A stretch of DNA of 64,000 bases. It comes from Alphaproteobacteria bacterium. GTDB taxonomy: Bacteria > Pseudomonadota > Alphaproteobacteria > UBA7985 > JAUIBT01. Each line of letters opens with the position of its first letter. The stretch's first letter is position 1. The stretch is taken from assembly GCA_030428565.1 (NCBI GenBank), contig JAUIDR010000009.1, forward strand, positions 9,986 to 73,985, read 5' to 3'. A program made the translations under genes and the position numbers. Under the pieces are notes generated by a model, which saw nothing but the letters and a program-made list of their open reading frames with translations, had not been told where the DNA came from and did no database searches. Below are positions 1-64,000 of the stretch, one piece after another.

Positions 1-473
1 AAAAAGACGGCAGCGTCACCGCCGGCAATGCCAGCGGCATCAATGACGGCGCGGGGGCTTTGGTGCTGGCCAGCGCTGACGCCGCAGCCGCTGCGGGCCT
101 GACGCCCCGTGCGCGCATCGTCGGCTACGGCCACGGTGGTGTGCGCCCGGAAGTCATGGGCCTGGGCCCCATTCCCGCTGTCGAGCGCCTGTTGCAACGC
201 ACCGGCCTAAAGGCCGCCGATTTCGACGTGATCGAATCCAACGAAGCCTTCGCCGCACAAGCCTGTGCGGTCAGTGCTGGGCTGGGCCTGGATCCTACCA
301 AGGTCAACCCCAACGGCGGCGCCATTGCCATGGGCCACCCGGTCGGCGCGACCGGCGCTATCATCGCCATCAAGTGCTTGTACGAATTGGAGCGCACAGG
401 CGGACGTTATGGCCTGGCCACCATGTGCATTGGCGGCGGCCAGGGCATTGCTGTCGCGATTGAGCGCCTATAG
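1..473 (+). CDS. acetyl-CoA C-acetyltransferase / thiolase, 3' partial (runs off the window start)
   Basis: The reading frame is open from position 1. The C-terminal sequence NEAFAAQ...GHPVGATGA...[15 protein letters not shown] matches the thiolase C-terminal catalytic region, including the Cys-containing CxGGG motif. Confidence 0.85.
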
Positions 474-500
474 GCCCGCTTGTTGTCTGCAAGCCGTCGG

Positions 501-608
501 GCCTAGAGCGTCGGGGCGCTGATATAGCAACAGCCCATCCGATCTAGCTGACTGATGTCTAACGCAAGTCCATGCTCACTCGTATTGCCACTCCTTCGCG
601 GTTTGCGC
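501..608 (-). repeat. 105-110-bp intergenic hairpin repeat, copy A (inverted orientation)
   Basis: About 90% identical to the segments at 3892-3999, 21488-21594, 24609-24713 and 36534-36641 (reverse complement). It contains GCGCAAG...CTTGCGC and CTAGAGCG...CGCTCTAG inverted repeats. Confidence 0.8.
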
Positions 609-635
609 CAGCTTGGTTGCTCGCGCAGGCGGCCC

Positions 636-1313
636 CTATACCCCCGGTCGTGCGAGTTCGGAAGACAGTTCGGCCCAGTCCCACACGATGCGCGCGGCCC
701 CGGCGGCGCGCAGCTTGGCTGCTTGTTCGTCAGGGCGCGGATGCGCGCCCACAAAGCCCCAAGCCTCGACACCGGCGGCCACCGCCCCGGACAGTCCTGT
801 AACGCTGTCTTCCAGCACCAGCGCGCGTTCGGCGGGCACAGCAAAGTGGGCCAAGCAATGTAAGTGCAAATCGGGTGCGGGCTTGGGACGCGGCCGATCG
901 GTCCCGGAAAAACGGTGCTCTAGGGAAAAATGCGGCTCTAGCCCAGTCAGGGCCAGTGAGCTGTGGATGTGCTCAAGACTGCCGTTCGAGGCTACGCAGC
1001 GCTGCCGCCCGCGTTCGGCCAATTGCGATAAAACCGCCTCAACCCCAGGCACCGCGGCCAATTCGGCTTCCATAACCGCGCGCCACGTCGGTTTGAGCCG
1101 CCCAATATAGGCATCAACGAAGTCTTGGCCGCACTCCTCACGCAAGATGTTGAGCTGCACCGGCGTCGCCACGCCCATAAAGCGCTGCTCGACCTCCAAT
1201 TCGCTGATGCGATAGCCCAGATCGGTGAGGACTTGCGTGACCAGACGCACCGCTAGGCGCTCTGAATCGGTCAGAACGCCATCCATGTCGAAGATAATGA
1301 GGTCAGCGGGCAC
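636..1313 (-). CDS. HAD-superfamily hydrolase (phosphatase / beta-phosphoglucomutase-like)
   Basis: The N-terminal motif LIIFDMDGVLTDSE is HAD motif I. It is 225 aa. Confidence 0.8.
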   Translation of the reverse strand: MPADLIIFDMDGVLTDSERLAVRLVTQVLTDLGYRISELEVEQRFMGVATPVQLNILREECGQDFVDAYIGRLKPTWRAVMEAELAAVPGVEAVLSQLAERGRQRCVASNGSLEHIHSSLALTGLEPHFSLEHRFSGTDRPRPKPAPDLHLHCLAHFAVPAERALVLEDSVTGLSGAVAAGVEAWGFVGAHPRPDEQAAKLRAAGAARIVWDWAELSSELARPGV

Positions 1314-2019
1314 GCTGGCAAGCCTCGATCAAGTCAGCCAAGGCCTGGCGCTCGCGCGGCACCTCAGACCAAGCTTCAAAGCAGTGGCCAACACCCAGTT
1401 CCAGCAAGGCTGCGGCCTGAGCTGCCGGGCGAGGATGCACCCCAACATAGCCGAAGACCGGCACGCCCGCCGCGACACCGCCGCCAGCGCCGGTCAAGGA
1501 ATCCTCGAACACCAGCGCGCGCTCCCGGGCCACGCCATAGGACGCCAGACAAGCGCGGTGCAGGTCGGGCGCTGGCTTGGGCGCGGCAACCTCCATACCT
1601 GAGAAGCGGTCCTGCGGCGCAAAAAAACGCGCCAAGCCTGAGATGGCCAGGGCCGAATCAATCTCCTGACGCGCCGAATTTGAAGCGAGGCAGGTTTGCA
1701 ACCCCAGCCCTTGGATCGCGTCCAGAAAGTCCGCCACGCCCGGGGTCGGCGTCAGAGCCTCGTCAAACAGCGCTACCCAGCGCTCGGCAGACGCTCGGGC
1801 AAAATCCGACCCTAGATCGACCTGCAAATCGCGGGCCAAGTTGTCGGCGATATCCTCGAAAGTCTGACCACCATAACGCAGTTCCAGCTCTTTATGACCC
1901 ATCTGAATGCCGCGCTGGGCCAAGCAATCGCAGACCGCGATCGCGCTCAGGCGTTCGGAATCATGAAGAACGCCATCCATATCGAAAATTAGTAAGTCCA
2001 GCATAGTCATTCGCGGCAT
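1303..2019 (-). CDS. HAD-superfamily hydrolase, tandem paralog
   Basis: The motif LLIFDMDGVLHDSE matches HAD motif I. It overlaps the downstream HAD gene by 11 bp and shares the same architecture. Confidence 0.8.
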   Translation of the reverse strand: MPRMTMLDLLIFDMDGVLHDSERLSAIAVCDCLAQRGIQMGHKELELRYGGQTFEDIADNLARDLQVDLGSDFARASAERWVALFDEALTPTPGVADFLDAIQGLGLQTCLASNSARQEIDSALAISGLARFFAPQDRFSGMEVAAPKPAPDLHRACLASYGVARERALVFEDSLTGAGGGVAAGVPVFGYVGVHPRPAAQAAALLELGVGHCFEAWSEVPRERQALADLIEACQRAR

Positions 2020-2137
2020 CCAGGATGAAGAAAAGGTCTTGCCAAAGCGCCATTCTTTGGCAGGCCTCGCCCTTGTGACGACCTATCTTCGTACAGCGCC
2101 AAACGCCTGCAAGCCCGCTCCCGGGCCGCATCGCCTC

Positions 2138-3182
2138 TCACGCACGTTGGCGGCGATAGCCTGCCAGAATCTTGGGCACGATGGTCTCAATGGCCTGAGC
2201 CTGAATACCCAGTTCCGCCAGCCCCGGCAAGTCACCGCTCACGACATTATCCTTGCCCAAAAGCTTGAGTTGATCGGGCGTCAGCGGTGGATCGGGCAAG
2301 AGCTGCAACACGCGGGCCTGCAGACGCGCCACGGGCATAGGCAGGGGCATCAGAATTCGCCGAGAGCCCAAGGTGTCGAGCAACAACTCAAGCAACGCCT
2401 TGAAGCTGTAGGTCTTGGGGCCACCAAGCTCAAACAAACGGCCCTCGACAGCAGGATTGGGGCTGTTGGGGCGCTGTAATCCCGCCATGATGGCCGCCAC
2501 CAAGTCGTGAACCACCAGCGGTTGGAACCGGGTTTTGCCCCCCGCGACCAACGGCAAAAAGGGCGAAATCTGCGCCATGCGCGCAAAGCGATTGAAAAAG
2601 CCGTCCTCCATGCCGATCACCAAGCTGGGGCGCAATACGGTCGCCTGCGGGAAGGCGAGCTGTACCGCCGCTTCACCCTCGGCCTTGGTGCGCGCGTATT
2701 TGGCCATCGCGTTGGGATCCGCCCCAATGGCTGAGACATGGACAAGACGCTTGAGACCGGCGGATTTGGCGCCCATCGCAATCCGCGCCGCGCCCTGAGC
2801 GTGGACTGCAGTAAAGCCTTGCTGGCCGCGTTCAAAGAGCAGACCGACCAGATTGACCGCCGCCGTGGCGCCCTTCAGCGCCGCACGCACCGCCATATCA
2901 TCTTGAAGGGGCGCATAGGTCGGCTCAATTTGCCCCGGCTGACCGAGGCTCTTGAGCCAGGCCGCCCGCGCCGGACGCCGGCTGGCTACGCGCACCCGCC
3001 ACCCTTCGCGCGCCAGGGCTGCCACCAGATAGCGGCCGATGAAGCCGCTTCCTCCGAACACCACCGCCACAGGTGATTGGCTTTGATCCGGCGATGGCTT
3101 GGGCTCGGCGTGAGGCTCAGCGTGGGACTCGATGTCCTTTTGCGGCGGTTCGACTGAAGTGTTGCGGTGGTTCTGAGACATG
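2138..3182 (-). CDS. NAD(P)-binding SDR, complex I NDUFA9-like / NAD-dependent epimerase family
   Basis: Contains the Rossmann motif VVFGGSGFIGRYLV. The ORF-track start at 3436 is probably an upstream extension. The ATG at 3182 (MSQNHRN...) is the first Met before the conserved domain. Confidence 0.7.
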
Positions 3183-3521
3183 AGGCAGCCTCCGGCTGGA
3201 TTTAGTATTGCGGCTGGTACACAAATCTGCGCGTTTTGGTGGAACATTGACAAGCCCAAAGCGGTATTCGGGCGACCCAGCTTGATTGTCATCGGCAAAC
3301 AGCAGATGTCGTTCCCAACGGCTCCACGGCAAGGGCCAGGCCCCCGAACCACCGCAATTTTAGCTTCGGCGAACGATTTTATTGGCCCGTTGATCGCATA
3401 AATGCAGGGGCGGCGGCGCGCCGACCTGGGCGCCATCGAGGTGGAGACAGCCGCGCCGCAAATGCCAGGTCCATGCCCCGCCCAACTACGCGAAAAAATC
3501 TCTTAAATCCCGCAACTTCGT

Positions 3522-3556
3522 GTTGACAAGCCGCGCGGAAGCTCACATAAGGCGGG
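3522..3556 (+). promoter_or_regulatory. candidate sigma70-like promoter for tRNA-Leu (TTGACA -35, weak -10)
   Basis: TTGACA lies at 3522-3527. A 17-nt spacer is followed by CATAAG, about 20 nt upstream of the tRNA 5' end. Confidence 0.3.
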
Positions 3557-3573
3557 TCTCGTTTAGAGCGAGT

Positions 3574-3658
3574 GCCCTGGTGGCGGAATTGGTAGACGCG
3601 CACGTTTCAGGTACGTGTGACTTCGGTCGTGGAAGTTCGAGTCTTCTCCAGGGCACCA
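3574..3658 (+). tRNA. tRNA-Leu (anticodon CAG), class II with long variable arm, CCA encoded
   Basis: Manual fold: acceptor stem GCCCTGG/CCAGGGC, anticodon stem CACGT/ACGTG with loop TTCAGGT, a long variable arm, a TTCGAGT T-loop and a 3' ACCA. Confidence 0.88.
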
Positions 3659-3891
3659 AAGCGAGATTTCCCGCTTATTAGCGTTTGATGTTACGCCATA
3701 AAAATCATGGTGCGAGCGGGCGAATGATAGGTGCGGGCGAACCGCCTCGCTAGCCAACTTCCCAGTATATCCGAATCTCAGAGCAAGCAGCCCGCCGGGC
3801 GCATAAGAGCCGCTTAGCCGAGCCAAAGCTCGCCAACGCGCGTGCCCGCCTTGGGCGCGGCGCCAAGATGCGGCAAAAAAAGCCGGCGCTA

Positions 3892-3999
3892 GCGCAAGCC
3901 CCGAACGAGTGGCAACACGAGTGAGCATGGACTTGCGCTATAAATCAGTCATTTAGAGCGGATGGGCTGTCGATACACCAGCGCCCGACGCTCTAGAGG
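3892..3999 (+). repeat. 105-110-bp intergenic hairpin repeat, copy B
   Basis: Begins GCGCTAGCGCAAGCC and ends CGCTCTAGAGG. Its 3' end abuts and overlaps the stop codon of the Gfo/Idh/MocA gene on the minus strand. Confidence 0.8.
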
Positions 4000-4985
4000 C
4001 TGATCGCGCGGCCTTCACGGCGTGAGCGTTCACATGCCAATGCCACCTCCAGAGCCAGCTTACCGTCGTGCTGAGTTGAGGAAGGCTGACGGCCTTCACT
4101 AACCGCCTGATAAAACTCGTCGAGGGCAAAATAGAACGAAGCGTCATAGCGCTCTAAAAAGAAGTGCTTGAGCGGCTGCTTGGCCTGGGTTGCGGTGGCA
4201 TCCCAGCGGATCAAATTGTTGTCGCGATGATTGCTGGTCTGCAGCATGCCGTCGCGGCCAAAAGCTTCCAAGCGCTGATCAAAGCCATAGGCGCAGCTGC
4301 GGCTGTTGTTGATATGGGCCAGGCAACCAGACGGCATTTTCAACGTCGTCATAGTGGCATCGACATCACCGTTTTCACCGATCGCGGGATCGAACAAACA
4401 GCTGCCAGCGGCAAAGACCTCCACCGGTCGTTCGCCGGTAATCCAGCAAATCAAATCAATGTCGTGGATGCTGGCGTCGACAAAATAACCGCCTGAGCGT
4501 TTGACGTATTCAATCGGTGGCGGGGCGGGCTCGCGGCTCCAGCTCATCAGGAAGGTCAGCGCGCCGATCTCGTTATTGCGCACAGCGGCCTGCAGTTGTG
4601 CAACATCGGGGTCAAAGCGGCGGTTAAAGCCCAGCATAAAGGGCACGGGGTGTTCTTCGAGCGTGGTCAGGCAGGCCTGGGTGCGCTCCAGCGACTGGTC
4701 CAAGGGCTTTTCGCAATAGATGGGCTTGCCCGCTTTGGCGCAGGCCTGGATGTATTCCAGATGGGTCGTCGTCGGCGTGGCGATGACAACCGCATCGACG
4801 CGCGGATCGGCCAAGACCACCTCCAAATCGCTGGAGGCCTGGCCGCCGTATTGGCTGGCCGCGCGCTGTGCCGATTCCAGGTTGGGATTGAAGATCGTGA
4901 CCAGGTCCAGCATGGGGTGGGCGTTGATTTTGGGGCCGTAAACGTGGGCCATCCGCCCACTTCCAAGAAGCGCTATGCCGAGCAT
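3993..4985 (-). CDS. Gfo/Idh/MocA-family NAD(P)-dependent oxidoreductase
   Basis: The N-terminal Rossmann sequence MLGIALLGSGRMA and the EKP motif (CEKPL) are typical of the family. It is 330 aa. Confidence 0.8.
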   Translation of the reverse strand: MLGIALLGSGRMAHVYGPKINAHPMLDLVTIFNPNLESAQRAASQYGGQASSDLEVVLADPRVDAVVIATPTTTHLEYIQACAKAGKPIYCEKPLDQSLERTQACLTTLEEHPVPFMLGFNRRFDPDVAQLQAAVRNNEIGALTFLMSWSREPAPPPIEYVKRSGGYFVDASIHDIDLICWITGERPVEVFAAGSCLFDPAIGENGDVDATMTTLKMPSGCLAHINNSRSCAYGFDQRLEAFGRDGMLQTSNHRDNNLIRWDATATQAKQPLKHFFLERYDASFYFALDEFYQAVSEGRQPSSTQHDGKLALEVALACERSRREGRAISL

Positions 4986-5045
4986 GGGTCTGACCTTTCG
5001 ATAGGGTGTTCAAGATTCACAACTGCCACGGTGCCGCCCATCCGC

Positions 5046-6647
5046 CTAACCTTTGGCATCTTCCAAGACGATCGCCGCGCCCTTTTCACCGATCATAATG
5101 GCCGAGGCGTTGGTGTTGCCCGTTACGATCCGGGGCATGATGGAGGCATCGATGACCCGCAAGCCTTGCAAGCCGTGGACCCGCAGACGCTCATCAACAA
5201 CAGCTTCGCCGTCGCTGGCAGGGCCCATTTTACAGCTGCCAACCGGGTGCAGGAGCGAAAGGCCATTGCTGCGGCAGTAATTCAACAGCTCTTCGTCGCT
5301 TTGAACGCCATCGCCTGGCGAGATCTCGTAGTCCACGCAAGCGGCCATGGGCGCCGTCTGGGCGATCTTGCGACCAAACTTGAGTCCCGCCATCGCGGCC
5401 CGCTGGTCGCTTTCATCGGCCAAAAAGTTGAACTGAATCGCGGGCTGATCACTGGGGCGCGGGCCGGTGACGTGGACCGAGCCGCGCGAGTTGGGGCGCA
5501 TATGCTCGGCCAAGATGGTAAAGCCGGAGAAGGGATGGGGCTTCAGGTTTTCATCCGTACACCAAGCCATGAAGGTCACCATCATGTCGGGACGATCGAC
5601 CTCGGGCGAACTGCAAATGAAGGTGTTGGAATAATTGCCATTGTCCGCAAAGGGACCGGTGCGGAATAATAAGAAGCGCAGCAGTTGCAGCCCGCCGCGC
5701 AGCGGGTTGTTGTAGAGATCGTTGACCGTGGTCGGCTTGGTAGAGCGGTATTCTGCGCCGATGCCAAAGTGATCCTGAAGGTTTTCGCCAACACCAGGCA
5801 GATCGTGGAAGGGATTAACGCCGCGTTCTTTCAGCAGCTCGGGCTTGCCAATCCCCGAAATTTCCAGCAACTGCGGCGAATTAAAGGCCCCCGCACAGAC
5901 GATTACCTCGCGTCGCGCTTTGGCCATATGGGGCCCGCTGGCGTCGCTCCAGGCGATCCCGGTTGCGCGCTTATCGGTAAACAAGATCCGCTCGACCATG
6001 GCGCGCAGCTTGATATCAATATTGGCCTTGGCGGGACCGCGCAAATAACCCGCAGCGGTGCTCCAGCGCCAGCCCTTGCGCGTGGTGGTCTGGACATAGC
6101 CGGTGCCGAGCTGCCGAGCGCCGTTGAAATCGTCATTGCGGGGAACGCCCAGGGCTTCTGAGGCCTCATGAAAGGCTTCACCCAGCGCGTGGGTAGTGCG
6201 CAGGTCCGAGACCGATACGGGCCCCCCCGTGCCGTGAAACGCATCCGCGCCGCGTTCTTGATCCTCGCAGGACTTGAAGTAGGGCAGCACGTCATCCCAG
6301 CCCCACCCGCTGCAGCCCGCTTGTTTCCAGCCGTCGAAGTCTTCTGGCTGGCCGCGCATATAGATCATGCCGTTGATCGCGCCCGTACCGCCCAGAACCT
6401 TGCCCCGCGGTTGAAACAGGCGGCGCTGGTTCAGATGCGGCTCGGGCTGGCTGGTGTAGCACCAGTTGACCGCGGGGTTGTCGTAGAGCTTTGAATAACC
6501 CAGCGGAATATGAATCCAAGGGCTGCGATCCTTGCCACCCGCTTCAAGCAATAAAACAGTATGATTGGCTTCCGCGAGCCGACCCGCGACTGCACAGCCA
6601 GCAGACCCCGCGCCAACTACAATGAAATCGTACTCTTCTACTGCCAT
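5046..6647 (-). CDS. GMC-family FAD oxidoreductase (choline dehydrogenase-like)
   Basis: Contains YDFIVVGAGSAGCAVAGRLAE (GMC N-terminal FAD motif) and C-terminal GMC motifs. The start was chosen at MAVEEYDF (ATG 6647), not the upstream extension to 6755. Confidence 0.85.
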   Translation of the reverse strand: MAVEEYDFIVVGAGSAGCAVAGRLAEANHTVLLLEAGGKDRSPWIHIPLGYSKLYDNPAVNWCYTSQPEPHLNQRRLFQPRGKVLGGTGAINGMIYMRGQPEDFDGWKQAGCSGWGWDDVLPYFKSCEDQERGADAFHGTGGPVSVSDLRTTHALGEAFHEASEALGVPRNDDFNGARQLGTGYVQTTTRKGWRWSTAAGYLRGPAKANIDIKLRAMVERILFTDKRATGIAWSDASGPHMAKARREVIVCAGAFNSPQLLEISGIGKPELLKERGVNPFHDLPGVGENLQDHFGIGAEYRSTKPTTVNDLYNNPLRGGLQLLRFLLFRTGPFADNGNYSNTFICSSPEVDRPDMMVTFMAWCTDENLKPHPFSGFTILAEHMRPNSRGSVHVTGPRPSDQPAIQFNFLADESDQRAAMAGLKFGRKIAQTAPMAACVDYEISPGDGVQSDEELLNYCRSNGLSLLHPVGSCKMGPASDGEAVVDERLRVHGLQGLRVIDASIMPRIVTGNTNASAIMIGEKGAAIVLEDAKG

Positions 6648-6715
6648 AATGCTTATCCCGAGGTCTGTCTTTGGGGTGAAGTCTGACAGCCTGCACGGCC
6701 AGAAAAAGATTGGAA

Positions 6716-6726
6716 ATATCAGATAT
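6716..6726. promoter_or_regulatory. 11-bp palindrome ATATCAGATAT in the divergent promoter region
   Basis: A perfect palindrome sits in the 144-bp gap between the GMC gene (-) and the HTH-SBP regulator gene (+). Confidence 0.25.
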
Positions 6727-6791
6727 GGACAAATTGCCTTTACGCAGCTCGTCATAAGCTGTTCAAATCCGAGTAACCCCTAAGATTCGCG

Positions 6792-8504
6792 TTGTGGACC
6801 ATGACCCGAGAAGAGCTGTTAAGAATTCTGAATTTCGTAGACCAAATGCGATCTTTGTCTGAAGAACGCACCGATTTGGCCTCGGTCGATGCGCGTTGGA
6901 ACATCGTTAGCTACGCCATGCACCGCCATCTGGAAGGCAAGCGCTTGACGATCACATCCGTGGCCATGGCGGCGGGAGTGCCCTATGGCACCGCTATGCG
7001 TCGCGTCAATGAATTGATCGACGAAGGCTTTTTGCTACGCCGGCCAAGATCGAAGACCGGTAAGTCCTTTTCCTTGCACCCGACGCGCAAAATGATCAAA
7101 GAGGTCGAGTCTTTTGCCATGCAATTCAAAGCCATGGTGGGCAAGACTTTTGGATTTAACACCGGTGACAAAGAAATAGAGGACTTCTATTTCGGCGGTT
7201 ACTACATGGCCTCACGCATCTTGTCGTATCCAAACGCGATGCGCAACGGACCAGGTTATGACAAGACCATACGCCTGCTGGGACCGGTTGATCCGACCTT
7301 CAAGACCCTCAGCGACCACACCGCGACCTTGAGCGAGTTGTGCGGCACGAATATCACCGCCACCAATCTGCCGCTTCGCGAGTTGCATCAAGAAATCGTC
7401 GCCAACAGCAAGCGCGAAAAATCCGAATATGATCTGATGGCCATCGATCTGCCTTGGATTGGTCAGTTGGCGGAAGAAGGGATTATCCAGCCGCTGGACG
7501 ACATCATTCGCCGGGAACGCTATAGTTCCAGCGACTTTCACTCGGCGGCCTTCGTCGGCTCTTCTTATAAAAGCGTCCAATATGGATTGCCGATCCAGCC
7601 GACGGTCGAGCTGCTGTTTTGCCGCCGCGATTTGTTCACCCAAGCCGGTCTGAAAATCCCGCAAACGGTCGAGGAAGTCTCGCTAGCCGCCCGCATTTTG
7701 CATCGCTCTGACTTCGGCCTTTCCGGGATCGTAATGAACTATGGCCGGGGCATTCCGGTCGCGCACACCTTTGTTCAGACCCTGGCCGACTTTGGCCAAC
7801 CGGTTATCAACTTGGAAGCGCGGGGCGACGAATTTGCGATCGACGATATCGAGGGCGAGCAGTTTCGCCCGATGATTGATACCGAGGCGGGCCGACAGAC
7901 CGCCGAATTCCTGTTAGAGCTGCGCGATTACGCGCACCCTGAGAGCTTGCAATGCGATTGGGATCGACGCATCGGCATTTTTGCGCGCGGCGAAGCTGCC
8001 ATGACCTATGGCTGGTCGGTGCGCGCGGCGGCCTTTGAACTAGACCCGTCATCGCCCGCTCATGGCCAGGTCGAGTTTGTGCCACACCCCCACGGCCCGG
8101 GAGCGGCCACGGTCTCACCCATGGGCGGCTTTTCTTTGGCCATGCCCGCTGGATTGGCAGAAGAGCGTAGCCGCGCGGCCTGGAAGGTCATGGAGTATTT
8201 GACCCGCCCCGAGCTCATGAAGTGGTATGTCCAAAACGGAAATCTGACCAGCCCACGTTTTTCCACCAGCGCTGACCCAGAGGTATCGGCCGCCAGCTCG
8301 ATCATTGGCAGCGTTGATGCCATGCAAAGACGCGGCGAACTGCAAATCTGGCCGCGCCCGCCGATCCCCGAGATCAACGATATCTTGCAGGTTCTGGGCA
8401 ACGAAATTTACGCCTTGCTGTGCAACGACCTCAGCGTCACTCATGCCCTCGCCGCAGCACAAAACAAGGTCGATGCCATTATGCACGAGCGTGGCCACTA
8501 CTGA
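6792..8504 (+). CDS. cytoplasmic one-component regulator: N-terminal winged-HTH fused to an ABC-type solute-binding-protein (SBP family 1 / PBP type 2) domain
   Basis: There is no signal peptide. The N-terminal roughly 110 aa are helical wHTH-like (TITSVAMAAGVPYGTAMRRVNELIDEGFL). The remainder has a DLMAIDLPWIGQLAEEG-type SBP_bac_1 signature. It is 570 aa. Confidence 0.6.
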   Translation: MWTMTREELLRILNFVDQMRSLSEERTDLASVDARWNIVSYAMHRHLEGKRLTITSVAMAAGVPYGTAMRRVNELIDEGFLLRRPRSKTGKSFSLHPTRKMIKEVESFAMQFKAMVGKTFGFNTGDKEIEDFYFGGYYMASRILSYPNAMRNGPGYDKTIRLLGPVDPTFKTLSDHTATLSELCGTNITATNLPLRELHQEIVANSKREKSEYDLMAIDLPWIGQLAEEGIIQPLDDIIRRERYSSSDFHSAAFVGSSYKSVQYGLPIQPTVELLFCRRDLFTQAGLKIPQTVEEVSLAARILHRSDFGLSGIVMNYGRGIPVAHTFVQTLADFGQPVINLEARGDEFAIDDIEGEQFRPMIDTEAGRQTAEFLLELRDYAHPESLQCDWDRRIGIFARGEAAMTYGWSVRAAAFELDPSSPAHGQVEFVPHPHGPGAATVSPMGGFSLAMPAGLAEERSRAAWKVMEYLTRPELMKWYVQNGNLTSPRFSTSADPEVSAASSIIGSVDAMQRRGELQIWPRPPIPEINDILQVLGNEIYALLCNDLSVTHALAAAQNKVDAIMHERGHY

Positions 8505-8639
8505 TTTCGCGCCATCCAAACCGTAGGGGCGGCGATCGTCTCACTGATGTTTGGGGCTGACGACAGCTCGCCCTGCTCAGGCTCCCGTTTGCCGTTTTAG
8601 CGCTATCCTTTACGGCCGCTCACTAATATGGACGCAAAC

Positions 8640-8672
8640 AAAAAAGGCCGCAGCAAACGCTACGGCCTCTTA
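8640..8672. terminator. bidirectional intrinsic terminator-like hairpin
   Basis: The sequence is AAAAAAGGCCG-cagcaaacgcta-CGGCC-TCTT. It lies between the convergent genes ending at 8504 (+) and 8690 (-). Confidence 0.4.
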
Positions 8673-8689
8673 GCTGTCCTATGGGGAGA

Positions 8690-9682
8690 TTACCAGGAAG
8701 GACGCTCAAACGCGTCAACGTTTTCCGGCAGGACTTTGGGGGTCTCGATGCCTTGCAGCGCTGGGACGTCGATACCGTTCGCGATTTTGACCGCGGTCTG
8801 AATAGCCAGGATTGCATCGTCAATCGGTGACTGCTTATTTGAGCCAGAGTGCCAACCGGCCTTCATCGCATCCCAGCCTTCGCCGAATTGGTTACAAGTC
8901 ACGACCTTCACTTCGCCCGGTGCTTTACCAGCGCCTTGCAGGGCACTGATGACGCCCAGCCCCATGCCATCGTCGAAAGCGTAAACGCCGTCGATCTGAT
9001 CGCCAAACTGAGTCAGGAAAGTCTCCATGACGGTCTGCGCTTTTTCGCGGTTCCATTCTGCGGTCTGGCTAGCCAGGATCTCGATGCCCGGATAATCATC
9101 CGCCATCTTATCCAAGAAGCAGTTCTTGCGCAGGATCGAGACGGTGTAACCAGGTGTCCCCTCAACAACAACGATCTTGCCGCTGCCACCAAGGGCGTCG
9201 GCCAACATTTCAGCTGACTGTTCGGCCTGTGCGCAGTCATCGGGTCCGGTATGGCCGACGATATAGCGGCGACCCGCTTCGCCGATCGGTGAATTAGAGG
9301 TTACAACCGGAATACCCGAACGCGCCGCGCCACGAATAGCCGGAATCAAAGCGTTTTGGGACGTGGGCCAAACCACCAGGGCATCCGGGTTTTGTGATGC
9401 CATGTCTTGGATTTGGTCAAACTGGACCGCAGGATCGCCCTGAGGATCCATAACGGTGGCTTGAATGCCCAGCTGCTTGCTGTACTCAACCGCCGTCTCG
9501 GCGTACTTGGCTTGATAGGCGTTCGATCCAGGATAAAGAACCGTAATGCCGATGCGGGTCTCAGCGAGCGGCTTCTTCAGCTCTCCGCCGAGCCAATCGG
9601 GGGCGTCGCCCGCCATGGCTGTGCCCGCCAAAGCGGCTGCGACCGCCAATGAGGCACCAACCTTAGTAATGATGGAATTCAT
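8690..9682 (-). CDS. sugar ABC transporter periplasmic substrate-binding protein (RbsB-like, PBP type 1)
   Basis: It has the signal peptide MNSIITKVGASLAVAAALAGTAMA and periplasmic-binding-protein sugar-type sequence. It is 330 aa. Confidence 0.8.
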   Translation of the reverse strand: MNSIITKVGASLAVAAALAGTAMAGDAPDWLGGELKKPLAETRIGITVLYPGSNAYQAKYAETAVEYSKQLGIQATVMDPQGDPAVQFDQIQDMASQNPDALVVWPTSQNALIPAIRGAARSGIPVVTSNSPIGEAGRRYIVGHTGPDDCAQAEQSAEMLADALGGSGKIVVVEGTPGYTVSILRKNCFLDKMADDYPGIEILASQTAEWNREKAQTVMETFLTQFGDQIDGVYAFDDGMGLGVISALQGAGKAPGEVKVVTCNQFGEGWDAMKAGWHSGSNKQSPIDDAILAIQTAVKIANGIDVPALQGIETPKVLPENVDAFERPSW

Positions 9683-9872
9683 TATGTTTCCTCCTTAGGG
9701 TGCCGCCAGAACTCTGTGCTTCGAAAACCCTTCGGCGGCAGTTTGGGTTCGCACTCGCTACATTCCGGCAATCATTCACGGAGCTCAATCAGCAATTTAT
9801 CCAAAATTGATTTATTGTGCCTATCGGTCTACCGAGCACCAGCTTATTGCTGAGTTAGGGAGAACTTGCCGT

Positions 9873-10826
9873 ATGAAATTTGATCTCAAAGATGCTTTGC
9901 GCCGCCACGGCCTTTTGTTGGCATTTGGGGTGTTTTTGCTCGCGGTTGCCGCAAATGCTGATGCTTTTCTAACGCTCGGCAATATTTTGGACGTCCTGCG
10001 TCAAGTCTCGATCACCGGGATGATGGCCTTGGGTGTCACTTTCGTGGTTTTGACCGGTCGTCTTGATTTGTCAGTTGGCTCATTACTAACGCTGCTGACT
10101 GTGATCGTTGTCGATCAGCACAACCAATCGGGCGCCGCCGCGGCTATCGTCATGACACTGGCCGCCGGCCTAGCTGTCGGCGCTTTCAACGGCTTTCTAG
10201 TTGGTTTTGTTGGCCTAAATGCCTTGATCGTCACGCTGGCCATGCTGTCGTTTCTGCAAGGATTGGTGCTGTTTTATTCGGGCGGATCGAACGTCAACAT
10301 CCCCAATGCCCAGGAGACCTGGTTCGCCGTGTTCGGGCGTGGCGATTTCATGGGGCTCCCTGTTCCGGTCATTTTATTTGTCGTCGCCGGCATCATTGCC
10401 GGGGCGATCCTGCGCTTTACCACCTTTGGCCGAAAGGTCTACGCCGTGGGCGGCAACCAGACCGCCAGCGTCTTTTCCGGTATTGATTCCCGTTGGGCGG
10501 TCTTTTGGACCTACGTAATCTCGGGCCTGACCACAGGATTGGCGGCCATTATCATGGGGAGCCGGGTCATGGGCGCACAAAACACAATCGGGCAGGGCTA
10601 CGAGCTAACCGTCCTTGCCGGGGTCATTCTAGGCGGAACCTCACTGCTCGGCGGAAGAGGCAGCATCTTCCGAACAATGATCGGCATCGCAATGCTCGGA
10701 TTTATCCAAAATGGACTTTTGTTGCTGTCCTTCCCCTATTACGTCCAGTGGATTGTGACCTGGGCGGTTATCATCCTGGCCGTATGGATCGACATTGGCG
10801 CTAAGCGTGGAAGGATTTTCGCATGA
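9873..10826 (+). CDS. sugar ABC transporter permease (RbsC-like)
   Basis: It is a multi-TM protein with conserved branched-chain/ribose-type permease motifs. The start was chosen at MKFDLK, not the track start at 9807. Confidence 0.8.
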   Translation: MKFDLKDALRRHGLLLAFGVFLLAVAANADAFLTLGNILDVLRQVSITGMMALGVTFVVLTGRLDLSVGSLLTLLTVIVVDQHNQSGAAAAIVMTLAAGLAVGAFNGFLVGFVGLNALIVTLAMLSFLQGLVLFYSGGSNVNIPNAQETWFAVFGRGDFMGLPVPVILFVVAGIIAGAILRFTTFGRKVYAVGGNQTASVFSGIDSRWAVFWTYVISGLTTGLAAIIMGSRVMGAQNTIGQGYELTVLAGVILGGTSLLGGRGSIFRTMIGIAMLGFIQNGLLLLSFPYYVQWIVTWAVIILAVWIDIGAKRGRIFA

Positions 10827-11797
10827 CTCTTGTCTCAAATTCTCGCAGCGACACCTTCCTGGCTGTCCTTGGTCGCTGGCTGCTCCGCAACCACATATGG
10901 AGCTTCTTCGCGCTAACCGTAATCGTATTTTCCTTATCCAGCCCTTTCTTTCTGACCGTCAACAACCTGGGCAATATCCTGACCCAAGGCGCCTTCATCG
11001 GCATCCTTGCGGTCGGCATGACAATGGTGATGATCGACGGTGAAATCGACCTATCCGTTGGTGCGGTCTTGGCCATGGCTTCAGCGCTTGCCATCGGGCT
11101 GCAAGATCACATTGGAGTGTGGCCCGCCGTCCTGGTCGGCCTGGCATCCGGCGCTGCACTGGGGTTTTTCAACGGCACGTTGGTTGCTCTGTCCGGCATG
11201 CATTCGTTTGTCGTTACCTTGGGCGGCCTGATCGGCATCCGGGGGCTAGTCTTCATCTACACGGGTGAAAATGCACTGATGGTGACGGACTTCTCCTACA
11301 CAGAGATTCCTGAAGTCTACTTGGGCCCGCTGTCTATGACCGCAATTTTGTTTTTTGCTTTGGCCCTGTTTTTCCAGTGGGTATTGACCAGCACCCGCCA
11401 CGGACGCGAGACCTACGCGGTCGGTGATAACGTCGAAGCGGCCTACGATTCAGGGATCAATGTCAAACGGCACAAGATCATCAACTTCACGATTTGCGGT
11501 ACCATGGCTGCAATATGTGGGATTTTGCTGTCGATGCGACTGGGGACCGCCGAACCCAACGCCGGCAAAGTATGGGAACTCTGGACCATTATCGCGGTGG
11601 TGCTGGGCGGTACACGTTTGATCGGCGGCTACGGCAGCATGTGGATGACCATTGGCGGCGTGCTGACCTTGGCGGTGCTGCGCAATGGCTTGCGGCTTTT
11701 AAATACGCCCAACTACGTTGAATTGATGGTCATGGGCACCGTTTTGATCTTGGCAGTGGCCCTCGACAAACTCCTCAACATGAAGGAGGAAACGTGA
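10823..11797 (+). CDS. sugar ABC transporter permease (RbsC-like), second copy
   Basis: It overlaps the upstream gene by 4 bp (ATGA) and is a multi-TM permease of 324 aa. Confidence 0.8.
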   Translation: MTLVSNSRSDTFLAVLGRWLLRNHIWSFFALTVIVFSLSSPFFLTVNNLGNILTQGAFIGILAVGMTMVMIDGEIDLSVGAVLAMASALAIGLQDHIGVWPAVLVGLASGAALGFFNGTLVALSGMHSFVVTLGGLIGIRGLVFIYTGENALMVTDFSYTEIPEVYLGPLSMTAILFFALALFFQWVLTSTRHGRETYAVGDNVEAAYDSGINVKRHKIINFTICGTMAAICGILLSMRLGTAEPNAGKVWELWTIIAVVLGGTRLIGGYGSMWMTIGGVLTLAVLRNGLRLLNTPNYVELMVMGTVLILAVALDKLLNMKEET

Positions 11798-13302
11798 TGA
11801 ATGACATCATTCTTCAGCTCAGTGGCATCACCAAGACCTTTCCCGGTGTGACCGCACTCGACCAAGTGAGCTTGGATGTGCGCGCCGGGGAAGTGCACGC
11901 GCTCGTTGGCGAAAACGGGGCCGGAAAGTCGACTTTGATGAAAGTATTGGCGGGTCTATACAAGGCCGAACAAGGCGATATTATCTATCAAGGTCGCACA
12001 ACCGATGTGGCTGGCCCGCTCGATGCGAGGCGCAAAGGGATCTTGCTGATTCACCAGGAACTATCCCTGGCACCTGAATTGTCGGTGGCCGAGAATATCT
12101 ATCTTGGCGCCTGGCCCACCAATCGTTTCGGGGTACTAAAGAAGCGCGAATTGCGCAGCAAGGCCCAAGCGGCGCTGCAAGCCCTGGGCTGCGCCTTTGG
12201 CCCCGATGTGCGCGTGGGCACATTGTCGGTCGCCATGCAGCAGATGGTCGAGATTGCCCGCGCAGAAGCCTTTAGTGCCAGCGTTGTAATCTTTGATGAG
12301 CCAACGGCTTCCCTGACAGACACCGAAAAGGAACAACTGTTCCACACCATTCGCAGCCTCAAGGCGCGCGGCGTTGGGATAATCTATATCTCCCACAAGA
12401 TGGACGAGATCTTTCAAATAACCGATCGCATCACGGTTTTACGCGACGGGCAGGTGCAAGGCACGCTGGAGACCGCACAATCGGATGTCAACCAAGTCAC
12501 CCGCATGATGATAGGGCGCACGCTCGATACCTACTTCGTCAAAGCCAAGGCGGATTTCGGTGCAGAGGTCTTGCGCGTTGAGGGTTTGTCGAAGGCCGGG
12601 TTGTTCAACGACGTCTCCTTTTCTGTGCGCGAAGGCGAGGTGCTAGGGCTATATGGATTGGTGGGCGCCGGACGCTCGGAAGCTGTCGAGACCGTGTTTG
12701 GTGTTCGGCGCGCCGACAGCGGTCAGCTCGTCTGGAAAGGCGGGGTCATCGCGCCGCCGACGCCGCGCCAGGCCATCGATATGGGCATGGCATTGGTGCC
12801 CGAGAGCCGAAAGGAACAAGGTTTGGTATTGATGATGGGCGGGCGCGAAAATACCTCCCTGCCCCACTTGTCTTTGTTTTCGGCTTTGTCGGTCATGAAC
12901 CGAGCCAAAGAGCTGGCGACGTTTGAAAAATACCGATCTGCCCTTTCGATCAAGACTACAGGCCCGGATCAGGAAGTCTCTCAACTCTCGGGCGGCAATC
13001 AACAGAAGTTCGTTCTGGCTAAATGGCTCTGCGCTGGACCCAAGCTGATCATTCTTGATGAGCCAACACGCGGCATCGATGTCGGCTCAAAATCCGCAAT
13101 TCACGAGCTGATCGCGGAACTGGCAGAACAAGGTCTTGCCGTCATTGTTATCTCGTCTGAAATGCCCGAGGTCTTGGGCGTCAGCCACCGCGTCCTTGCC
13201 ATGTCAGAAGGCGAAATTGTGGGCTCTTTCGAGGGCCAGGAGATGAACGAGGAAAACCTCATCGATGCGGTATCCTACCACCGCCAAAGCGCTGTTGGGT
13301 GA
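11794..13302 (+). CDS. sugar ABC transporter ATP-binding protein (RbsA-like, duplicated ATPase domains)
   Basis: It has two NBDs with Walker A GENGAGKST, an LSGGQQQ signature and a second LSGGNQQK signature. It is 502 aa. Confidence 0.88.
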   Translation: MMNDIILQLSGITKTFPGVTALDQVSLDVRAGEVHALVGENGAGKSTLMKVLAGLYKAEQGDIIYQGRTTDVAGPLDARRKGILLIHQELSLAPELSVAENIYLGAWPTNRFGVLKKRELRSKAQAALQALGCAFGPDVRVGTLSVAMQQMVEIARAEAFSASVVIFDEPTASLTDTEKEQLFHTIRSLKARGVGIIYISHKMDEIFQITDRITVLRDGQVQGTLETAQSDVNQVTRMMIGRTLDTYFVKAKADFGAEVLRVEGLSKAGLFNDVSFSVREGEVLGLYGLVGAGRSEAVETVFGVRRADSGQLVWKGGVIAPPTPRQAIDMGMALVPESRKEQGLVLMMGGRENTSLPHLSLFSALSVMNRAKELATFEKYRSALSIKTTGPDQEVSQLSGGNQQKFVLAKWLCAGPKLIILDEPTRGIDVGSKSAIHELIAELAEQGLAVIVISSEMPEVLGVSHRVLAMSEGEIVGSFEGQEMNEENLIDAVSYHRQSAVG

Positions 13303-14477
13303 AGAGCATGACACAGGTAGGCAAGACACAGGTAGGCATGGCACAAAATAGCTCTAAAACTAGCGTTGGCATCGGCTTGATCGGCTCCGGCTTTATGGGG
13401 CGCTGCCACGCCAACGCCTTTACGGCTGTCGCGGGCCTGTTCGATCTGCCGATGACGCCGGTCAAACAGGTTCTTGCCGACCACAGCCAGGAAGCGGCCA
13501 ACGCGGGCGCACGCGCGCTTGGCTTCGCCCAGGCAACCGCTGATTGGGAAGCGTTAATCGCAGACAAAGCGGTTGACATCGTGGCCATTACCGCGCCGAA
13601 CGCCCTGCACGAGCCAATGGCTCTGGCCGCCATCGCGGCAGGCAAGACCGTTTATTGTGAAAAGCCGTTGTCAACCACTGCGGCTTCAGCGCTGACCATG
13701 ACAAAGGCCGCCGAGGAAGCGGGCGTCGTGACCTGTGTTGGCTTCAATTTCTTACGAAACCCCATGCTGCGACTGGCGCGCGAGATCATCCAAGCCGGTG
13801 AAATCGGTGAGATCACGGGCTTTCGCGGCCGTCATGCTGAAAACTACATGTCTGACCCAGACACCCCGCACTCGTTTCGCACCGATCCTGAGGGCGGCGG
13901 CGCGCTCGCCGACATTGGCAGCCACATCATATCGATGGCGCGCTTTTTGATTGGTCCCATCGTCGAGGTCAGCGCCGACTGTCAGACCATCTTTGCTGAT
14001 CGTCCCGTGCGCGCCGGATCTACGCAGCGGCGGCCCGTGGTCGTCGATGACGTGACCCATGCCTTGGTCCGCTTTGATAGCGGTGTCTTGGGCAGCCTAG
14101 AGGCCAATTGGGCCGCAACCGGACGCACCATGGATCTGTCCTTTGAAGTGACCGGAACGCGAGGCGCGGTTGCCTTTTCGCAAGAACGTATGAACGAACT
14201 GCATCTGCATACCGGCCAGGGCGGCCGCGCGGGCTATCGCCGCATCGAAGCCGGCCCCGACCACGAGCCATACGGGCGCTTCTGTCCGGCGGCGGGCCAT
14301 CATCTTGGTTTCAATGATCTGAAGATTATCGAAGTTGCGGATTTGCTCATGGCGCATGCCACTGGCGGCGCCTGTTCTCCCGATTTCCGCGAAGCCTGGC
14401 GGGTTCAGCAAACGGTCGAGGCCATGCAAGCGTCATCGCAAGAACGCCGTTGGCTCTCGGTCGATAAGGCAAGCTAA
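13299..14477 (+). CDS. Gfo/Idh/MocA-family oxidoreductase
   Basis: Contains the Rossmann sequence IGLIGSGFMGRCHANA and the CEKPL motif. Its start overlaps the ATPase stop by 4 bp, which suggests translational coupling. Confidence 0.8.
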   Translation: MKSMTQVGKTQVGMAQNSSKTSVGIGLIGSGFMGRCHANAFTAVAGLFDLPMTPVKQVLADHSQEAANAGARALGFAQATADWEALIADKAVDIVAITAPNALHEPMALAAIAAGKTVYCEKPLSTTAASALTMTKAAEEAGVVTCVGFNFLRNPMLRLAREIIQAGEIGEITGFRGRHAENYMSDPDTPHSFRTDPEGGGALADIGSHIISMARFLIGPIVEVSADCQTIFADRPVRAGSTQRRPVVVDDVTHALVRFDSGVLGSLEANWAATGRTMDLSFEVTGTRGAVAFSQERMNELHLHTGQGGRAGYRRIEAGPDHEPYGRFCPAAGHHLGFNDLKIIEVADLLMAHATGGACSPDFREAWRVQQTVEAMQASSQERRWLSVDKAS

Positions 14478-14891
14478 CGCCCGCTGCCCTTTTGGGTGAA
14501 TTTTAAAGCAACGGCCGCCAGACTCGCCCCAAAACACACATACTCCAAAGGCACGCCGTTCTGGCGCTGCCTTGCTATGGGCGCTGCATTGCTAGGGGAG
14601 GTGCCTTGCTGGGGCCGTTGCTTGTCGACGGCCAAGCGAGCCCCTGACGTGCGGCCATTTGCGAGCCCCAGGCTACAGTCGCAGCCGCTCTGTTTGCCTC
14701 CCCTACAAAAACCACGCTGAAGCTGGTCCGCGCCCAGTATGGCAGCTTGTCCATTGCGCGCGACCGGGCGGTGTCGGCTTGGCTAATCTTTATGCATCAT
14801 CGAAATTAATAACTATCATGAAAACTATCAATTTGAATAAATTGAGCCCGCATGCGAGCCTCCAATTGAGCCTTGGTGCAAGAAAAGGAGC

Positions 14892-15770
14892 ATGGTTATG
14901 GGAGATGCTACGGTAGGGCTGGACCGTCGTCCGGTACTATTGCTGACCCCTGCCTTTTTCGCGATCATCGCACTCGTCGTGATCCCCATGGCCTTTATCC
15001 TCGTTTACTCATTTTATGAGAACATCGACCTTGCCGTTGATAAGGTCGCCTTTCAATTCGGCAATTGGAAGGAAGTAGCGACCGACAGCTACTACCACAA
15101 TGCGATTTGGAAGACGCTCAGAATATCGCTCACCGTGACCGTATTGGCCGCCCTCTTGGGCTATATTCCCGCCTATTTCATCGCCATGACCAAGTTCCGT
15201 CACAAGTGGCTCTTGCTTTTACTTCTGATCCTGCCGTTTTGGGTCAGCTTCATCATCCGCACCTTGAGCTGGATCCACATTCTGGGCAACCAAGGCGCGC
15301 TGAACGGCCTGTTTGTCACCTTGGGGCTGGTGGGCGAGCCCATCCGCATGATGTTCAATGAATTCTCCGTCATGCTGGGCCTCGTGCACGTCTTCCTACC
15401 CTACATGATCCTCAATATTTACGTCAGCCTGGAGGGTATCGACGGCAACCTAGAGCCCGCCGCACGCACGCTGGGCGCCAAACCCTGGCAAGCCTTCAAG
15501 GAAGTGACCTTGCCGCTGTCTATGCCGGGTCTGGCAGCCGGCAGCCTGTTGGTCTTCGTTCTAACCGGCGGCTCCTATGTGACGCCGCTGATTCTGGGCG
15601 GCCCGAGCGATTTCTTGTTCGGCAACCTGATCTATGATGCGGTTGTGACCGAGTTGAATTGGCCGATGGGCGCGACCTTGTCCTTCACACTGTTGGTGCT
15701 TTTGGGGGCTGTCGTGGTGATCTACAGCCGATTTATGGGCCTCAACCAGCTATCCAAAGCATTCGGGTAG
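14892..15770 (+). CDS. ABC transporter permease, PotB/PotH-like (polyamine-type)
   Basis: It is a 6-TM permease with an EAA-like loop. The RBS AAGGAG at 14885-14890 favours the ATG at 14898 as the true start. Confidence 0.75.
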   Translation: MVMGDATVGLDRRPVLLLTPAFFAIIALVVIPMAFILVYSFYENIDLAVDKVAFQFGNWKEVATDSYYHNAIWKTLRISLTVTVLAALLGYIPAYFIAMTKFRHKWLLLLLLILPFWVSFIIRTLSWIHILGNQGALNGLFVTLGLVGEPIRMMFNEFSVMLGLVHVFLPYMILNIYVSLEGIDGNLEPAARTLGAKPWQAFKEVTLPLSMPGLAAGSLLVFVLTGGSYVTPLILGGPSDFLFGNLIYDAVVTELNWPMGATLSFTLLVLLGAVVVIYSRFMGLNQLSKAFG

Positions 15771-15785
15771 GGGGAAGATTAAGCC

Positions 15786-16571
15786 ATGAACGCATGGGTC
15801 TTTATTCGTTTTTATACGATCCTCGTCTACACCTTTATGTTCGCGCCAATCTTCGTGGTGCTATTGCTGGCTTTCAATAGCTCGCAGTTTGGCGGCTTTC
15901 CGATCGAGGGCTTTTCCTTACACTGGTTTGGCGAATTATTCCAAAACGATGCCATCATGCGCGCCTTTCGGACCTCGTTTGCGCTGGGGCTGATGACCGC
16001 ACTGGTCTCGACCGTCATTGGTATCCTCGCCTCTTTGGCGCTGGTGCGTTACCAGTTCCCCGGCAAAGAGTGGGTCACCACCTTTTTGATTTCCCCGGTC
16101 TTGGTGCCCGAAACGGTGCTGGCGGTCGGCCTGTTGATTTTCTTGCGCTGGCTACATATGCCGCGCAGCTTTGCGCTCTTGTTGCTGGGCCACTCCATAA
16201 TCGCGCTGCCGTTCGTTGTCTTGGTGGTGCAGGCCCGCCTGGTCGGCATCCGCAAAGAATACGAGGAAGCCGCGCGCAGCTTGGGTGCCAACCCGGTGCA
16301 GACCTTTTTTCAGGTCACCTTCCCGCTGTTGATGCCCGCGGTCTTCGCCGGTGCTCTTTTCGCTTTCACCATCTCATTTGACAACATCACAGCCACCATT
16401 TTCTGGCGCCCATCGGGCCTGGAAACCGTGCCGACCCAGATCTTTGGAATGCTGCGCCATTCGGTGAGCCCCGAGATCAACGCCCTGGGTTTCGTGATGA
16501 TTTGCATCACCGTTGGCGTGCCACTCTTGGCCGGAGGATTGGCCCGTTATTTTTCTCGCAAGAAAGTCTAA
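15786..16571 (+). CDS. ABC transporter permease, PotC/PotI-like
   Basis: It is a multi-TM permease with an EAA motif region (EEAARSLGANPVQTFFQVTFPL). It is 261 aa. Confidence 0.75.
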   Translation: MNAWVFIRFYTILVYTFMFAPIFVVLLLAFNSSQFGGFPIEGFSLHWFGELFQNDAIMRAFRTSFALGLMTALVSTVIGILASLALVRYQFPGKEWVTTFLISPVLVPETVLAVGLLIFLRWLHMPRSFALLLLGHSIIALPFVVLVVQARLVGIRKEYEEAARSLGANPVQTFFQVTFPLLMPAVFAGALFAFTISFDNITATIFWRPSGLETVPTQIFGMLRHSVSPEINALGFVMICITVGVPLLAGGLARYFSRKKV

Positions 16572-16597
16572 TCCGGCACCATAACAAGGAGACAAAC

Positions 16598-17767
16598 ATG
16601 ACAAAAAAAATGGACGACACCCAACGCTATGAGCGCTTGCGCGAAGCGGTTGGCAACGGCGACATAAGCCGGCGCAGCTTCTTCGGTCTGCTGGGCTCAG
16701 CGGCCATTACCACCGGTCTGACCGGCGGTATCATGACCACCATGGCCAACCAAGCCCGCGCAGCAGGCATGGAGCTGAATTTCGAGGGTTGGGGCGGTAT
16801 CGTCTCTGAGGCCTTGCGCAAGCACGCTTTCAATCCCTATGAAGCGGCGACCGGCAACAAGGTTATCGACGCCACCTTTGGCGGTGAGAACGAAGTTTTG
16901 ACCAAAATCAAAGCGGCCGGCAGCACCAATGGCCACAACATATTGCACTCATCCGGTGTCAATTGGTACAAGCGTTGGGTCGACAATGGCTACGGTGTTG
17001 AACTGAACGAAGACAACATTCCCAACATTAAGAATGTTATGGAATCGATCATCGCGCCCTTCCGCGAAATCACGCCAAACAGCCTGTCTGCCGTGCCCTA
17101 TGACTACGGCACAACCGGTATTGCCTACAACACCAAGTACGTATCCGAAGAAGAAGCCATGGCGCTTGGCGCTGACCTGCTGCTGAAGAAAGATCTGAAG
17201 GGCAAGATTGGCGGCTGGGGTGGCGACTGGGCCAACCGGGCTTGGTACGGCGCTCTGCAATCGGGCCAAGACCCCAACAACATCCAAGACTGGGATGCAG
17301 TCTGGGACAAGGCGCGCGAACACCGCGATTTGGTGCTGAAGTACTGGGGCTCTGGCGCGGAATTGATGGACCTGCTGGCTAAGGAAGAAATCTACGTTAC
17401 CGAGGCTTGGTCTGGACGCGTCGCGGCGCTGAAGAAGCAGGGCCATCCGATTGCCTACATGGATCCGCCGAACGGCTTGGCTTGGATGGAGTCCATGTTC
17501 GTGCTGAAGGGTTCGCCCGTCGCGGCAGCCGAGGAGCTGTTGAACTTCATGCTGGCACCAGAGACCGCCATCGCCGTTGCGGCTGGTCAGAACTACCCGT
17601 CCTCTTTGGATCCGACCAAGGTCGAAATGCCCGAGAGCGTATCTTCGCTGCCCGCTTTCGACCCGACCGGCAAGCTGGAAGGCCTGGTGTTCCGTGATCC
17701 GATCAAGTGGAACGCTGCCGAAAAGGATCAGTCCAAGAAATGGAACCGCGTCAAGAAGGGCGCCTAA
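16598..17767 (+). CDS. ABC transporter substrate-binding protein, PotD/PotF-like, Tat-signal
   Basis: An RBS AAGGAG lies 7 nt upstream of the ATG at 16598. The twin-arginine signal is SRRSFFGLLGSAAITTG. The track ORF began at a TTG at 16502. Confidence 0.75.
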   Translation: MTKKMDDTQRYERLREAVGNGDISRRSFFGLLGSAAITTGLTGGIMTTMANQARAAGMELNFEGWGGIVSEALRKHAFNPYEAATGNKVIDATFGGENEVLTKIKAAGSTNGHNILHSSGVNWYKRWVDNGYGVELNEDNIPNIKNVMESIIAPFREITPNSLSAVPYDYGTTGIAYNTKYVSEEEAMALGADLLLKKDLKGKIGGWGGDWANRAWYGALQSGQDPNNIQDWDAVWDKAREHRDLVLKYWGSGAELMDLLAKEEIYVTEAWSGRVAALKKQGHPIAYMDPPNGLAWMESMFVLKGSPVAAAEELLNFMLAPETAIAVAAGQNYPSSLDPTKVEMPESVSSLPAFDPTGKLEGLVFRDPIKWNAAEKDQSKKWNRVKKGA

Positions 17768-17774
17768 TCCATTG

Positions 17775-17819
17775 GCTAGCGCCCTTTGCGGCCTTTGTCT
17801 GCCGTCGGCGGGCGCTAGC
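17775..17819 (+). terminator. strong intra-operon stem-loop (10-bp stem GCTAGCGCCC/GGGCGCTAGC, 25-nt loop), attenuator-like
   Basis: A perfect inverted repeat lies immediately after the SBP stop, inside the 310-bp gap before the ATPase gene. It has no clear U-tract. Confidence 0.4.
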
Positions 17820-18077
17820 GCCTTCACTTTGGGGGCAAAATTCACCCGAGAAATCTGCGGCCTCCTTGCCTCAATTTCTTGGGTTTTGCGCCCCTTGCAT
17901 GGCCGTGTTGCACGTCGCGGAGCCAAACAAGACTGGCCCCGCAGACCCGCGTTCGTACAAATCGCGCGGTACGTCAGCGACGCACCACGACGATCCCGGT
18001 TCGCGCGGCCAAACCGCGCGCACCCAAAGACCACCCTTACAGACACCTTCCCGTCAAGAGTCCGGAGATGACGCGCT

Positions 18078-19151
18078 ATGGCTCGTGTTGACCTGCAGAA
18101 CATCACAAAATCATTCGGGGCCTTCAAAGCCATCCACGGAGCCACGGCCACCTTTGAAGAGGGCTCGTTCACAACCCTTCTGGGACCATCGGGCTGTGGC
18201 AAGACCACGCTCTTGCGCATGATCTCAGGCCTAGAGACCCCGACTAGCGGGGATATCAACATCGCGGGCCGACGCATCAATGATGTCCCGATCCACAAGC
18301 GCAATTTGGGTCTCGTCTTCCAAAACTACGCCTTGTTCCCGCACCGCAACATCGCTGAAAATATCGCCTTTGGTCTGAAATACCGCGATGTGCCGAAGTC
18401 TGACATTCCCGCCAAGGTCAAAAACGCCTTGGACATCGTGCGTTTGCCAGGTGTCGAAGAGCGCTACCCCAGCCAGCTGTCGGGCGGACAACAACAGCGC
18501 ATCGCGATGGCGCGGGCCATTGTGATCGAGCCCGACGTTTTGTTGTTGGACGAGCCGCTGTCGGCGCTGGACGCCAACCTGCGCGATGAAATGCGGGTCG
18601 AATTGAAGGCCATCCAGGATCGCATCGGCGTGACATCCATTTTTGTCACCCACGATCAGTCCGAAGCCCTGGCTATGTCGGATAAAATCATCGTAATGAG
18701 CTCTGGCCATATCGAACAAATCGGGTCGCCTGAAGAGGTCTATAACCACCCCGCCTCCGAGTTTGTCGCTGGCTTTTTGGGGACGTCCAACATTCTGGAT
18801 GTCGCAGTGATCGAACGGAACAACGACAGCGTGACCCTGGACATTCCGAATTTCGGCAAAGCACAAATTCCCCTCGCACAAGCGAGCGGACTGGGCGATG
18901 CCAGCAAAGGGCGCATCGTTATGCGCGCCGAAAAGTTACAGCTCACGGACAGCGCCGCGCCCGAAGGCGCTCCATCCGCCAAAGCGCGGGTTGAGGCGGT
19001 GGATTACCAAGGCCAATTGGCCCGCTATTTTGTGCGGATCGGCGAATTGCAGCTCCAGGTCATCAACATGATCGAAGGCCGCCCCTTTAGCCAGGGCGCC
19101 GAGGTGACTGTTACCCTGTCGCCCGACGATTGCACGGTCTTGGCGGCCTAG
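18078..19151 (+). CDS. ABC transporter ATP-binding protein, PotA-like
   Basis: Contains Walker [10 protein letters not shown], the signature [14 protein letters not shown] and a C-terminal TOBE-like domain. It is 357 aa. Confidence 0.88.
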
Positions 19152-19212
19152 ACCCGACCGCGGGCATTTCTACCGCCCCATCGGCCTTTCCGCTAGACAG
19201 GCCTAGGCGCGC

Positions 19213-19227
19213 GTTCTACTTTCGTGC
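19213..19227 (+). promoter_or_regulatory. weak candidate alphaproteobacterial LexA (SOS) box GTTC-N7-GTGC overlapping the uvrB start region
   Basis: The sequence GTTCTACTTTCGTGC has one mismatch to the GTTC-N7-GTTC direct-repeat consensus and lies directly upstream of the uvrB ATG codons. Confidence 0.2.
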
Positions 19228-21491
19228 GCATGATGTTGGACCAAGAAACCCTTATCCAAGCCGCGCGCGCTGAACGCTCGCAGATTGCCTTCGAGCTGGT
19301 GTCGGATTACAAGCCCGCCGGCGACCAACCCACCGCCATCGACGAGCTGGTGAGCGGCCTGCGCGAAGGCGAACGCGATCAAGTGCTGTTGGGGGTTACG
19401 GGCTCCGGCAAGACCTTCACCATGGCCCATGTGGTGCAGACCCTCAATCGGCCGACCATCGTGCTCGCGCCCAACAAGACCTTGGCCGCCCAGCTCTATG
19501 GTGAAATGAAGTCCTTCTTCCCAAATAACGCGGTCGAATACTTCGTCTCCTATTACGACTACTACCAGCCTGAAGCTTATGTGCCGCGCTCGGATACCTA
19601 TGTTGAAAAGGAATCCTCAATCAACGAGCAGATCGACCGCATGCGCCACGCGGCCACCCGGGCCCTGTTCGAGCGCGAAGACGTGGTGATTGTGGCCTCG
19701 GTGTCTTGTATCTACGGCATGGGCTCGCCCGAGACCTACGTCGGCATGACCCTGCCCCTGGAAACCGGTGAGACGCTGGACCAGCGCGAGCTGCTGCGCC
19801 GCTTGGTCGAACTGCAATACAAGCGCAATGACGTTGCCTTCGGGCGCGGCACCTTTCGCGTGCGCGGCGATACCGTCGAAATCTACCCCTCGCACGCCGA
19901 GGACGCGGCCTGGCGCATCTCTATGTTCGGCGACGAGATCGAAGCCATCTATGAATTCGATCCGCTGACCGGCGAGCGCGGCCAACCTTTGGAGAAAGTG
20001 CGCCTCTATGCCAACTCGCACTACGTGACGCCCAAGCCCACGATTTTGCAGGCCATCAAGCAAATCAAGGTGGACCTAAAGCGCCGCTTGGAGGAGCTGG
20101 AAGCAGCGGGAAAATTGCTTGAAGCACAGCGCCTGCAACAACGCACCAGCTTTGACATCGAAATGCTGGAGGCCACCGGTTCTTGCGCGGGCATTGAGAA
20201 CTATTCGCGCTATCTGACCGGTCGCGCACCCGGCGAGCCACCGCCGACGCTGTTCGAATACATCCCCGACAACGCCCTGCTGATTATCGACGAAAGCCAC
20301 GTCACGGTGCCGCAAATCGGCGCCATGTATAAGGGCGATTCCGCGCGCAAAATGACCTTGGCTGAATACGGCTTCCGCCTGCCGTCTGCGGCCGACAACC
20401 GCCCGCTGAAGTTCGAGGAATGGGAGGCCATGCGCCCCCAAACCGTCCACGTATCCGCCACCCCTGGCAACTGGGAGATGACCGCCACCGGCGGCGCCTT
20501 TACCGAGCAGGTCATTCGCCCGACAGGACTGGTTGACCCTGTGTGCGAGATCCGGCCGACAGAAACGCAGGTGGACGATCTGATCGCCGAAGCGCGCGAC
20601 ATCGCCGAAGCGGGCGGGCGCGTTTTGGTCACCACCTTGACCAAGCGCATGGCAGAGGACTTGACCGAATATCTGGGCGAAGCGGGCCTGAAGGTGCGTT
20701 ATATCCACTCGGACGTGGACACGCTGGAGCGCATTGAAATCATTCGCGATTTACGGCTGGGCGTCTATGACGTTCTGGTCGGCATCAACCTGCTGCGCGA
20801 GGGTCTGGACATCCCGGAATGCCGCTTGGTGGCGATTCTGGACGCCGACAAGGAGGGCTATCTGCGCTCCACAACCTCGCTGATTCAGACCATCGGGCGC
20901 GCCGCGCGTAACGTTGAAGGCCGCGTCATTCTCTATGCTGACCGCACCACCGACAGCATGAAGGCCGCGCTGGAGGAGACCGAGCGCCGCCGTGAAAAAC
21001 AGCTGGCCTACAACGCCGAACATGGCATTACGCCCGAGACCATCAAGAAGGAAATCGGCGACATTTTGGGCTCGGTCTATGAGCGCGATCACGTCACCGT
21101 CGGCACCGGCGATGAAGACCTGCTGCACCTGCAAGGCAAGAGCCTGCGCGATACGCTGGACGAACTGGAAAAGCGCATGCGCGATGCCGCCGCCAATCTG
21201 GAATTCGAGGAAGCCGCGCGGCTACGCGACGAGATCAAGCGCTTGGAAGCCAAGGAGCTGGAGTTGGGCTCACCCGGTGCAGCCGTGCCCGACACCTCGG
21301 GCAAGTCAGCCGGGCGCAACAAGCAGCGCCGTCAGCAAGAGCGCGGCGAAGGGCGCGGGATAGTCGGCAAAGCCAGCGAGAAAACAACTGCTAGCACAGC
21401 ATCAGGCGGGAAGAAGAAAAGCACCAAAGCCGAGGCCATCAACCCCTTGGAGAAGGTCGTCGGCCCCATCAAGCGCAAATCCCGGCGCTAG
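19224..21491 (+). CDS. uvrB: excinuclease ABC subunit B (UvrB)
   Basis: Contains PAGDQPTAI, the Walker [12 protein letters not shown], helicase motifs and a C-terminal UvrB/UvrC interaction region. The true start may be the ATG at 19230 or 19233, not the GTG at 19224. Confidence 0.93.
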
Positions 21492-21594
21492 CGCAAGCCG
21501 CGAACGAGTGGCAATACGAGTGCGCATGGACTTGCGTTAGACATCAGTCATCTAGAGCAGATGGGCTGTTGCTAATCCCCAGCGCCCAACGCTC
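21488..21594 (+). repeat. 105-110-bp intergenic hairpin repeat, copy C
   Basis: It begins with GCTAGCGCAAGCC, and the uvrB TAG stop codon lies inside the repeat start. Confidence 0.8.
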
Positions 21595-21705
21595 CAACAA
21601 AAGCCAGCACTGAGGGTTGTGCTGACGCTGTGCTATATCTGCCGCCGCCCTTAGGGGCCAGCGCGCCTTAGGTCCAGATGTGTGACCGACGCGACGCCTA
21701 AGGGT

Positions 21706-23037
21706 CTACCCAATCACCGAGAAGCTGGAGTTCTCGTTGATCTCGCGGTTGCGCGAAAAGGCGCCCAGGGAAATGTCGGTGTCGATATGTTCCAGGTGGA
21801 AGCTAAGCGGTTCAGCGTCGTGATCGTGACCCGCCTCGCAAGCCTCGACCAGGGCCGCCATGATCTTTCCAGCCACCGGCGCGTTTTTGTACTGGTTGCC
21901 GCTGGTGCCCACGGCCATATAGAAGCCCGGCAGGTCCGACTTATCATAGATCGGCATCCAATCGTCCGACACGTCATACAGCGCCACAACACCCTTGGCT
22001 TGCTCGGGAATGCCCAGCTCCGGCAGGCGCTGCGCCATGCGCATGACCAAAATCTTCCACTGGTCCGAAAAGTTGGCATCAAAGTGGTCGGGATCCTCGA
22101 CCCATTCTTTTGGATCACAGGCCGGATCTTCAGAGCCCAACAGCATGTGATTGCCGACCTCGGGGCGCGCGTAGGTGGCGATATCTGAGTCCGAATAGAC
22201 CAGCCCATCGCGCTCAAAATTGACGCCCGGGGGCGCGGGTACGTGGGCCACTTCGTGACGAAGCGCCTTGGTCTTGATGTTCATCGCCTGCTCGACGCCT
22301 GCCATCTTGTTGATAACAAAGGAGTGCGGCCCGCCAACGTTGACCACCACCGGCGCATCAATTTGCTGTCCGTCCTTTAGTGTTACGCCGCAAACGCGGC
22401 CGTCGGCCTGGCGAATTGCGCTCACCTCGGACTTGAACAAGAATTCGGCCCCGGCTTGCTCGGCTGCTTTTTGCACGTTTTGCGCCGACAACTTGGGGTC
22501 GGAGACATAGCCGCCGCGCGGAAAGAAGACCGCGCCGTCCACCGCAGGGCCTGTCGGTTCGCCAAAGGCTTCATCATCGGGCCGCTTGGCGGGCTCAAAG
22601 CGATGCGTATCGGCGCCCGGCAGGCGCTTGGGAATGTCTGCAACGGCCACTTCCTCATAGGGGCAGCCGATGGCATCCATGGTCTCACAGACAACCGACA
22701 GGTTCTTGTTGTGCGGGGTCTTGATCACCAGGCAGCCGGTATCGTGGTAGGTGATGAGATCATCGCAGACACCGGCGCCGATGTAGCCCTGCCAATCCTT
22801 CCAGTAGTGCCAGCCTTCATAGGCCAGCGCGCAGGTTTCAAAAGCCGAATAGTAGGTGCGGATGATAGCACAGGAACCCGACGTCGAGCCGTGACCAGCC
22901 TCAGGAAGCTTGTCGATCGACAGCGTTTTAAAGCCTTTCTTGGCCAGCTCGTAAGCGGTACAAGCCCCGATGACACCCGCACCAATGATGATGGCGTCAT
23001 AGCTCTGGCGTGATGGGCTGGAGGTAGGGCTGGGCAT
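21706..23037 (-). CDS. FAD-dependent oxidoreductase, DAO family (glycine/D-amino-acid/sarcosine oxidase-like)
   Basis: Contains the dinucleotide-binding motif YDAIIIGAGVIGACTAYELAKKG. The start was chosen at MPSPTSS (23037), not 23112. Confidence 0.75.
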   Translation of the reverse strand: MPSPTSSPSRQSYDAIIIGAGVIGACTAYELAKKGFKTLSIDKLPEAGHGSTSGSCAIIRTYYSAFETCALAYEGWHYWKDWQGYIGAGVCDDLITYHDTGCLVIKTPHNKNLSVVCETMDAIGCPYEEVAVADIPKRLPGADTHRFEPAKRPDDEAFGEPTGPAVDGAVFFPRGGYVSDPKLSAQNVQKAAEQAGAEFLFKSEVSAIRQADGRVCGVTLKDGQQIDAPVVVNVGGPHSFVINKMAGVEQAMNIKTKALRHEVAHVPAPPGVNFERDGLVYSDSDIATYARPEVGNHMLLGSEDPACDPKEWVEDPDHFDANFSDQWKILVMRMAQRLPELGIPEQAKGVVALYDVSDDWMPIYDKSDLPGFYMAVGTSGNQYKNAPVAGKIMAALVEACEAGHDHDAEPLSFHLEHIDTDISLGAFSRNREINENSSFSVIG

Positions 23038-23307
23038 GGCGTTTCCTCTTGCATTTGCAGGTAAGCTCTGGCGTTTGAGAGACACTTCGCGCCAGGCTAC
23101 AATTGTTTGCAATCTTGCCTACTGCGCCCGCGGCGGCCTGCCAAGCCCAAAGCCGACATAAAGCAACGTCATCAAGAAATGGGCCCAGCATTTGACGGCT
23201 TTGGAGTCCGCATATCGAAAAAGTTCGCGCAAAGTCCGGCCAAGGCGCATAGTTAGGCATGCGACTCGCGCCTGCTGCCCTTTACCTCAACCCGTTGGAA
23301 CCGTGCC

Positions 23308-24597
23308 ATGAGCCAGACCCTTATCCGCGGACGCCTGCTGACCTTCCTTGAAGAGCCGCACGGCCCTGAAGACACGCAAGCCTATCGCTATTTGGACGAT
23401 GGCGGGCTATTGGTCGAGGATGGCGTGATCCGGGCCGTTGACGATTACGCGCAGGTCAAGCAGACCGCCCCTAGCGCACAGGAAATCGACCACCGCCCGC
23501 ACCTGATCCTGCCGGGCTTTATCGATACGCACCTGCATTTCCCGCAAGTCCAGGTCATCGCCTCTTGGGGGGCACAGCTTCTAGATTGGCTCAACACCTA
23601 CACCTTCCCTGAAGAGACGCGCTACGGCGACATCCAGCACGCGGCGCGCATGGCGAGCGCCTTTTTTGATGCCCTGACGGCCAACGGCACCACGACGGCG
23701 GTCGCCTATTGTTCGGTGCATGCCAGCTCTGCCGAAGCCTTTTTTGCCGAGGCCGAGCGGCGCAACTTGCGTATGATTGGCGGTAAGGTCATGATGGACC
23801 GCAACGCCCCAGACGGGCTGCGCGATACCCCTCAGAGCGGCTATGACGACAGCAAGGCCTTGATAGAACGCTGGCATGGCCGAGGCCGGGGCCTCTATGC
23901 CATCTCGCCCCGCTTTGCCATCACCTCAACGCCCGAGCAGCTGGAAGCCGCTGGCGCTTTGGTGGCCGAACACCCTGACTGCTACATGCAGACCCACCTT
24001 TCCGAGAACATGGACGAGATCGCCTTTACCGCCGAACTCTTCCCCGAAGCGCGCGACTACCTGGATGTCTACGAGCGTTTTGGGCTGCTGTCGGACAAGG
24101 CCTTGCTGGGTCATGCCATCCATCTAAAACCGCGCGAGATTGACGCTCTGGTCGAGCACGACGCACGGCCTGTCTTTTGTCCAACCTCGAACCTCTTCTT
24201 GGGCAGCGGCCTGTTCGATCACCAGGGCCTGCAAGCGCGCGGTCTGACCAATGCGATCGCCACCGACGTTGGCGGCGGCACCTCTTTTTCCATGCTGCAA
24301 ACCCTGAACGAGGGCTACAAGATTTTGCAGCTGCGCAATCAACGTCTGCACCCGCTAGCGGCCTTCTATTGGATCACACGCGGCAACGCTAAAGCGCTGG
24401 GACTTGAGGCCAGCATCGGCAGTCTGGAGCCGGGCGTAGAGGCCGATTTTGTGGTGCTGGACGCCCATGCGACGCCTTCTATGGCGCTGCGCAGCGAACG
24501 CGCCGAGACCCTGAGCGAGGAGCTGTTCATCCTGCAAATCATGGGAGACGACCGCGCCGTGCATCAGACCTATGTCGCGGGCCAGCCGCAGAAATAG
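23308..24597 (+). CDS. guaD: guanine deaminase
   Basis: It is collinear with E. coli GuaD: PGFIDTHLHFPQ, GGKVMMDRNAPD, FCPTSNLFLGSGLF, MLQTLNEGYKILQL and GDDRAVHQTYVAG. Confidence 0.9.
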   Translation: MSQTLIRGRLLTFLEEPHGPEDTQAYRYLDDGGLLVEDGVIRAVDDYAQVKQTAPSAQEIDHRPHLILPGFIDTHLHFPQVQVIASWGAQLLDWLNTYTFPEETRYGDIQHAARMASAFFDALTANGTTTAVAYCSVHASSAEAFFAEAERRNLRMIGGKVMMDRNAPDGLRDTPQSGYDDSKALIERWHGRGRGLYAISPRFAITSTPEQLEAAGALVAEHPDCYMQTHLSENMDEIAFTAELFPEARDYLDVYERFGLLSDKALLGHAIHLKPREIDALVEHDARPVFCPTSNLFLGSGLFDHQGLQARGLTNAIATDVGGGTSFSMLQTLNEGYKILQLRNQRLHPLAAFYWITRGNAKALGLEASIGSLEPGVEADFVVLDAHATPSMALRSERAETLSEELFILQIMGDDRAVHQTYVAGQPQK

Positions 24598-24608
24598 CGG
24601 GCAAGGTC

Positions 24609-24713
24609 TCTAGCGCGTCGGGCGCTGGTATTGCAACAACCCATCCGCTCTAGCTGATTGATCTCTAACGCAAGTCCATGCTCGCTCGTCTTGCCACTCG
24701 TTCGCGGTTTGCG
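24609..24713 (-). repeat. 105-110-bp intergenic hairpin repeat, copy D (inverted orientation)
   Basis: Highly similar to copy A (the 501-608 feature above). Confidence 0.8.
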
Positions 24714-24791
24714 CTAGGCCATTCTTGGCTTGCAAGGCGCATCAGCGATCAGGCCAGCAAACAAGCCAACCCTCACGTCAGCGGTTTGCAG

Positions 24792-26405
24792 CTAAGCCGA
24801 GGCGATGCCGCGCACCAAATCCGCGCCCTTTTCGGCAATCATGATGGTGGCAGCATTGGTATTGGCGCTGGGCAGCGAGGGCATAACCGAAGCATCGCAG
24901 ACCCGTAGACCCGCCATGCCCCGCAAGCTGAGATCGGGCGCAACGACCGCCTCATCACCCTGCCCCATGCGACAGGTGCCAACCGGGTGGTGATCGGTCT
25001 TGGCCAAGCGGCAAGCATAATCGATCAGCTCGGCCTGGCTCTTGACCTTGGGGCCCGGCAGGACTTCAGCGCGCACGAAGGGCTTCAGCGCCGGTTGGCT
25101 CAGAATTTCGCGCGCCATTTCTAGCCCGCGCAAGGACATGTCGCGGTCGTGCGGATCGGCCCAATAGTTGGGATCAATCAAGGGGGCCGCTCTGGGATCG
25201 CTCGAGCCCAATCGCACAGAACCGCGCGAGCGTGGCCGCAGATAGGCCGAATTCAGCGTCAAGCCCCAGCCGTTGATCTTCACGATGCCCTTTTCGATGC
25301 CCGAACCTTGCCCCAGATGGAACTGGATATCGGGCGCGCTCGCTTTGGGGTCGGCGGTGGCAAAGCCGCCGGTTTCAAACAAAGAGGCCGTGACCGGTCC
25401 CGTCTTGGTCAACAGGTATTGCAGACCTGCCAATGCGCTCTTGTCCCAACGATCATAGCCGTCATAGCTATAGGGTCCGCTGCACTCAAAGATGGTGCAA
25501 AGGTCCAGGTGGTCTTGCAAATTGCGGCCCACGCCGGGCAGGTCGTGTCGCACGGGGATATTGAGCGCCGATAGCTCATCGCCGGGCCCTATGCCCGATA
25601 AAAGCAGCAACCGCGGCGAGCCGATCGCGCCCGCGGCCAAAATCACCTCGCGCTCAGCAAACAAGCTCTCTTCTTCGCGGCCGACCAATTTGACGCCGGT
25701 GACGCGTGGCCCGTCAGCGCCAGGGGTCTCGACCAGCAACCGCGCCACTTCGACGCCCGTTCTTACGGTCAGATTGGCGCGTCCTCTTGCTGGCCGCAAA
25801 AAGGCCGTAGCGGTCGAGGAACGGCGGGCATCACGCTGGGTGAGCTGGTAATAGCCGACGCCTTCTTGGCTGGCGCCGTTGAAATCGGGGTTATAGGGCA
25901 GGCCCCATTCTTGCCCCGCCCGGATAAAGGCGTCACAGATCGGCAGGGCCCCGCGCGGCATGGAGACCCCCAAGGGGCCATAGCTGCTGTGGTAGTCATC
26001 TTCGAAGCGCTCGTTGCCTTCCGAGCGTTTGAAATAGGGCAGAACCGCCCGATAGGACCAAGCCTCGTCGCCCGCCTCTTGAGCCCAACGGTCGAAGTCC
26101 TGGCGGTGGCCTCGGTTATAGAGCTGAGCATTGATCGACGAGCCGCCGCCGATCACCTTGGCCTGTGTGAACCAGAGCTGGCGGTCTTGCATGTGCTGTT
26201 GCGGTACCGTGGACCAGCCCCAAGAGGCGCGGCCCTTGGTCATGCGCGCAAAACCGGCCGGCCAATGGAACAGCAGGTTGTTGTCCTTACCGCCCGCTTC
26301 CAACAGCAAGACCCGACATTGTGGGTCTTCGCTCAACCGATTGGCCAAGACACAGCCCGCCGAGCCGCCGCCTACAATGATGATATCATAGCCCGACTTT
26401 GCCAT
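24792..26405 (-). CDS. GMC-family FAD oxidoreductase (choline dehydrogenase BetA-like)
   Basis: Contains YDIIIVGGGSAGCVLANRLSE and C-terminal GMC signature regions. It is 537 aa. Confidence 0.85.
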   Translation of the reverse strand: MAKSGYDIIIVGGGSAGCVLANRLSEDPQCRVLLLEAGGKDNNLLFHWPAGFARMTKGRASWGWSTVPQQHMQDRQLWFTQAKVIGGGSSINAQLYNRGHRQDFDRWAQEAGDEAWSYRAVLPYFKRSEGNERFEDDYHSSYGPLGVSMPRGALPICDAFIRAGQEWGLPYNPDFNGASQEGVGYYQLTQRDARRSSTATAFLRPARGRANLTVRTGVEVARLLVETPGADGPRVTGVKLVGREEESLFAEREVILAAGAIGSPRLLLLSGIGPGDELSALNIPVRHDLPGVGRNLQDHLDLCTIFECSGPYSYDGYDRWDKSALAGLQYLLTKTGPVTASLFETGGFATADPKASAPDIQFHLGQGSGIEKGIVKINGWGLTLNSAYLRPRSRGSVRLGSSDPRAAPLIDPNYWADPHDRDMSLRGLEMAREILSQPALKPFVRAEVLPGPKVKSQAELIDYACRLAKTDHHPVGTCRMGQGDEAVVAPDLSLRGMAGLRVCDASVMPSLPSANTNAATIMIAEKGADLVRGIASA

Positions 26406-26557
26406 GGTTCACCCCACCTTTCGCGCCACTTAGTAACCCTCTAGATACTTCATTAGCGCAAGTTTTAGACCGTGCAAAGCAAAAGCCAGATTCCCACCAA
26501 CAGCGCGGCCCGCACTCGAAGCCAGGCCGCAACCGAGGCCTGCGCGCCAGTATGCCT

Positions 26558-27205
26558 CTATCCGTCTTGTTCGATTTGCTCGGGCGTCATGCCTTCGTGG
26601 GGATCGCGCAGCAGTTCTTCGGCGTCCAGAACCGGGGCATCAGCAAGATAAGCTTCCTCACCCGGCACGCGATAGAGCCCAACCGAGCTGGCTTGCAGGC
26701 GATAGCCGCTCTCCGCCAAATCACTCTTGGCGGTCTCAACGTGCAAAGTGCCGGTGACCTGGATCGGCACGAACAGATCGCGCATCGGAACCGGAGGGTT
26801 CGCTTCGACAAAGATGGTCTGGTTGACCGGCGGCGGCGGTTGGTGCACGCACTGGCCCGCGTTGGGTACCAGCAAAAAGCGACGCACCTGGGTGCCGTCG
26901 TAGTCCAACGGCACCATATAGCCCGGCAGCCCAAAACTCTGCTGATTGAGTTCCGGGCGCGTGCGGCGATCACTAGCGTCGACCTTGGCCATAAAGTCGG
27001 GATCGGCCAGCATATCTTCGGTGACAATATCGGGAACCCAGGCAAAGGCATCGGCGGGCACCAACTCTTCCCAGGTATTGAGCACCACTTCGGCGGGGCG
27101 CGATGATGACCAGGTGTCCCCGTCGGACTGCGCCAGCCAGACAATGCCCCCCAACGCCACCATTGAGGCCAGACCCAATGTTACAAAAACTGGAATAAGG
27201 CGCAT
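26558..27205 (-). CDS. DUF3299-family protein, N-terminal signal/anchor
   Basis: It has the hydrophobic N-terminus MRLIPVFVTLGLASMVALGGIVWLA. The remainder resembles DUF3299. The start was chosen at ATG 27205. Confidence 0.55.
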   Translation of the reverse strand: MRLIPVFVTLGLASMVALGGIVWLAQSDGDTWSSSRPAEVVLNTWEELVPADAFAWVPDIVTEDMLADPDFMAKVDASDRRTRPELNQQSFGLPGYMVPLDYDGTQVRRFLLVPNAGQCVHQPPPPVNQTIFVEANPPVPMRDLFVPIQVTGTLHVETAKSDLAESGYRLQASSVGLYRVPGEEAYLADAPVLDAEELLRDPHEGMTPEQIEQDG

Positions 27206-27521
27206 GTCGAAATACCTTTCCAAGCGCAAGCCGTGAGCTAGGATTAGCGCGTGCCCCCAACACCCATACTGCATCAGGCCGCCCCTGAATTCAGCGTTTG
27301 GAATGCGCAACCAAGACAGCGGACGCTAGCCAAGACCTGCGGCAATATCTGGGCAATGCTCCTGCAAATTTCGCTCTTCGGCCCTTAGAATATTGAGGTC
27401 GATTTTCGAGCGCGAACTTTTTTGGCCCTTTGGCGGGCTTAAGGCCGCGTGTCTTGCTTGCGTAGTTGTACGCATACGTGGGTAGTTTCCCGAGCTAGAC
27501 CATTCCTTCATTTCTAATTAG

Positions 27522-27533
27522 TTAATATATTAA
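27522..27533. promoter_or_regulatory. 12-bp perfect palindrome TTAATATATTAA in an AT-rich promoter region
   Basis: It lies about 55 bp upstream of the ATG of the ACAD-fold gene, inside a local AT-rich stretch. Confidence 0.3.
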
Positions 27534-27588
27534 GTAATTTGCTTGTACTCTTAAAATCACCGCCTGCGACCAGGAAGGAAACTCCGCC

Positions 27589-28854
27589 ATGACCGCTGCT
27601 CTTGCCACCACCACCCTGGGTGCCGCCCCTCTAGGTGCCGCCAACGATTTTGGCTCAGATCTCAGCGACCCGATCCGTTTGGCCCGCAAGCCCGCCAACC
27701 CCATGCTCGACAAGCTGAACGGCATCTTGCCCCAGATCGCCGCCAACGCGGGCCTGGCCGAAGAACTGCGCAAAGTGCCACCCGAAAACATCGCACTATT
27801 GAAGAGCATCGGTCTACACAAAGCCTTTTTGCCGAAGGCCTACGGCGGCCTGGAAATGCAGCTGCCTGAGTTTGCCGACTGTATCGCCGCGCTGGCGGGT
27901 GCTTGCTGCAGCACGGCCTGGGCCTTTAGCCTGCTCTGCACCCACAACCACCAGCTCGCCATGTTCTCAAAGCAGATGCAAGACGACGTTTGGGGCCAAG
28001 ATCCCGACGCGACCGCGGCCAGCTCAATCGCCCCCTTTGGCCGCTATCAAGAGGCCGAAGGCGGCATCATTTTCAACGGCGACATGCGTTGGTCCAGCGG
28101 CTGCGATCACGCCGAATGGGCCATCTGTGGCTTCCTGCGCGACAATGGCCAGGGCGGAAAAGACTACTGCTTTGCGGTCATTCCGGCCAGCGACTATGAG
28201 ATCATCGACGACTGGCACGCTATGTCTATGAAGGGCTCCGGCACCAAGACCCTGCACATCGTCGATGCCTTCGTACCCGAACATCGCATTGAGAAAGCCA
28301 AGGCCATGATGACCGGCCAATCGTCGGGATTTGGTCTCTACCCCGACAGCAAAATTTTCTCGACCCCGTACCGCCCTTACTTTGCCAGCGGCTTTGCGGC
28401 CATGGGCTTGGGCGTGGCCGAGCGCATGCTTGAGGTCTTCCGCCAAGTCACCAAGGGCCGCGTGCGCGCCTACACCGGGGCCGATGTCAGCGGAGCCACC
28501 CCCGCCTTGATGCGCCTGGCCGAGTCCACCCATCAAGTCGCGGCCGCACGGGCCTTCTTGGAACAGACTTGGGAGCAGCACCGCGAACACGGCGAGCGCA
28601 AAGAATACCCCGATACCCGCACCCTGACCTACTGGCGCACCAATCAGGCCTACGCGGTCAAGATGTGCATTCAGGCCGTAGACCGCCTGTTCGACGCCAT
28701 CGGCGCCAGCAACTGGTATCTGGATAAGGAAGCCCAGCGCATCTTCCGGGATTCGCACATGACCGGCGCGCACGCCTACACCGACTATGATGTCTGTGCG
28801 CAAATCCTGGGCCGCGAGATCATGGGCCTTGAGCCCGACCCCAGCCTGCTCTAG
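27589..28854 (+). CDS. acyl-CoA dehydrogenase-fold protein, probably a two-component flavin-dependent monooxygenase (HsaA/C2/DszC-like)
   Basis: It has the ACAD N-, middle and C-domain architecture without an acyl-CoA dehydrogenase catalytic Glu context. It is 421 aa. Confidence 0.55.
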   Translation: MTAALATTTLGAAPLGAANDFGSDLSDPIRLARKPANPMLDKLNGILPQIAANAGLAEELRKVPPENIALLKSIGLHKAFLPKAYGGLEMQLPEFADCIAALAGACCSTAWAFSLLCTHNHQLAMFSKQMQDDVWGQDPDATAASSIAPFGRYQEAEGGIIFNGDMRWSSGCDHAEWAICGFLRDNGQGGKDYCFAVIPASDYEIIDDWHAMSMKGSGTKTLHIVDAFVPEHRIEKAKAMMTGQSSGFGLYPDSKIFSTPYRPYFASGFAAMGLGVAERMLEVFRQVTKGRVRAYTGADVSGATPALMRLAESTHQVAAARAFLEQTWEQHREHGERKEYPDTRTLTYWRTNQAYAVKMCIQAVDRLFDAIGASNWYLDKEAQRIFRDSHMTGAHAYTDYDVCAQILGREIMGLEPDPSLL

Positions 28855-28952
28855 CAGCGCCGCGTCCGCCTCTCCAGTGTCAGAACAAAAAACAGCCACT
28901 GCGGCAAAGCGGTGGCTGTTTTGCTGTGTGGATTAGGCTGCGGTTGCCGCGC

Positions 28953-30650
28953 TTACTCGGCGGCCAGGGCCTTGGCGGTCTCGCTCTCTTCCAGGATGCC
29001 AAGCTCAACATCGTGCAGGGTCTTGGCTTCTTGCTTGCTGAGCTGTTCGCCCTGCTTGCGCTTATGCAGCACTTTTCGCGCGCGCTCGTACTCGGGAGCC
29101 TGCCAGAAGATCAAGCAACCGTTGCAACCCTTGCCGCAGCATCCTTCGACGCCGACGCGGTTGGTGCGGAAGCGCTTGACGTTGGTGTCCTTGGCAATGG
29201 CGCTGGCCAGGGCATCGCGCTTGACGCCGTAGTTCTTGTCATCGCGCTTACCTGCCGCTTCCAAGTTCTGCACCAGCTTATCGAACTTGATGCGGCACCA
29301 CTGTTCTTCATTCAGCGCCTTTTCCTTGCGCAGCACGGTAAAGGCCGGGAAGTTGGCTTTCAGCTTGGCCAGATCTTCTTGATCGAACAGACTGAAGGGG
29401 ATGCGCACGCGATGCTTTGAAGCGCCGTGTACCACCTCTTTGATTTTACCGGTCTCGGCCTCTTCGAACTCATAGAGGCGCAGCAAGACCGTCTCGCGGC
29501 TGATGGGCGAGACGAACTCCAGCACTTCGCCCGCTTCCAGCTTGTTCTTCACATCGACCAAGAAGGCGTCTTCGGTGACCTCGCTGACCACCGCAGCATA
29601 TTCCCACTGGGCGATGGTGGCGGTATGCTCGTAATCGTGGCCGTAGTTGGTCAGGCGGCCATCATGGAAGGCCTTGGTGTAGCCGCGGTTGCCCACGGTC
29701 TCCAGCTCGGCCATGTATTTGCGGTGATCCCAATTTTCGGGGTCGGCGTAGTAGTCATCGATGGCTTGGCGGTAGGCTCTGGCCACCACGGCCACATAGT
29801 ATTCAGACTTGCCGCGGCCTTCGACCTTCAGGCTATCGACCCCGATCTTCAGGTAGGAGTCGAGCTCAGGCATGAGGCAAAGATCACGCGAGTTCAGGAT
29901 ATAAGAGCCGCGACCGTCCTCTTCGATGGGCATGAGGTCGCCGGGGCGGCAGCCCTCTTCCAGCAAGAATTCGAACATGTCCAAGTTGTTGTCGTTGATG
30001 TCCAGCGCCTGGATGGTGCCGTCCTTCAGACGCATCTGCACCTTGTAGTTCCAGCGGCAGGAGTTGGCGCAGTTGCCCTGGTTGGCGCCGCGCTCGGCCA
30101 TGAAGTTGGACAGCAGGCAACGGCCCGAATAGGTCATGCACATGGAGCCGTGAACGAAGGCTTCCAGCTTGATATCTTGGCACTTGTCGCGGATCTCCAC
30201 CAGTTCGGGGTAGGAGACTTCGCGCGCCAGCACCACCAGGTCGGCGCCCTGTTGCTTCCAGAAATCCACGGTCAGGTAGGAGCAAACGTTGGACTGCGTT
30301 GAGATGTGAAGCGGCAGTTCGGGTGCGTGCTGCTTGACGTACTGGAACACGCCCGGATCAGAGATGATCAGGCCGTCGGGCTTCACCATGCGGACGGTCT
30401 CGATGTACTCGTCCAGCTTGGGCACGTCTTTGTTGTGCGAAAACAGATTGAGCGTCAGGTAGGCGCGCTTGCCGTGCTGGTGGCAGAACTCGACGCCCTC
30501 CACCACTTCTTCCAGGCTGAATTCGGATTTGGTGCGCAGGCTCATGTCGGGCGTGCCCAGGTAGACCGCATCGGCGCCGTAGAGCACCGCGATCTTGAGC
30601 TTGCGCAGGTTGCCGGCGGGCATCAGGAGTTCGGACTTGCGTTGCAGCAT
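28953..30650 (-). CDS. peptidase-U32-family protein, TrhP/YegQ-like, with a Cys-rich C-terminal extension
   Basis: The N-terminal roughly 450 aa are collinear with E. coli YegQ (PAGNL...GADAVYLG, HGSMCMTYSGRCLLSN, CANSCRW). The extra C-terminal roughly 115 aa contain CCGKGCNGC. Confidence 0.8.
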   Translation of the reverse strand: MLQRKSELLMPAGNLRKLKIAVLYGADAVYLGTPDMSLRTKSEFSLEEVVEGVEFCHQHGKRAYLTLNLFSHNKDVPKLDEYIETVRMVKPDGLIISDPGVFQYVKQHAPELPLHISTQSNVCSYLTVDFWKQQGADLVVLAREVSYPELVEIRDKCQDIKLEAFVHGSMCMTYSGRCLLSNFMAERGANQGNCANSCRWNYKVQMRLKDGTIQALDINDNNLDMFEFLLEEGCRPGDLMPIEEDGRGSYILNSRDLCLMPELDSYLKIGVDSLKVEGRGKSEYYVAVVARAYRQAIDDYYADPENWDHRKYMAELETVGNRGYTKAFHDGRLTNYGHDYEHTATIAQWEYAAVVSEVTEDAFLVDVKNKLEAGEVLEFVSPISRETVLLRLYEFEEAETGKIKEVVHGASKHRVRIPFSLFDQEDLAKLKANFPAFTVLRKEKALNEEQWCRIKFDKLVQNLEAAGKRDDKNYGVKRDALASAIAKDTNVKRFRTNRVGVEGCCGKGCNGCLIFWQAPEYERARKVLHKRKQGEQLSKQEAKTLHDVELGILEESETAKALAAE

Positions 30651-31001
30651 GGTGGGAGCCTGGACACTGTTGGGGTTGGGGCACGGCGGCCATCATGGCG
30701 GCGCGCGCTGGGTGTCGGGCACTATGTCCCTGACCGCTTTGGCGGTGGCGTTCGATCGAGCGCTCAACCGGGGCCGCAGCGGGAAAAGCGCTTTGGTATC
30801 GCGGAGGCCCTCCATAGCGCAAAGGCCTAGGCGTTTCAAGCCACAGCCGCGTGACGGAGGCCGCGCATTGCGCAGAGCGGCTATGAGGGGAAGTGGCGGC
30901 CTTCCGACGGCAGCCCGGCAACAGTCAGGCGGCAGCGATGGGCGATAAGCTGGGGACAAGCGCAGGCAGAGATTGTTTAGCGAATTATCGCATCTTAGGA
31001 T

Positions 31002-31781
31002 TTGGGCCACCCCTACAACAAGCAACGAGCCTCCCGCATGGACGTTTCTTCGGTTCAAAAGACCCGCCTGACCTTTGCGCTGATTTCGACGCCGATGATC
31101 TTGCTGCAACACGATATCGTCAAGAACACGGTGTTTTCCGATTGGGTTCCGCTGGCGCTAGGAGATTGGGACTGGTGGCAAACACCAATGCTGCTCGCGC
31201 CTCTTTTTGTGTTGACCATTATACACTACATACGCGCATATGCGGAACAACATCGATACCGCTTTCAAAACAAAACTGATGACGTAGAATTGGAATTTGA
31301 GTCACTAAAGGCCGATTTAATCGAGCAAATTGAAGATGGAATCAAACAATACGCTATTTTATCAAAATCAATTATCTACTCCGCGACAGAGCAATCAATT
31401 TTTCAAGAAATGAATTCAATATCAAAAATAGCTGATAGTAAAATTAAATCGATTTCAAATACATCTAAAATTTTCCAAATAAACAAAATAGGCCTATATT
31501 GCTTGATGTTTTCTGATGAAATGAATGATATTATACAAAATGCAGCTGACAGCAATGCAAGCAAAGAAGTTTTGGAATATTTACATATTTCAAAATTAAT
31601 TTCGGATACAGGTCACGCAGAAAGCAAAAACATTCTTATCAAGATAAAAAGAATATCCACAGCGAGTGCGTTTGCAAACATTCTATCTGAATTGCTGTTT
31701 CCCGCTTTCTTCTGGCTTGTCTTGCTCTGGCCGTTGATCATTCACCCAGCGTTTAAGACGATCGCTGGCTACATGTCATAA
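31002..31781 (+). CDS. hypothetical membrane protein encoded in an AT-rich island (start uncertain: 31002, 31038, 31095 or 31188)
   Basis: A continuous open frame runs through about 520 bp of roughly 35% GC DNA, where stop codons would otherwise be frequent. There are two predicted TM helices (WVPLALGDWDWWQTPMLLAPLFVLTIIHYI and LLFPAFFWLVLLWPLIIHPAF). No recognisable family was found. Confidence 0.55.
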   Translation: MGHPYNKQRASRMDVSSVQKTRLTFALISTPMILLQHDIVKNTVFSDWVPLALGDWDWWQTPMLLAPLFVLTIIHYIRAYAEQHRYRFQNKTDDVELEFESLKADLIEQIEDGIKQYAILSKSIIYSATEQSIFQEMNSISKIADSKIKSISNTSKIFQINKIGLYCLMFSDEMNDIIQNAADSNASKEVLEYLHISKLISDTGHAESKNILIKIKRISTASAFANILSELLFPAFFWLVLLWPLIIHPAFKTIAGYMS

Positions 31782-32047
31782 CAGTTCCTGTCACGACCAG
31801 CGCACCTGAAACGCCCTGGCGCGCGCTCGGCCTTACGGGCCTGGCGGCTGCGACTCATTGTTATTCAATCGAAGGCGGGATGCTTGGCGATCTCTTGTTG
31901 ATCTCGCGCAGGGGTAAAATCTGCAAGGCTTGGTGCTGTGACGGCCCTCAAATACCGCCGCACAGCCCCCCCCCAAGCAGACCTGACAAGGGCTCGGTCA
32001 AACAGCCCACCAAGAACGACAGCGAGTCTAAGGCAAACCCTCCAGGC

Positions 32048-32578
32048 CTAGCCCTCCAGCACCCGCAGTTCGCGATCAAAGCGCTTGGCGTTATCGACAT
32101 AGTGCTGGGCCGAGGCCTTCAGCCCCGCCACCTGCTCATCGCTCAAGGTGCGGATCGCGCGCGCCGGTGCCCCCACGATCAAGCTGTTCGGCGCAAAGGT
32201 CTTGCCCTCGGTGACCAGCGCGTTGGCCCCCACCACGCAATTATCACCGATGACCGCGCGGTTCAGAATGGTTGCCCCCATCCCGACCAAGCAATTGTCG
32301 CCGATCGTGCAGCCATGAACGATCGCGCCATGCCCCACGGTCACACCTTCGCCAATGGTCAGCGGCTCGCCTTCATCGGAGTGCAAGACCGCCCCGTCTT
32401 GGATGTTGGTGTCCGCGCCGATCTCGATCGGATCGTTGTCGCCGCGCACGGTTGCGGCAAACCAAAGGCTGACCTCTGCGCCCAGACGCACATTACCGAT
32501 CACGTAGGCGTTCGGCGCCAACCAGTAGTTTTGGCCGTCGGTCTGGGGGCTGATGTCGCCAAGAGCGCAAAGGGGCAT
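32048..32578 (-). CDS. gamma-class carbonic anhydrase / hexapeptide-repeat protein (PaaY/CaiE/YrdA family)
   Basis: It has left-handed beta-helix hexapeptide repeats and a conserved His-containing core. It is 176 aa. Confidence 0.85.
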   Translation of the reverse strand: MPLCALGDISPQTDGQNYWLAPNAYVIGNVRLGAEVSLWFAATVRGDNDPIEIGADTNIQDGAVLHSDEGEPLTIGEGVTVGHGAIVHGCTIGDNCLVGMGATILNRAVIGDNCVVGANALVTEGKTFAPNSLIVGAPARAIRTLSDEQVAGLKASAQHYVDNAKRFDRELRVLEG

Positions 32579-32698
32579 GTCGGGAATCCTCGTTTAGGGT
32601 CAGGTGCTTATCGGAACCTGGCGAGCGCTATCACAGCGCCCAAGCATGGCTCCACCTTGACCCTAGACCATTTCGGCATACCCCCGCAACGCTAAGGC

Positions 32699-35116
32699 CT
32701 AGCCGCGTAGGCGCGCGCCTGCCGGGTCAAAGGGCGCTTCAGCCAAGCGACGCGCCTTGTGTGCCCGGCCCAAGATGAAGATTTCCACCTCGTCGCCCTC
32801 GGCCACCTTACCCGCATGGACAAAGCCCAGCGCCAACGACTTATCAACGTGATAGCCATAAGCACCCGAGCTGACGTGACCGACGGGCGTGCCGTCGGGC
32901 AGGAAAATGGGTTCGCCGCCGCTGGCATCGGCCTCGTTGACCGCATCCACCTCAAAGATGGTCAGCTCCTCGCGTGGCGCACGGTCGGCCAGTGCGGCAT
33001 AGGCTTCTTTATTCAAGAAGTCCTTATCCATCTTGATCAAGCGCCCCAGACCCAGCTCCTGCGGCCAGTATTCAAAGCTGTATTCGCGCCCCCAAGAGCC
33101 ATAGCCCTTTTCGATGCGCAGCGAGCCCAGCGCGCGGCCCCCAATCGGACCGCCGCCCAGCTCCCGCGCGGCTGCAATCAGCGCTTCATAGAGCGCGACT
33201 TGATCGCCCTCGGCGCAGTGCAGCTCCCAACCCAGATCACCGGTGAAGGAGACACGCAGCGCGATGACCTCAACGCCCGCCACTTGCATGCGCCGCGACC
33301 GCATGAAGGGGAAGGCCTCGTTCGATAGGTCTTCGTTGGTCAAGCGCTGCAACAGATCGCGCGCCTTGGGTCCGGCGACGTTGAAGCCACACATAGCATC
33401 GGTGCGGTTTTCAAAGCGGGTGCCTTCGGGGAGGGGAACGGCGTTAAAGAAGCGCTGGTGGAAGCGTTCGGCCAGGCCCGATCCCACCATCATGAATTCA
33501 TCGTCGGCCAGCTTGGTGATGGTGAAGTCACCCGCCACGCCACCGCGCTTACCGATCAAGGGAGCCAGGCAAGAGCGGCCTATAACACTGGGCACCTTGT
33601 TGGCCACCAGTGCGTTCAGCCAGTCGGCCGCGCCGGGGCCTGACACAAAATAGTTCGCAAAGTTCGAGATATCCAGGACACCGACGCTATCGCGCAGCAT
33701 GCGCACCTCGCGACCCACGGGCTCGAACCAGTTCTGGCGCGTAAAGCCGTTGGTCTCGACCGTGCCCGGCTCATCGGCGAACCAAAGCGGGTGTTCCCAG
33801 CCGCAGTTGAGCCCGAAGACCGCGCCCATGGAGGCTTGCAGCTCCAGCGCAGGGCGGACCCGTGCCGGACGACCGGCAGAGCGTTCCTCGTTCGGGAAGT
33901 GAATCGAAAAGCGGTTGGCGTACTGATCGGCGACCCGCGCCTTGGTGAAGTCTTTGCCCGCCCATTTGCCAAAGCGCGCCAGATCCCAGCCGAACATGTC
34001 CAAGGTCGGCTCGCCTTCGACGATCCATTCGGCGGTCATTTTGCCCAAGCCGCCCGACTGGCTGAAGCCTGGAATGATGCCATTACAGCAGAAATAGCCC
34101 TTCAGCTCGGGCACGGGGCCAAACAGGGCAGAGGAATCGGGCGACCAGATCATGGGGCCGTTGATGACCCGCTTGATACCCGCTTCAGCGGCGACCGGCA
34201 CGCGGTCCATGGCGCGCATGACGTTATCCATGATGCGTTCCAGGTCGTCGTCGAACAGCTCGTGGCCGAAGTCCTGCGGGGTGCCGCCTTCGGCCCAAAA
34301 GCGCAGGTCTTTTTCATAAGCACCGATCAAGAGCCCCAGACCCTCTTGGCGCAGGTAGTATTCGCCATCGCGGTCGGCGACCGAGGGCAAGCGACGCCCG
34401 GCGTCCGCGATGTCTTGAATGGTTTCAGTCACGAAATACTGGTGCTCGGTGGGCATGAGCGGCAGCTCCAGGCCCGCCATGGCCGCCACCTCACGGCCCC
34501 AGAGGCCCGCGGCGTTGATGACCCACTCCGTAGTGATATCGCCCTTCGGTGTCTCGACGATCCAGCGTCCGTCGGGCTGCTGGCGGGTGGCGGTGACGGG
34601 GGTGAAACGATGGATTTCCGCGCCGGCAGCGCGCGCACCTGCCGCATAGGCCATGGTCACGCCCGAGGGATCGACGTTGCCGCCGTCGGGTTCGAACATG
34701 ATGCAGCGAATGCCGTCAAAATTGACCAGCGGATGCAAGCGCTCGGCTTCGTCGCGGCTGATCTTGTGGAAGTTCATGCCATAGTAGCGCGCTTTGGCCT
34801 CTTGCAGCAGCAACTGATGTTCGCGCGCTTCGGTCTGCGCCAGATAAAGCGAGCCCGGCTGATAGACGCCGCAACCTTGCCCCGTAGTCTCTTCCAGCTC
34901 CTTATATAGGTTCATGGTGTAGTGCTGGATGCGCGAGATATTGGTATTGTCGTGCAGGCCGTGGATATTGGCTGCTGCGTGCCACGTCGAACCCGATGTC
35001 AATTCATCGCGCTCCAACAGCACGACGTCGCGCCAGCCCAGTTTGGTCAGGTGGTAAAGGATCGAACATCCGACCAGGCCGCCCCCAATGACGACCGCTT
35101 GAGCGTGGGTTTTCAT
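32699..35116 (-). CDS. FAD-dependent oxidoreductase fused to a GcvT-like aminomethyltransferase domain (dimethylglycine/sarcosine dehydrogenase family)
   Basis: The N-terminus has AVVIGGGLVGCSILYHLTKLG...SGSTWHAAA (a DAO domain), and the C-terminus has the GcvT folate-binding domain. The start was chosen at MKTHAQ (35116). Confidence 0.85.
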   Translation of the reverse strand: MKTHAQAVVIGGGLVGCSILYHLTKLGWRDVVLLERDELTSGSTWHAAANIHGLHDNTNISRIQHYTMNLYKELEETTGQGCGVYQPGSLYLAQTEAREHQLLLQEAKARYYGMNFHKISRDEAERLHPLVNFDGIRCIMFEPDGGNVDPSGVTMAYAAGARAAGAEIHRFTPVTATRQQPDGRWIVETPKGDITTEWVINAAGLWGREVAAMAGLELPLMPTEHQYFVTETIQDIADAGRRLPSVADRDGEYYLRQEGLGLLIGAYEKDLRFWAEGGTPQDFGHELFDDDLERIMDNVMRAMDRVPVAAEAGIKRVINGPMIWSPDSSALFGPVPELKGYFCCNGIIPGFSQSGGLGKMTAEWIVEGEPTLDMFGWDLARFGKWAGKDFTKARVADQYANRFSIHFPNEERSAGRPARVRPALELQASMGAVFGLNCGWEHPLWFADEPGTVETNGFTRQNWFEPVGREVRMLRDSVGVLDISNFANYFVSGPGAADWLNALVANKVPSVIGRSCLAPLIGKRGGVAGDFTITKLADDEFMMVGSGLAERFHQRFFNAVPLPEGTRFENRTDAMCGFNVAGPKARDLLQRLTNEDLSNEAFPFMRSRRMQVAGVEVIALRVSFTGDLGWELHCAEGDQVALYEALIAAARELGGGPIGGRALGSLRIEKGYGSWGREYSFEYWPQELGLGRLIKMDKDFLNKEAYAALADRAPREELTIFEVDAVNEADASGGEPIFLPDGTPVGHVSSGAYGYHVDKSLALGFVHAGKVAEGDEVEIFILGRAHKARRLAEAPFDPAGARLRG

Positions 35117-35375
35117 GGCAAATTCCTTCCTGCACACATGGCTTGCGGCCACCGATTGGCAAAAGACGCGCGCTGCCGCGCGGCGTTGTGACCAGAGCTC
35201 GCGAATTGTTCTTGACCTAATCCCTATAGGCCGTTTTGCATGGGACAAATGCGTCAGAATCTGCGCTGATTTTTCCGTCAAGCCGACTTGGGGCACTTTT
35301 TTGCCGTCAGGCCCGTCGCCAACGACGCGGCTTGCTGACAGGATTGCTGCCGCTTCTCTAACTTTGTGAGGCCCC

Positions 35376-36569
35376 TTGCGCCCTTCTCAATTGACCCTGG
35401 ATCTAGCCCCTTTGGCTGGCAACAAATGGGCCTTGCATGGCCAAGCCCGCCGACGGCAGCGCGCGGGCGATGAAGTGCTGATGCTGACAATTGGCGAACC
35501 CGACCAGCCGGCCGACCCGCTGCTGATCGCGGCGGCCAAGACCGCGCTGGACCAAGGCCGCACGCGCTATTCTAACGGCCAAGGCGAGGCGGGCTTGTTG
35601 GCCGCGCTGGTGGCGCGTTACCAAGGACGCAGCCCCTCGCCCCTCAGCGCTGACAATTTTATCTGTCTGCCTGGTACGCAGACCGCGCTCTATGTGGCGC
35701 TGCGCGCTATCTTGGAACCAGGGGATGAGGTGCTGGTCGGCGATCCGCTCTATGCCACCTACGAGAGCGTCATTGTGGCCTGCGGTGCGCGTCCGGTGCT
35801 AGTGCCGCTGAACAGCGAGGCGGACTTTATATTCGACGCCGCGCGCGCCGGTGCCTTCATCACCGAAAAGACCAAGGCGCTATTGCTCAACAATCCGCAC
35901 AACCCGACGGGCGCGGTGTTGCCGCGCCAAGCCTTGCGCGCACTGGGCGAATTGGCCAAGCAGCATGATCTTTGGATCGTCGCCGATGAAGTCTATGAGG
36001 CGCTGATTTTCGACCCAGAGGCCACGCCCTTTGCCTCGCCTTGGGATTGGGCCGACCTTCACGACCGCTCAATTATCGTCTCGTCTATCTCAAAGAGCCA
36101 CGCCGCGCCCGGCTTCCGCAGCGGCTGGTTGTTGGCATCGCGCGATTTCTGTCGCGTCGCCTTGCCCTTGGCAGAGGCGCTGTTGTTCGGCAATCAACCC
36201 TTTATCGCCGACGCTACTGCGCAGGTCTTGAACGCTGCCGACAAAGCGGTGAGCGAGCGTATGCGCGCTGACTACGCCCGCCGTGCGCGCCTGGTGGCCA
36301 GCCTACTGCATGGGCGCGCGGGCCTAGAAGTCTTTGCACCGCAGGCGGGCCTGTTCTTGTTGGTGGATGTGACCGCGACCGGCCTGGATGGGCAGGGCTT
36401 CGCCCGGCGCCTGCTGGACGAACAAGCGGTAGCGGTCATGCCCGGCGCGTCTTTTGGCACCCGCATTGACAATTGGCTACGGCTCAGCCTGACGGTCAGT
36501 GACGCCCAACTTATCGAGGCATCAGCGCGCATCCTAGCTCAAGCTGCGAAGGAGTGGCAACACGAGTGA
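35376..36569 (+). CDS. PLP-dependent aminotransferase, class I/II
   Basis: Contains the PLP-Lys region SISKSHAAPGFRSGW and aspartate-aminotransferase-fold motifs. The last six codons (KEWQHE*) are supplied by repeat copy E. Confidence 0.8.
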   Translation: MRPSQLTLDLAPLAGNKWALHGQARRRQRAGDEVLMLTIGEPDQPADPLLIAAAKTALDQGRTRYSNGQGEAGLLAALVARYQGRSPSPLSADNFICLPGTQTALYVALRAILEPGDEVLVGDPLYATYESVIVACGARPVLVPLNSEADFIFDAARAGAFITEKTKALLLNNPHNPTGAVLPRQALRALGELAKQHDLWIVADEVYEALIFDPEATPFASPWDWADLHDRSIIVSSISKSHAAPGFRSGWLLASRDFCRVALPLAEALLFGNQPFIADATAQVLNAADKAVSERMRADYARRARLVASLLHGRAGLEVFAPQAGLFLLVDVTATGLDGQGFARRLLDEQAVAVMPGASFGTRIDNWLRLSLTVSDAQLIEASARILAQAAKEWQHE

Positions 36570-36641
36570 GCATGGACTTGCGTTAGAAATCAGTCAGCTA
36601 GAGCGGATGGGCTGTTGCGACACCAGCGCCCGACGCTCTGG
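36534..36641 (+). repeat. 105-110-bp intergenic hairpin repeat, copy E
   Basis: Its 5' part is degenerate and overlaps the aminotransferase 3' end. The remainder is about 90% identical to copies B and C. Confidence 0.75.
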
Positions 36642-36738
36642 CTTTCGCCAACGCCTTGCAAGCCCAGCCTATCGAAGCGGAAAGCTAGATCTCGACCATC
36701 TAGCTTGCTTAGTGGCGGGCGATCAGCTCTTCCATCAG

Positions 36739-37206
36739 CTAAAGGGCTTCTTTGGTCTCTTTCAAGATAACCCGCCACCAATCAAAGACATCATCCAGAT
36801 TGCGGCGCTCATAGCCATAGGCCAAGCTGTAGGCGAACTTGACCGCCACATCGCCATCATTGTCGAAGTACCACTTGCCGAAAATGTTGTCCTTGTTCAA
36901 ATCGTGGATGCGCTGCAAGGACAAGCTGTTCGCTGTACCCGCCCAGGCAGCATTGAACTGCATGGTTCGGCATCGGCTCTTGTCGCTGTTGCAGTCATAA
37001 AACAAGATGCCATAGCGGGTGCCGTCCATACGCCCGACGATCAGGGGATCACCGACCGAATCAACGTCCATATTGGCGCTGCCCCAGCCCTTGGCGATAT
37101 CTAAGATCAGATCGACTTCTTGGCGCTCATCGCTGTCTTGAGCAAAGGTGTGCCCGGTAAACAACGTCAGCGCTAACGCCCAAGCCAGCGCGATTTTCTT
37201 GAACAT
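36739..37206 (-). CDS. hypothetical secreted protein (signal peptide; possibly YbjN-like fold)
   Basis: It has the signal peptide MFKKIALAWALALTLFTGHTFA. It is 155 aa and no family was confidently recognised. Confidence 0.5.
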   Translation of the reverse strand: MFKKIALAWALALTLFTGHTFAQDSDERQEVDLILDIAKGWGSANMDVDSVGDPLIVGRMDGTRYGILFYDCNSDKSRCRTMQFNAAWAGTANSLSLQRIHDLNKDNIFGKWYFDNDGDVAVKFAYSLAYGYERRNLDDVFDWWRVILKETKEAL

Positions 37207-37375
37207 CGGGGCCTCCTTTTAAGACAGATCGTAGCGCACGAAGCTTTGACGATCCGCTTCAGACTGTCAAGCAGACCCCCAATTTTCGCTTCTTTCAGCG
37301 CGATTTTATCCCGGGGCAAGCAAATACCTGGCACAAATGGCCGATTATTTAATGTCGCCGTCTTTTATTACCAGG

Positions 37376-38746
37376 CTAATCAATCCGCACACCCTGGCGC
37401 TTGAGCTCGCTCTGGACAGCCGCCATATCGACCAGATCCAGCGCACGCCCGGTTTTGATCGACAGGGCCGCCGCCACACCCGCCCCCTGCCCAGCGACCG
37501 CGCAACAGGCCATATTGCGCGTCGCGGCGTGGGCGATGCGATCCCCGCCAATGGCCCGGCCCGTTACCAGCAGCCCCTCAACCCCCTTGGGCAGCATGCA
37601 GCGGTAGGGGATTTGCATATAGCGCCCGGTCGTCGGCAAAATCAGCACACCGTAGCCATCGATGAATTCGGGATAGATGCCGACGCTATCGTCAAAGCGG
37701 GCCTGTTCGCGCACATCGGTCTCGCTCATGTTGTAGGCCGCGTCGATTTTGCGGGTATCGCGAATGCCGATGGTCATGCCGAAATTGCGCAGGCGCGCGG
37801 CCTGGCAGCCAGGCGCATAGCGGCGCAAGGCCTCAATCGCCAGCATGGCCTGCTTGCGCCCTTCGATTTCAAACTGGGTCATGCTGTCGGGGTCGGTGCC
37901 ATCACAGCCCGCCAGATGCACCAAGTTCATATAGGTCATCTCACCGCTGTCGTGGACGGCGCCCCAGGTGCCCGCAATAGTATTCAGGTGCGCGGGGATG
38001 ACCCCTTCGCGGATGGCTTGCTCAAAGGGCTTGCCCAGGTAGGGCGAGAACATCTCGTCCTCCTTGCCCGAGGTCTCGATCTGCCATTCGCCCGAGGCCC
38101 AATCCGAATAGGTCTGCGGGTCGGCCTTGACCCCCGCCAAAAAAGCCGCCTTATCGACGCCCGCCATGTGGAACATGACTGAGGCCGCTTGCATGGCCTC
38201 GACCGGGGTCTTGTGGGTCGGCGCGCCTGCGCGCAAGGCTATATCCGCATCGCCGGTCGCATCAATTACACACTTGGCCAGGATGGCTTCGCGTCCGGTC
38301 TTTGACTCGGTAATGATGCCGACGATGGTCTTGCCATCCATGATGGGCGCCACCACCAGGCGGTGCAGCATGGGAACAACGCCCGCTTCTTCGACCAGGG
38401 CATCGGCGACCAGCTTGAAGCCTTCGGAATCCAGCTCATAGGACAGCGATTGGCTCTCGGGCACGGCCGCGCCCGCCGCCTTGGCGCGCTGCTCGAACTC
38501 CCAGCCGATACCACCCGCCTCAACGGTCTGTTCGTGGCGATACCAGGCGAAACCTTCGACCCCCACCGTGGTGATATTGCCGCCAAAGCAGCCAAAGCGC
38601 TCGACCAGCGTTGTCTTAACGCCCGTGCGCGCCGATGCCAGAGCCGCCGCCAGGCCGCCGGGCCCCGAGCCCACGACCAGCACGTCGGTTTGATGGATCA
38701 CGTCAATCTGACGCGCCGGTTCGCTGATCTGCCCTAAAACGCCCAT
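37376..38746 (-). CDS. FAD-dependent oxidoreductase (FAD_oxidored / HI0933-like family)
   Basis: Contains the FAD-binding motif DVLVVGSGPGGLAAALASARTG. It lies 9 bp downstream of the CocE/NonD gene on the same strand. Confidence 0.7.
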   Translation of the reverse strand: MGVLGQISEPARQIDVIHQTDVLVVGSGPGGLAAALASARTGVKTTLVERFGCFGGNITTVGVEGFAWYRHEQTVEAGGIGWEFEQRAKAAGAAVPESQSLSYELDSEGFKLVADALVEEAGVVPMLHRLVVAPIMDGKTIVGIITESKTGREAILAKCVIDATGDADIALRAGAPTHKTPVEAMQAASVMFHMAGVDKAAFLAGVKADPQTYSDWASGEWQIETSGKEDEMFSPYLGKPFEQAIREGVIPAHLNTIAGTWGAVHDSGEMTYMNLVHLAGCDGTDPDSMTQFEIEGRKQAMLAIEALRRYAPGCQAARLRNFGMTIGIRDTRKIDAAYNMSETDVREQARFDDSVGIYPEFIDGYGVLILPTTGRYMQIPYRCMLPKGVEGLLVTGRAIGGDRIAHAATRNMACCAVAGQGAGVAAALSIKTGRALDLVDMAAVQSELKRQGVRID

Positions 38747-38755
38747 AGCGGCCCC

Positions 38756-40759
38756 CTAGACCAATTTTCGCGGTTTCTTAACTTCGTAATCTTCTTCGAA
38801 AAACAGCTCGTCTTCGATGAAGCATTCCAGCCGCGCGGTGGCGTAGTAGTAGTCGTGGTCGCAGGTCATGGTGCCACTGGCCACCGTGCGCCACATGGCC
38901 CCCGGGCGGCCCCCTTCTTTGCGCCAAGTGATATCCGCGCGCGCCGAATGCGGGTCGTCGGGATGCACCGCCCACCGCTCGCTGGTCTGCGAGCCCGAGA
39001 TCAAGCCGTGCTCCAAATCGCGGTTCTTACCCGCGTCGATTTCGATCTGCACCACCACTTCGCCGGTGGCGGGGTCGCGCGACCATTGCCGCTCATAGGA
39101 CGACGATCGTAGGCTCTCTATCCGCCAGCGCGCGGCGCCTTCCGGTTCTTCGAACTGGCACTCATCGCCGCTGGCCAGCGGGCGCACGGGCAGCTCTATT
39201 AGACCTTCATCTAGGCTTAGTGTCGGCTTGTCTTGCGAGGGCCAAATAAAGGGCCAGTAAGCCGTTGACAGAGCCACGCGCAGGCGGTGGCCTGCCGGGA
39301 TGCGATAGCCAATCTGGTCCAAATCCAGCACGATATCAAAGGCCTTGCCGGGCACGAGCTTTTGCGGTTTGGCGTGCGAACGGTGGTGGCAGAGGTTCAA
39401 GACACCCAAGCCGATGAAGGCCGAGCTGCCGTCTGGGCGCAAGTCGCAAAGACGCACTACCAGGTTGGCGGTCGGCGCATCGCTGGCTAGGCTCATCCGC
39501 AGCACGGGTGCGCCCAACAGGTCCAGGGTCTCCGCCAAGGGTTCCGTATCGAAACAGAGCGACTTGTCATCATCGGCGCTCTGGTCGCCCGCCATCTCAT
39601 CGGCGAATGCAAAAGGGAAGAATTCGGGCGCTTCGCAGCCGACATCCTGGTCAGAACAGACCTGGCCCGAAAGTTTGCCCGGCTCCGCGCTAAGGCCCGC
39701 GTCGGTCAAGTGAAAACGCAGCGGCGCGATATTGGGCGATGGCCACTGATCCTCGGCGATCCATCGGCCCGGGCGCTCATCGTACCAGCGCTGTGGGGCC
39801 ACGCTATCCATCAGGTAGGCGCGGTAGGCGGGCAGCTTGTCAGCACCCGTGTCGTGGCCCTTCAAATACTGATCCCACCAGCGCTTGCATTCTTGCAAGA
39901 AGCCGATCGCGGGCTTGGGTCCGGCGTAATGCGGATACTTGTGGTTCCAAGGTCCGACCAATCCCTTTACCGGCGCGTCCAGATTGGCGACCAGATGCGC
40001 CATGGTGTTGCGATAGCCATCGGCCCAGCCGCCGACGGTCAGGACCGCTGCTTGGATTGCGCTATAGTCCTCACAGACCGAGCCATGCTGCCAGTAGGCG
40101 TCGCGATGCTGATGCTCCAACCAGGGCTCTAGCAAGAAATCTTGGCCGTCAAGGCGGGTATGCCACATCTCGCGCCAACGGTTTGCGCCCACCAACTCGG
40201 GGTCTGGCGGGCGGCTCATGTAGGACAGCATGTTCATCGCCCAGCCGAAGTTTTCGATCAGCTGACAGCCGCCCTTGTAGTGGATATCGTCGGCGAAGCG
40301 ATCCACCGTCGAACAGACGGTAACGACCGCCTTGAGCGCGGGCGGGCGCAGGGCCGCCAATTGCAGGCCATTAAAGCCGCCCCACGAGATGCCAATCATG
40401 CCCACCGCGCCACTGCACCAGGGCTGTTCTGCGATCCAAGCGATGACGTCTTGGCCGTCTTGCATTTCTTGCGGCGAATACTCGTCGTCGAAAATGCCTT
40501 CGGACTCGCCCGACCCGCGCATATCGACCCGCACACAGGCATAGCCGTGCCCGGCGGTCCAGGGGTGCGAGAACTCATCGCGCTCTATGGTGCCGTCGCG
40601 CTTGCGGTAGGGCAGAAATTCCAAAATGGCTGGCACTGGATTTTGTGCGGCATCTTCCGGCATCCAGACCCGCGCTGATAAACGAGTCCCATCGGGCAGG
40701 GTGATGCCCATGTCCGGGGTCTCGACTACTTTGTGCGGAAAGTCGGTGACGATGCGCAT
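38756..40759 (-). CDS. CocE/NonD-family alpha/beta hydrolase (X-Pro dipeptidyl-peptidase S15 family)
   Basis: Contains the nucleophile region GISWGG and a C-terminal beta-sandwich domain. The start was chosen at MRIVTDF (40759), which has the RBS GGAGG. Confidence 0.8.
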   Translation of the reverse strand: MRIVTDFPHKVVETPDMGITLPDGTRLSARVWMPEDAAQNPVPAILEFLPYRKRDGTIERDEFSHPWTAGHGYACVRVDMRGSGESEGIFDDEYSPQEMQDGQDVIAWIAEQPWCSGAVGMIGISWGGFNGLQLAALRPPALKAVVTVCSTVDRFADDIHYKGGCQLIENFGWAMNMLSYMSRPPDPELVGANRWREMWHTRLDGQDFLLEPWLEHQHRDAYWQHGSVCEDYSAIQAAVLTVGGWADGYRNTMAHLVANLDAPVKGLVGPWNHKYPHYAGPKPAIGFLQECKRWWDQYLKGHDTGADKLPAYRAYLMDSVAPQRWYDERPGRWIAEDQWPSPNIAPLRFHLTDAGLSAEPGKLSGQVCSDQDVGCEAPEFFPFAFADEMAGDQSADDDKSLCFDTEPLAETLDLLGAPVLRMSLASDAPTANLVVRLCDLRPDGSSAFIGLGVLNLCHHRSHAKPQKLVPGKAFDIVLDLDQIGYRIPAGHRLRVALSTAYWPFIWPSQDKPTLSLDEGLIELPVRPLASGDECQFEEPEGAARWRIESLRSSSYERQWSRDPATGEVVVQIEIDAGKNRDLEHGLISGSQTSERWAVHPDDPHSARADITWRKEGGRPGAMWRTVASGTMTCDHDYYYATARLECFIEDELFFEEDYEVKKPRKLV

Positions 40760-40954
40760 GCTGCCTCCTGTGGTGCCATTGTGCGGGCGTTTTTGTTGTG
40801 GCCTGTCTTGACCTGCCCTCAAAAGCGGAGCATGGCAAAGGGAGACCCAAAAAGCACGCGGAAAAACGCGCCCCAAACCGATCAAGCGTTTCGGCACAAG
40901 CTGTTGCCCATTTCTTAGGCTTTATCGGTCCATCGCAAACGCCAAGGAGAGCCC

Positions 40955-41968
40955 ATGAGCACCAATGCCGCCCCGCTGCCCCCGCCTCCGCCGGGCTCTG
41001 GCTTGCGCAACAAGGCTTTGGCAGCTAGCGCCATCTGGGGCCCCCTGGCTGCCGTCGGCGCCTCCTTTGCCTTCGTCACCAACGACGCGCTGATGAAGCT
41101 GCAATCGGCCAACTTTTCATTGCATGAGTTGGTGTTCTTTCGAACCCTAATCGGGATGATTTTCATCACAGCGGTCGTCATGCCGTTTGACGGTGGGCTT
41201 GTCTCGCTGCGCACAAAACGCTGGCGGCTGCACTTGCTGCGCGGGCTCTGTGTGGTCTTTGCCAACATGACCTTTTTTGCGGGCCTATCCGTCCTGCCCA
41301 TCGCGACGTCAACGGCGATCTTTTTCGTCTCCCCGCTGATAATCACCTGCTTTTCCTTCTTCTTTTTGGGCGAGCGTGTCGGCCCCCATCGTTGGGCCGC
41401 GGTCGCTTGCGGCCTGCTGGGTGTGCTGATCATCTTTGATCTCAGCGGCCAACGCCTGCAATGGGCGCTGCTGTTGCCACTGGCGGCCTCGTTTGGCTAT
41501 GCGGGGCTGCACACACTGACCCGTGTCATCGGCACCACCGACAAGACGGCGGCCATGACGTTCTATGTCTCGCTTTCCTTTTTGGCCATCAGCCTAGGCA
41601 TGGGTTTGGTCTTCGGCAGCGGCTGGCTGTACCCCGGCGGCGACGGTCCGCTGTCGTTCTTGCTGCGCGCCTGGCGTTGGCCGCAGGGTAGCGAATGGTA
41701 TTTCGTGCTCGCCCTGGGCATGACCAGCAGCATTGGCGGCCTCTTGATTACCCTAGCTTACCGCAAGTCCGACGCCAGCCTCATCGCGCCAGTCGAATAC
41801 ATCTCTATGCCGATTTCCATCGTTTGGGGCTTGGTGTTGTTTTCAACCTGGCCCGAACCGCGCGTTTGGTGGGGCAGCGCTCTGATCATCGCCGGCGGGC
41901 TCTACAGCCTATGGCGCGAGCATCGCCGCAATCGCGTGCCGATCGAACGCCTAGGGCCGCGGCGCTGA
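40955..41968 (+). CDS. DMT-superfamily (EamA-like) transporter
   Basis: It has ten predicted TM helices and an EamA duplication pattern. It is 337 aa. Confidence 0.75.
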   Translation: MSTNAAPLPPPPPGSGLRNKALAASAIWGPLAAVGASFAFVTNDALMKLQSANFSLHELVFFRTLIGMIFITAVVMPFDGGLVSLRTKRWRLHLLRGLCVVFANMTFFAGLSVLPIATSTAIFFVSPLIITCFSFFFLGERVGPHRWAAVACGLLGVLIIFDLSGQRLQWALLLPLAASFGYAGLHTLTRVIGTTDKTAAMTFYVSLSFLAISLGMGLVFGSGWLYPGGDGPLSFLLRAWRWPQGSEWYFVLALGMTSSIGGLLITLAYRKSDASLIAPVEYISMPISIVWGLVLFSTWPEPRVWWGSALIIAGGLYSLWREHRRNRVPIERLGPRR

Positions 41969-42010
41969 CGGAAGCCGAGAGAAACACAGATCTCAAGTTA
42001 TGATCGGACA

Positions 42011-42046
42011 AAAGAAAAGGGGCCTCGTGAAAGGCCCCTTTTTTGC
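42011..42046. terminator. bidirectional rho-independent terminator (plus an adjacent UUCG-tetraloop hairpin at 42051-42068)
   Basis: The sequence is AAAAGGGGCC-tcgtgaa-AGGCCCCTTTTTT. It lies between the convergent DMT gene (+) and the secreted-protein gene (-). Confidence 0.8.
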
Positions 42047-42075
42047 TTTGGCCCGCCCGAAGGGCGGCGGCTGGT

Positions 42076-42771
42076 TTAGCGCCAAGTGGTAAAGCGCAGC
42101 TTCATGGTCTTCGGAGAACCCGCGCTTAGCGCCATCAAGCGGAAGGTTGCAACGCGACCTTCGTTGGTCCTTGCGCATAGGCGGGTCCCGACCGGAATAT
42201 CCGCTAGCGACAGACGCGCAGCGCTCATGCGGGCGTTTTTACAACCGTTGAAGTTGGCATTGCCGGCGCCAACGATACCGATCTTGGCCCCATTGCGCGG
42301 CACCAGATAGAGGCGATGCGCGGTCTCGGCCTGGAACCAAACGTCCGCACCGTGCTGATGCACGCCGCCGTCATCCAGATCGAACAAGTAGGTCTGTGGT
42401 ACGGAAAGCTGACCTTGGGTATGGATGGGGTGCAGCAGGTTGCCGATCGGCAAGCAGTTAAAGCCACCGGCGACCGCCGTGCAGACGTTGCCTACCGGAG
42501 CGTTGCGCTGGATGCGACCACCCGCGCCGTTGGGACCGTATTTACATTGCAGGGCGGTTTTGCCGCCGATCTGCACAACTTCGGTCCCGGTCAGGCGCGA
42601 GACGTAGGGCGTACTCCACCAGCCATTGGGCAGATGGGTCGTGACCTCGCGTTTGACTTGTTGGACCGGGCAATTAATCGAGGCGGCGGAGGCCTGACCG
42701 GCCAAAGTCGTCAGCGCAGCGCCAGCCAAAGTGATAAGAAAAAATCGAGAAATACTCTGTGAAAGTCGCAT
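42076..42771 (-). CDS. hypothetical secreted protein, Cys-containing
   Basis: It has the signal peptide MRLSQSISRFFLITLAGAALTTLAGQASA. It is 231 aa and no family was recognised. Confidence 0.5.
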   Translation of the reverse strand: MRLSQSISRFFLITLAGAALTTLAGQASAASINCPVQQVKREVTTHLPNGWWSTPYVSRLTGTEVVQIGGKTALQCKYGPNGAGGRIQRNAPVGNVCTAVAGGFNCLPIGNLLHPIHTQGQLSVPQTYLFDLDDGGVHQHGADVWFQAETAHRLYLVPRNGAKIGIVGAGNANFNGCKNARMSAARLSLADIPVGTRLCARTNEGRVATFRLMALSAGSPKTMKLRFTTWR

Positions 42772-42923
42772 GGGTCGGTTCCTTTTATTGTGTGTGATCT
42801 TGGATATCAAAACACAACTGAACCAAATCTGAACGCTCGTCTGATTGCGGATAGGTATTTCTACGAGGGCGCTCAGCGCAGGCCCAGTCGGCGAGCGCAA
42901 AACGCACCCGCCACACACACGGC

Positions 42924-43754
42924 CTAGCTGGCGTAGTTCGAACCTTCCTCGTCCAAGATGGCCATGAGTTCGCTCATATGCCGCTCGGCCTGGCCGGGGT
43001 AAGTCTCGATCTCATGCGCGGTTTTTTCAGCGATTTCATCGGACAAGACCCGCAGCGGTCGTCCGGTCTGCAGCGCGCGAATATAGGTCTCTGCTGCGCG
43101 CTCAAAATAGTAGAGGCGGTTAAAGGTCTCGGCCACAGTATCTCCGATCACCAGCACACCGTGGTTGCCCATGATCAGCGTTTTGACCTTGGGATCCGCT
43201 AGCAGCGTCGCGCAACGCGCGCCTTCATCCTCGAAGGCGAGACCGCCGAAGTCGTTGTCGATGGCATAGCGGTTAAAGAATGTCGCGGTATTCTGGTCGA
43301 TCGGCGGCATGTTACTGTCTTCCAAGCTGGCCAGTACGGTCGCGTGGATCGAGTGAACGTGCATGAGGCAGCGCGCGTGCGGGCACAGTCGATGCACCGA
43401 GCCGTGCAGGCCCCAGGCGGTCGGATCGGGCGCATCGGGGCGCTCGAGCGTGCTGGGATCGTTGGCATCCAACAGCAGCAGGTCTGAGGCTTTTATGCGG
43501 CGGAAGTGCATCTGGTTGGGGTTCATCAAGAACTGGCTGCCGTCCTCGTTGACCGCCAGGCTGAAATGGTTGGCCACCGCCTCGTGAAAATTGAGGCGCT
43601 CGGTCCAACGAAAGGCCGCCGCCATTTCGATGCGTTGCGGCCAGTGCTGCATATTGGCGCCCAGCGTTGTGCCAGAAGCTGTGCCAGAAGTTTTGTCAGA
43701 AGTTTTGTCAGAAATTTTGCCTGACGTTGGGTTAAGGGCGGTGACGCTGTTCAT
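42924..43754 (-). CDS. class II aldolase/adducin-family protein with a low-complexity N-terminal tail
   Basis: The core has the class II aldolase His ligands (HVHSIHA...). The N-terminus encodes the (T/I)S(D/G)(K/T) repeats from a 12-nt tandem DNA repeat. Confidence 0.7.
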   Translation of the reverse strand: MNSVTALNPTSGKISDKTSDKTSGTASGTTLGANMQHWPQRIEMAAAFRWTERLNFHEAVANHFSLAVNEDGSQFLMNPNQMHFRRIKASDLLLLDANDPSTLERPDAPDPTAWGLHGSVHRLCPHARCLMHVHSIHATVLASLEDSNMPPIDQNTATFFNRYAIDNDFGGLAFEDEGARCATLLADPKVKTLIMGNHGVLVIGDTVAETFNRLYYFERAAETYIRALQTGRPLRVLSDEIAEKTAHEIETYPGQAERHMSELMAILDEEGSNYAS

Positions 43755-43905
43755 GGCTTCCTCCAGGAAAAAAACTGCGCGCAGCATGGCGCACAAAGGC
43801 CTCGATTTACAAACAAAGCTTTTGCAGCCCACTCATAAGTTTTACTAATGCAACGTTTGCGCATAAAGCGAAGCGCTCACCGTGATTTTTTGATGAAAGC
43901 AGCTC

Positions 43906-44811
43906 ATGAAAGCCAAGCGTGCCAGCGCCACCGCTCCCTTTCCGCCGCTGGCCTGGTTGCGTGCCTTTGAGGCGGCGGCGCGTCACCTGTCTTTCACGCT
44001 GGCGGCCAAAGAGCTGAACATGACCCAATCATCGGTCTCTCAACACGTGCGCAATCTGGAACAGTGGTTGGGGCGCGAATTATTCGTGCGCCAGACCCGC
44101 GCCATTGCGCTGACCGAAGCGGGAGCCAACTACCTGCCGGTGGTGCGCGAAGCCTTCGGCGTATTGGCGCGCGGCACCCGCGCTTTCGTCGGCAGCGATC
44201 CCGGCCAAGAGCTGCGCTTGCTCTGCAATTTGACCTTTGCCACCTGGTGGCTAACGCCGCGCCTTGGCCGCCTTATGGCCGCGCACCCTTGGCTACGTTT
44301 GAATATTCAGACCGCCACTTGGGGCGTCGAAGCCCTGGGTACGGGCAGCGGCGGGCTCAATTGGGATCTAGAGATCCGCTTTGGGCGCCCGCACGACATG
44401 TCTGCCTCAGCCGAGTTGTTGCTCGAAGAGACCACCACACCCATTTGCCACCAAGATTTTGCACAAGGCGCGCCGGACTGGCGGCGCGATGCCTTGTTCG
44501 ACTGCGCCGGGGTTGTCTCCAATTGGGAAGCTTGGCTCGATAGCCAGGGCGAGAGCCTGCCGCCGGGCAAGACCATTCATACCGCCTCGACCTATATCAT
44601 TGCCCTGACGGCGGCGGTCAACGGCCACGGCCTGGCACTGGCGCAAGGCTTTATGATCGATAGCCTGTCCCAGACCTTTGACCTGCGCACACCGTTCGCG
44701 CACCGCATGCCCTTGTTTGAGGCCTATTTCTTGCTGCCGCCACCCGACCATCGCCAGACCCCAGCCACCCGCGCTTTCATGGATTGGATTGCAGCCGAGT
44801 TCGCGCGCTAG
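43906..44811 (+). CDS. LysR-family transcriptional regulator
   Basis: It has the N-terminal HTH LSFTLAAKELNMTQSSVSQHVRNLE and a C-terminal LysR substrate-binding domain. Confidence 0.85.
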   Translation: MKAKRASATAPFPPLAWLRAFEAAARHLSFTLAAKELNMTQSSVSQHVRNLEQWLGRELFVRQTRAIALTEAGANYLPVVREAFGVLARGTRAFVGSDPGQELRLLCNLTFATWWLTPRLGRLMAAHPWLRLNIQTATWGVEALGTGSGGLNWDLEIRFGRPHDMSASAELLLEETTTPICHQDFAQGAPDWRRDALFDCAGVVSNWEAWLDSQGESLPPGKTIHTASTYIIALTAAVNGHGLALAQGFMIDSLSQTFDLRTPFAHRMPLFEAYFLLPPPDHRQTPATRAFMDWIAAEFAR

Positions 44812-44925
44812 CGGCAAAACCGCGTCGCATTTGGCGCATTTAGTCGATGGGGGTCGCAATCAAACAAAGGTCCGCGCTTTGCTTGGCGTAGTGCTAAGGA
44901 CATGTTTGCCGACTTAGGAGCCACC

Positions 44926-46086
44926 CGCATGACCAACCTCGCCTCGACGCTGGACATTCTTGATAAGCTCATCGCTTTTCCGACGGTCTCGACCGACAGC
45001 AACCTTGCGCTAATCGACTACTGCTCGGAATACCTGGAAGAGCAGGGCGCGCGCGTGCAGGTTTTCGAAAACGAGGACGGCACAAAGGCCAATTTGTTCG
45101 CGACCCTCGGCCCCGAGGCCGATGGTGGGATTGTGCTGTCCGGTCACTCGGATGTCGTGCCCGCCGAAGAAGAAGGCTGGCAATCCGACCCTTTCCGTAT
45201 GCACGATGACGGCAACCAAGTTTTTGGCCGCGGCACCTGCGATATGAAGGGTTTTATCGCTGCTGTTATGGCGTTGGCGCCCACCTATGCTGACCTGCAA
45301 CTGCGCCGCCCGATCCACTTCAGCTTCACCCACGATGAAGAGACCGGCTGCCTGGGCGCGCAAGACCTAGTGGGCCAATTGCGCGATCAGGGTCTTAAAC
45401 CGGCGGTCGCTATCATCGGCGAACCCACCGAGATGCGCATCATCGAGGGCCACAAGGGATGCTGCGAATACACCACCCACTTCAAGGGCTTGGAAGGCCA
45501 TGGCTCGCAGCCCGATTTGGGTGTGTCAGCGGTCGAGTACGCCACGCGCTACGTCGGGCGCCTGCTGGAACTGCGCGAAGCGCTGAAGCAGCGCAGCCCG
45601 GCCGGCAGCAAATTTGATCCGCCTTGGTCCACCTTGCAAATCGGACGCATCGAGGGCGGCGTCGCACACAACGTCATTGCGGGCGATTGTCGCGTCGATT
45701 GGGAGACGCGCCCGGTCGTGGCCGCCGATCTGGCCTTCGTCAAGCAAGCTATGAAAGACTATTGCGATCAGCAGCTCTTGCCCGCCATGCGCGCCGTCCA
45801 TCCCGATGCGGACATCCTCACTGAAGTAATCGGAGAGGTCGCGGGCCTAGAACCCATGAGCGAAAACGAAGCGCTGCGCCTGGTTCAGGAGCTGACGGGG
45901 GCCAACGCCGCCGACTTGGTGGCCTTTGGCACCGAAGCCGGGCTGTTCCAATCGCTCGGAATGTCGGCGGTGGTCTGCGGTCCAGGCTCGATCCAGCAGG
46001 CGCACAAGGCGAATGAATACGTCTGCTTGGATCAGCTCCAGCGCTGCATCGCCATGCTAGAAGGCTTGCAAACAAAGCTGGTATAG
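44926..46086 (+). CDS. argE: acetylornithine deacetylase (M20 family)
   Basis: It is collinear with E. coli ArgE (GHSDVVP, GRGTCDMKG, GPGSIQQAHKANEY). An RBS AGGAG lies upstream of the ATG at 44926. Confidence 0.8.
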   Translation, partial: RMTNLASTLDILDKLIAFPTVSTDSNLALIDYCSEYLEEQGARVQVFENEDGTKANLFATLGPEADGGIVLSGHSDVVPAEEEGWQSDPFRMHDDGNQVFGRGTCDMKGFIAAVMALAPTYADLQLRRPIHFSFTHDEETGCLGAQDLVGQLRDQGLKPAVAIIGEPTEMRIIEGHKGCCEYTTHFKGLEGHGSQPDLGVSAVEYATRYVGRLLELREALKQRSPAGSKFDPPWSTLQIGRIEGGVAHNVIAGDCRVDWETRPVVAADLAFVKQAMKDYCDQQLLPAMRAVHPDADILTEVIGEVAGLEPMSENEALRLVQELTGANAADLVAFGTEAGLFQSLGMSAVVCGPGSIQQAHKANEYVCLDQLQRCIAMLEGLQTKLV

Positions 46087-46141
46087 GGCCAAGTTGGCGG
46101 CTGTGCGAACCCTCTAGCCAAAGGCAAGGAGAGCCCCCTTC

Positions 46142-49100
46142 ATGGCCGCCAAGCTGTTTTCGACCCGCAAGCGCCCCGCCCACCTGGGCCCCTATGCCTT
46201 GGAGGCGCTGCGCCGCGGGCCCATGGCTGACTTGGCGCGCGCGCCCAAAGACCCTGCCCTGCGCTTTAGCCGCCCGCAAACGCCCGCCCATATCGCCAAC
46301 GCGATGGCCGACTATCAAGCGACCATGGACGCGATCCGTGACGGCTTGGTCAACGGCGCCAGAGCCGAAATCCCAGCCGATCCGCAAACCCGCGCCCGCC
46401 ACCTTAAGGGCTTTGGCTATTTTTCAGACGCCGACATGGTTGGGATCGGGCCACTAGACCCAGCCTGCTTGCGCGAACAGCCGATCCGCAACCCGGAAAT
46501 CGACCGCCTAGCACAAGACCTCAAGACCCGTCAGACCAAGACGCTGGCATCGGGCATTGATGTCATCATGGCCGACCTCAAGGACTCTATGGCCGCCCCG
46601 CCAAGCGGCATCCAGGGCCACCATACTGCGCTTGTCTTTGCCTACGGCTTTGGCCGCGATCCTGGCCGAGGAGAGCCTGGCCGAGGTGAGCCTGGCACCG
46701 CCTGGATCGAAGACGCTCAAGGCGAACGCGCTTGCCTGCGTGCGGCTGAGACCGCTGTCGTCTTGGCCAACTATATCCGTTTGCTGGGCTTTGACGCCAA
46801 GGCCCACACCGGCACATCAAGCGATGTCTGGTTGGGGCGCTTGGCGCTAGCCTCTGGTCTTGCCAGCTTGGAAGAGGGCGAAATCTGTATCCCTTGGCTG
46901 GGCAATCGCTTCGGTCTGGCGGCGATCACCACCAGCCTTGAGCTTGCCCACGACCAACCCCTAGCGCCGCTCGATCAGCAGCCCTATAGCCTAATCGGTG
47001 GGCTCCACTGGCAGCTGGGGAGTAAGTCGGCCAAGTCGGCGGGTACGCAAGATCCCTTTGCCAAGCGTCCCTACGCAAAGGGCCCGCATCCTTTCGAGAC
47101 CCTCAAGCGCGTTGAAGTGCCCACAACCTATATTGATGAAGCCCACGTTGCGCGCGTGCCCAAGCGCACCGACATGTTCGCGCGCGCGCAGTTTGGTGAT
47201 ATGGGCAAGGCCCTGCAAGCCAACGCCGCTGGTGGCTACTATGCGCGCAAGTCTGCGCCTTCTTACGCGCAACGGCGGATGCTGGGCGCTTTTGTTTTGC
47301 TGCAAGATGGTCAGCCCGCCGCCACGCGCCAGCAGCTCGACCCGCAAGAAGCCGCTGATCTGGTCAAGGCCACCAGCTATTTCCTGGGCATCGATGCGGT
47401 CGGCATCTCGCGTTGCCCCCCTTGGGCTTGGTATTCGCACGATGCGACCGGCGCGGTGATCGAGCCCCAGCACGATCAAGCCATTTCCATGATTACGGAC
47501 CAGGGCTTTGAGACCATGGAAGGAGCCAGCGGCGACGATTGGATTTCGGTCGCCCAGTCCATGCGTGCCTATTTGCGCTTTTCGCTGCTCGGCGGGGTGG
47601 TGGCGCGGCAAATCCGCAATTTGGGCTATTCGGCCAAGGCCCACACGGTGATGGATGGCGAGGTGCTGCAACCCCCGCTGCTGTTGCTGTCCGGTTTGGG
47701 CGAGGTCAGCCGCATCGGCGAGGTCATACTCAACCCCTTCTTGGGTCCACGGCTCAAATCGGGCGTGGTGACGACGGACCTACCGATGGCGCACGATGCG
47801 CCGATTGATTTTGGGCTCCAGCGCTTTTGCGAAGCCTGCAACAAGTGCGCGCGCGAGTGCCCCTCGGGGGCCATCACAGCCGGACCCAAACTCATGTTCA
47901 ACGGCTATGAGATTTGGAAATCCGATAGCCAGAAGTGTGCCACATACCGCATCACGACCGAGGGCGGCGCTATGTGTGGGCGCTGCATGAAGACCTGCCC
48001 TTGGAACCTGGAGGGGCTCTTCGCCGAAAAGCCGTTGCGTTGGCTAGCCTCCAACCTGCCCGGCCTGGCCAAGCCGTTGGCCAAGCTGGACGACCTGGCG
48101 GGCAACGGCGGCCTAAACCCGGTCAAAAAATGGTGGTGGGATATCGAATTGTACGAGGACGGGGCCTATCGCGCGGCGCGCAAACCCATCAACGAGCGCG
48201 ATCTGCAGACCGACCTAGACCTGCGTTATGAAGATCAGACACTCGCCGTCTACCCGGCTCCGCTGGCCCCGCCGCCTTGGCCCTACCCCTTCCCTATGAA
48301 CCGAGAGGCGGGCATCGCAGCCTATGAAGCGCTGATTTCCGCCGATGAGCACAAGTCCAAGCTGGCTGCGGGCGATACCAGTCACCTGCACCGCTACCAG
48401 GTGCCAGAAGATGCCCCCGTGCTTGAGGTGAGGGTCACTAAGGCCGAGGCGATGACGCCCGATATCACCAAGTACGAATTCCAACGCCCGGACGGCAGCG
48501 CTTTGCCTGCATGGAGCGCGGGCGCTCACTTGGACATAGTGGTCGCGCCAGAATTCTTGAGACAGTATTCCATGTCGGGCGACCCCGCCGATACCAGCCG
48601 CTATCAAATTGGCGTCTTGCGCGAAGATGAAGGACGCGGCGGCTCAAAGCTGATGCAGCGCATATTTGGTGAGGGACGGCGGGTCTTTATCTCCAGACCC
48701 ATCAACCACTTTGAGCTGGACGAGAGCGCCAGTAAGACCTTTTTGATGGGCGGCGGCATCGGCGTCACGCCCATGATTGCCTTTGCTCACCGATTGCATG
48801 CTCTGGGCAAGGACTTCGCCTTTCACTACTCATGCTCGCGCAGAGATCACGCCGGCTACCTGGACGAACTTGCCGCCGTGGCTTGGGCAGATCGCGTGAG
48901 ATACCATTTTTCTGACGAAGGCAGCCGCGCCGATTTGAATGCCATTTTGGCGGGCTATCAGCCGGGCTGGCATGTCTATACCTGCGGGCCGGATCGCTAC
49001 ATGGACGGGGTCATCGAGGCCGCCGAGCGCCAGGGTTTCCCCGAAGAAGCTCGGCATTTGGAGTATTTCTCAGTACCCGAGCAGCCCGACTATGTGAACC

Positions 49101-49366
49101 GTGCCTTCAAGCTGGAGCTGGCGCGCAGTGGTCAGATACTAGAGGTGCCCGCGGACAAGAGCGCCGCGGACGTATTGATCGAAGCGGGCTTCAAGATCGA
49201 CCTCAAGTGTTCGGACGGCATATGCGGGGTCTGCAAGTGCGACTATATCAGCGGCGCAGTCGAACATCGCGACTTTGTGCTTTCGAATGCTCAGCGCCAG
49301 ACCAGCCTGATAACCTGCCAATCGCGCGCTGCAGAAGAGGACGGCCTGATCGTGTTGGATCTTTAG
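46142..49366 (+). CDS. self-sufficient (catabolic) reductive dehalogenase: RdhA-like cobalamin/2x[4Fe-4S] domain fused to a C-terminal PDR-like flavin reductase with [2Fe-2S] ferredoxin
   Basis: It is 1074 aa with an RBS AAGGAG. The first cluster is CEACNKCARECP. The second is the RdhA-type CxnCx2Cx3CP (CATYRITTEGGAMCGRCMKTCPW). The C-terminus has RxYS flavin, GGGIGVTP NAD(P)H and CSDGICGVCKC plant-type ferredoxin motifs. Confidence 0.75.
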   Translation: MAAKLFSTRKRPAHLGPYALEALRRGPMADLARAPKDPALRFSRPQTPAHIANAMADYQATMDAIRDGLVNGARAEIPADPQTRARHLKGFGYFSDADMVGIGPLDPACLREQPIRNPEIDRLAQDLKTRQTKTLASGIDVIMADLKDSMAAPPSGIQGHHTALVFAYGFGRDPGRGEPGRGEPGTAWIEDAQGERACLRAAETAVVLANYIRLLGFDAKAHTGTSSDVWLGRLALASGLASLEEGEICIPWLGNRFGLAAITTSLELAHDQPLAPLDQQPYSLIGGLHWQLGSKSAKSAGTQDPFAKRPYAKGPHPFETLKRVEVPTTYIDEAHVARVPKRTDMFARAQFGDMGKALQANAAGGYYARKSAPSYAQRRMLGAFVLLQDGQPAATRQQLDPQEAADLVKATSYFLGIDAVGISRCPPWAWYSHDATGAVIEPQHDQAISMITDQGFETMEGASGDDWISVAQSMRAYLRFSLLGGVVARQIRNLGYSAKAHTVMDGEVLQPPLLLLSGLGEVSRIGEVILNPFLGPRLKSGVVTTDLPMAHDAPIDFGLQRFCEACNKCARECPSGAITAGPKLMFNGYEIWKSDSQKCATYRITTEGGAMCGRCMKTCPWNLEGLFAEKPLRWLASNLPGLAKPLAKLDDLAGNGGLNPVKKWWWDIELYEDGAYRAARKPINERDLQTDLDLRYEDQTLAVYPAPLAPPPWPYPFPMNREAGIAAYEALISADEHKSKLAAGDTSHLHRYQVPEDAPVLEVRVTKAEAMTPDITKYEFQRPDGSALPAWSAGAHLDIVVAPEFLRQYSMSGDPADTSRYQIGVLREDEGRGGSKLMQRIFGEGRRVFISRPINHFELDESASKTFLMGGGIGVTPMIAFAHRLHALGKDFAFHYSCSRRDHAGYLDELAAVAWADRVRYHFSDEGSRADLNAILAGYQPGWHVYTCGPDRYMDGVIEAAERQGFPEEARHLEYFSVPEQPDYVNRAFKLELARSGQILEVPADKSAADVLIEAGFKIDLKCSDGICGVCKCDYISGAVEHRDFVLSNAQRQTSLITCQSRAAEEDGLIVLDL

Positions 49367-49515
49367 GGGGCTGGCTTGGTCCTTTTCCAGCGGCGCTGTC
49401 CTAGAGCGCGTTTCGTTGTCTTATCTTCACTGGTCGCGCTCTATAAATTTGAGATTGCTTCAGATGCACCTAGCGAACCTTTGGCACAATCCAGGGCGAT
49501 TGCTCGGGCTTTGCC

Positions 49516-51036
49516 CTAGCCCCGGATCTTGCTTGGTCCGTCGGCCATGAGGGCCTCTAGGAGTTTCAGGGAGTCTGCAAATCCTTGGTCTGCGGCCTTG
49601 CGTATCCAGATCATCGCCTTTTGACGATCTTTTTCAACGCCTTGCCCTTGCAAATACATGACCCCGAGATTGTGCTGGGACCCAGCCACGCCTTGCTCGG
49701 CGGCTTTGCGAAACCAATACGCGGCCTGGCGGTCATTTTGCGTCACGCCTTGGGCGAATAAGTAGGAAAAGCCAAGGTTGTGCTGCGCGTTTGCCATTCC
49801 CTGATCTGCCGCTTTGCGATACCAATCGACCGAGCTTTCGTAATCTTGGTCAACGCCCCAACCGCGTTCGTAAAATAAGCCGAGGTAGTACTGAGACTGA
49901 GCCAAGCCTTGGTCGGCCGCTTTGCGATACAAATCAGCAGCCTTTTCGTAACTTTGCAGCACCCCACGGCCCTCTTGATACATGAGCGCTAGGTTGTATT
50001 GAGACTCGGCATAGCCTTGATCGGCGGCCTTGCGATACAAAAGGGCTGCGGTTGCCGCGCTTTTGCCCACACCTTCGCCGCGCTCATACAGATAGCCAAG
50101 GCCATGTTGAGACTCGGCATGGCCTTGATCTGCCGCTTTGCGTAACCACATGACCGCTTCTTCAAGGTCACGCGCAACGCCCCGCCCCTGAACAAGCATG
50201 ATCGCGAGGATGTGCTGAGAGTCGGCGAGACCCTGTATGGCGGCCTTGCGATACCACACAGACGCTGATGCGTCGCTTTTGACCACGCCTTTACCGCGCT
50301 CATACAAATAGCCAAGATTGTGCTGGGACCGGGCATAACCTTGGCGTGCGGCTTTGCGCAACCAGGCGGATGCTTCTTCATCGCTTTGTGCCACTCCGCG
50401 CCCCTCAAGGTACAGGTTCGCTAGCTTGTGCTGCGCGCGGGCATAGCCTTGATCGGCCGCTTTGCGATACCACAGGGCTGCTGCTGCTTCATCCTGATCA
50501 ACACCATCGCCCGTCTCATACAAAGACGCTAGGTCATATTGAGCGCCACTATGTCCCTGCATCGCGGCTCGATGAAACCATTTGAACGCTTCATTGGGAT
50601 CTTTCGAAAACCCATTGCCGAAAAAATAGCCGACCCCGACCCTGTATTGCGCATCGCGATCCCGTCGCTCGGCCGCCATGAGGTACCAGCGGTTTGCCTT
50701 GGTCAGGTTTGGTTCAAGGCCCGTCCCTTTTTCAAAAAAGTACCCCAGCAAAAATTGCGCCTGTGCATGTCCTTTCACCGCCGCTTTGCGAAGCCACTTC
50801 GCGGCCTGTATTTCATCTTTCTCAACGCCAATACCGTTTAGGTAAAAGACTGCCAACTCCAGCTGGGCCGCCGCCACCCCTCGCTTTGCCAAAAGTCGAG
50901 TGCTCTCGATCCTTTGAGTCGAGACTTGAGCTTCAAGTTGAATTTTCGTTTGGCCCTGAGCCTGAGCCACAAAGCAAGATAGGGCCGCTGCCAGAAATAT
51001 GACGATGCGCGTTTTCAACGGGAAGTCCTCGCCCAT
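49516..51036 (-). CDS. Sel1-repeat (SLR/TPR-like) protein, secreted
   Basis: It has about 13 tandem Sel1 repeats (A..W.RKAA.QG...AQ..LG.Y) and a signal peptide. The start was chosen at MGEDF (51036). Confidence 0.8.
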   Translation of the reverse strand: MGEDFPLKTRIVIFLAAALSCFVAQAQGQTKIQLEAQVSTQRIESTRLLAKRGVAAAQLELAVFYLNGIGVEKDEIQAAKWLRKAAVKGHAQAQFLLGYFFEKGTGLEPNLTKANRWYLMAAERRDRDAQYRVGVGYFFGNGFSKDPNEAFKWFHRAAMQGHSGAQYDLASLYETGDGVDQDEAAAALWYRKAADQGYARAQHKLANLYLEGRGVAQSDEEASAWLRKAARQGYARSQHNLGYLYERGKGVVKSDASASVWYRKAAIQGLADSQHILAIMLVQGRGVARDLEEAVMWLRKAADQGHAESQHGLGYLYERGEGVGKSAATAALLYRKAADQGYAESQYNLALMYQEGRGVLQSYEKAADLYRKAADQGLAQSQYYLGLFYERGWGVDQDYESSVDWYRKAADQGMANAQHNLGFSYLFAQGVTQNDRQAAYWFRKAAEQGVAGSQHNLGVMYLQGQGVEKDRQKAMIWIRKAADQGFADSLKLLEALMADGPSKIRG

Positions 51037-51249
51037 GGGAGTTTGCCGAAACCACCAGAGCTTGCCCCGTTTTAAACCCAGGCATTGCATGCTCCAGAGT
51101 TTAGAACCCTAGGCCAAATACCCTACGTTTGCAATCTACATTTATGTTTATTGAAGCGCTACTACGTAACCATCACACCGGCAGCCGCGCGCTCAGGCCT
51201 TGGTTTCTAACGCAAGGCCATGCGCCTAGATGCCTCCTGTTGGCCGCCG

Positions 51250-52245
51250 CTAGGCCACCTCGGGCGTACCGTGAGTATGGAAGCTCTCGATGGTCTTGAG
51301 GCCCCAGGCCTGGCCCTTCTTGCGCTCGCTCTCGGTCCAGGTCACCGGCTGCCAGTCGGGACGCAGGATGAGGCGCGCGCCCGCATTGGCCAATTCGACC
51401 CGGTTGCCGGCGGGCTCCCAGACATAGAGGAAAAAGGTGCCCTGAACCGCGTGCTTGTGCGGGCCTGTCTCGATATGAACGCCATTCTCCAAGAAGATAT
51501 CCGCCGCACGCAAAATGTCTTCACGTTGGTCGGTGGCATAAGTGACATGGTGAAAGCGATTGCAGGCCTGCTTGTGATCCACCGTCACCGCAATGTCGTA
51601 GGATTTGTTGTTGACCGTAAACCAACAGCCCGCCAATTGGCCGCTGTCGAGCTGAATTTGCTCGGTCACGCGCGAGCCCAGACAGGCCATCATGAAGTCG
51701 CGGAAATCTTCGACCGAGCGCACCAGAAGATTGAGGTGATCCAAGCGGCGCGGACAACAGCCACGACCGTGGTAGCGCTGAGCCAAGTTCTTGAGCGCCG
51801 GGCGCTCGGCTTCAGGCGCTTGATAGGGATGGGTATCCCAGTAAATTTCAAACTCATGATCGTCGGGTGATTTGAAGCGATAGGCGCGACCATGGCTGAG
51901 GTCACCTTCGATCCACTCACCGGCAAAACCCGCTGCTTCAATCGCCGCGACCCGCCGCTCTAGCGCCGCCGCCGAGCTGGTACGATAGGCAATGTGGCCG
52001 ACGCCGGTGGTCTCGCTGCGTGTCAGCTTCAACGTGGCGTACTCGTAATCGTCGAACGCGCGCAGATAGGCCGAGGTCTCGTCGCGCCCGCTCTCGGTCA
52101 ACCCATAGACACGGGTAAAGAAATCGAGGCTCTCTTCGAACTTATCAGTCAACACTTCGACATGTGCCAAGTGGGCAATATCAAAGCAGGGTTCGCCATT
52201 TGAGATCGGGGTATCTTTCTGCGTATCTTTCTGGGTATCGGTCAT
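51250..52245 (-). CDS. catechol 2,3-dioxygenase-type extradiol ring-cleavage dioxygenase (VOC superfamily)
   Basis: The C-terminal half is collinear with XylE-type C23O (HHVTYATDQ...LRAADIF...GP.KH...PVTWT). The N-terminal TQKDTQKD comes from a 12-nt duplication. Confidence 0.75.
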   Translation of the reverse strand: MTDTQKDTQKDTPISNGEPCFDIAHLAHVEVLTDKFEESLDFFTRVYGLTESGRDETSAYLRAFDDYEYATLKLTRSETTGVGHIAYRTSSAAALERRVAAIEAAGFAGEWIEGDLSHGRAYRFKSPDDHEFEIYWDTHPYQAPEAERPALKNLAQRYHGRGCCPRRLDHLNLLVRSVEDFRDFMMACLGSRVTEQIQLDSGQLAGCWFTVNNKSYDIAVTVDHKQACNRFHHVTYATDQREDILRAADIFLENGVHIETGPHKHAVQGTFFLYVWEPAGNRVELANAGARLILRPDWQPVTWTESERKKGQAWGLKTIESFHTHGTPEVA

Positions 52246-52399
52246 AGCTGTGGCTTCCTTCCTTAGGCAACCCCGAACAACTGGCTCGAGTTGTGGCGGC
52301 AAATTGGAGAGGCCTCAGGCTAGCCAATCTGGCCGGGCGCGCAGAATCAATTCTGCCTCCCAGCCTTCCAAAAAAGCTATAGTGCGGCGTGCAGGCGCC

Positions 52400-52966
52400 T
52401 TAGGATTGGGCCAACACCAAGGCTTGTGCGACGATGACCTGATCGCCATTGGTGGTCAGCGACGGCGTGCCGTGCAAGACGTAACCATCCGCCAAGGCCG
52501 CTGAGACGCGCTCGCAAAAGCTGCGATCATCCGGCCCGGTCAAAACGCGATAAGCCAGTTTGGTCTCGCGCTCTGCTTCCTCACCGCTGCCGACCTGCTT
52601 TTCTTCGATGCGAAACCGCGCGTTGGCATCGTCCACGGTCTCCCACGCCAGACGTTGCCACTCCTTCTTAGCCGCCTCATAGCTGTCAAAGGGGCCGTAG
52701 TGCTGCTCACTGGCGCTTTGGTCGAAGTCGGTGCTCTCGTAGACGCCGCCTACGACCCAAAACTCGGGCTCATCAGGCTGCTCGACACTCTCAATCGTAA
52801 AGTAGGATTGGCAGTCGTCTACGGTTTGCCAAGCCAAGCCTTGCCAAACTTTTTGCGCAGACTCATAGCTGTCAAAGGGGCCGAACTGCTGTTCCTTTTC
52901 GCCGGGGGCTAAGGTCGTAAAGCTGGTGTCGGTATAATTACCGCCCTTTACCCAAAATCGTTTCAT
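52400..52966 (-). CDS. tandem DUF4170-DUF4170-DUF1737 protein
   Basis: Two homologous roughly 60-aa modules (FWV.GG.Y...GPFDSYE.A...W..LAW.TVDD) are followed by a DUF1737-like tail (ALADGYVLHG). Confidence 0.6.
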   Translation of the reverse strand: MKRFWVKGGNYTDTSFTTLAPGEKEQQFGPFDSYESAQKVWQGLAWQTVDDCQSYFTIESVEQPDEPEFWVVGGVYESTDFDQSASEQHYGPFDSYEAAKKEWQRLAWETVDDANARFRIEEKQVGSGEEAERETKLAYRVLTGPDDRSFCERVSAALADGYVLHGTPSLTTNGDQVIVAQALVLAQS

Positions 52967-53049
52967 TTGCTCGTCTCTCAAAAGTGAGGGGCTTATTGCC
53001 CTCAATTGTGGCCTTGGTTGCGGAAAAGCCCGCTATCGAGCCCGCGCCG

Positions 53050-54462
53050 CTAGCGCGGCACAAAAAAGTCTGCGCGCAATCCGCCCATAGGCGATTGCCC
53101 GAGTTCTAGCCTTCCGCCGTGGGCAAGAGCAATGTCTAATGTAATAGACAAGCCCAAGCCAACCCCGCCCGTGGCTTCGTTGCGGCTCTCTTCAAGGCGA
53201 AAGAACGGCTGCAAGACCTCATCACGCCGATGCTCTGGAATGCCGGGGCCGTCGTCATCGACACGGATCATCAAGCCGGTTCTGTCGGCCGACAAGGTGA
53301 TACGAATGCGCGAGGCAAAGCGTTGGGCGTTGACCACCAGATTTTCCACCGCCCGCCGCACGGCTTGCGGCATGACCATGGCCTCATAGGGCCCAAGCAG
53401 CGTTCTGGCTTCTTCATCGTCATCATCACCCAACAAGGCCCCAGGATCGGGACCATCGCCAGCACCAGCCGCGCGCGGCAAGTTGGCCGCCTTGACCGGT
53501 TGTAACACCAATTGCAGCTCGCTTGGACCGGTGTTGGCTTCGACGATCTTTCGCAGCATGACCGACAAATCGCGGCGCTCCAGCGCTTCCACCCCCTCGC
53601 CGCGCGCAAAGGCTAAGTAGCCCTCGATCATGGCCTCCATATCCTTGATGTCGGCTTCGACCGCCTCGCGGGTCTCATCGTCGTTGCTCATGGCCAGCGC
53701 CAAGCGCATACGGGTCAAAGGCGTGCGCAGATCGTGGCTGACCCCGGCCAGCATGCGAGTGCGCTGGGTCACTTGGCGACGCAGACGGTCGCGCATACCG
53801 ATAAAGGCGGTGGCAGCCTGGCGGACCTCACTGGCGCCTTCTGCTTTAAAGCGTGCCACGTCGCGGCCCTTGCCAAATTCCTCTGCTGCGTGCGCCAGGC
53901 GGTGAATGGGGCGCACCTGATTGCGCCAAAACAGGCCCGCGACACCGAATAGCAAGAAGCCCGCGCCCAAAAACCAGGATAAGAAGATGTAAATGGTGGT
54001 CGAGAACAGGCGCTTACGGCTGATCCAAAAGGTGAGATAGGTCGGATCTTCCCACTTCAGCGCGATATGCACCAAGACCTCGCCTTCCTGGCTCACTTCG
54101 TCGATGGAAAAGGGGCGGTCCACCTTGGCCAGGCCCTGCGACAGGCGCGCGCGCAACGCAGTGGGCGTCAAAAGCGTCCAACCCTTGCCCACCGTTCGTG
54201 GCAAAGCGCCTTCATGCAAGCTCACCTTGAGGCCCATGGTGTGCGCGGCCAAGCTAAAGATAGCCTGTTGTTCGGAGGCAAGGCTCGTGTCTTCGACCAT
54301 CAGCACCAGCGCGTGCATCTCCGAAGACAGGGAGCTGGCCAAGCGCTTGGTCACAACCTGCCAGTGCCGGTCATAAAAGACCCAAGAGGCAATGATCTGC
54401 ATGAGCAACAAGGGCGTCATGATTATCAGCACCGAACGCCACCACAAAGAGCGCGGCATCAC
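53050..54462 (-). CDS. two-component sensor histidine kinase (EnvZ-like)
   Basis: It has two TM segments, a HAMP domain, a HisKA H-box GVSHDLRTPLTRMRL and an HATPase_c region with a GGVGLGLSI G-box. Confidence 0.88.
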   Translation of the reverse strand: MMPRSLWWRSVLIIMTPLLLMQIIASWVFYDRHWQVVTKRLASSLSSEMHALVLMVEDTSLASEQQAIFSLAAHTMGLKVSLHEGALPRTVGKGWTLLTPTALRARLSQGLAKVDRPFSIDEVSQEGEVLVHIALKWEDPTYLTFWISRKRLFSTTIYIFLSWFLGAGFLLFGVAGLFWRNQVRPIHRLAHAAEEFGKGRDVARFKAEGASEVRQAATAFIGMRDRLRRQVTQRTRMLAGVSHDLRTPLTRMRLALAMSNDDETREAVEADIKDMEAMIEGYLAFARGEGVEALERRDLSVMLRKIVEANTGPSELQLVLQPVKAANLPRAAGAGDGPDPGALLGDDDDEEARTLLGPYEAMVMPQAVRRAVENLVVNAQRFASRIRITLSADRTGLMIRVDDDGPGIPEHRRDEVLQPFFRLEESRNEATGGVGLGLSITLDIALAHGGRLELGQSPMGGLRADFFVPR

Positions 54463-54512
54463 CCCTTTGAAGACCGAAAAGGGGCGCCCGGCGAGCCTGA
54501 GATATTGGCGCG

Positions 54513-55205
54513 TTAGTCGCTTAGCAGCACGTAGCCAACGCCGCGTATGGTCTGTAAGTAGCGTGGGAATCTTGGATTTTCCTCAATCTTGCGCCGCAGA
54601 CGTGCGATTTGAACGTCGATGGAGCGGGTGGTGACATCACCGCTGCCATCGCCCAATTCTTCGCGGGCCACGGCCTCGCCCGAGGCCTTGGCCAGTTGCA
54701 TGAGTAACTGCGATTCGCCCGGCGCCAAGCGCACCAGCGCCTCGCCCTCGTGGAGTTCAGCGCGGTCCATATCAAAGCGAAAGCGCCCGAAGGTGATGGA
54801 GTTGGCGGGCGCAACATCGGTGGCCTGGGGCGGACCGGCTTGACGTCGCAAAATGCTGCGCAATCGCGCCACCAACTCACGCGGATCGAAGGGCTTGGAT
54901 AGATAATCGTCCGCGCCCAGCTCCAGGCCGCCAATCCGATCATCGGCTTCGCCCTTGGCGCTGATGAGCAGCACCGGCATGTCGGAAGATTTGCGCAACG
55001 ATTCGATAAAACTGAGCCCGGTCTCACCCGGCATCATGATATCAAGCACCATGGCATCAAAGGCGATTGATTGCATCAATTGACGCGCCGCTTGCGCCGA
55101 GGCAGCGACCGAGACCACAAAGCCATTATCCCGCAAAAAGCGCTGCAGCAGCGCGCGCAAGCGGTCGTCGTCATCAACAACAAGGACGTGGTCACAGCTT
55201 TCCAT
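54513..55205 (-). CDS. OmpR-family response regulator
   Basis: It has the receiver domain VLVVDDD...DAMVLDIMMPG and a C-terminal winged-helix trans_reg_C domain. It is 230 aa. Confidence 0.9.
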   Translation of the reverse strand: MESCDHVLVVDDDDRLRALLQRFLRDNGFVVSVAASAQAARQLMQSIAFDAMVLDIMMPGETGLSFIESLRKSSDMPVLLISAKGEADDRIGGLELGADDYLSKPFDPRELVARLRSILRRQAGPPQATDVAPANSITFGRFRFDMDRAELHEGEALVRLAPGESQLLMQLAKASGEAVAREELGDGSGDVTTRSIDVQIARLRRKIEENPRFPRYLQTIRGVGYVLLSD

Positions 55206-55223
55206 AACGGCAGCCTATGCGCT

Positions 55224-55778
55224 TTAGCGGCGGCGGTCTAGTGGGCGATTGGCGACGCTGGCACTCCCTTTGGAGCGAAGGGCGCGCGGTTGCGGCGCTG
55301 GCGCAGCAAATCGGGCTCGATCCAAGGGCTCCTGGATCAGGCCTAGCATGACTTTCCGAAAACCATCAACCGAGCTGGCTTCGGCTTGCTCGTAGGCGCT
55401 GAGGATCAGATCTTGCTGGGCCTTGGCCAAACGGTTTTGCAAATCCTGGCCCTTGTCCGTAAGGGTCAACTCGCGCCGCCGTGCATCCTGTCCTGAGGCC
55501 TTGGAAGTCACATAGCCCTGCTCGACCAACTGCTTCAGCACGCGTGATAGCGATTGTTTGGTAATTCGCAAGGTGGCCAATAGCTCCGACACGCTGAGCC
55601 CTGGCGATTGGGCGACGAAGTGCAGCACGCGATGGTGCGCGCGCCCGAATCCGTGCTCTGCCAGCAGGGCATCGGCCACGCCGGTAAAATCGCGGTAGGC
55701 AAAAAACAGCAACTCGACCGCTTCGTGCAAAGAATCTTCGTGCAAGAACAAGCTTGCGTGTTTTTTTGGGTCAGCCAT
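55224..55778 (-). CDS. MarR-family transcriptional regulator
   Basis: It has a wHTH region, LSVSELLATLRITKQSLSRVLKQLVEQGYV. It is 184 aa. Confidence 0.85.
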   Translation of the reverse strand: MADPKKHASLFLHEDSLHEAVELLFFAYRDFTGVADALLAEHGFGRAHHRVLHFVAQSPGLSVSELLATLRITKQSLSRVLKQLVEQGYVTSKASGQDARRRELTLTDKGQDLQNRLAKAQQDLILSAYEQAEASSVDGFRKVMLGLIQEPLDRARFAAPAPQPRALRSKGSASVANRPLDRRR

Positions 55779-55870
55779 ATTGACTTAATATTTTGCCCTT
55801 GTAGGCTTTGATTAGGGTATGCCTCAATGAGGGCGTTCGAGGAAAGGATTGGAAGCTTGTCTGATGGCGA

Positions 55871-55887
55871 TTGACATATTCTGTCAA
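55871..55887. promoter_or_regulatory. 17-bp perfect palindrome TTGACATATTCTGTCAA, candidate MarR operator
   Basis: It lies in the divergent intergenic region between the marR-like gene (-) and ilvE (+). It is a dyad of 6-bp arms, which suits a dimeric wHTH regulator. Confidence 0.4.
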
Positions 55888-56022
55888 GCCTCCTTTATCT
55901 TTTGACACAAAACGCAAACCCGGCAAACACTTAGCAACCGCTAGCCGCAAACAAGGGCCAAGGGCAAGATTGGGGAGCAACCACCGATCTGCACCGACCG
56001 TCCAAAACCATCGAGAGAACGC

Positions 56023-56883
56023 ATGTCTATTCTGCCTTTTGACGACCGTGACGGTACGATTTGGATGAACGGCCAGCTCAAGAGCTGGCGCGATTGCAAG
56101 ACCCATGTATTGACCCATGGCCTGCACTATGGCTCGTCGGTCTTTGAGGGCGAGCGCTCCTATGGCGGGAAGGTCTTCAAGCTGGAAGAGCACACCCAGC
56201 GCTTGTTTGACTCCGCCAAGCTGATGGACATGAAAATCCCCTTCAGCCAGCAAGAAATCAATGAAGCCTGCTATCGCGTGTTGGAAGCCAACAACATCGT
56301 TGACGGCTATCTGCGCCCCGTGGCGTGGCGTGGTTCTGAGATGATGGCGGTCTCTGCGCAGAACACCAAGATCCACGTCGCGATTGCGGCTTGGTCTTGG
56401 CCTGCTTACTTCAAAAACGAAGCCATTTCCCTGGGCTGGGCCAAGTACCGCCGCCCCTCGCCGGAATCGGCACCCGTTCACGCCAAGGCAGCAGGTCTTT
56501 ATATGATCTGTACCCTGTCTAAGCACGAGTGTGAGAGCCAAGGCTTTGACGATGCACTGATGTTGGACTATCGCGGCCAAGTCGCCGAGGCCACCGGCGC
56601 TAACGTCTTCTTCATCAAAGATGGTGAGCTGCACACGCCCATCGCCGATTGCTTCTTGAACGGTATCACCCGCCGCACCGTGATTGAGCTGGCACAAGGT
56701 CTTGGCATCAAGGTCAATGAGCGCGTCATCATGCCCGAAGAACTGCCCGACATGCAGGAGTGTTTCCTGGTCGGCACGGCGGTCGAGGTCAAGCCGGTCG
56801 CCCGCATTGGGGACATTTCCTTCCAGGTTGGTGAGATTTCCAACAAGCTGATGGAAGCCTACAGCGCCCTGGTCCGCAGCTAA
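56023..56883 (+). CDS. ilvE: branched-chain-amino-acid aminotransferase (PLP fold type IV)
   Basis: Contains YGSSVFEGER, YLRPVAWRG and a conserved class IV aminotransferase core. It is 286 aa. Confidence 0.8.
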   Translation: MSILPFDDRDGTIWMNGQLKSWRDCKTHVLTHGLHYGSSVFEGERSYGGKVFKLEEHTQRLFDSAKLMDMKIPFSQQEINEACYRVLEANNIVDGYLRPVAWRGSEMMAVSAQNTKIHVAIAAWSWPAYFKNEAISLGWAKYRRPSPESAPVHAKAAGLYMICTLSKHECESQGFDDALMLDYRGQVAEATGANVFFIKDGELHTPIADCFLNGITRRTVIELAQGLGIKVNERVIMPEELPDMQECFLVGTAVEVKPVARIGDISFQVGEISNKLMEAYSALVRS

Positions 56884-56980
56884 GCCACGCAGCTTGCCGA
56901 TCACAAGATAAACGCCGCAACGCCCTTGATTAAGCGCCGCAACGCCCCGGGCCATGCGGCATTGCCAAAAGGCCTCGTCG

Positions 56981-57008
56981 CCGCGACCAGCGGGGCGGGG
57001 CTTTTTCG
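56981..57008 (+). terminator. possible intrinsic terminator downstream of ilvE (GC hairpin plus T5)
   Basis: The sequence CCGCGACCAGCGGGGCGGGGCTTTTTCG has a short imperfect stem followed by a T-run. Confidence 0.3.
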
Positions 57009-57213
57009 TGACGGAATGGTGCCTGTCGTTTTTGGGCTGTCGGTCTTCAGGCCCCCTCGGCTCACCGTTGAGTGAGGCGCGCTGAACAACGACAGAAAAT
57101 TCGCGCTGTTCGGCCCTTTCAACGGCGCCTGTGCGAACCGCGCCAATTCGAAGCTGGAAGTCGCCCGCGCTTCAGGCTAGAGCTGCGGGACACAGGTAAG
57201 GACTTTTGAAACA

Positions 57214-57795
57214 ATGCTCAAAAACCTCTACGATTGGACCCTGGCACAAGCGGCCAAACCCGCAGCGGTTTGGTGGTTGGCCTTTGTCTCGGCCATCGAA
57301 TCGATCTTCTTTCCCATCCCCCAAGATGTGATGATGATCCCCATGATGTTGGCCGACCGCAAGCGCGCTTTCATCATCGCCACCTACGCACTAGTGGGCT
57401 CGATTTTCGGCGCGGCGCTGGGCTTTGCAATCGGCTGGGGCTTTTATGAGTTGATCGGCAAGCCCATCATCGCGGCGCTCGGCTATGTCGATAAGGCCGA
57501 AGCCCTAAGGCTCTCTTTGGTCGATAACGCCTGGTGGATTATTTTGACCGGGGGCATCACCCCGGTGCCCTTCAAGCTGATCGTGCTGATTTCAGGCTGG
57601 GCCAAGGTCAACTTCTTTATGTTCATGGGGCTGGCCTTGTTTGGCCGCGCGCTGCGATTTTATGCCTTCGCAATCGCTTTCTATCTATTCGGCGATACCA
57701 TGAAGCAATTGATTGATCGCTATTTTAACGCTCTGGCGGTGGCCTTTGTGGTCATCTTTGTCGGGGGCTTTGTCGCCCTGCGCTACTTGTTTTAA
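57214..57795 (+). CDS. YqaA-family (DedA/SNARE-associated-like) inner-membrane protein
   Basis: It has about 5 TM helices and the conserved YqaA N-terminal sequence WWLAFVSAIESIFFPIPQD. It is 193 aa. Confidence 0.7.
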   Translation: MLKNLYDWTLAQAAKPAAVWWLAFVSAIESIFFPIPQDVMMIPMMLADRKRAFIIATYALVGSIFGAALGFAIGWGFYELIGKPIIAALGYVDKAEALRLSLVDNAWWIILTGGITPVPFKLIVLISGWAKVNFFMFMGLALFGRALRFYAFAIAFYLFGDTMKQLIDRYFNALAVAFVVIFVGGFVALRYLF

Positions 57796-57845
57796 CCGCA
57801 GTCGGCGCTTGCTCTGCCCGCAACCACCCACTTGGAAGACCTGTC

Positions 57846-58337
57846 ATGACCCGCATCACCCCTTATATGACCAATCGCAATTTTGCGCTGCTGGCGCTGC
57901 TGCTCAGCGGTGGCATGCTGCTCGGCGCACTGGGATTTCAGTACTTGGGCGGCCTAGAGCCCTGCAAGCTCTGCATGATCCAGCGCTTCCCGCATGTGCT
58001 GATCCTAGCGGGCGCTGTGGATCTGTTGCTGTTTGGGCACGCGCGTTGGCTGGGCCGCATGGTGCTGGGCGCTCTGATCGTGCTCTATTTGATCAGCGCG
58101 GGATTGGGCATCTATCATACGGGGGTCGAGCAGCACTGGTGGGACAACGCCGTTAGCTGCGCGGGCGGCAAGTCGTTCGAGACTTTGGAAGACATGATGA
58201 ACCAGGAAATCGTGCGCTGCGATAAGCCAGCTTGGAGCTTGTTTGGCATCACCATGGCGGGCTACAACGCGCTGTTCTCTGCCGGTGCGGCTTTGTTGGG
58301 ACTGCTGGTCTTTGCTGTGGGCTTGAAGCGCGGATAA
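57846..58337 (+). CDS. dsbB: disulfide bond formation protein B
   Basis: It has four TM helices, a first-loop CKLC pair and a second-loop pair C...C (SCAGGKS...RCDKPAW). It is 163 aa. Confidence 0.8.
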   Translation: MTRITPYMTNRNFALLALLLSGGMLLGALGFQYLGGLEPCKLCMIQRFPHVLILAGAVDLLLFGHARWLGRMVLGALIVLYLISAGLGIYHTGVEQHWWDNAVSCAGGKSFETLEDMMNQEIVRCDKPAWSLFGITMAGYNALFSAGAALLGLLVFAVGLKRG

Positions 58338-58340
58338 CGC

Positions 58341-58822
58341 AAACCCCGAGGCTTGGAAGCCAAGCCGACGGTGGCTTTGCGGGACACCAGCGAAACCCCG
58401 AGGCTTGGAAGCCAAGCCGACGGTGGCTTTGCGAGACACCAGCGAAACCCCGAGGTTTGGAAGCCAAGCCGACGGTGGCTTTGCGAGACACCAGCGAAAC
58501 CTCGAGGCTTGGAAGCCAAGCCGACGGTGGCTTTGCGAGACACCAGCCAAAACCCGAGGCCTGGAAGCCAAGCCGACGGTGGCTTTGCGAGACACCAGCG
58601 AAACCCCGAGGCCTGGATGCCAAGCCGACGGTGGCTTTGCGAGACACCAGCGAAACCCCGAGGCTTGGAAGCCAAGCCGACGGTGGCTTTGCGGGACACC
58701 AGCGAAACCCCGAGGTTTGGAAGCCAAGCCGACGGTGGCTTTCCGAGACACCAGCCAAAACCCGAGGTTTGGAAGCCAAGCCGACGGTGGCTTTCCGAGA
58801 CACCAGCCAAAACCCGAGGCAT
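58341..58822. repeat. 52-bp tandem repeat array, 9.3 copies at at least 92% identity, each unit a hairpin (AAGCCA-N9-TGGCTT)
   Basis: Direct reading shows a period of exactly 52 nt (AAACCCCGAGGCTTGGAAGCCAAGCCGACGGTGGCTTTGCGAGACACCAGCG). There are no unique spacers, so it is not CRISPR. All six frames are open across it, which explains the long artefactual ORFs. Confidence 0.9.
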
Positions 58823-58844
58823 GGCGGTCAGGCCTGTTGGCGAG

Positions 58845-59405
58845 CTAGCCATCCAACTCCGAATCCCAATACAGATAATCCTGCCAGCTTTGGTGCAAGT
58901 CCGGGCGCGGCAAACAGCGGCCAGACTGGTAGAGTTGACGCGCGCTGGGCCGCCCTGGTTTGTGCGCAAGATGAAAGCCGCAGGCAGCCAGCGAGCGATT
59001 GGCCTTGGCGCGGTTGCAGCTCTGGCAAGCGGTCACGATGTTTTCCCAGCTTGTCTGCCCGCCGCGCGAGCGGGGCTTGACGTGATCAAAGGTCAGATCT
59101 TCGGTTGGCAGCTTGGTATGGCAATACTGGCAGGTAAAGCGATCTCTCAAGAAGACATTCAGGCGGGTAAAGGCCGGCCTGCGGTCCAAATTAATGTAAT
59201 CTTTGAGCGCAATCACGCTGGGCAGGCGCAGCTTGATTGTCGGCGAAGTCACCTCGCGGTCATAGGTGGCCACCACCATCACTCGGTCTTGAAAACAGGC
59301 CTTGAGGGCATCCTGCCAATGCCAGGTCGAGAGCGGATAATAGGACAAAGGGCGAAAGTCAGCGTTCAGAACCAGCGCAGGGTAGGCATCAAGACAAGCT
59401 GACAT
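58845..59405 (-). CDS. HNH endonuclease-family protein
   Basis: Contains the HNH core CQYCHTKL...FDHVKPRSRGG...NIVTACQSCN. It is 186 aa. Confidence 0.8.
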   Translation of the reverse strand: MSACLDAYPALVLNADFRPLSYYPLSTWHWQDALKACFQDRVMVVATYDREVTSPTIKLRLPSVIALKDYINLDRRPAFTRLNVFLRDRFTCQYCHTKLPTEDLTFDHVKPRSRGGQTSWENIVTACQSCNRAKANRSLAACGFHLAHKPGRPSARQLYQSGRCLPRPDLHQSWQDYLYWDSELDG

Positions 59406-59638
59406 GGCCGGGCCCTAACTGCCGTGAACCCGGTGCGGCGGCCAGGCAGCAACGCGCATCCTGGTCCAAGCCAGACGGTCAGATTGAAACGGCGGTGAGG
59501 CCTGCATCATCCCTCTTCCTGTTCCATCGTGTGAGCCTTTGACCATGAGACCAAAGCCAACGCGAGCAAGCAAGACCCAATTTTTCACGCTGTGCGCCCC
59601 TCTAGCGCCAGCGCGATCAACGCCATCGCGCCTTGCGG

Positions 59639-60373
59639 CTAGTCATCATCTCCCAATCCCGCCATGAAGTAGGCTGCGCGGCCTAGGCCCTGCTGATCAA
59701 TACCGTGCGCCAAGCCCTCGCAAGCATGGGTCTGAACGGGCACCTCAAGTTGTTCCAGCGCTTCTTTTGCCTGCCCTAAAGCTTTAAAGGGCACAATTGG
59801 GTCCAAAGTGCCGTGGACCAGCAAGACCGGCGGCTTGACCTTAATCTCGCTCGCGAGGCGCTGTGGTCCGGCAAGCGCTCCAGAAAAGCCTACCAGGCCA
59901 GCGGGCGCTTCGGGCAGCCGCAAACCGACCTCCAGCGTCATCATGCAGCCTTGTGAAAAACCGACCAAAATCAAGTCTTGCCACCCCAGCCCAGCGGCGG
60001 CTAGAGCCTTTTCCAAGAATGCGGTGAGGCCTGCACGGGCCTCTAGCGCGCCCTGGTCCTTTTCGTCGGCTGAGAGCGACATCAGCGGGAACCACTGGCG
60101 CCCCCCCATCATGCCGGGTTGCGGCGCGTTGGGCGACAGCCAGAGGCTGGGCCCCGGCACATGCGGTGCCAAGACCGGCGCCAAGCCGATCAAATCGTCC
60201 ATATCGGCGCCAAAGCCGTGCAACAGTACCACCAAGCGGCGCAGCGGCTGGCCAGCCGTGTCTTCATCGCGTGAGCGACTGTCGAACAGGCGGGCATCAT
60301 AGGGAAGACCCGCAAGAAGGACTTGCGGGTCTAGAGAAGCGGCCTGCTGGCCAGGTCGAACATTTTCGGTCAT
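59639..60373 (-). CDS. alpha/beta hydrolase, phospholipase/carboxylesterase family
   Basis: Contains LVVLLHGFGAD, the nucleophile elbow GFSQG and a C-terminal His region. It is 244 aa. Confidence 0.8.
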   Translation of the reverse strand: MTENVRPGQQAASLDPQVLLAGLPYDARLFDSRSRDEDTAGQPLRRLVVLLHGFGADMDDLIGLAPVLAPHVPGPSLWLSPNAPQPGMMGGRQWFPLMSLSADEKDQGALEARAGLTAFLEKALAAAGLGWQDLILVGFSQGCMMTLEVGLRLPEAPAGLVGFSGALAGPQRLASEIKVKPPVLLVHGTLDPIVPFKALGQAKEALEQLEVPVQTHACEGLAHGIDQQGLGRAAYFMAGLGDDD

Positions 60374-63153
60374 TGCTTCTTCAGTTCGTCAAACAGATCA
60401 TCGACCAACTGTTCTAACGGAGTGCCTTGCAAGCGCAAGACCCCAGCTCTTGCCTCTTCGGCCCAACGGCCATCGGGCCACTTGCGCAAATAGAACTCAT
60501 AGCCTTGGCGCGAATTGCGCTGGACCACATCGTCCCAGTCTTTGCGCTCCGAGCCGCGATAAGGACCGGTTCGCGCAGCCCGCACAAAGGCCGCGCGACC
60601 ATTGAGGCTAAAGCGGAACCATTGGTCGTCGCTGGTCTTGCCGTTGACCTGGATCGCGTCCTGAGCTTGCAGGCGTCCGACCCGAAGCACGTTGCCCTCG
60701 GGGGCATCAAAGACCCGCGTGCCATAGCGGGTAATGACCCGGATTTCTGGCGCCAAAGGCTGCACCTCAATGCTGGCGCCGCCAGACGAGCCGCCCGGGT
60801 CCATCAAGTGCGACAGGCGTACATAGCCTTCGCGGCCACCGCCACCACGCACGCTCACGCGCACCCAATCGCGGCCGTTGACCCGCGCCAACAAGCGCAC
60901 CGACCTGCCTTCGCTCAAGCTCAGCAAGCGCGCGGAGCGGCGGTCCGGACGCTCGAAGAGCCCCGTGGCCTGCTTGGTAATCATGCGGCCGTCCATAGGC
61001 GACTCACTGGGTCCGGTCAGGGCGCTCAGTTTGGCCCGCGCTTCATCTTCAAAAGCCGAGCCTGGGAAATCTCGCAAGAAGGCTTCCAGCTCAGACGCGC
61101 CGGGGTTGTCGCCCAGAGCCCGCCAAGCTTGCAGAGCCGAACCTTCATATTCCGAGAGCAAGCGCGCAAAGATATAACCTTCGCGGCGGACACCGCTGGT
61201 GCGTACGCGTACCCGCATCCATTGACGATCAGCGGTCAGCGAAATGCCATTGACGACGAGGTTGGCGGCCAAGGTATCCAGGATATCGCCGTCGCGACTG
61301 GGCGTTGAGCGCAGGCGCACTCGGCGTTCTGTATAGTAAGGCGCGTTGACGATAATGACCTCGGGCTCGTCAGGGGTCAGTTCATCCAAGCGCGCTTGCG
61401 CCAGAGCCGCGAACTGACTGGCGGCAAAGTTGGCCAAGAAGCGCAGGAAGACACGGCGATTATTGCTGTTCTTGATCTCTTCCCAAGCCTCGTAGTCGGA
61501 GCCAGCATAGACGGAGAGAACGCGCTTGAGCATGAAGCCCCGCCCGCCGCGGATTTCGACTTCGTACCAATTGGTACCAACGACCGCCCCCAAAACGGTG
61601 AGCTTTTGCAACGCTTCAAAGCGGCCAAGTCTGTTGCCTTCACTGCGTGAGGGGAAATCAAAGACCTGGGCATCACGATCCAGATAGTAGACCTGGTGGA
61701 TAGGGGTGATGCGCAGATTCGCAAGACGGCGGTCGCGATCGGCGGCGATGATCGCGGCGCGCTGTTGGCGGGCGCGATCGGCAAAACGACCGTCTGGGAA
61801 ACGCTGTAGGAAATTGTTCAATGCCGCCAAATCACCCGAGCCATCGACCGACTGCCAAGCCACGAACTCTGAGCCCGCTGCGGGTTCGACCAGGGAGGAG
61901 AAGATAAAGGCCTGCTGGCCGTTCGGCAGCTCGATCAAATACCACGATTGGCCGCTCACCTTGCCAATGACCGTCACTTGCGTATCGGTGCTGAGCGTTT
62001 GCACCCGATCAAAGTTGGTGCCCGGACCTTGGCGCGTGTTGGAATTACGACGGGTGATATAGGTTTGATTGATGTTGCTCAGCCGATAGGAATCGTAGAG
62101 GTCTGCGCGCGCCTGCCGGGCCTGAGCCGCATAAACCCCGCCGGGGTAGTCAACCAAATAGGCATCGTAACCCGCCAGCGCCTGGCTGGCCTGCGCTTGA
62201 TCCCAAGCTTCTTGTTCAGCCTGGCTGACAAAACCACCCACGGGGCCCGGGCCGGAAGTCACCAAGCCCGCCAGTGTCGTTGTGGATTGATAATCGAATG
62301 AGAGTTGAGGGCGTGTCGCGCCATTACTCCGTTGAGCGACCGAACTTGCGAGCGTTGATAGCGCCTCCATCAGATCCATACGGCCATCGCGTACCAAACT
62401 GGCCAAGAACAAATTGATAAACAGGCGGCTGCCGTTGGCGGTGTTGGGTTGCGCGCCAGATTGGGCGTGCAAAACGATCACATCGCGGCGGCCGATAGGC
62501 TCGCTCAATGCCGGGCTGACATCCAGCGCGCCGTCGCCAAGAACCAAGCGCGCATCGTCGGCCAAAGCATGGTCAAAGCCGGCATTGACCAGTAACGCCC
62601 CCGGCGCAGGCCCCGCGCCCAGTGCCATGACTACTGCGCTCAAATTCAGGGCCTTGGTGTGCAAATCAAACGGATTGCTCATTTCCGCATCGGTCGGCAG
62701 CGCATAGACGTGGCCGTCGACGCTCAGGCTGTGACCGGAATAGAAGACTAGGCGCTGTGAGGCGTCTTGCGAATCAGCAAAGAACTGGCCGACACCGGCA
62801 ATCAGCTCGGCCTGTTTGGCGTTCTCCACCCGTGAAACGCGGTAGCCCAGCGCGCGCAGCTCGAAGGCCAAATCACGGCCTTGGCGAATAGCGTCCGCGA
62901 CCGGCGGCAGACCGTCATAGCTCTGGTTTACGATCACCAAAGCGTGGGGAATGCGCAGACCTTGGGCTTGCGCACGACTGGCCCCGGGCCCAAACGCCAT
63001 CAGCGTCGCCAACAAGGCCAGAGCAAGCCAAAGGGCGGCTTGCCGCAAAATCGGGCCACGATCAAGCGCCTGCTGAACGACCTGCACACGCACGCGCGCT
63101 CGTCGCCGGGCTGGGCAAAGCTGGTGTCGGGCATTACAGTGAGAATCGCGCAT
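60370..63153 (-). CDS. large secreted multidomain protein: N-terminal caspase-like (peptidase C14) domain lacking the catalytic Cys, then repeated SH3b-like domains and helical W...YL..FP.G.FA..A hairpin repeats
   Basis: A signal-like hydrophobic segment (LWLALALLATLMAFGPGASRAQA) precedes the caspase motifs ALVIVNQSY and RLVFYSGHS. At the expected Cys position the sequence reads VIVLHAQSG. The mature protein has no Cys at all. SH3b-like modules occur three or more times. The true start is uncertain. Confidence 0.6.
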   Translation of the reverse strand: MRDSHCNARHQLCPARRRARVRVQVVQQALDRGPILRQAALWLALALLATLMAFGPGASRAQAQGLRIPHALVIVNQSYDGLPPVADAIRQGRDLAFELRALGYRVSRVENAKQAELIAGVGQFFADSQDASQRLVFYSGHSLSVDGHVYALPTDAEMSNPFDLHTKALNLSAVVMALGAGPAPGALLVNAGFDHALADDARLVLGDGALDVSPALSEPIGRRDVIVLHAQSGAQPNTANGSRLFINLFLASLVRDGRMDLMEALSTLASSVAQRSNGATRPQLSFDYQSTTTLAGLVTSGPGPVGGFVSQAEQEAWDQAQASQALAGYDAYLVDYPGGVYAAQARQARADLYDSYRLSNINQTYITRRNSNTRQGPGTNFDRVQTLSTDTQVTVIGKVSGQSWYLIELPNGQQAFIFSSLVEPAAGSEFVAWQSVDGSGDLAALNNFLQRFPDGRFADRARQQRAAIIAADRDRRLANLRITPIHQVYYLDRDAQVFDFPSRSEGNRLGRFEALQKLTVLGAVVGTNWYEVEIRGGRGFMLKRVLSVYAGSDYEAWEEIKNSNNRRVFLRFLANFAASQFAALAQARLDELTPDEPEVIIVNAPYYTERRVRLRSTPSRDGDILDTLAANLVVNGISLTADRQWMRVRVRTSGVRREGYIFARLLSEYEGSALQAWRALGDNPGASELEAFLRDFPGSAFEDEARAKLSALTGPSESPMDGRMITKQATGLFERPDRRSARLLSLSEGRSVRLLARVNGRDWVRVSVRGGGGREGYVRLSHLMDPGGSSGGASIEVQPLAPEIRVITRYGTRVFDAPEGNVLRVGRLQAQDAIQVNGKTSDDQWFRFSLNGRAAFVRAARTGPYRGSERKDWDDVVQRNSRQGYEFYLRKWPDGRWAEEARAGVLRLQGTPLEQLVDDLFDELKKQ

Positions 63154-63312
63154 GGCTAGTCTCCTTCCATTTGTCGTTTGCGCTTTTGTCTAGGACATGG
63201 GGCCTAGCGACCTTGATCCAGGTCTAATCGCGCGCGCCTAAACCAAAGCTGAACACAGCCGGGCCAGGCAGTAAAGCGCCAATATCTAGTTTGCTTTATC
63301 AACGCGGCTTTG

Positions 63313-63362
63313 TGATGGCGTTGTTCGCCATCAGATGAGGAAATCTATATTTATATATAAAT
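63313..63362. promoter_or_regulatory. two palindromes in a 690-bp intergenic region: TGATGGCG-N5-CGCCATCA (63313-63333) and ATTTATATATAAAT (63349-63362)
   Basis: Both are perfect inverted repeats upstream of the pseudo-caspase gene, in a locally AT-rich stretch. Confidence 0.35.
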
Positions 63363-63840
63363 CACAATGACTTAGCGACAAAATCCCACAGCTTGCTCCC
63401 GCGCTTAGCTTCATGTACCGCCTGGCTTGGCACGTGGCCCGCCCCAACTCTCAAAAACGCCCGCTGTTAAGCTCTTGGGATTTGGCGGGTGGTTTTGGCG
63501 GATGGTTTGTGTTTATCGCGCCTGGATCGGGCCCGGTTATGAGCCGCACCCGCCTAGCAGAGCAACGGACACAATAAAGGCACCCGGGCTACGCGTTGCT
63601 TGGCGAACCTAGGGCTCGCTTGGGGCCCCTGCCGCACGGCTGTTATTCGAGCTGCTGCGTAGCCATGTCAGCTTGCAAAAATTTGGATAAAGCGGTTACA
63701 AGGATCGGGGCTGGCGAGACTCGCTGACAGTGGCACTGATCGCCGCTGCGGACTTTTGGACGGGCCTGGTGCCGCGTTTCATGGCGCCTGTGCGACAAGC
63801 GATCGAGTGCTTGCCAAATATCAATGCAAAGGCGGTCCCA

Positions 63841-64000
63841 TGACGATCAAACCCTCGCAGACGCTCATTTTGGCGCTGCTCATCATTGTTCAGTTGGTCT
63901 GTGCACTGTTTTTTGCTTGGGATGTGAGCCGCGATTATTTTGAGATCGGCAACCAGAGCCTGCCCGATTTTCACCTGGCCATGGAAGCCGTTTCGGTCTT
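63841..64000 (+). CDS. membrane protein, 5' partial (continues beyond window end)
   Basis: After the ATG at 63841 comes a hydrophobic helix LILALLIIVQLVCALFFAW. The frame is still open at the window end. Confidence 0.45.

Follow-up and report, generated by a model that had tools for sequence, protein, structure and literature searches.

A caspase-fold protein without its nucleophile, joined to an SH3b-hairpin array and predicted to be exported, in an uncultured alphaproteobacterium

Introduction

Caspase-like domains that have lost their catalytic residues raise the question of what a cell keeps them for. The window analysed here, the whole 64-kb stretch of an alphaproteobacterial contig, carries such a case: a gene at 60370..63153 on the minus strand (as are all features below), complete in the list of open reading frames (927 amino acids plus stop). 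An earlier note made from the sequence had described its product as a secreted protein in which a dead caspase fold is fused to SH3b modules and to several copies of a helical motif; this overall architecture is upheld by our analysis, and the N-terminus is signal-peptide-like. We asked whether the head of the protein could still act as a protease and what the protein might otherwise do.

Results

The N-terminal domain has a predicted caspase fold

The N-terminal domain (residues 64-296; 62266..62964) was assigned to the caspase fold (Peptidase_C14) using Pfam, a sequence profile, AlphaFold and Foldseek. Pfam PF00656 (Peptidase_C14) scored 38.7 bits over residues 70-286, above its cut-off of 21.4, and a profile of 145 relatives, built without the pseudo-caspase family, matched the head at 121 bits. 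An exhaustive search of representative proteins with the domain profile found 15,466 members of the caspase family (E ≤ 1e-3); a PDB search with the single sequence returned nothing significant. AlphaFold modelling covered the N-terminal domain and reached a pLDDT of 94.4 and a pTM of 0.92 with a 45-sequence alignment. With five orthologs alone the pLDDT was 36, and high confidence was obtained after adding 40 distant caspase domains. All of the top 50 Foldseek matches were MALT1 or caspases (probability 1.00), the best being MALT1 and caspases-6, -7, -9 and -11 (TM 0.63-0.75). Profile scores and the predicted model together show that the head has a caspase/hemoglobinase fold and is, according to the model, well folded, confirming the family assignment made in the earlier note. 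A Pfam search of the protein revealed no second C14 domain and no p10-type domain.

The family has seven members

Public assemblies contain an identical protein, P0001, and the family comprises P0001-5, P0009 and P0057. A homologue search with the N-domain alignment found one protein, and a six-member full-length alignment found few new relatives and missed P0009 and P0057, which were reached by the exhaustive search of representative proteins. Scans of genome and metagenome contigs each gave three loci (known orthologs, P0057 and two C-terminal fragments). A fragment of one ortholog has been named 'YgiM (DUF1202 family)' by JGI. Nearest to the family stand exported orthocaspases that look active and carry cell-wall-binding domains; of the 146 closest relatives outside the clade, among which P0057 is counted, 31 do not have the His-Cys dyad. 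PG_binding_1, PG_binding_2, SH3_3, OmpA and SPOR recur among 70 related caspase-domain proteins.

The catalytic cysteine and the pocket acids are replaced

His141 (FYSGHS; 62731..62733) aligns with the His of MALT1 YAGHG, in a column that is His in 142 of 152 relatives; SGHS is indeed the His block, as had been proposed. Judged by the Y-[AS]-G-H-G pattern, this residue is kept in the window protein and four orthologs, and P0009 has Leu in its place.

Column counts and the profile alignment identified VNAGF (residues 189-193; 62575..62589), directly after model strand E124-129, as the equivalent of the L-D-A-C-R motif. The catalytic-Cys column falls on Gly192 within LLVNAGFDH. Cys occupies this column in 117 of 152 relatives, in the motif D-A-C-R-[DN]-N-P (consensus viLDACRdNP), and the profile built without the pseudo-caspase family also sets viLDAc against LLVNAG. 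Gly is invariant at this site in P0001-5, P0009 and P0057, that is, in three diverged branches. The Cys that follows beta-strand 4 (D-A-C-R) in active C14 peptidases is absent.

The S1 pocket is altered as well. By column counts, Gln91 (62881..62883) lies in the column of the first pocket Asp (N-D-A motif; equivalent to TbMC2 Asp95), which outside the family is D in 142 and E in 3 of 145 sequences; within the family, P0009 and P0057 keep the D, and the window clade has Q. Asn190 lies in the column of the D-x-C Asp, found as D in 143 of 152 relatives. Gln91 and Asn190 thus stand in place of the two acidic residues equivalent to TbMC2 Asp95 and Asp211, for which an S1-pocket role has been described (PMC6426788). 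Further near-invariant signature columns are replaced (G75, R193, N195/P196, D239 and Q280). Read across the His, first Asp, second Asp and Cys columns, P0057 has H,D,D,G, P0009 has L,D,N,G and the window clade has H,Q,N,G.

The earlier note had located the lost nucleophile elsewhere, in HAQSG (residues 229-233; 62455..62469), and had suggested following a Cys-to-Gln substitution in orthologs. HAQSG has a superficial likeness to D-x-C-x-S-G, and five close orthologs share Gln231, yet this residue belongs to another column. According to column counts, the profile alignment and model strand E164-168, HAQSG closes the following beta-strand and is the counterpart of Y-A-[AT]-x-x-G in relatives (columns Y/F, A/S and A/T), and Gln231 falls in the A/T column both in the 152-relative alignment and in the family-free profile. 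Three independent alignments (MAFFT with 152 sequences, alignment A4 and the family-free profile) place the Cys column at Gly192. The spacing from His141 to Gly192 is 51 residues, against 49 in MALT1; Gln231 lies 90 residues from His141, and would need an insertion as nucleophile that is present neither in the alignments nor in the confident model. A pseudo-enzyme defined by a Gln within HAQSG is hardly tenable, and it is Gly192, with which the Cys column aligns, that should be tracked among orthologs. The alignments sustained the His position and moved the Cys position from Gln231 to Gly192. Catalytic residues picked by eye from short motifs can be misplaced by a whole strand; the conclusion that this is a pseudo-enzyme outlived the misplacement, with more active-site losses than had first been seen. 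As judged from the aligned columns, the catalytic Cys and the pocket acids are lost and the domain cannot be a cysteine protease. Because the nucleophile is missing, we infer that the protein has no proteolytic activity.

The protein is probably exported

Residues 1-63 (62965..63153) read as an N-terminal export signal, made up of an extended n-region rich in Arg, AALWLALALLATLMAF as its hydrophobic core and a signal-peptidase-like site A-Q-A/QG (the slash marks the predicted cleavage). The segment AQAQGLRIPHAL is near-invariant among orthologs, and in the distant homologues P0009 and P0057 the signal peptides are short, of canonical form, and end in ASA/Q and AMA/Q. The only cysteines of the whole protein, at positions 6 and 13, lie before the cleavage site, and the mature chain is Cys-free, as previously stated, in 7 of 7 family members; at the Cys frequency of the window (1.3%), about 11 would be expected in its 864 residues. 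These features suggest that the protein is exported and its signal cleaved, the mature protein being probably periplasmic and envelope-bound. The 40-residue Arg-rich n-region is atypical, and the N-terminus could serve as an uncleaved membrane anchor. Tat export, an idea prompted by the Arg-rich n-region, was rejected: there is no conserved RR-x-F-L-K-type motif, and P0004 and P0005 have no paired Arg. The lack of a Cys at the site, and thus of a lipobox, led us to reject a lipoprotein.

SH3b modules alternate with helical hairpins

The C-terminal array consists of five SH3b modules, where at least three had been noticed, and five BamD/CpoB-like hairpins. All five previously noted copies of the motif W..[FY]L..[FY]P.G.[FY]A..A were found, at residues 317, 433, 557, 677 and 873. 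The array starts with an orphan hairpin, continues with three SH3b-hairpin units and an orphan SH3b, and ends with a final SH3b-hairpin unit. The orphan BamD/YfiO-like hairpin H1 (residues 312-352; 62098..62220; domain 1 of the unit profile) gave weak matches to Pfam YfiO and NCBIfam BamD over residues 313-352. It is followed by SH3b-1 with H2 (residues 358-469; 61747..62082; unit profile iE 1e-41, best Pfam SH3_3 stretch 374-422), SH3b-2 with H3 (residues 481-593; 61375..61713; iE 5e-38, alignment A6) and SH3b-3 with H4 (residues 599-713; 61015..61359; iE 8e-35, alignment A6). The orphan SH3b-4 (residues 719-786; 60796..60999), which precedes a Gly/Ser linker, matched domain 5 of the unit profile in its SH3b half only; P0009 retains a hairpin at this place (alignment A5). 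The last unit, SH3b-5 with H5 (residues 801-909; 60427..60753; iE 1e-38, alignment A5), contains a GSER..WD...GRW signature conserved in all branches. The protein ends in an acidic amphipathic tail, GTPLEQLVDDLFDELKKQ (60373..60426), which ortholog comparison showed to be clade-specific: it is identical in three orthologs, near-identical in two and unconserved in P0009 and P0057.

Pfam SH3_3 scored 94.4 bits over 4 stretches, exceeding its threshold in four of the five modules, and matched 13 of 16 single units taken from four family members. The SH3b at residues ~719-786 had a weak SH3_2 match (740-782) and was recognised by the unit profile. A search with that profile matched the SH3b halves to solved SH3b domains, namely 2krs, 2kq8, 2kt8 and NlpC/P60 6bim, which come from cell-wall hydrolases, and 2kyb. 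Peptidoglycan binding by SH3b domains is established mainly for Gram-positive cell-wall hydrolases, and by analogy with this family the modules would bind the cell wall or peptidoglycan. The likeness of the hairpins to BamD and CpoB is marginal (E 0.005-0.07). Pfam YfiO gave the window protein 16.2 bits for a single hairpin, below the cut-off of 25, and gave P0009 50 bits summed over its hairpins. The hairpins resemble BamD repeats and are not BamD orthologs.

The gene is under purifying selection in a housekeeping-like neighbourhood

A strong ribosome-binding site (AAGGAG) lies 7 nt 5' of the ATG. Ortholog comparison gave an overall dN/dS of 0.07-0.17, with dS saturated; the values were 0.037 and 0.103 for the caspase-like domain and 0.071 and 0.171 for the array. 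The gene is under strong purifying selection, and the caspase-like domain is the most constrained part of the protein. Rfam had no match in the whole window, and hence the 690 bp upstream of the gene contain no riboswitch; a scan for promoters and terminators gave signals at background level only.

Downstream lies an Abhydrolase_2 carboxylesterase/phospholipase gene (59639..60373; Pfam PF02230, 111.8 bits), whose ATG overlaps the stop codon of the pseudo-caspase gene (ATGA), and the two are therefore probably co-transcribed. The pair is conserved at the P0004 locus, and no esterase is found beside P0009; a functional link to the esterase was set aside, as its support ends at the close clade. 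The surroundings are housekeeping-like (GroEL, DsbB, an aminotransferase), and no functional theme was seen among neighbour genes in the window and at related loci. PADLOC defence models compared with the caspase-like protein gave 0 families at E ≤ 0.01. A defence system made of the caspase-like protein, an HNH protein and the esterase was rejected: PADLOC was blank for the caspase-like protein and the esterase, and the HNH matches were generic only.

Discussion

We consider it somewhat better than an even chance that the protein is an exported, most likely periplasmic, non-catalytic pseudo-orthocaspase that serves as a binding or scaffold protein anchored to the envelope. The SH3b modules would attach it multivalently to the cell wall or the envelope, and the hairpins would be rigid spacers or protein-contact surfaces. 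The strongly conserved, uncharged remnant of the substrate groove would bind a peptide or protein ligand that it does not cleave.

A bolder and rather improbable reading would make the head a repurposed peptide receptor, tethered by the SH3b modules, that reads out or anchors a specific envelope peptide, such as the stem peptide of peptidoglycan or the end of a protein attached to the wall. Fold and groove are kept under the strongest constraint in the protein, and removal of the nucleophile with conversion of both pocket acids to amides (Asp to Asn, Asp to Gln) would have changed the S1 pocket from one for basic ligands into one for neutral or acidic ones. The series from P0057 through P0009 to the window clade would then represent a stepwise conversion of enzyme to receptor. 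If so, the family would form a class of periplasmic caspase-fold 'reader' proteins that has not been described before. Binding of an envelope peptide by the head would give a concrete, testable function to bacterial pseudo-orthocaspases, about a fifth of alphaproteobacterial orthocaspases, and would tie the biology of the cell wall to the many exported orthocaspases with peptidoglycan-binding domains. The reuse of folds is illustrated by dead enzymes that selection maintains; the immediate impact is modest, because the family is tiny, metagenome-only and uncharacterised.

A regulator or decoy of an active orthocaspase whose gene lies elsewhere in the genome, acting by pairing or by substrate competition, is unlikely. 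It has precedents in animal and protozoan pseudo-caspases (cFLIP with caspase-8, and TbMC4 in trypanosomes; PMC6426788), and the closest relatives look active and are exported with cell-wall-binding domains. However, no active caspase gene was found in the 64-kb window or at related loci (the genomes being incomplete MAGs), the neutralised pair of pocket Asp residues speaks against competition for the same basic-P1 substrates, and the authors of the orthocaspase survey think regulation of paralogues unlikely for prokaryotic variants (PMC6426788).

We regard it as very improbable that the head is still an active protease, in which His141 would work with a non-cysteine nucleophile (Ser139, Ser142 or Ser232) or an activated water in SH3b-tethered cutting of envelope proteins. 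His141 is kept in five close orthologs, the caspase-like domain is under strong purifying selection, and several relatives have a His/Ser dyad that in principle may be catalytic. Against this, the nucleophile column is Gly, with no side chain, in all three branches, both pocket Asp residues and the R193, N195/P196, D239 and Q280 signature columns are gone, and P0009 has Leu for the His with its architecture unchanged. A functionless decaying gene or annotation artefact, as the very few homologues, all unnamed and from MAGs alone, might suggest, is scarcely credible, given an intact 927-codon frame that persists in two distant branches and in orthologs of as little as 66% identity, dN/dS values of 0.04-0.17 with saturated dS, and a strong ribosome-binding site at the start.

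The envelope-anchored binding protein that we favour has several known counterparts. It shares its fold with MALT1 and animal caspases, with a similar spacing from the His to the Cys equivalent, and its strand-1 and His-block sequence can be aligned with MALT1 (E about 1e-3). Unlike these cytosolic proteins it has no catalytic Cys and no death, Ig or CARD domain, appears to be exported, and is only 12-18% identical to them. As in cFLIP(L) and TbMC4, a caspase fold has remained under selection after loss of the nucleophile, with a binding role proposed here; those proteins have an active paralogue as their target or partner, none is evident here, and the kinship is that of a shared fold only.

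The modules that pass SH3_3 recall the SH3b targeting domains of cell-wall hydrolases and YgiM-type periplasmic SH3 proteins, but no hydrolase domain is attached, and in the window protein a conserved Y-x-G-S-[DE]-x3-W junction links each SH3b with its hairpin into a repeating two-part unit. The W..FL..FP.G.FA..A motif aligns to single helical hairpins of BamD/YfiO and CpoB (YbgF), which are periplasmic protein-interaction modules. In contrast to the contiguous TPR solenoid of BamD and CpoB, isolated hairpins here alternate with SH3b, and the likeness is marginal.

The nearest match is with the bacterial pseudo-orthocaspases (PMC6426788, PMC3501461), which have a p20-type fold without the His-Cys dyad, no p10 and presumably no catalysis. 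With its substituted H/G dyad and no p10, the window protein falls under the published definition of this group (prokaryotic p20, no p10, dyad substituted; PMC6426788). Its host belongs to the class richest in dyad-lacking variants, and its C-terminal protein-interaction repeats have a parallel in the TPRs of FS variants (PMC6426788). It departs from the group in its His/Gly dyad (Leu/Gly in P0009), where YS, YA, FS, QC and HA are the common types, and in the Gln and Asn of the window clade, where described members keep both pocket Asp residues (PMC6426788). Described alphaproteobacterial pseudo-orthocaspases are 96% Rhizobiales, whereas this one comes from an uncultured Rhodospirillaceae-like lineage; the main texts of PMC6426788 and PMC3501461 make no mention of an SH3b-hairpin array. 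Pseudo-caspases, described in the earlier note as rarely annotated in bacteria, are not rare: the dyad is missing from 8.6% of orthocaspases in bacteria and from 18.9% of those in Alphaproteobacteria (PMC6426788). Because such proteins are this common in Alphaproteobacteria (about 19%), the window protein is a rare new form within an established group, the pseudo-orthocaspases, rather than a new system.

The gene and its neighbourhood

The open reading frame was confirmed at 60370..63153 on the minus strand. It encodes a protein of 927 aa (the window protein), is preceded by AAGGAG 7 nt upstream of the ATG, and its product is identical to P0001 in public assemblies. All the features listed for it in the earlier note were present in the sequence. 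Pfam analysis identified Peptidase_C14 at residues 70-286 (38.7 bits; cut-off 21.4), SH3_3 in four stretches (94 bits) and a weak YfiO/BamD match at the first helical motif; NCBIfam returned nothing beyond sub-threshold SH3 and BamD matches. A regular expression recovered the five claimed copies of the helical motif W..[FY]L..[FY]P.G.[FY]A..A, at residues 317, 433, 557, 677 and 873, and the SH3b-like beta modules, put at three or more, amounted to five that are mutually alignable. The mature protein has no cysteine, as had been noted: the only two, Cys6 and Cys13, lie in the N-region before the hydrophobic signal core, and about 11 would be expected per 864 residues (Cys makes up 1.3% of the window's other long ORFs).

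Directly downstream lies an Abhydrolase_2 (phospholipase/carboxylesterase) gene (59639-60373, minus strand), the ATG of which overlaps the stop codon of the window protein gene (ATGA). This overlap suggests that the two genes may be translationally coupled. The Abhydrolase_2 product has no obvious signal peptide. Further on are an HNH endonuclease gene, a tandem repeat (52 bp x 9.3) and dsbB, and a divergent GerE/LuxR-type regulator gene upstream runs off the window end. The gene order, including the Abhydrolase_2 pair, is kept at the locus of the close ortholog P0004; the gene of the distant homologue P0009 lies behind infC, and no esterase gene comes immediately after it, the ORF that follows ~375 nt on being cut by the contig end. 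The window protein had no match among PADLOC models, and Rfam gave none over the whole window. These neighbourhood findings provided no mechanistic clue to the window protein. The window protein could act on an active paralogue as its regulator or decoy, which we consider unlikely; no second caspase-like or SH3b-hairpin gene was found within the 64-kb window.

Two non-coding features were also seen. The 52-bp repeat (58341-58824, 9.3 copies, 95% identity), which separates the HNH endonuclease gene from dsbB, gives rise to spurious long ORFs in each of the six frames, and its unit carries a short palindrome (GGCTTGG..CCAAGCC). Only ~250 bp separate these two genes at the syntenic P0004 locus, and the array is therefore lineage-specific. 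Upstream of the window protein gene (63154-64000), the intergenic region is unusually long (~690 bp), with an AT-rich patch near 63345-63375 and no promoter match above background.

A caspase fold without a nucleophile

AlphaFold modelling with five orthologs as input gave a pLDDT of 36; with a 45-sequence alignment and the caspase-like head only, the pLDDT was 94.4 and the pTM 0.92. Foldseek comparison of the head model with the PDB returned exclusively MALT1 or caspases-6, -7, -9, -11, -1 and CED-3 in the top 50, at probability 1.00 and TM up to 0.75. The N-terminal domain therefore does match the caspase fold, as the earlier note proposed.

An exhaustive profile search with the caspase-like domain retrieved 15,466 proteins of the caspase family at E<=1e-3, and the 152 best domains were aligned with MAFFT to count residues at the catalytic columns. 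The assignment of SGHS (His141) as the catalytic His block was borne out: the domain profile aligned FYSGHSLSVDG..LPTDA to YYAGHGYENFG..VPVDA of MALT1, and the column is His in 142/152 relatives. The Cys column (Cys in 117/152 sequences, motif l-D-A-C-R-[DN]-N-P) corresponds to Gly192 of LLVNAGFDHA, so that no conserved Cys occupies the catalytic position. His141 and Gly192 are 51 residues apart, similar to the His-to-Cys spacing of 49 residues in MALT1. In the model, strand 73-78 (residues 134-139) ends directly before Gly140-His141 and strand 124-129 (residues 185-190) directly before Ala191-Gly192.

Besides the Cys, several near-invariant residues of active relatives are replaced in the window clade. 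Val75 stands for a Gly found in 138/145 relatives outside the family, Ala239 for Asp (123/145) and Thr280 for Gln (137/145); Asp87-Ala88-x-Arg90-Gln91-Gly92 takes the place of an N-P-x-N-D-A motif, the Gln91 column being Asp in 142/145. Next to Gly192, the Asn190 column is Asp in 143/152 relatives, Phe193 replaces Arg (134/152) and His195-Ala196 an Asn-Pro pair. The Gln91 and Asn190 columns are equivalent to TbMC2 Asp95 and Asp211, which form the basic-P1 specificity pocket (PMC6426788); both acids are thus neutralised to amides in the window clade. Non-Cys catalysis might be retained around the remaining His141, but with nucleophile and pocket acids missing we regard this as very improbable.

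The earlier placement of the catalytic Cys at Gln231 of HAQSG is hardly credible and was refuted by three alignments. In the MAFFT alignment of 152 domains, Gln231 lines up with the A/T position of Y-A-[AT]-x-x-G, the motif of the next strand, and a second alignment gave the same Gly192/Gln231 placement with no large insertion. A profile built from only the 145 relatives outside the family aligned the window protein at 121 bits, pairing viLDAc with LLVNAG and yaakaG with HAQSGA. The model strand directly preceding AQSG (164-168) is VIVLH.

The SH3b-hairpin array

In the repeating unit, a conserved Y-x-G-S-[DE]-x3-W junction links an SH3b module to the hairpin that follows. Parsing the window protein with a profile of 16 units resolved an orphan hairpin (residues 312-352), three full SH3b+hairpin units (358-469, 481-593 and 599-713), an orphan SH3b (719-786) and a last full unit (801-909). 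The hairpin after the fourth SH3b is retained in P0009, with a Gly/Ser linker instead in the window clade. SH3_3 matched 13/16 units individually. The unit profile matched solved SH3b domains (2krs, 2kq8, 9ovi, 2kt8, 2kyb and 6bim; E 3e-5 to 9e-3), which belong to cell-wall hydrolases and 'enterotoxins', and its helical half matched BamD (5waq, 3qky) and CpoB (6g5s) at E 0.005-0.07. Wall binding by the SH3b modules would be consistent with these matches.

Among 70 related caspase-domain proteins, PG_binding_1 (7), PG_binding_2 (4), SH3_3 (3), OmpA (1) and SPOR (1) recurred, and a crude hydrophobicity test indicated signal-peptide-like N-termini in ~60% of relatives with an N-terminal caspase domain. 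The family thus arose from a background of exported orthocaspases carrying cell-wall-binding modules.

The W..FL..FP.G.FA..A hairpin motif also occurs five times in P0006, a 913-aa dyad-intact caspase and FGE-sulfatase protein, and in PG_binding_1/2 proteins without a caspase domain (the group of P0006, P0007 and P0158-P0161), indicating a mobile periplasmic module that is not family-specific.

Family, export and selection

The family is extremely rare. Only five close homologues (66-100% identity) were found among 5.8 billion clusters, all from uncultured Alphaproteobacteria or Rhodospirillaceae MAGs and none with a protein name. The exhaustive profile search added two distant members of like architecture: P0009 (933 aa, E 2e-47, dyad Leu/Gly, motifs FGGLS and INAGF) and P0057 (812 aa, dyad His/Gly, motif LDTGY), the latter of which also turned up in marine metagenome data, as locus L009. 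All three branches carry an invariant Gly at the Cys column, an ancient fixation, whereas His141 varies. All seven family proteins are Cys-free past the signal.

Both P0009 and P0057 start with a short canonical signal peptide, which ends in ASA|Q and AMA|Q, respectively, and supports export of the window protein, where a hydrophobic core is followed by a near-invariant AQA|QG. A periplasmic location would be in keeping with these signals.

Ahead of the signal core, the window protein (residues 1-40; 62965-63153, minus strand) has an unusual, poorly conserved, Arg-rich n-region of ~40 residues, which contains its sole two Cys; the signal peptides of the distant homologues are short and ordinary. 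The N-terminus could instead be a membrane anchor.

In Nei-Gojobori comparisons of the window protein with orthologs P0003 and P0004, the caspase-like domain had dN/dS ratios of 0.037 and 0.103, the array 0.071 and 0.171 and the signal region 0.24 and 0.40; all are approximate, as dS is saturated. The dead caspase-like domain is thus under tighter constraint than any other part of the protein and must have a function; the gene is not decaying, and a non-functional gene is scarcely conceivable.

The acidic amphipathic C-terminal tail GTPLEQLVDDLFDELKKQ (residues 910-927; 60373-60426, minus strand) is shared without change by three orthologs, differs slightly in two more and is not kept in P0009 or P0057; it may serve as a partner-binding peptide specific to the clade.

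Collectively, we consider it fairly probable that the window protein is an exported, non-catalytic pseudo-orthocaspase. The SH3b/hairpin array would tether it multivalently, and its role would be that of a binding or scaffold protein associated with the envelope, with a dead groove that may bind a ligand.

Comparison with known pseudo-orthocaspases

The earlier note held pseudo-caspases to be rarely annotated in bacteria. Pseudo-orthocaspases have, however, been amply described. The His-Cys dyad is lacking in 8.6% of the orthocaspases of bacteria and in 18.9% of those of Alphaproteobacteria (PMC6426788), and in an earlier survey the proportion of alphaproteobacterial homologues with an intact dyad was only 75% (PMC3501461). 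Here, the dyad was missing in 31/146 of the closest relatives outside the clade, P0057 included. On these published and present frequencies a claim of rarity in bacteria is incorrect.

The top-scoring relatives outside the family (P0011, P0012, P0013, P0017, P0019, P0020 and P0023) are enriched in dyad-less variants (H/S, H/A, F/S and Y/A), and several of them carry a CHAT-like match or a second caspase domain in tandem. The dyad-less relatives suggest that degenerate exported orthocaspases form a wider clade.

Peptidoglycan-binding domains were reported in 1.6% of sequences in the earlier survey (PMC3501461). The main texts of PMC6426788 and PMC3501461 do not mention an SH3b-hairpin array, and no paper turned up when the literature was searched for the two Pfam domains in combination. 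The usual dyad variants of described pseudo-orthocaspases are YS, YA, FS, QC and HA, the FS ones being fused to TPRs (PMC6426788); in contrast, His/Gly or Leu/Gly is particular to the window protein family. Both pocket Asp are reported as conserved in the described variants (PMC6426788), whereas the window protein has lost the two of them.
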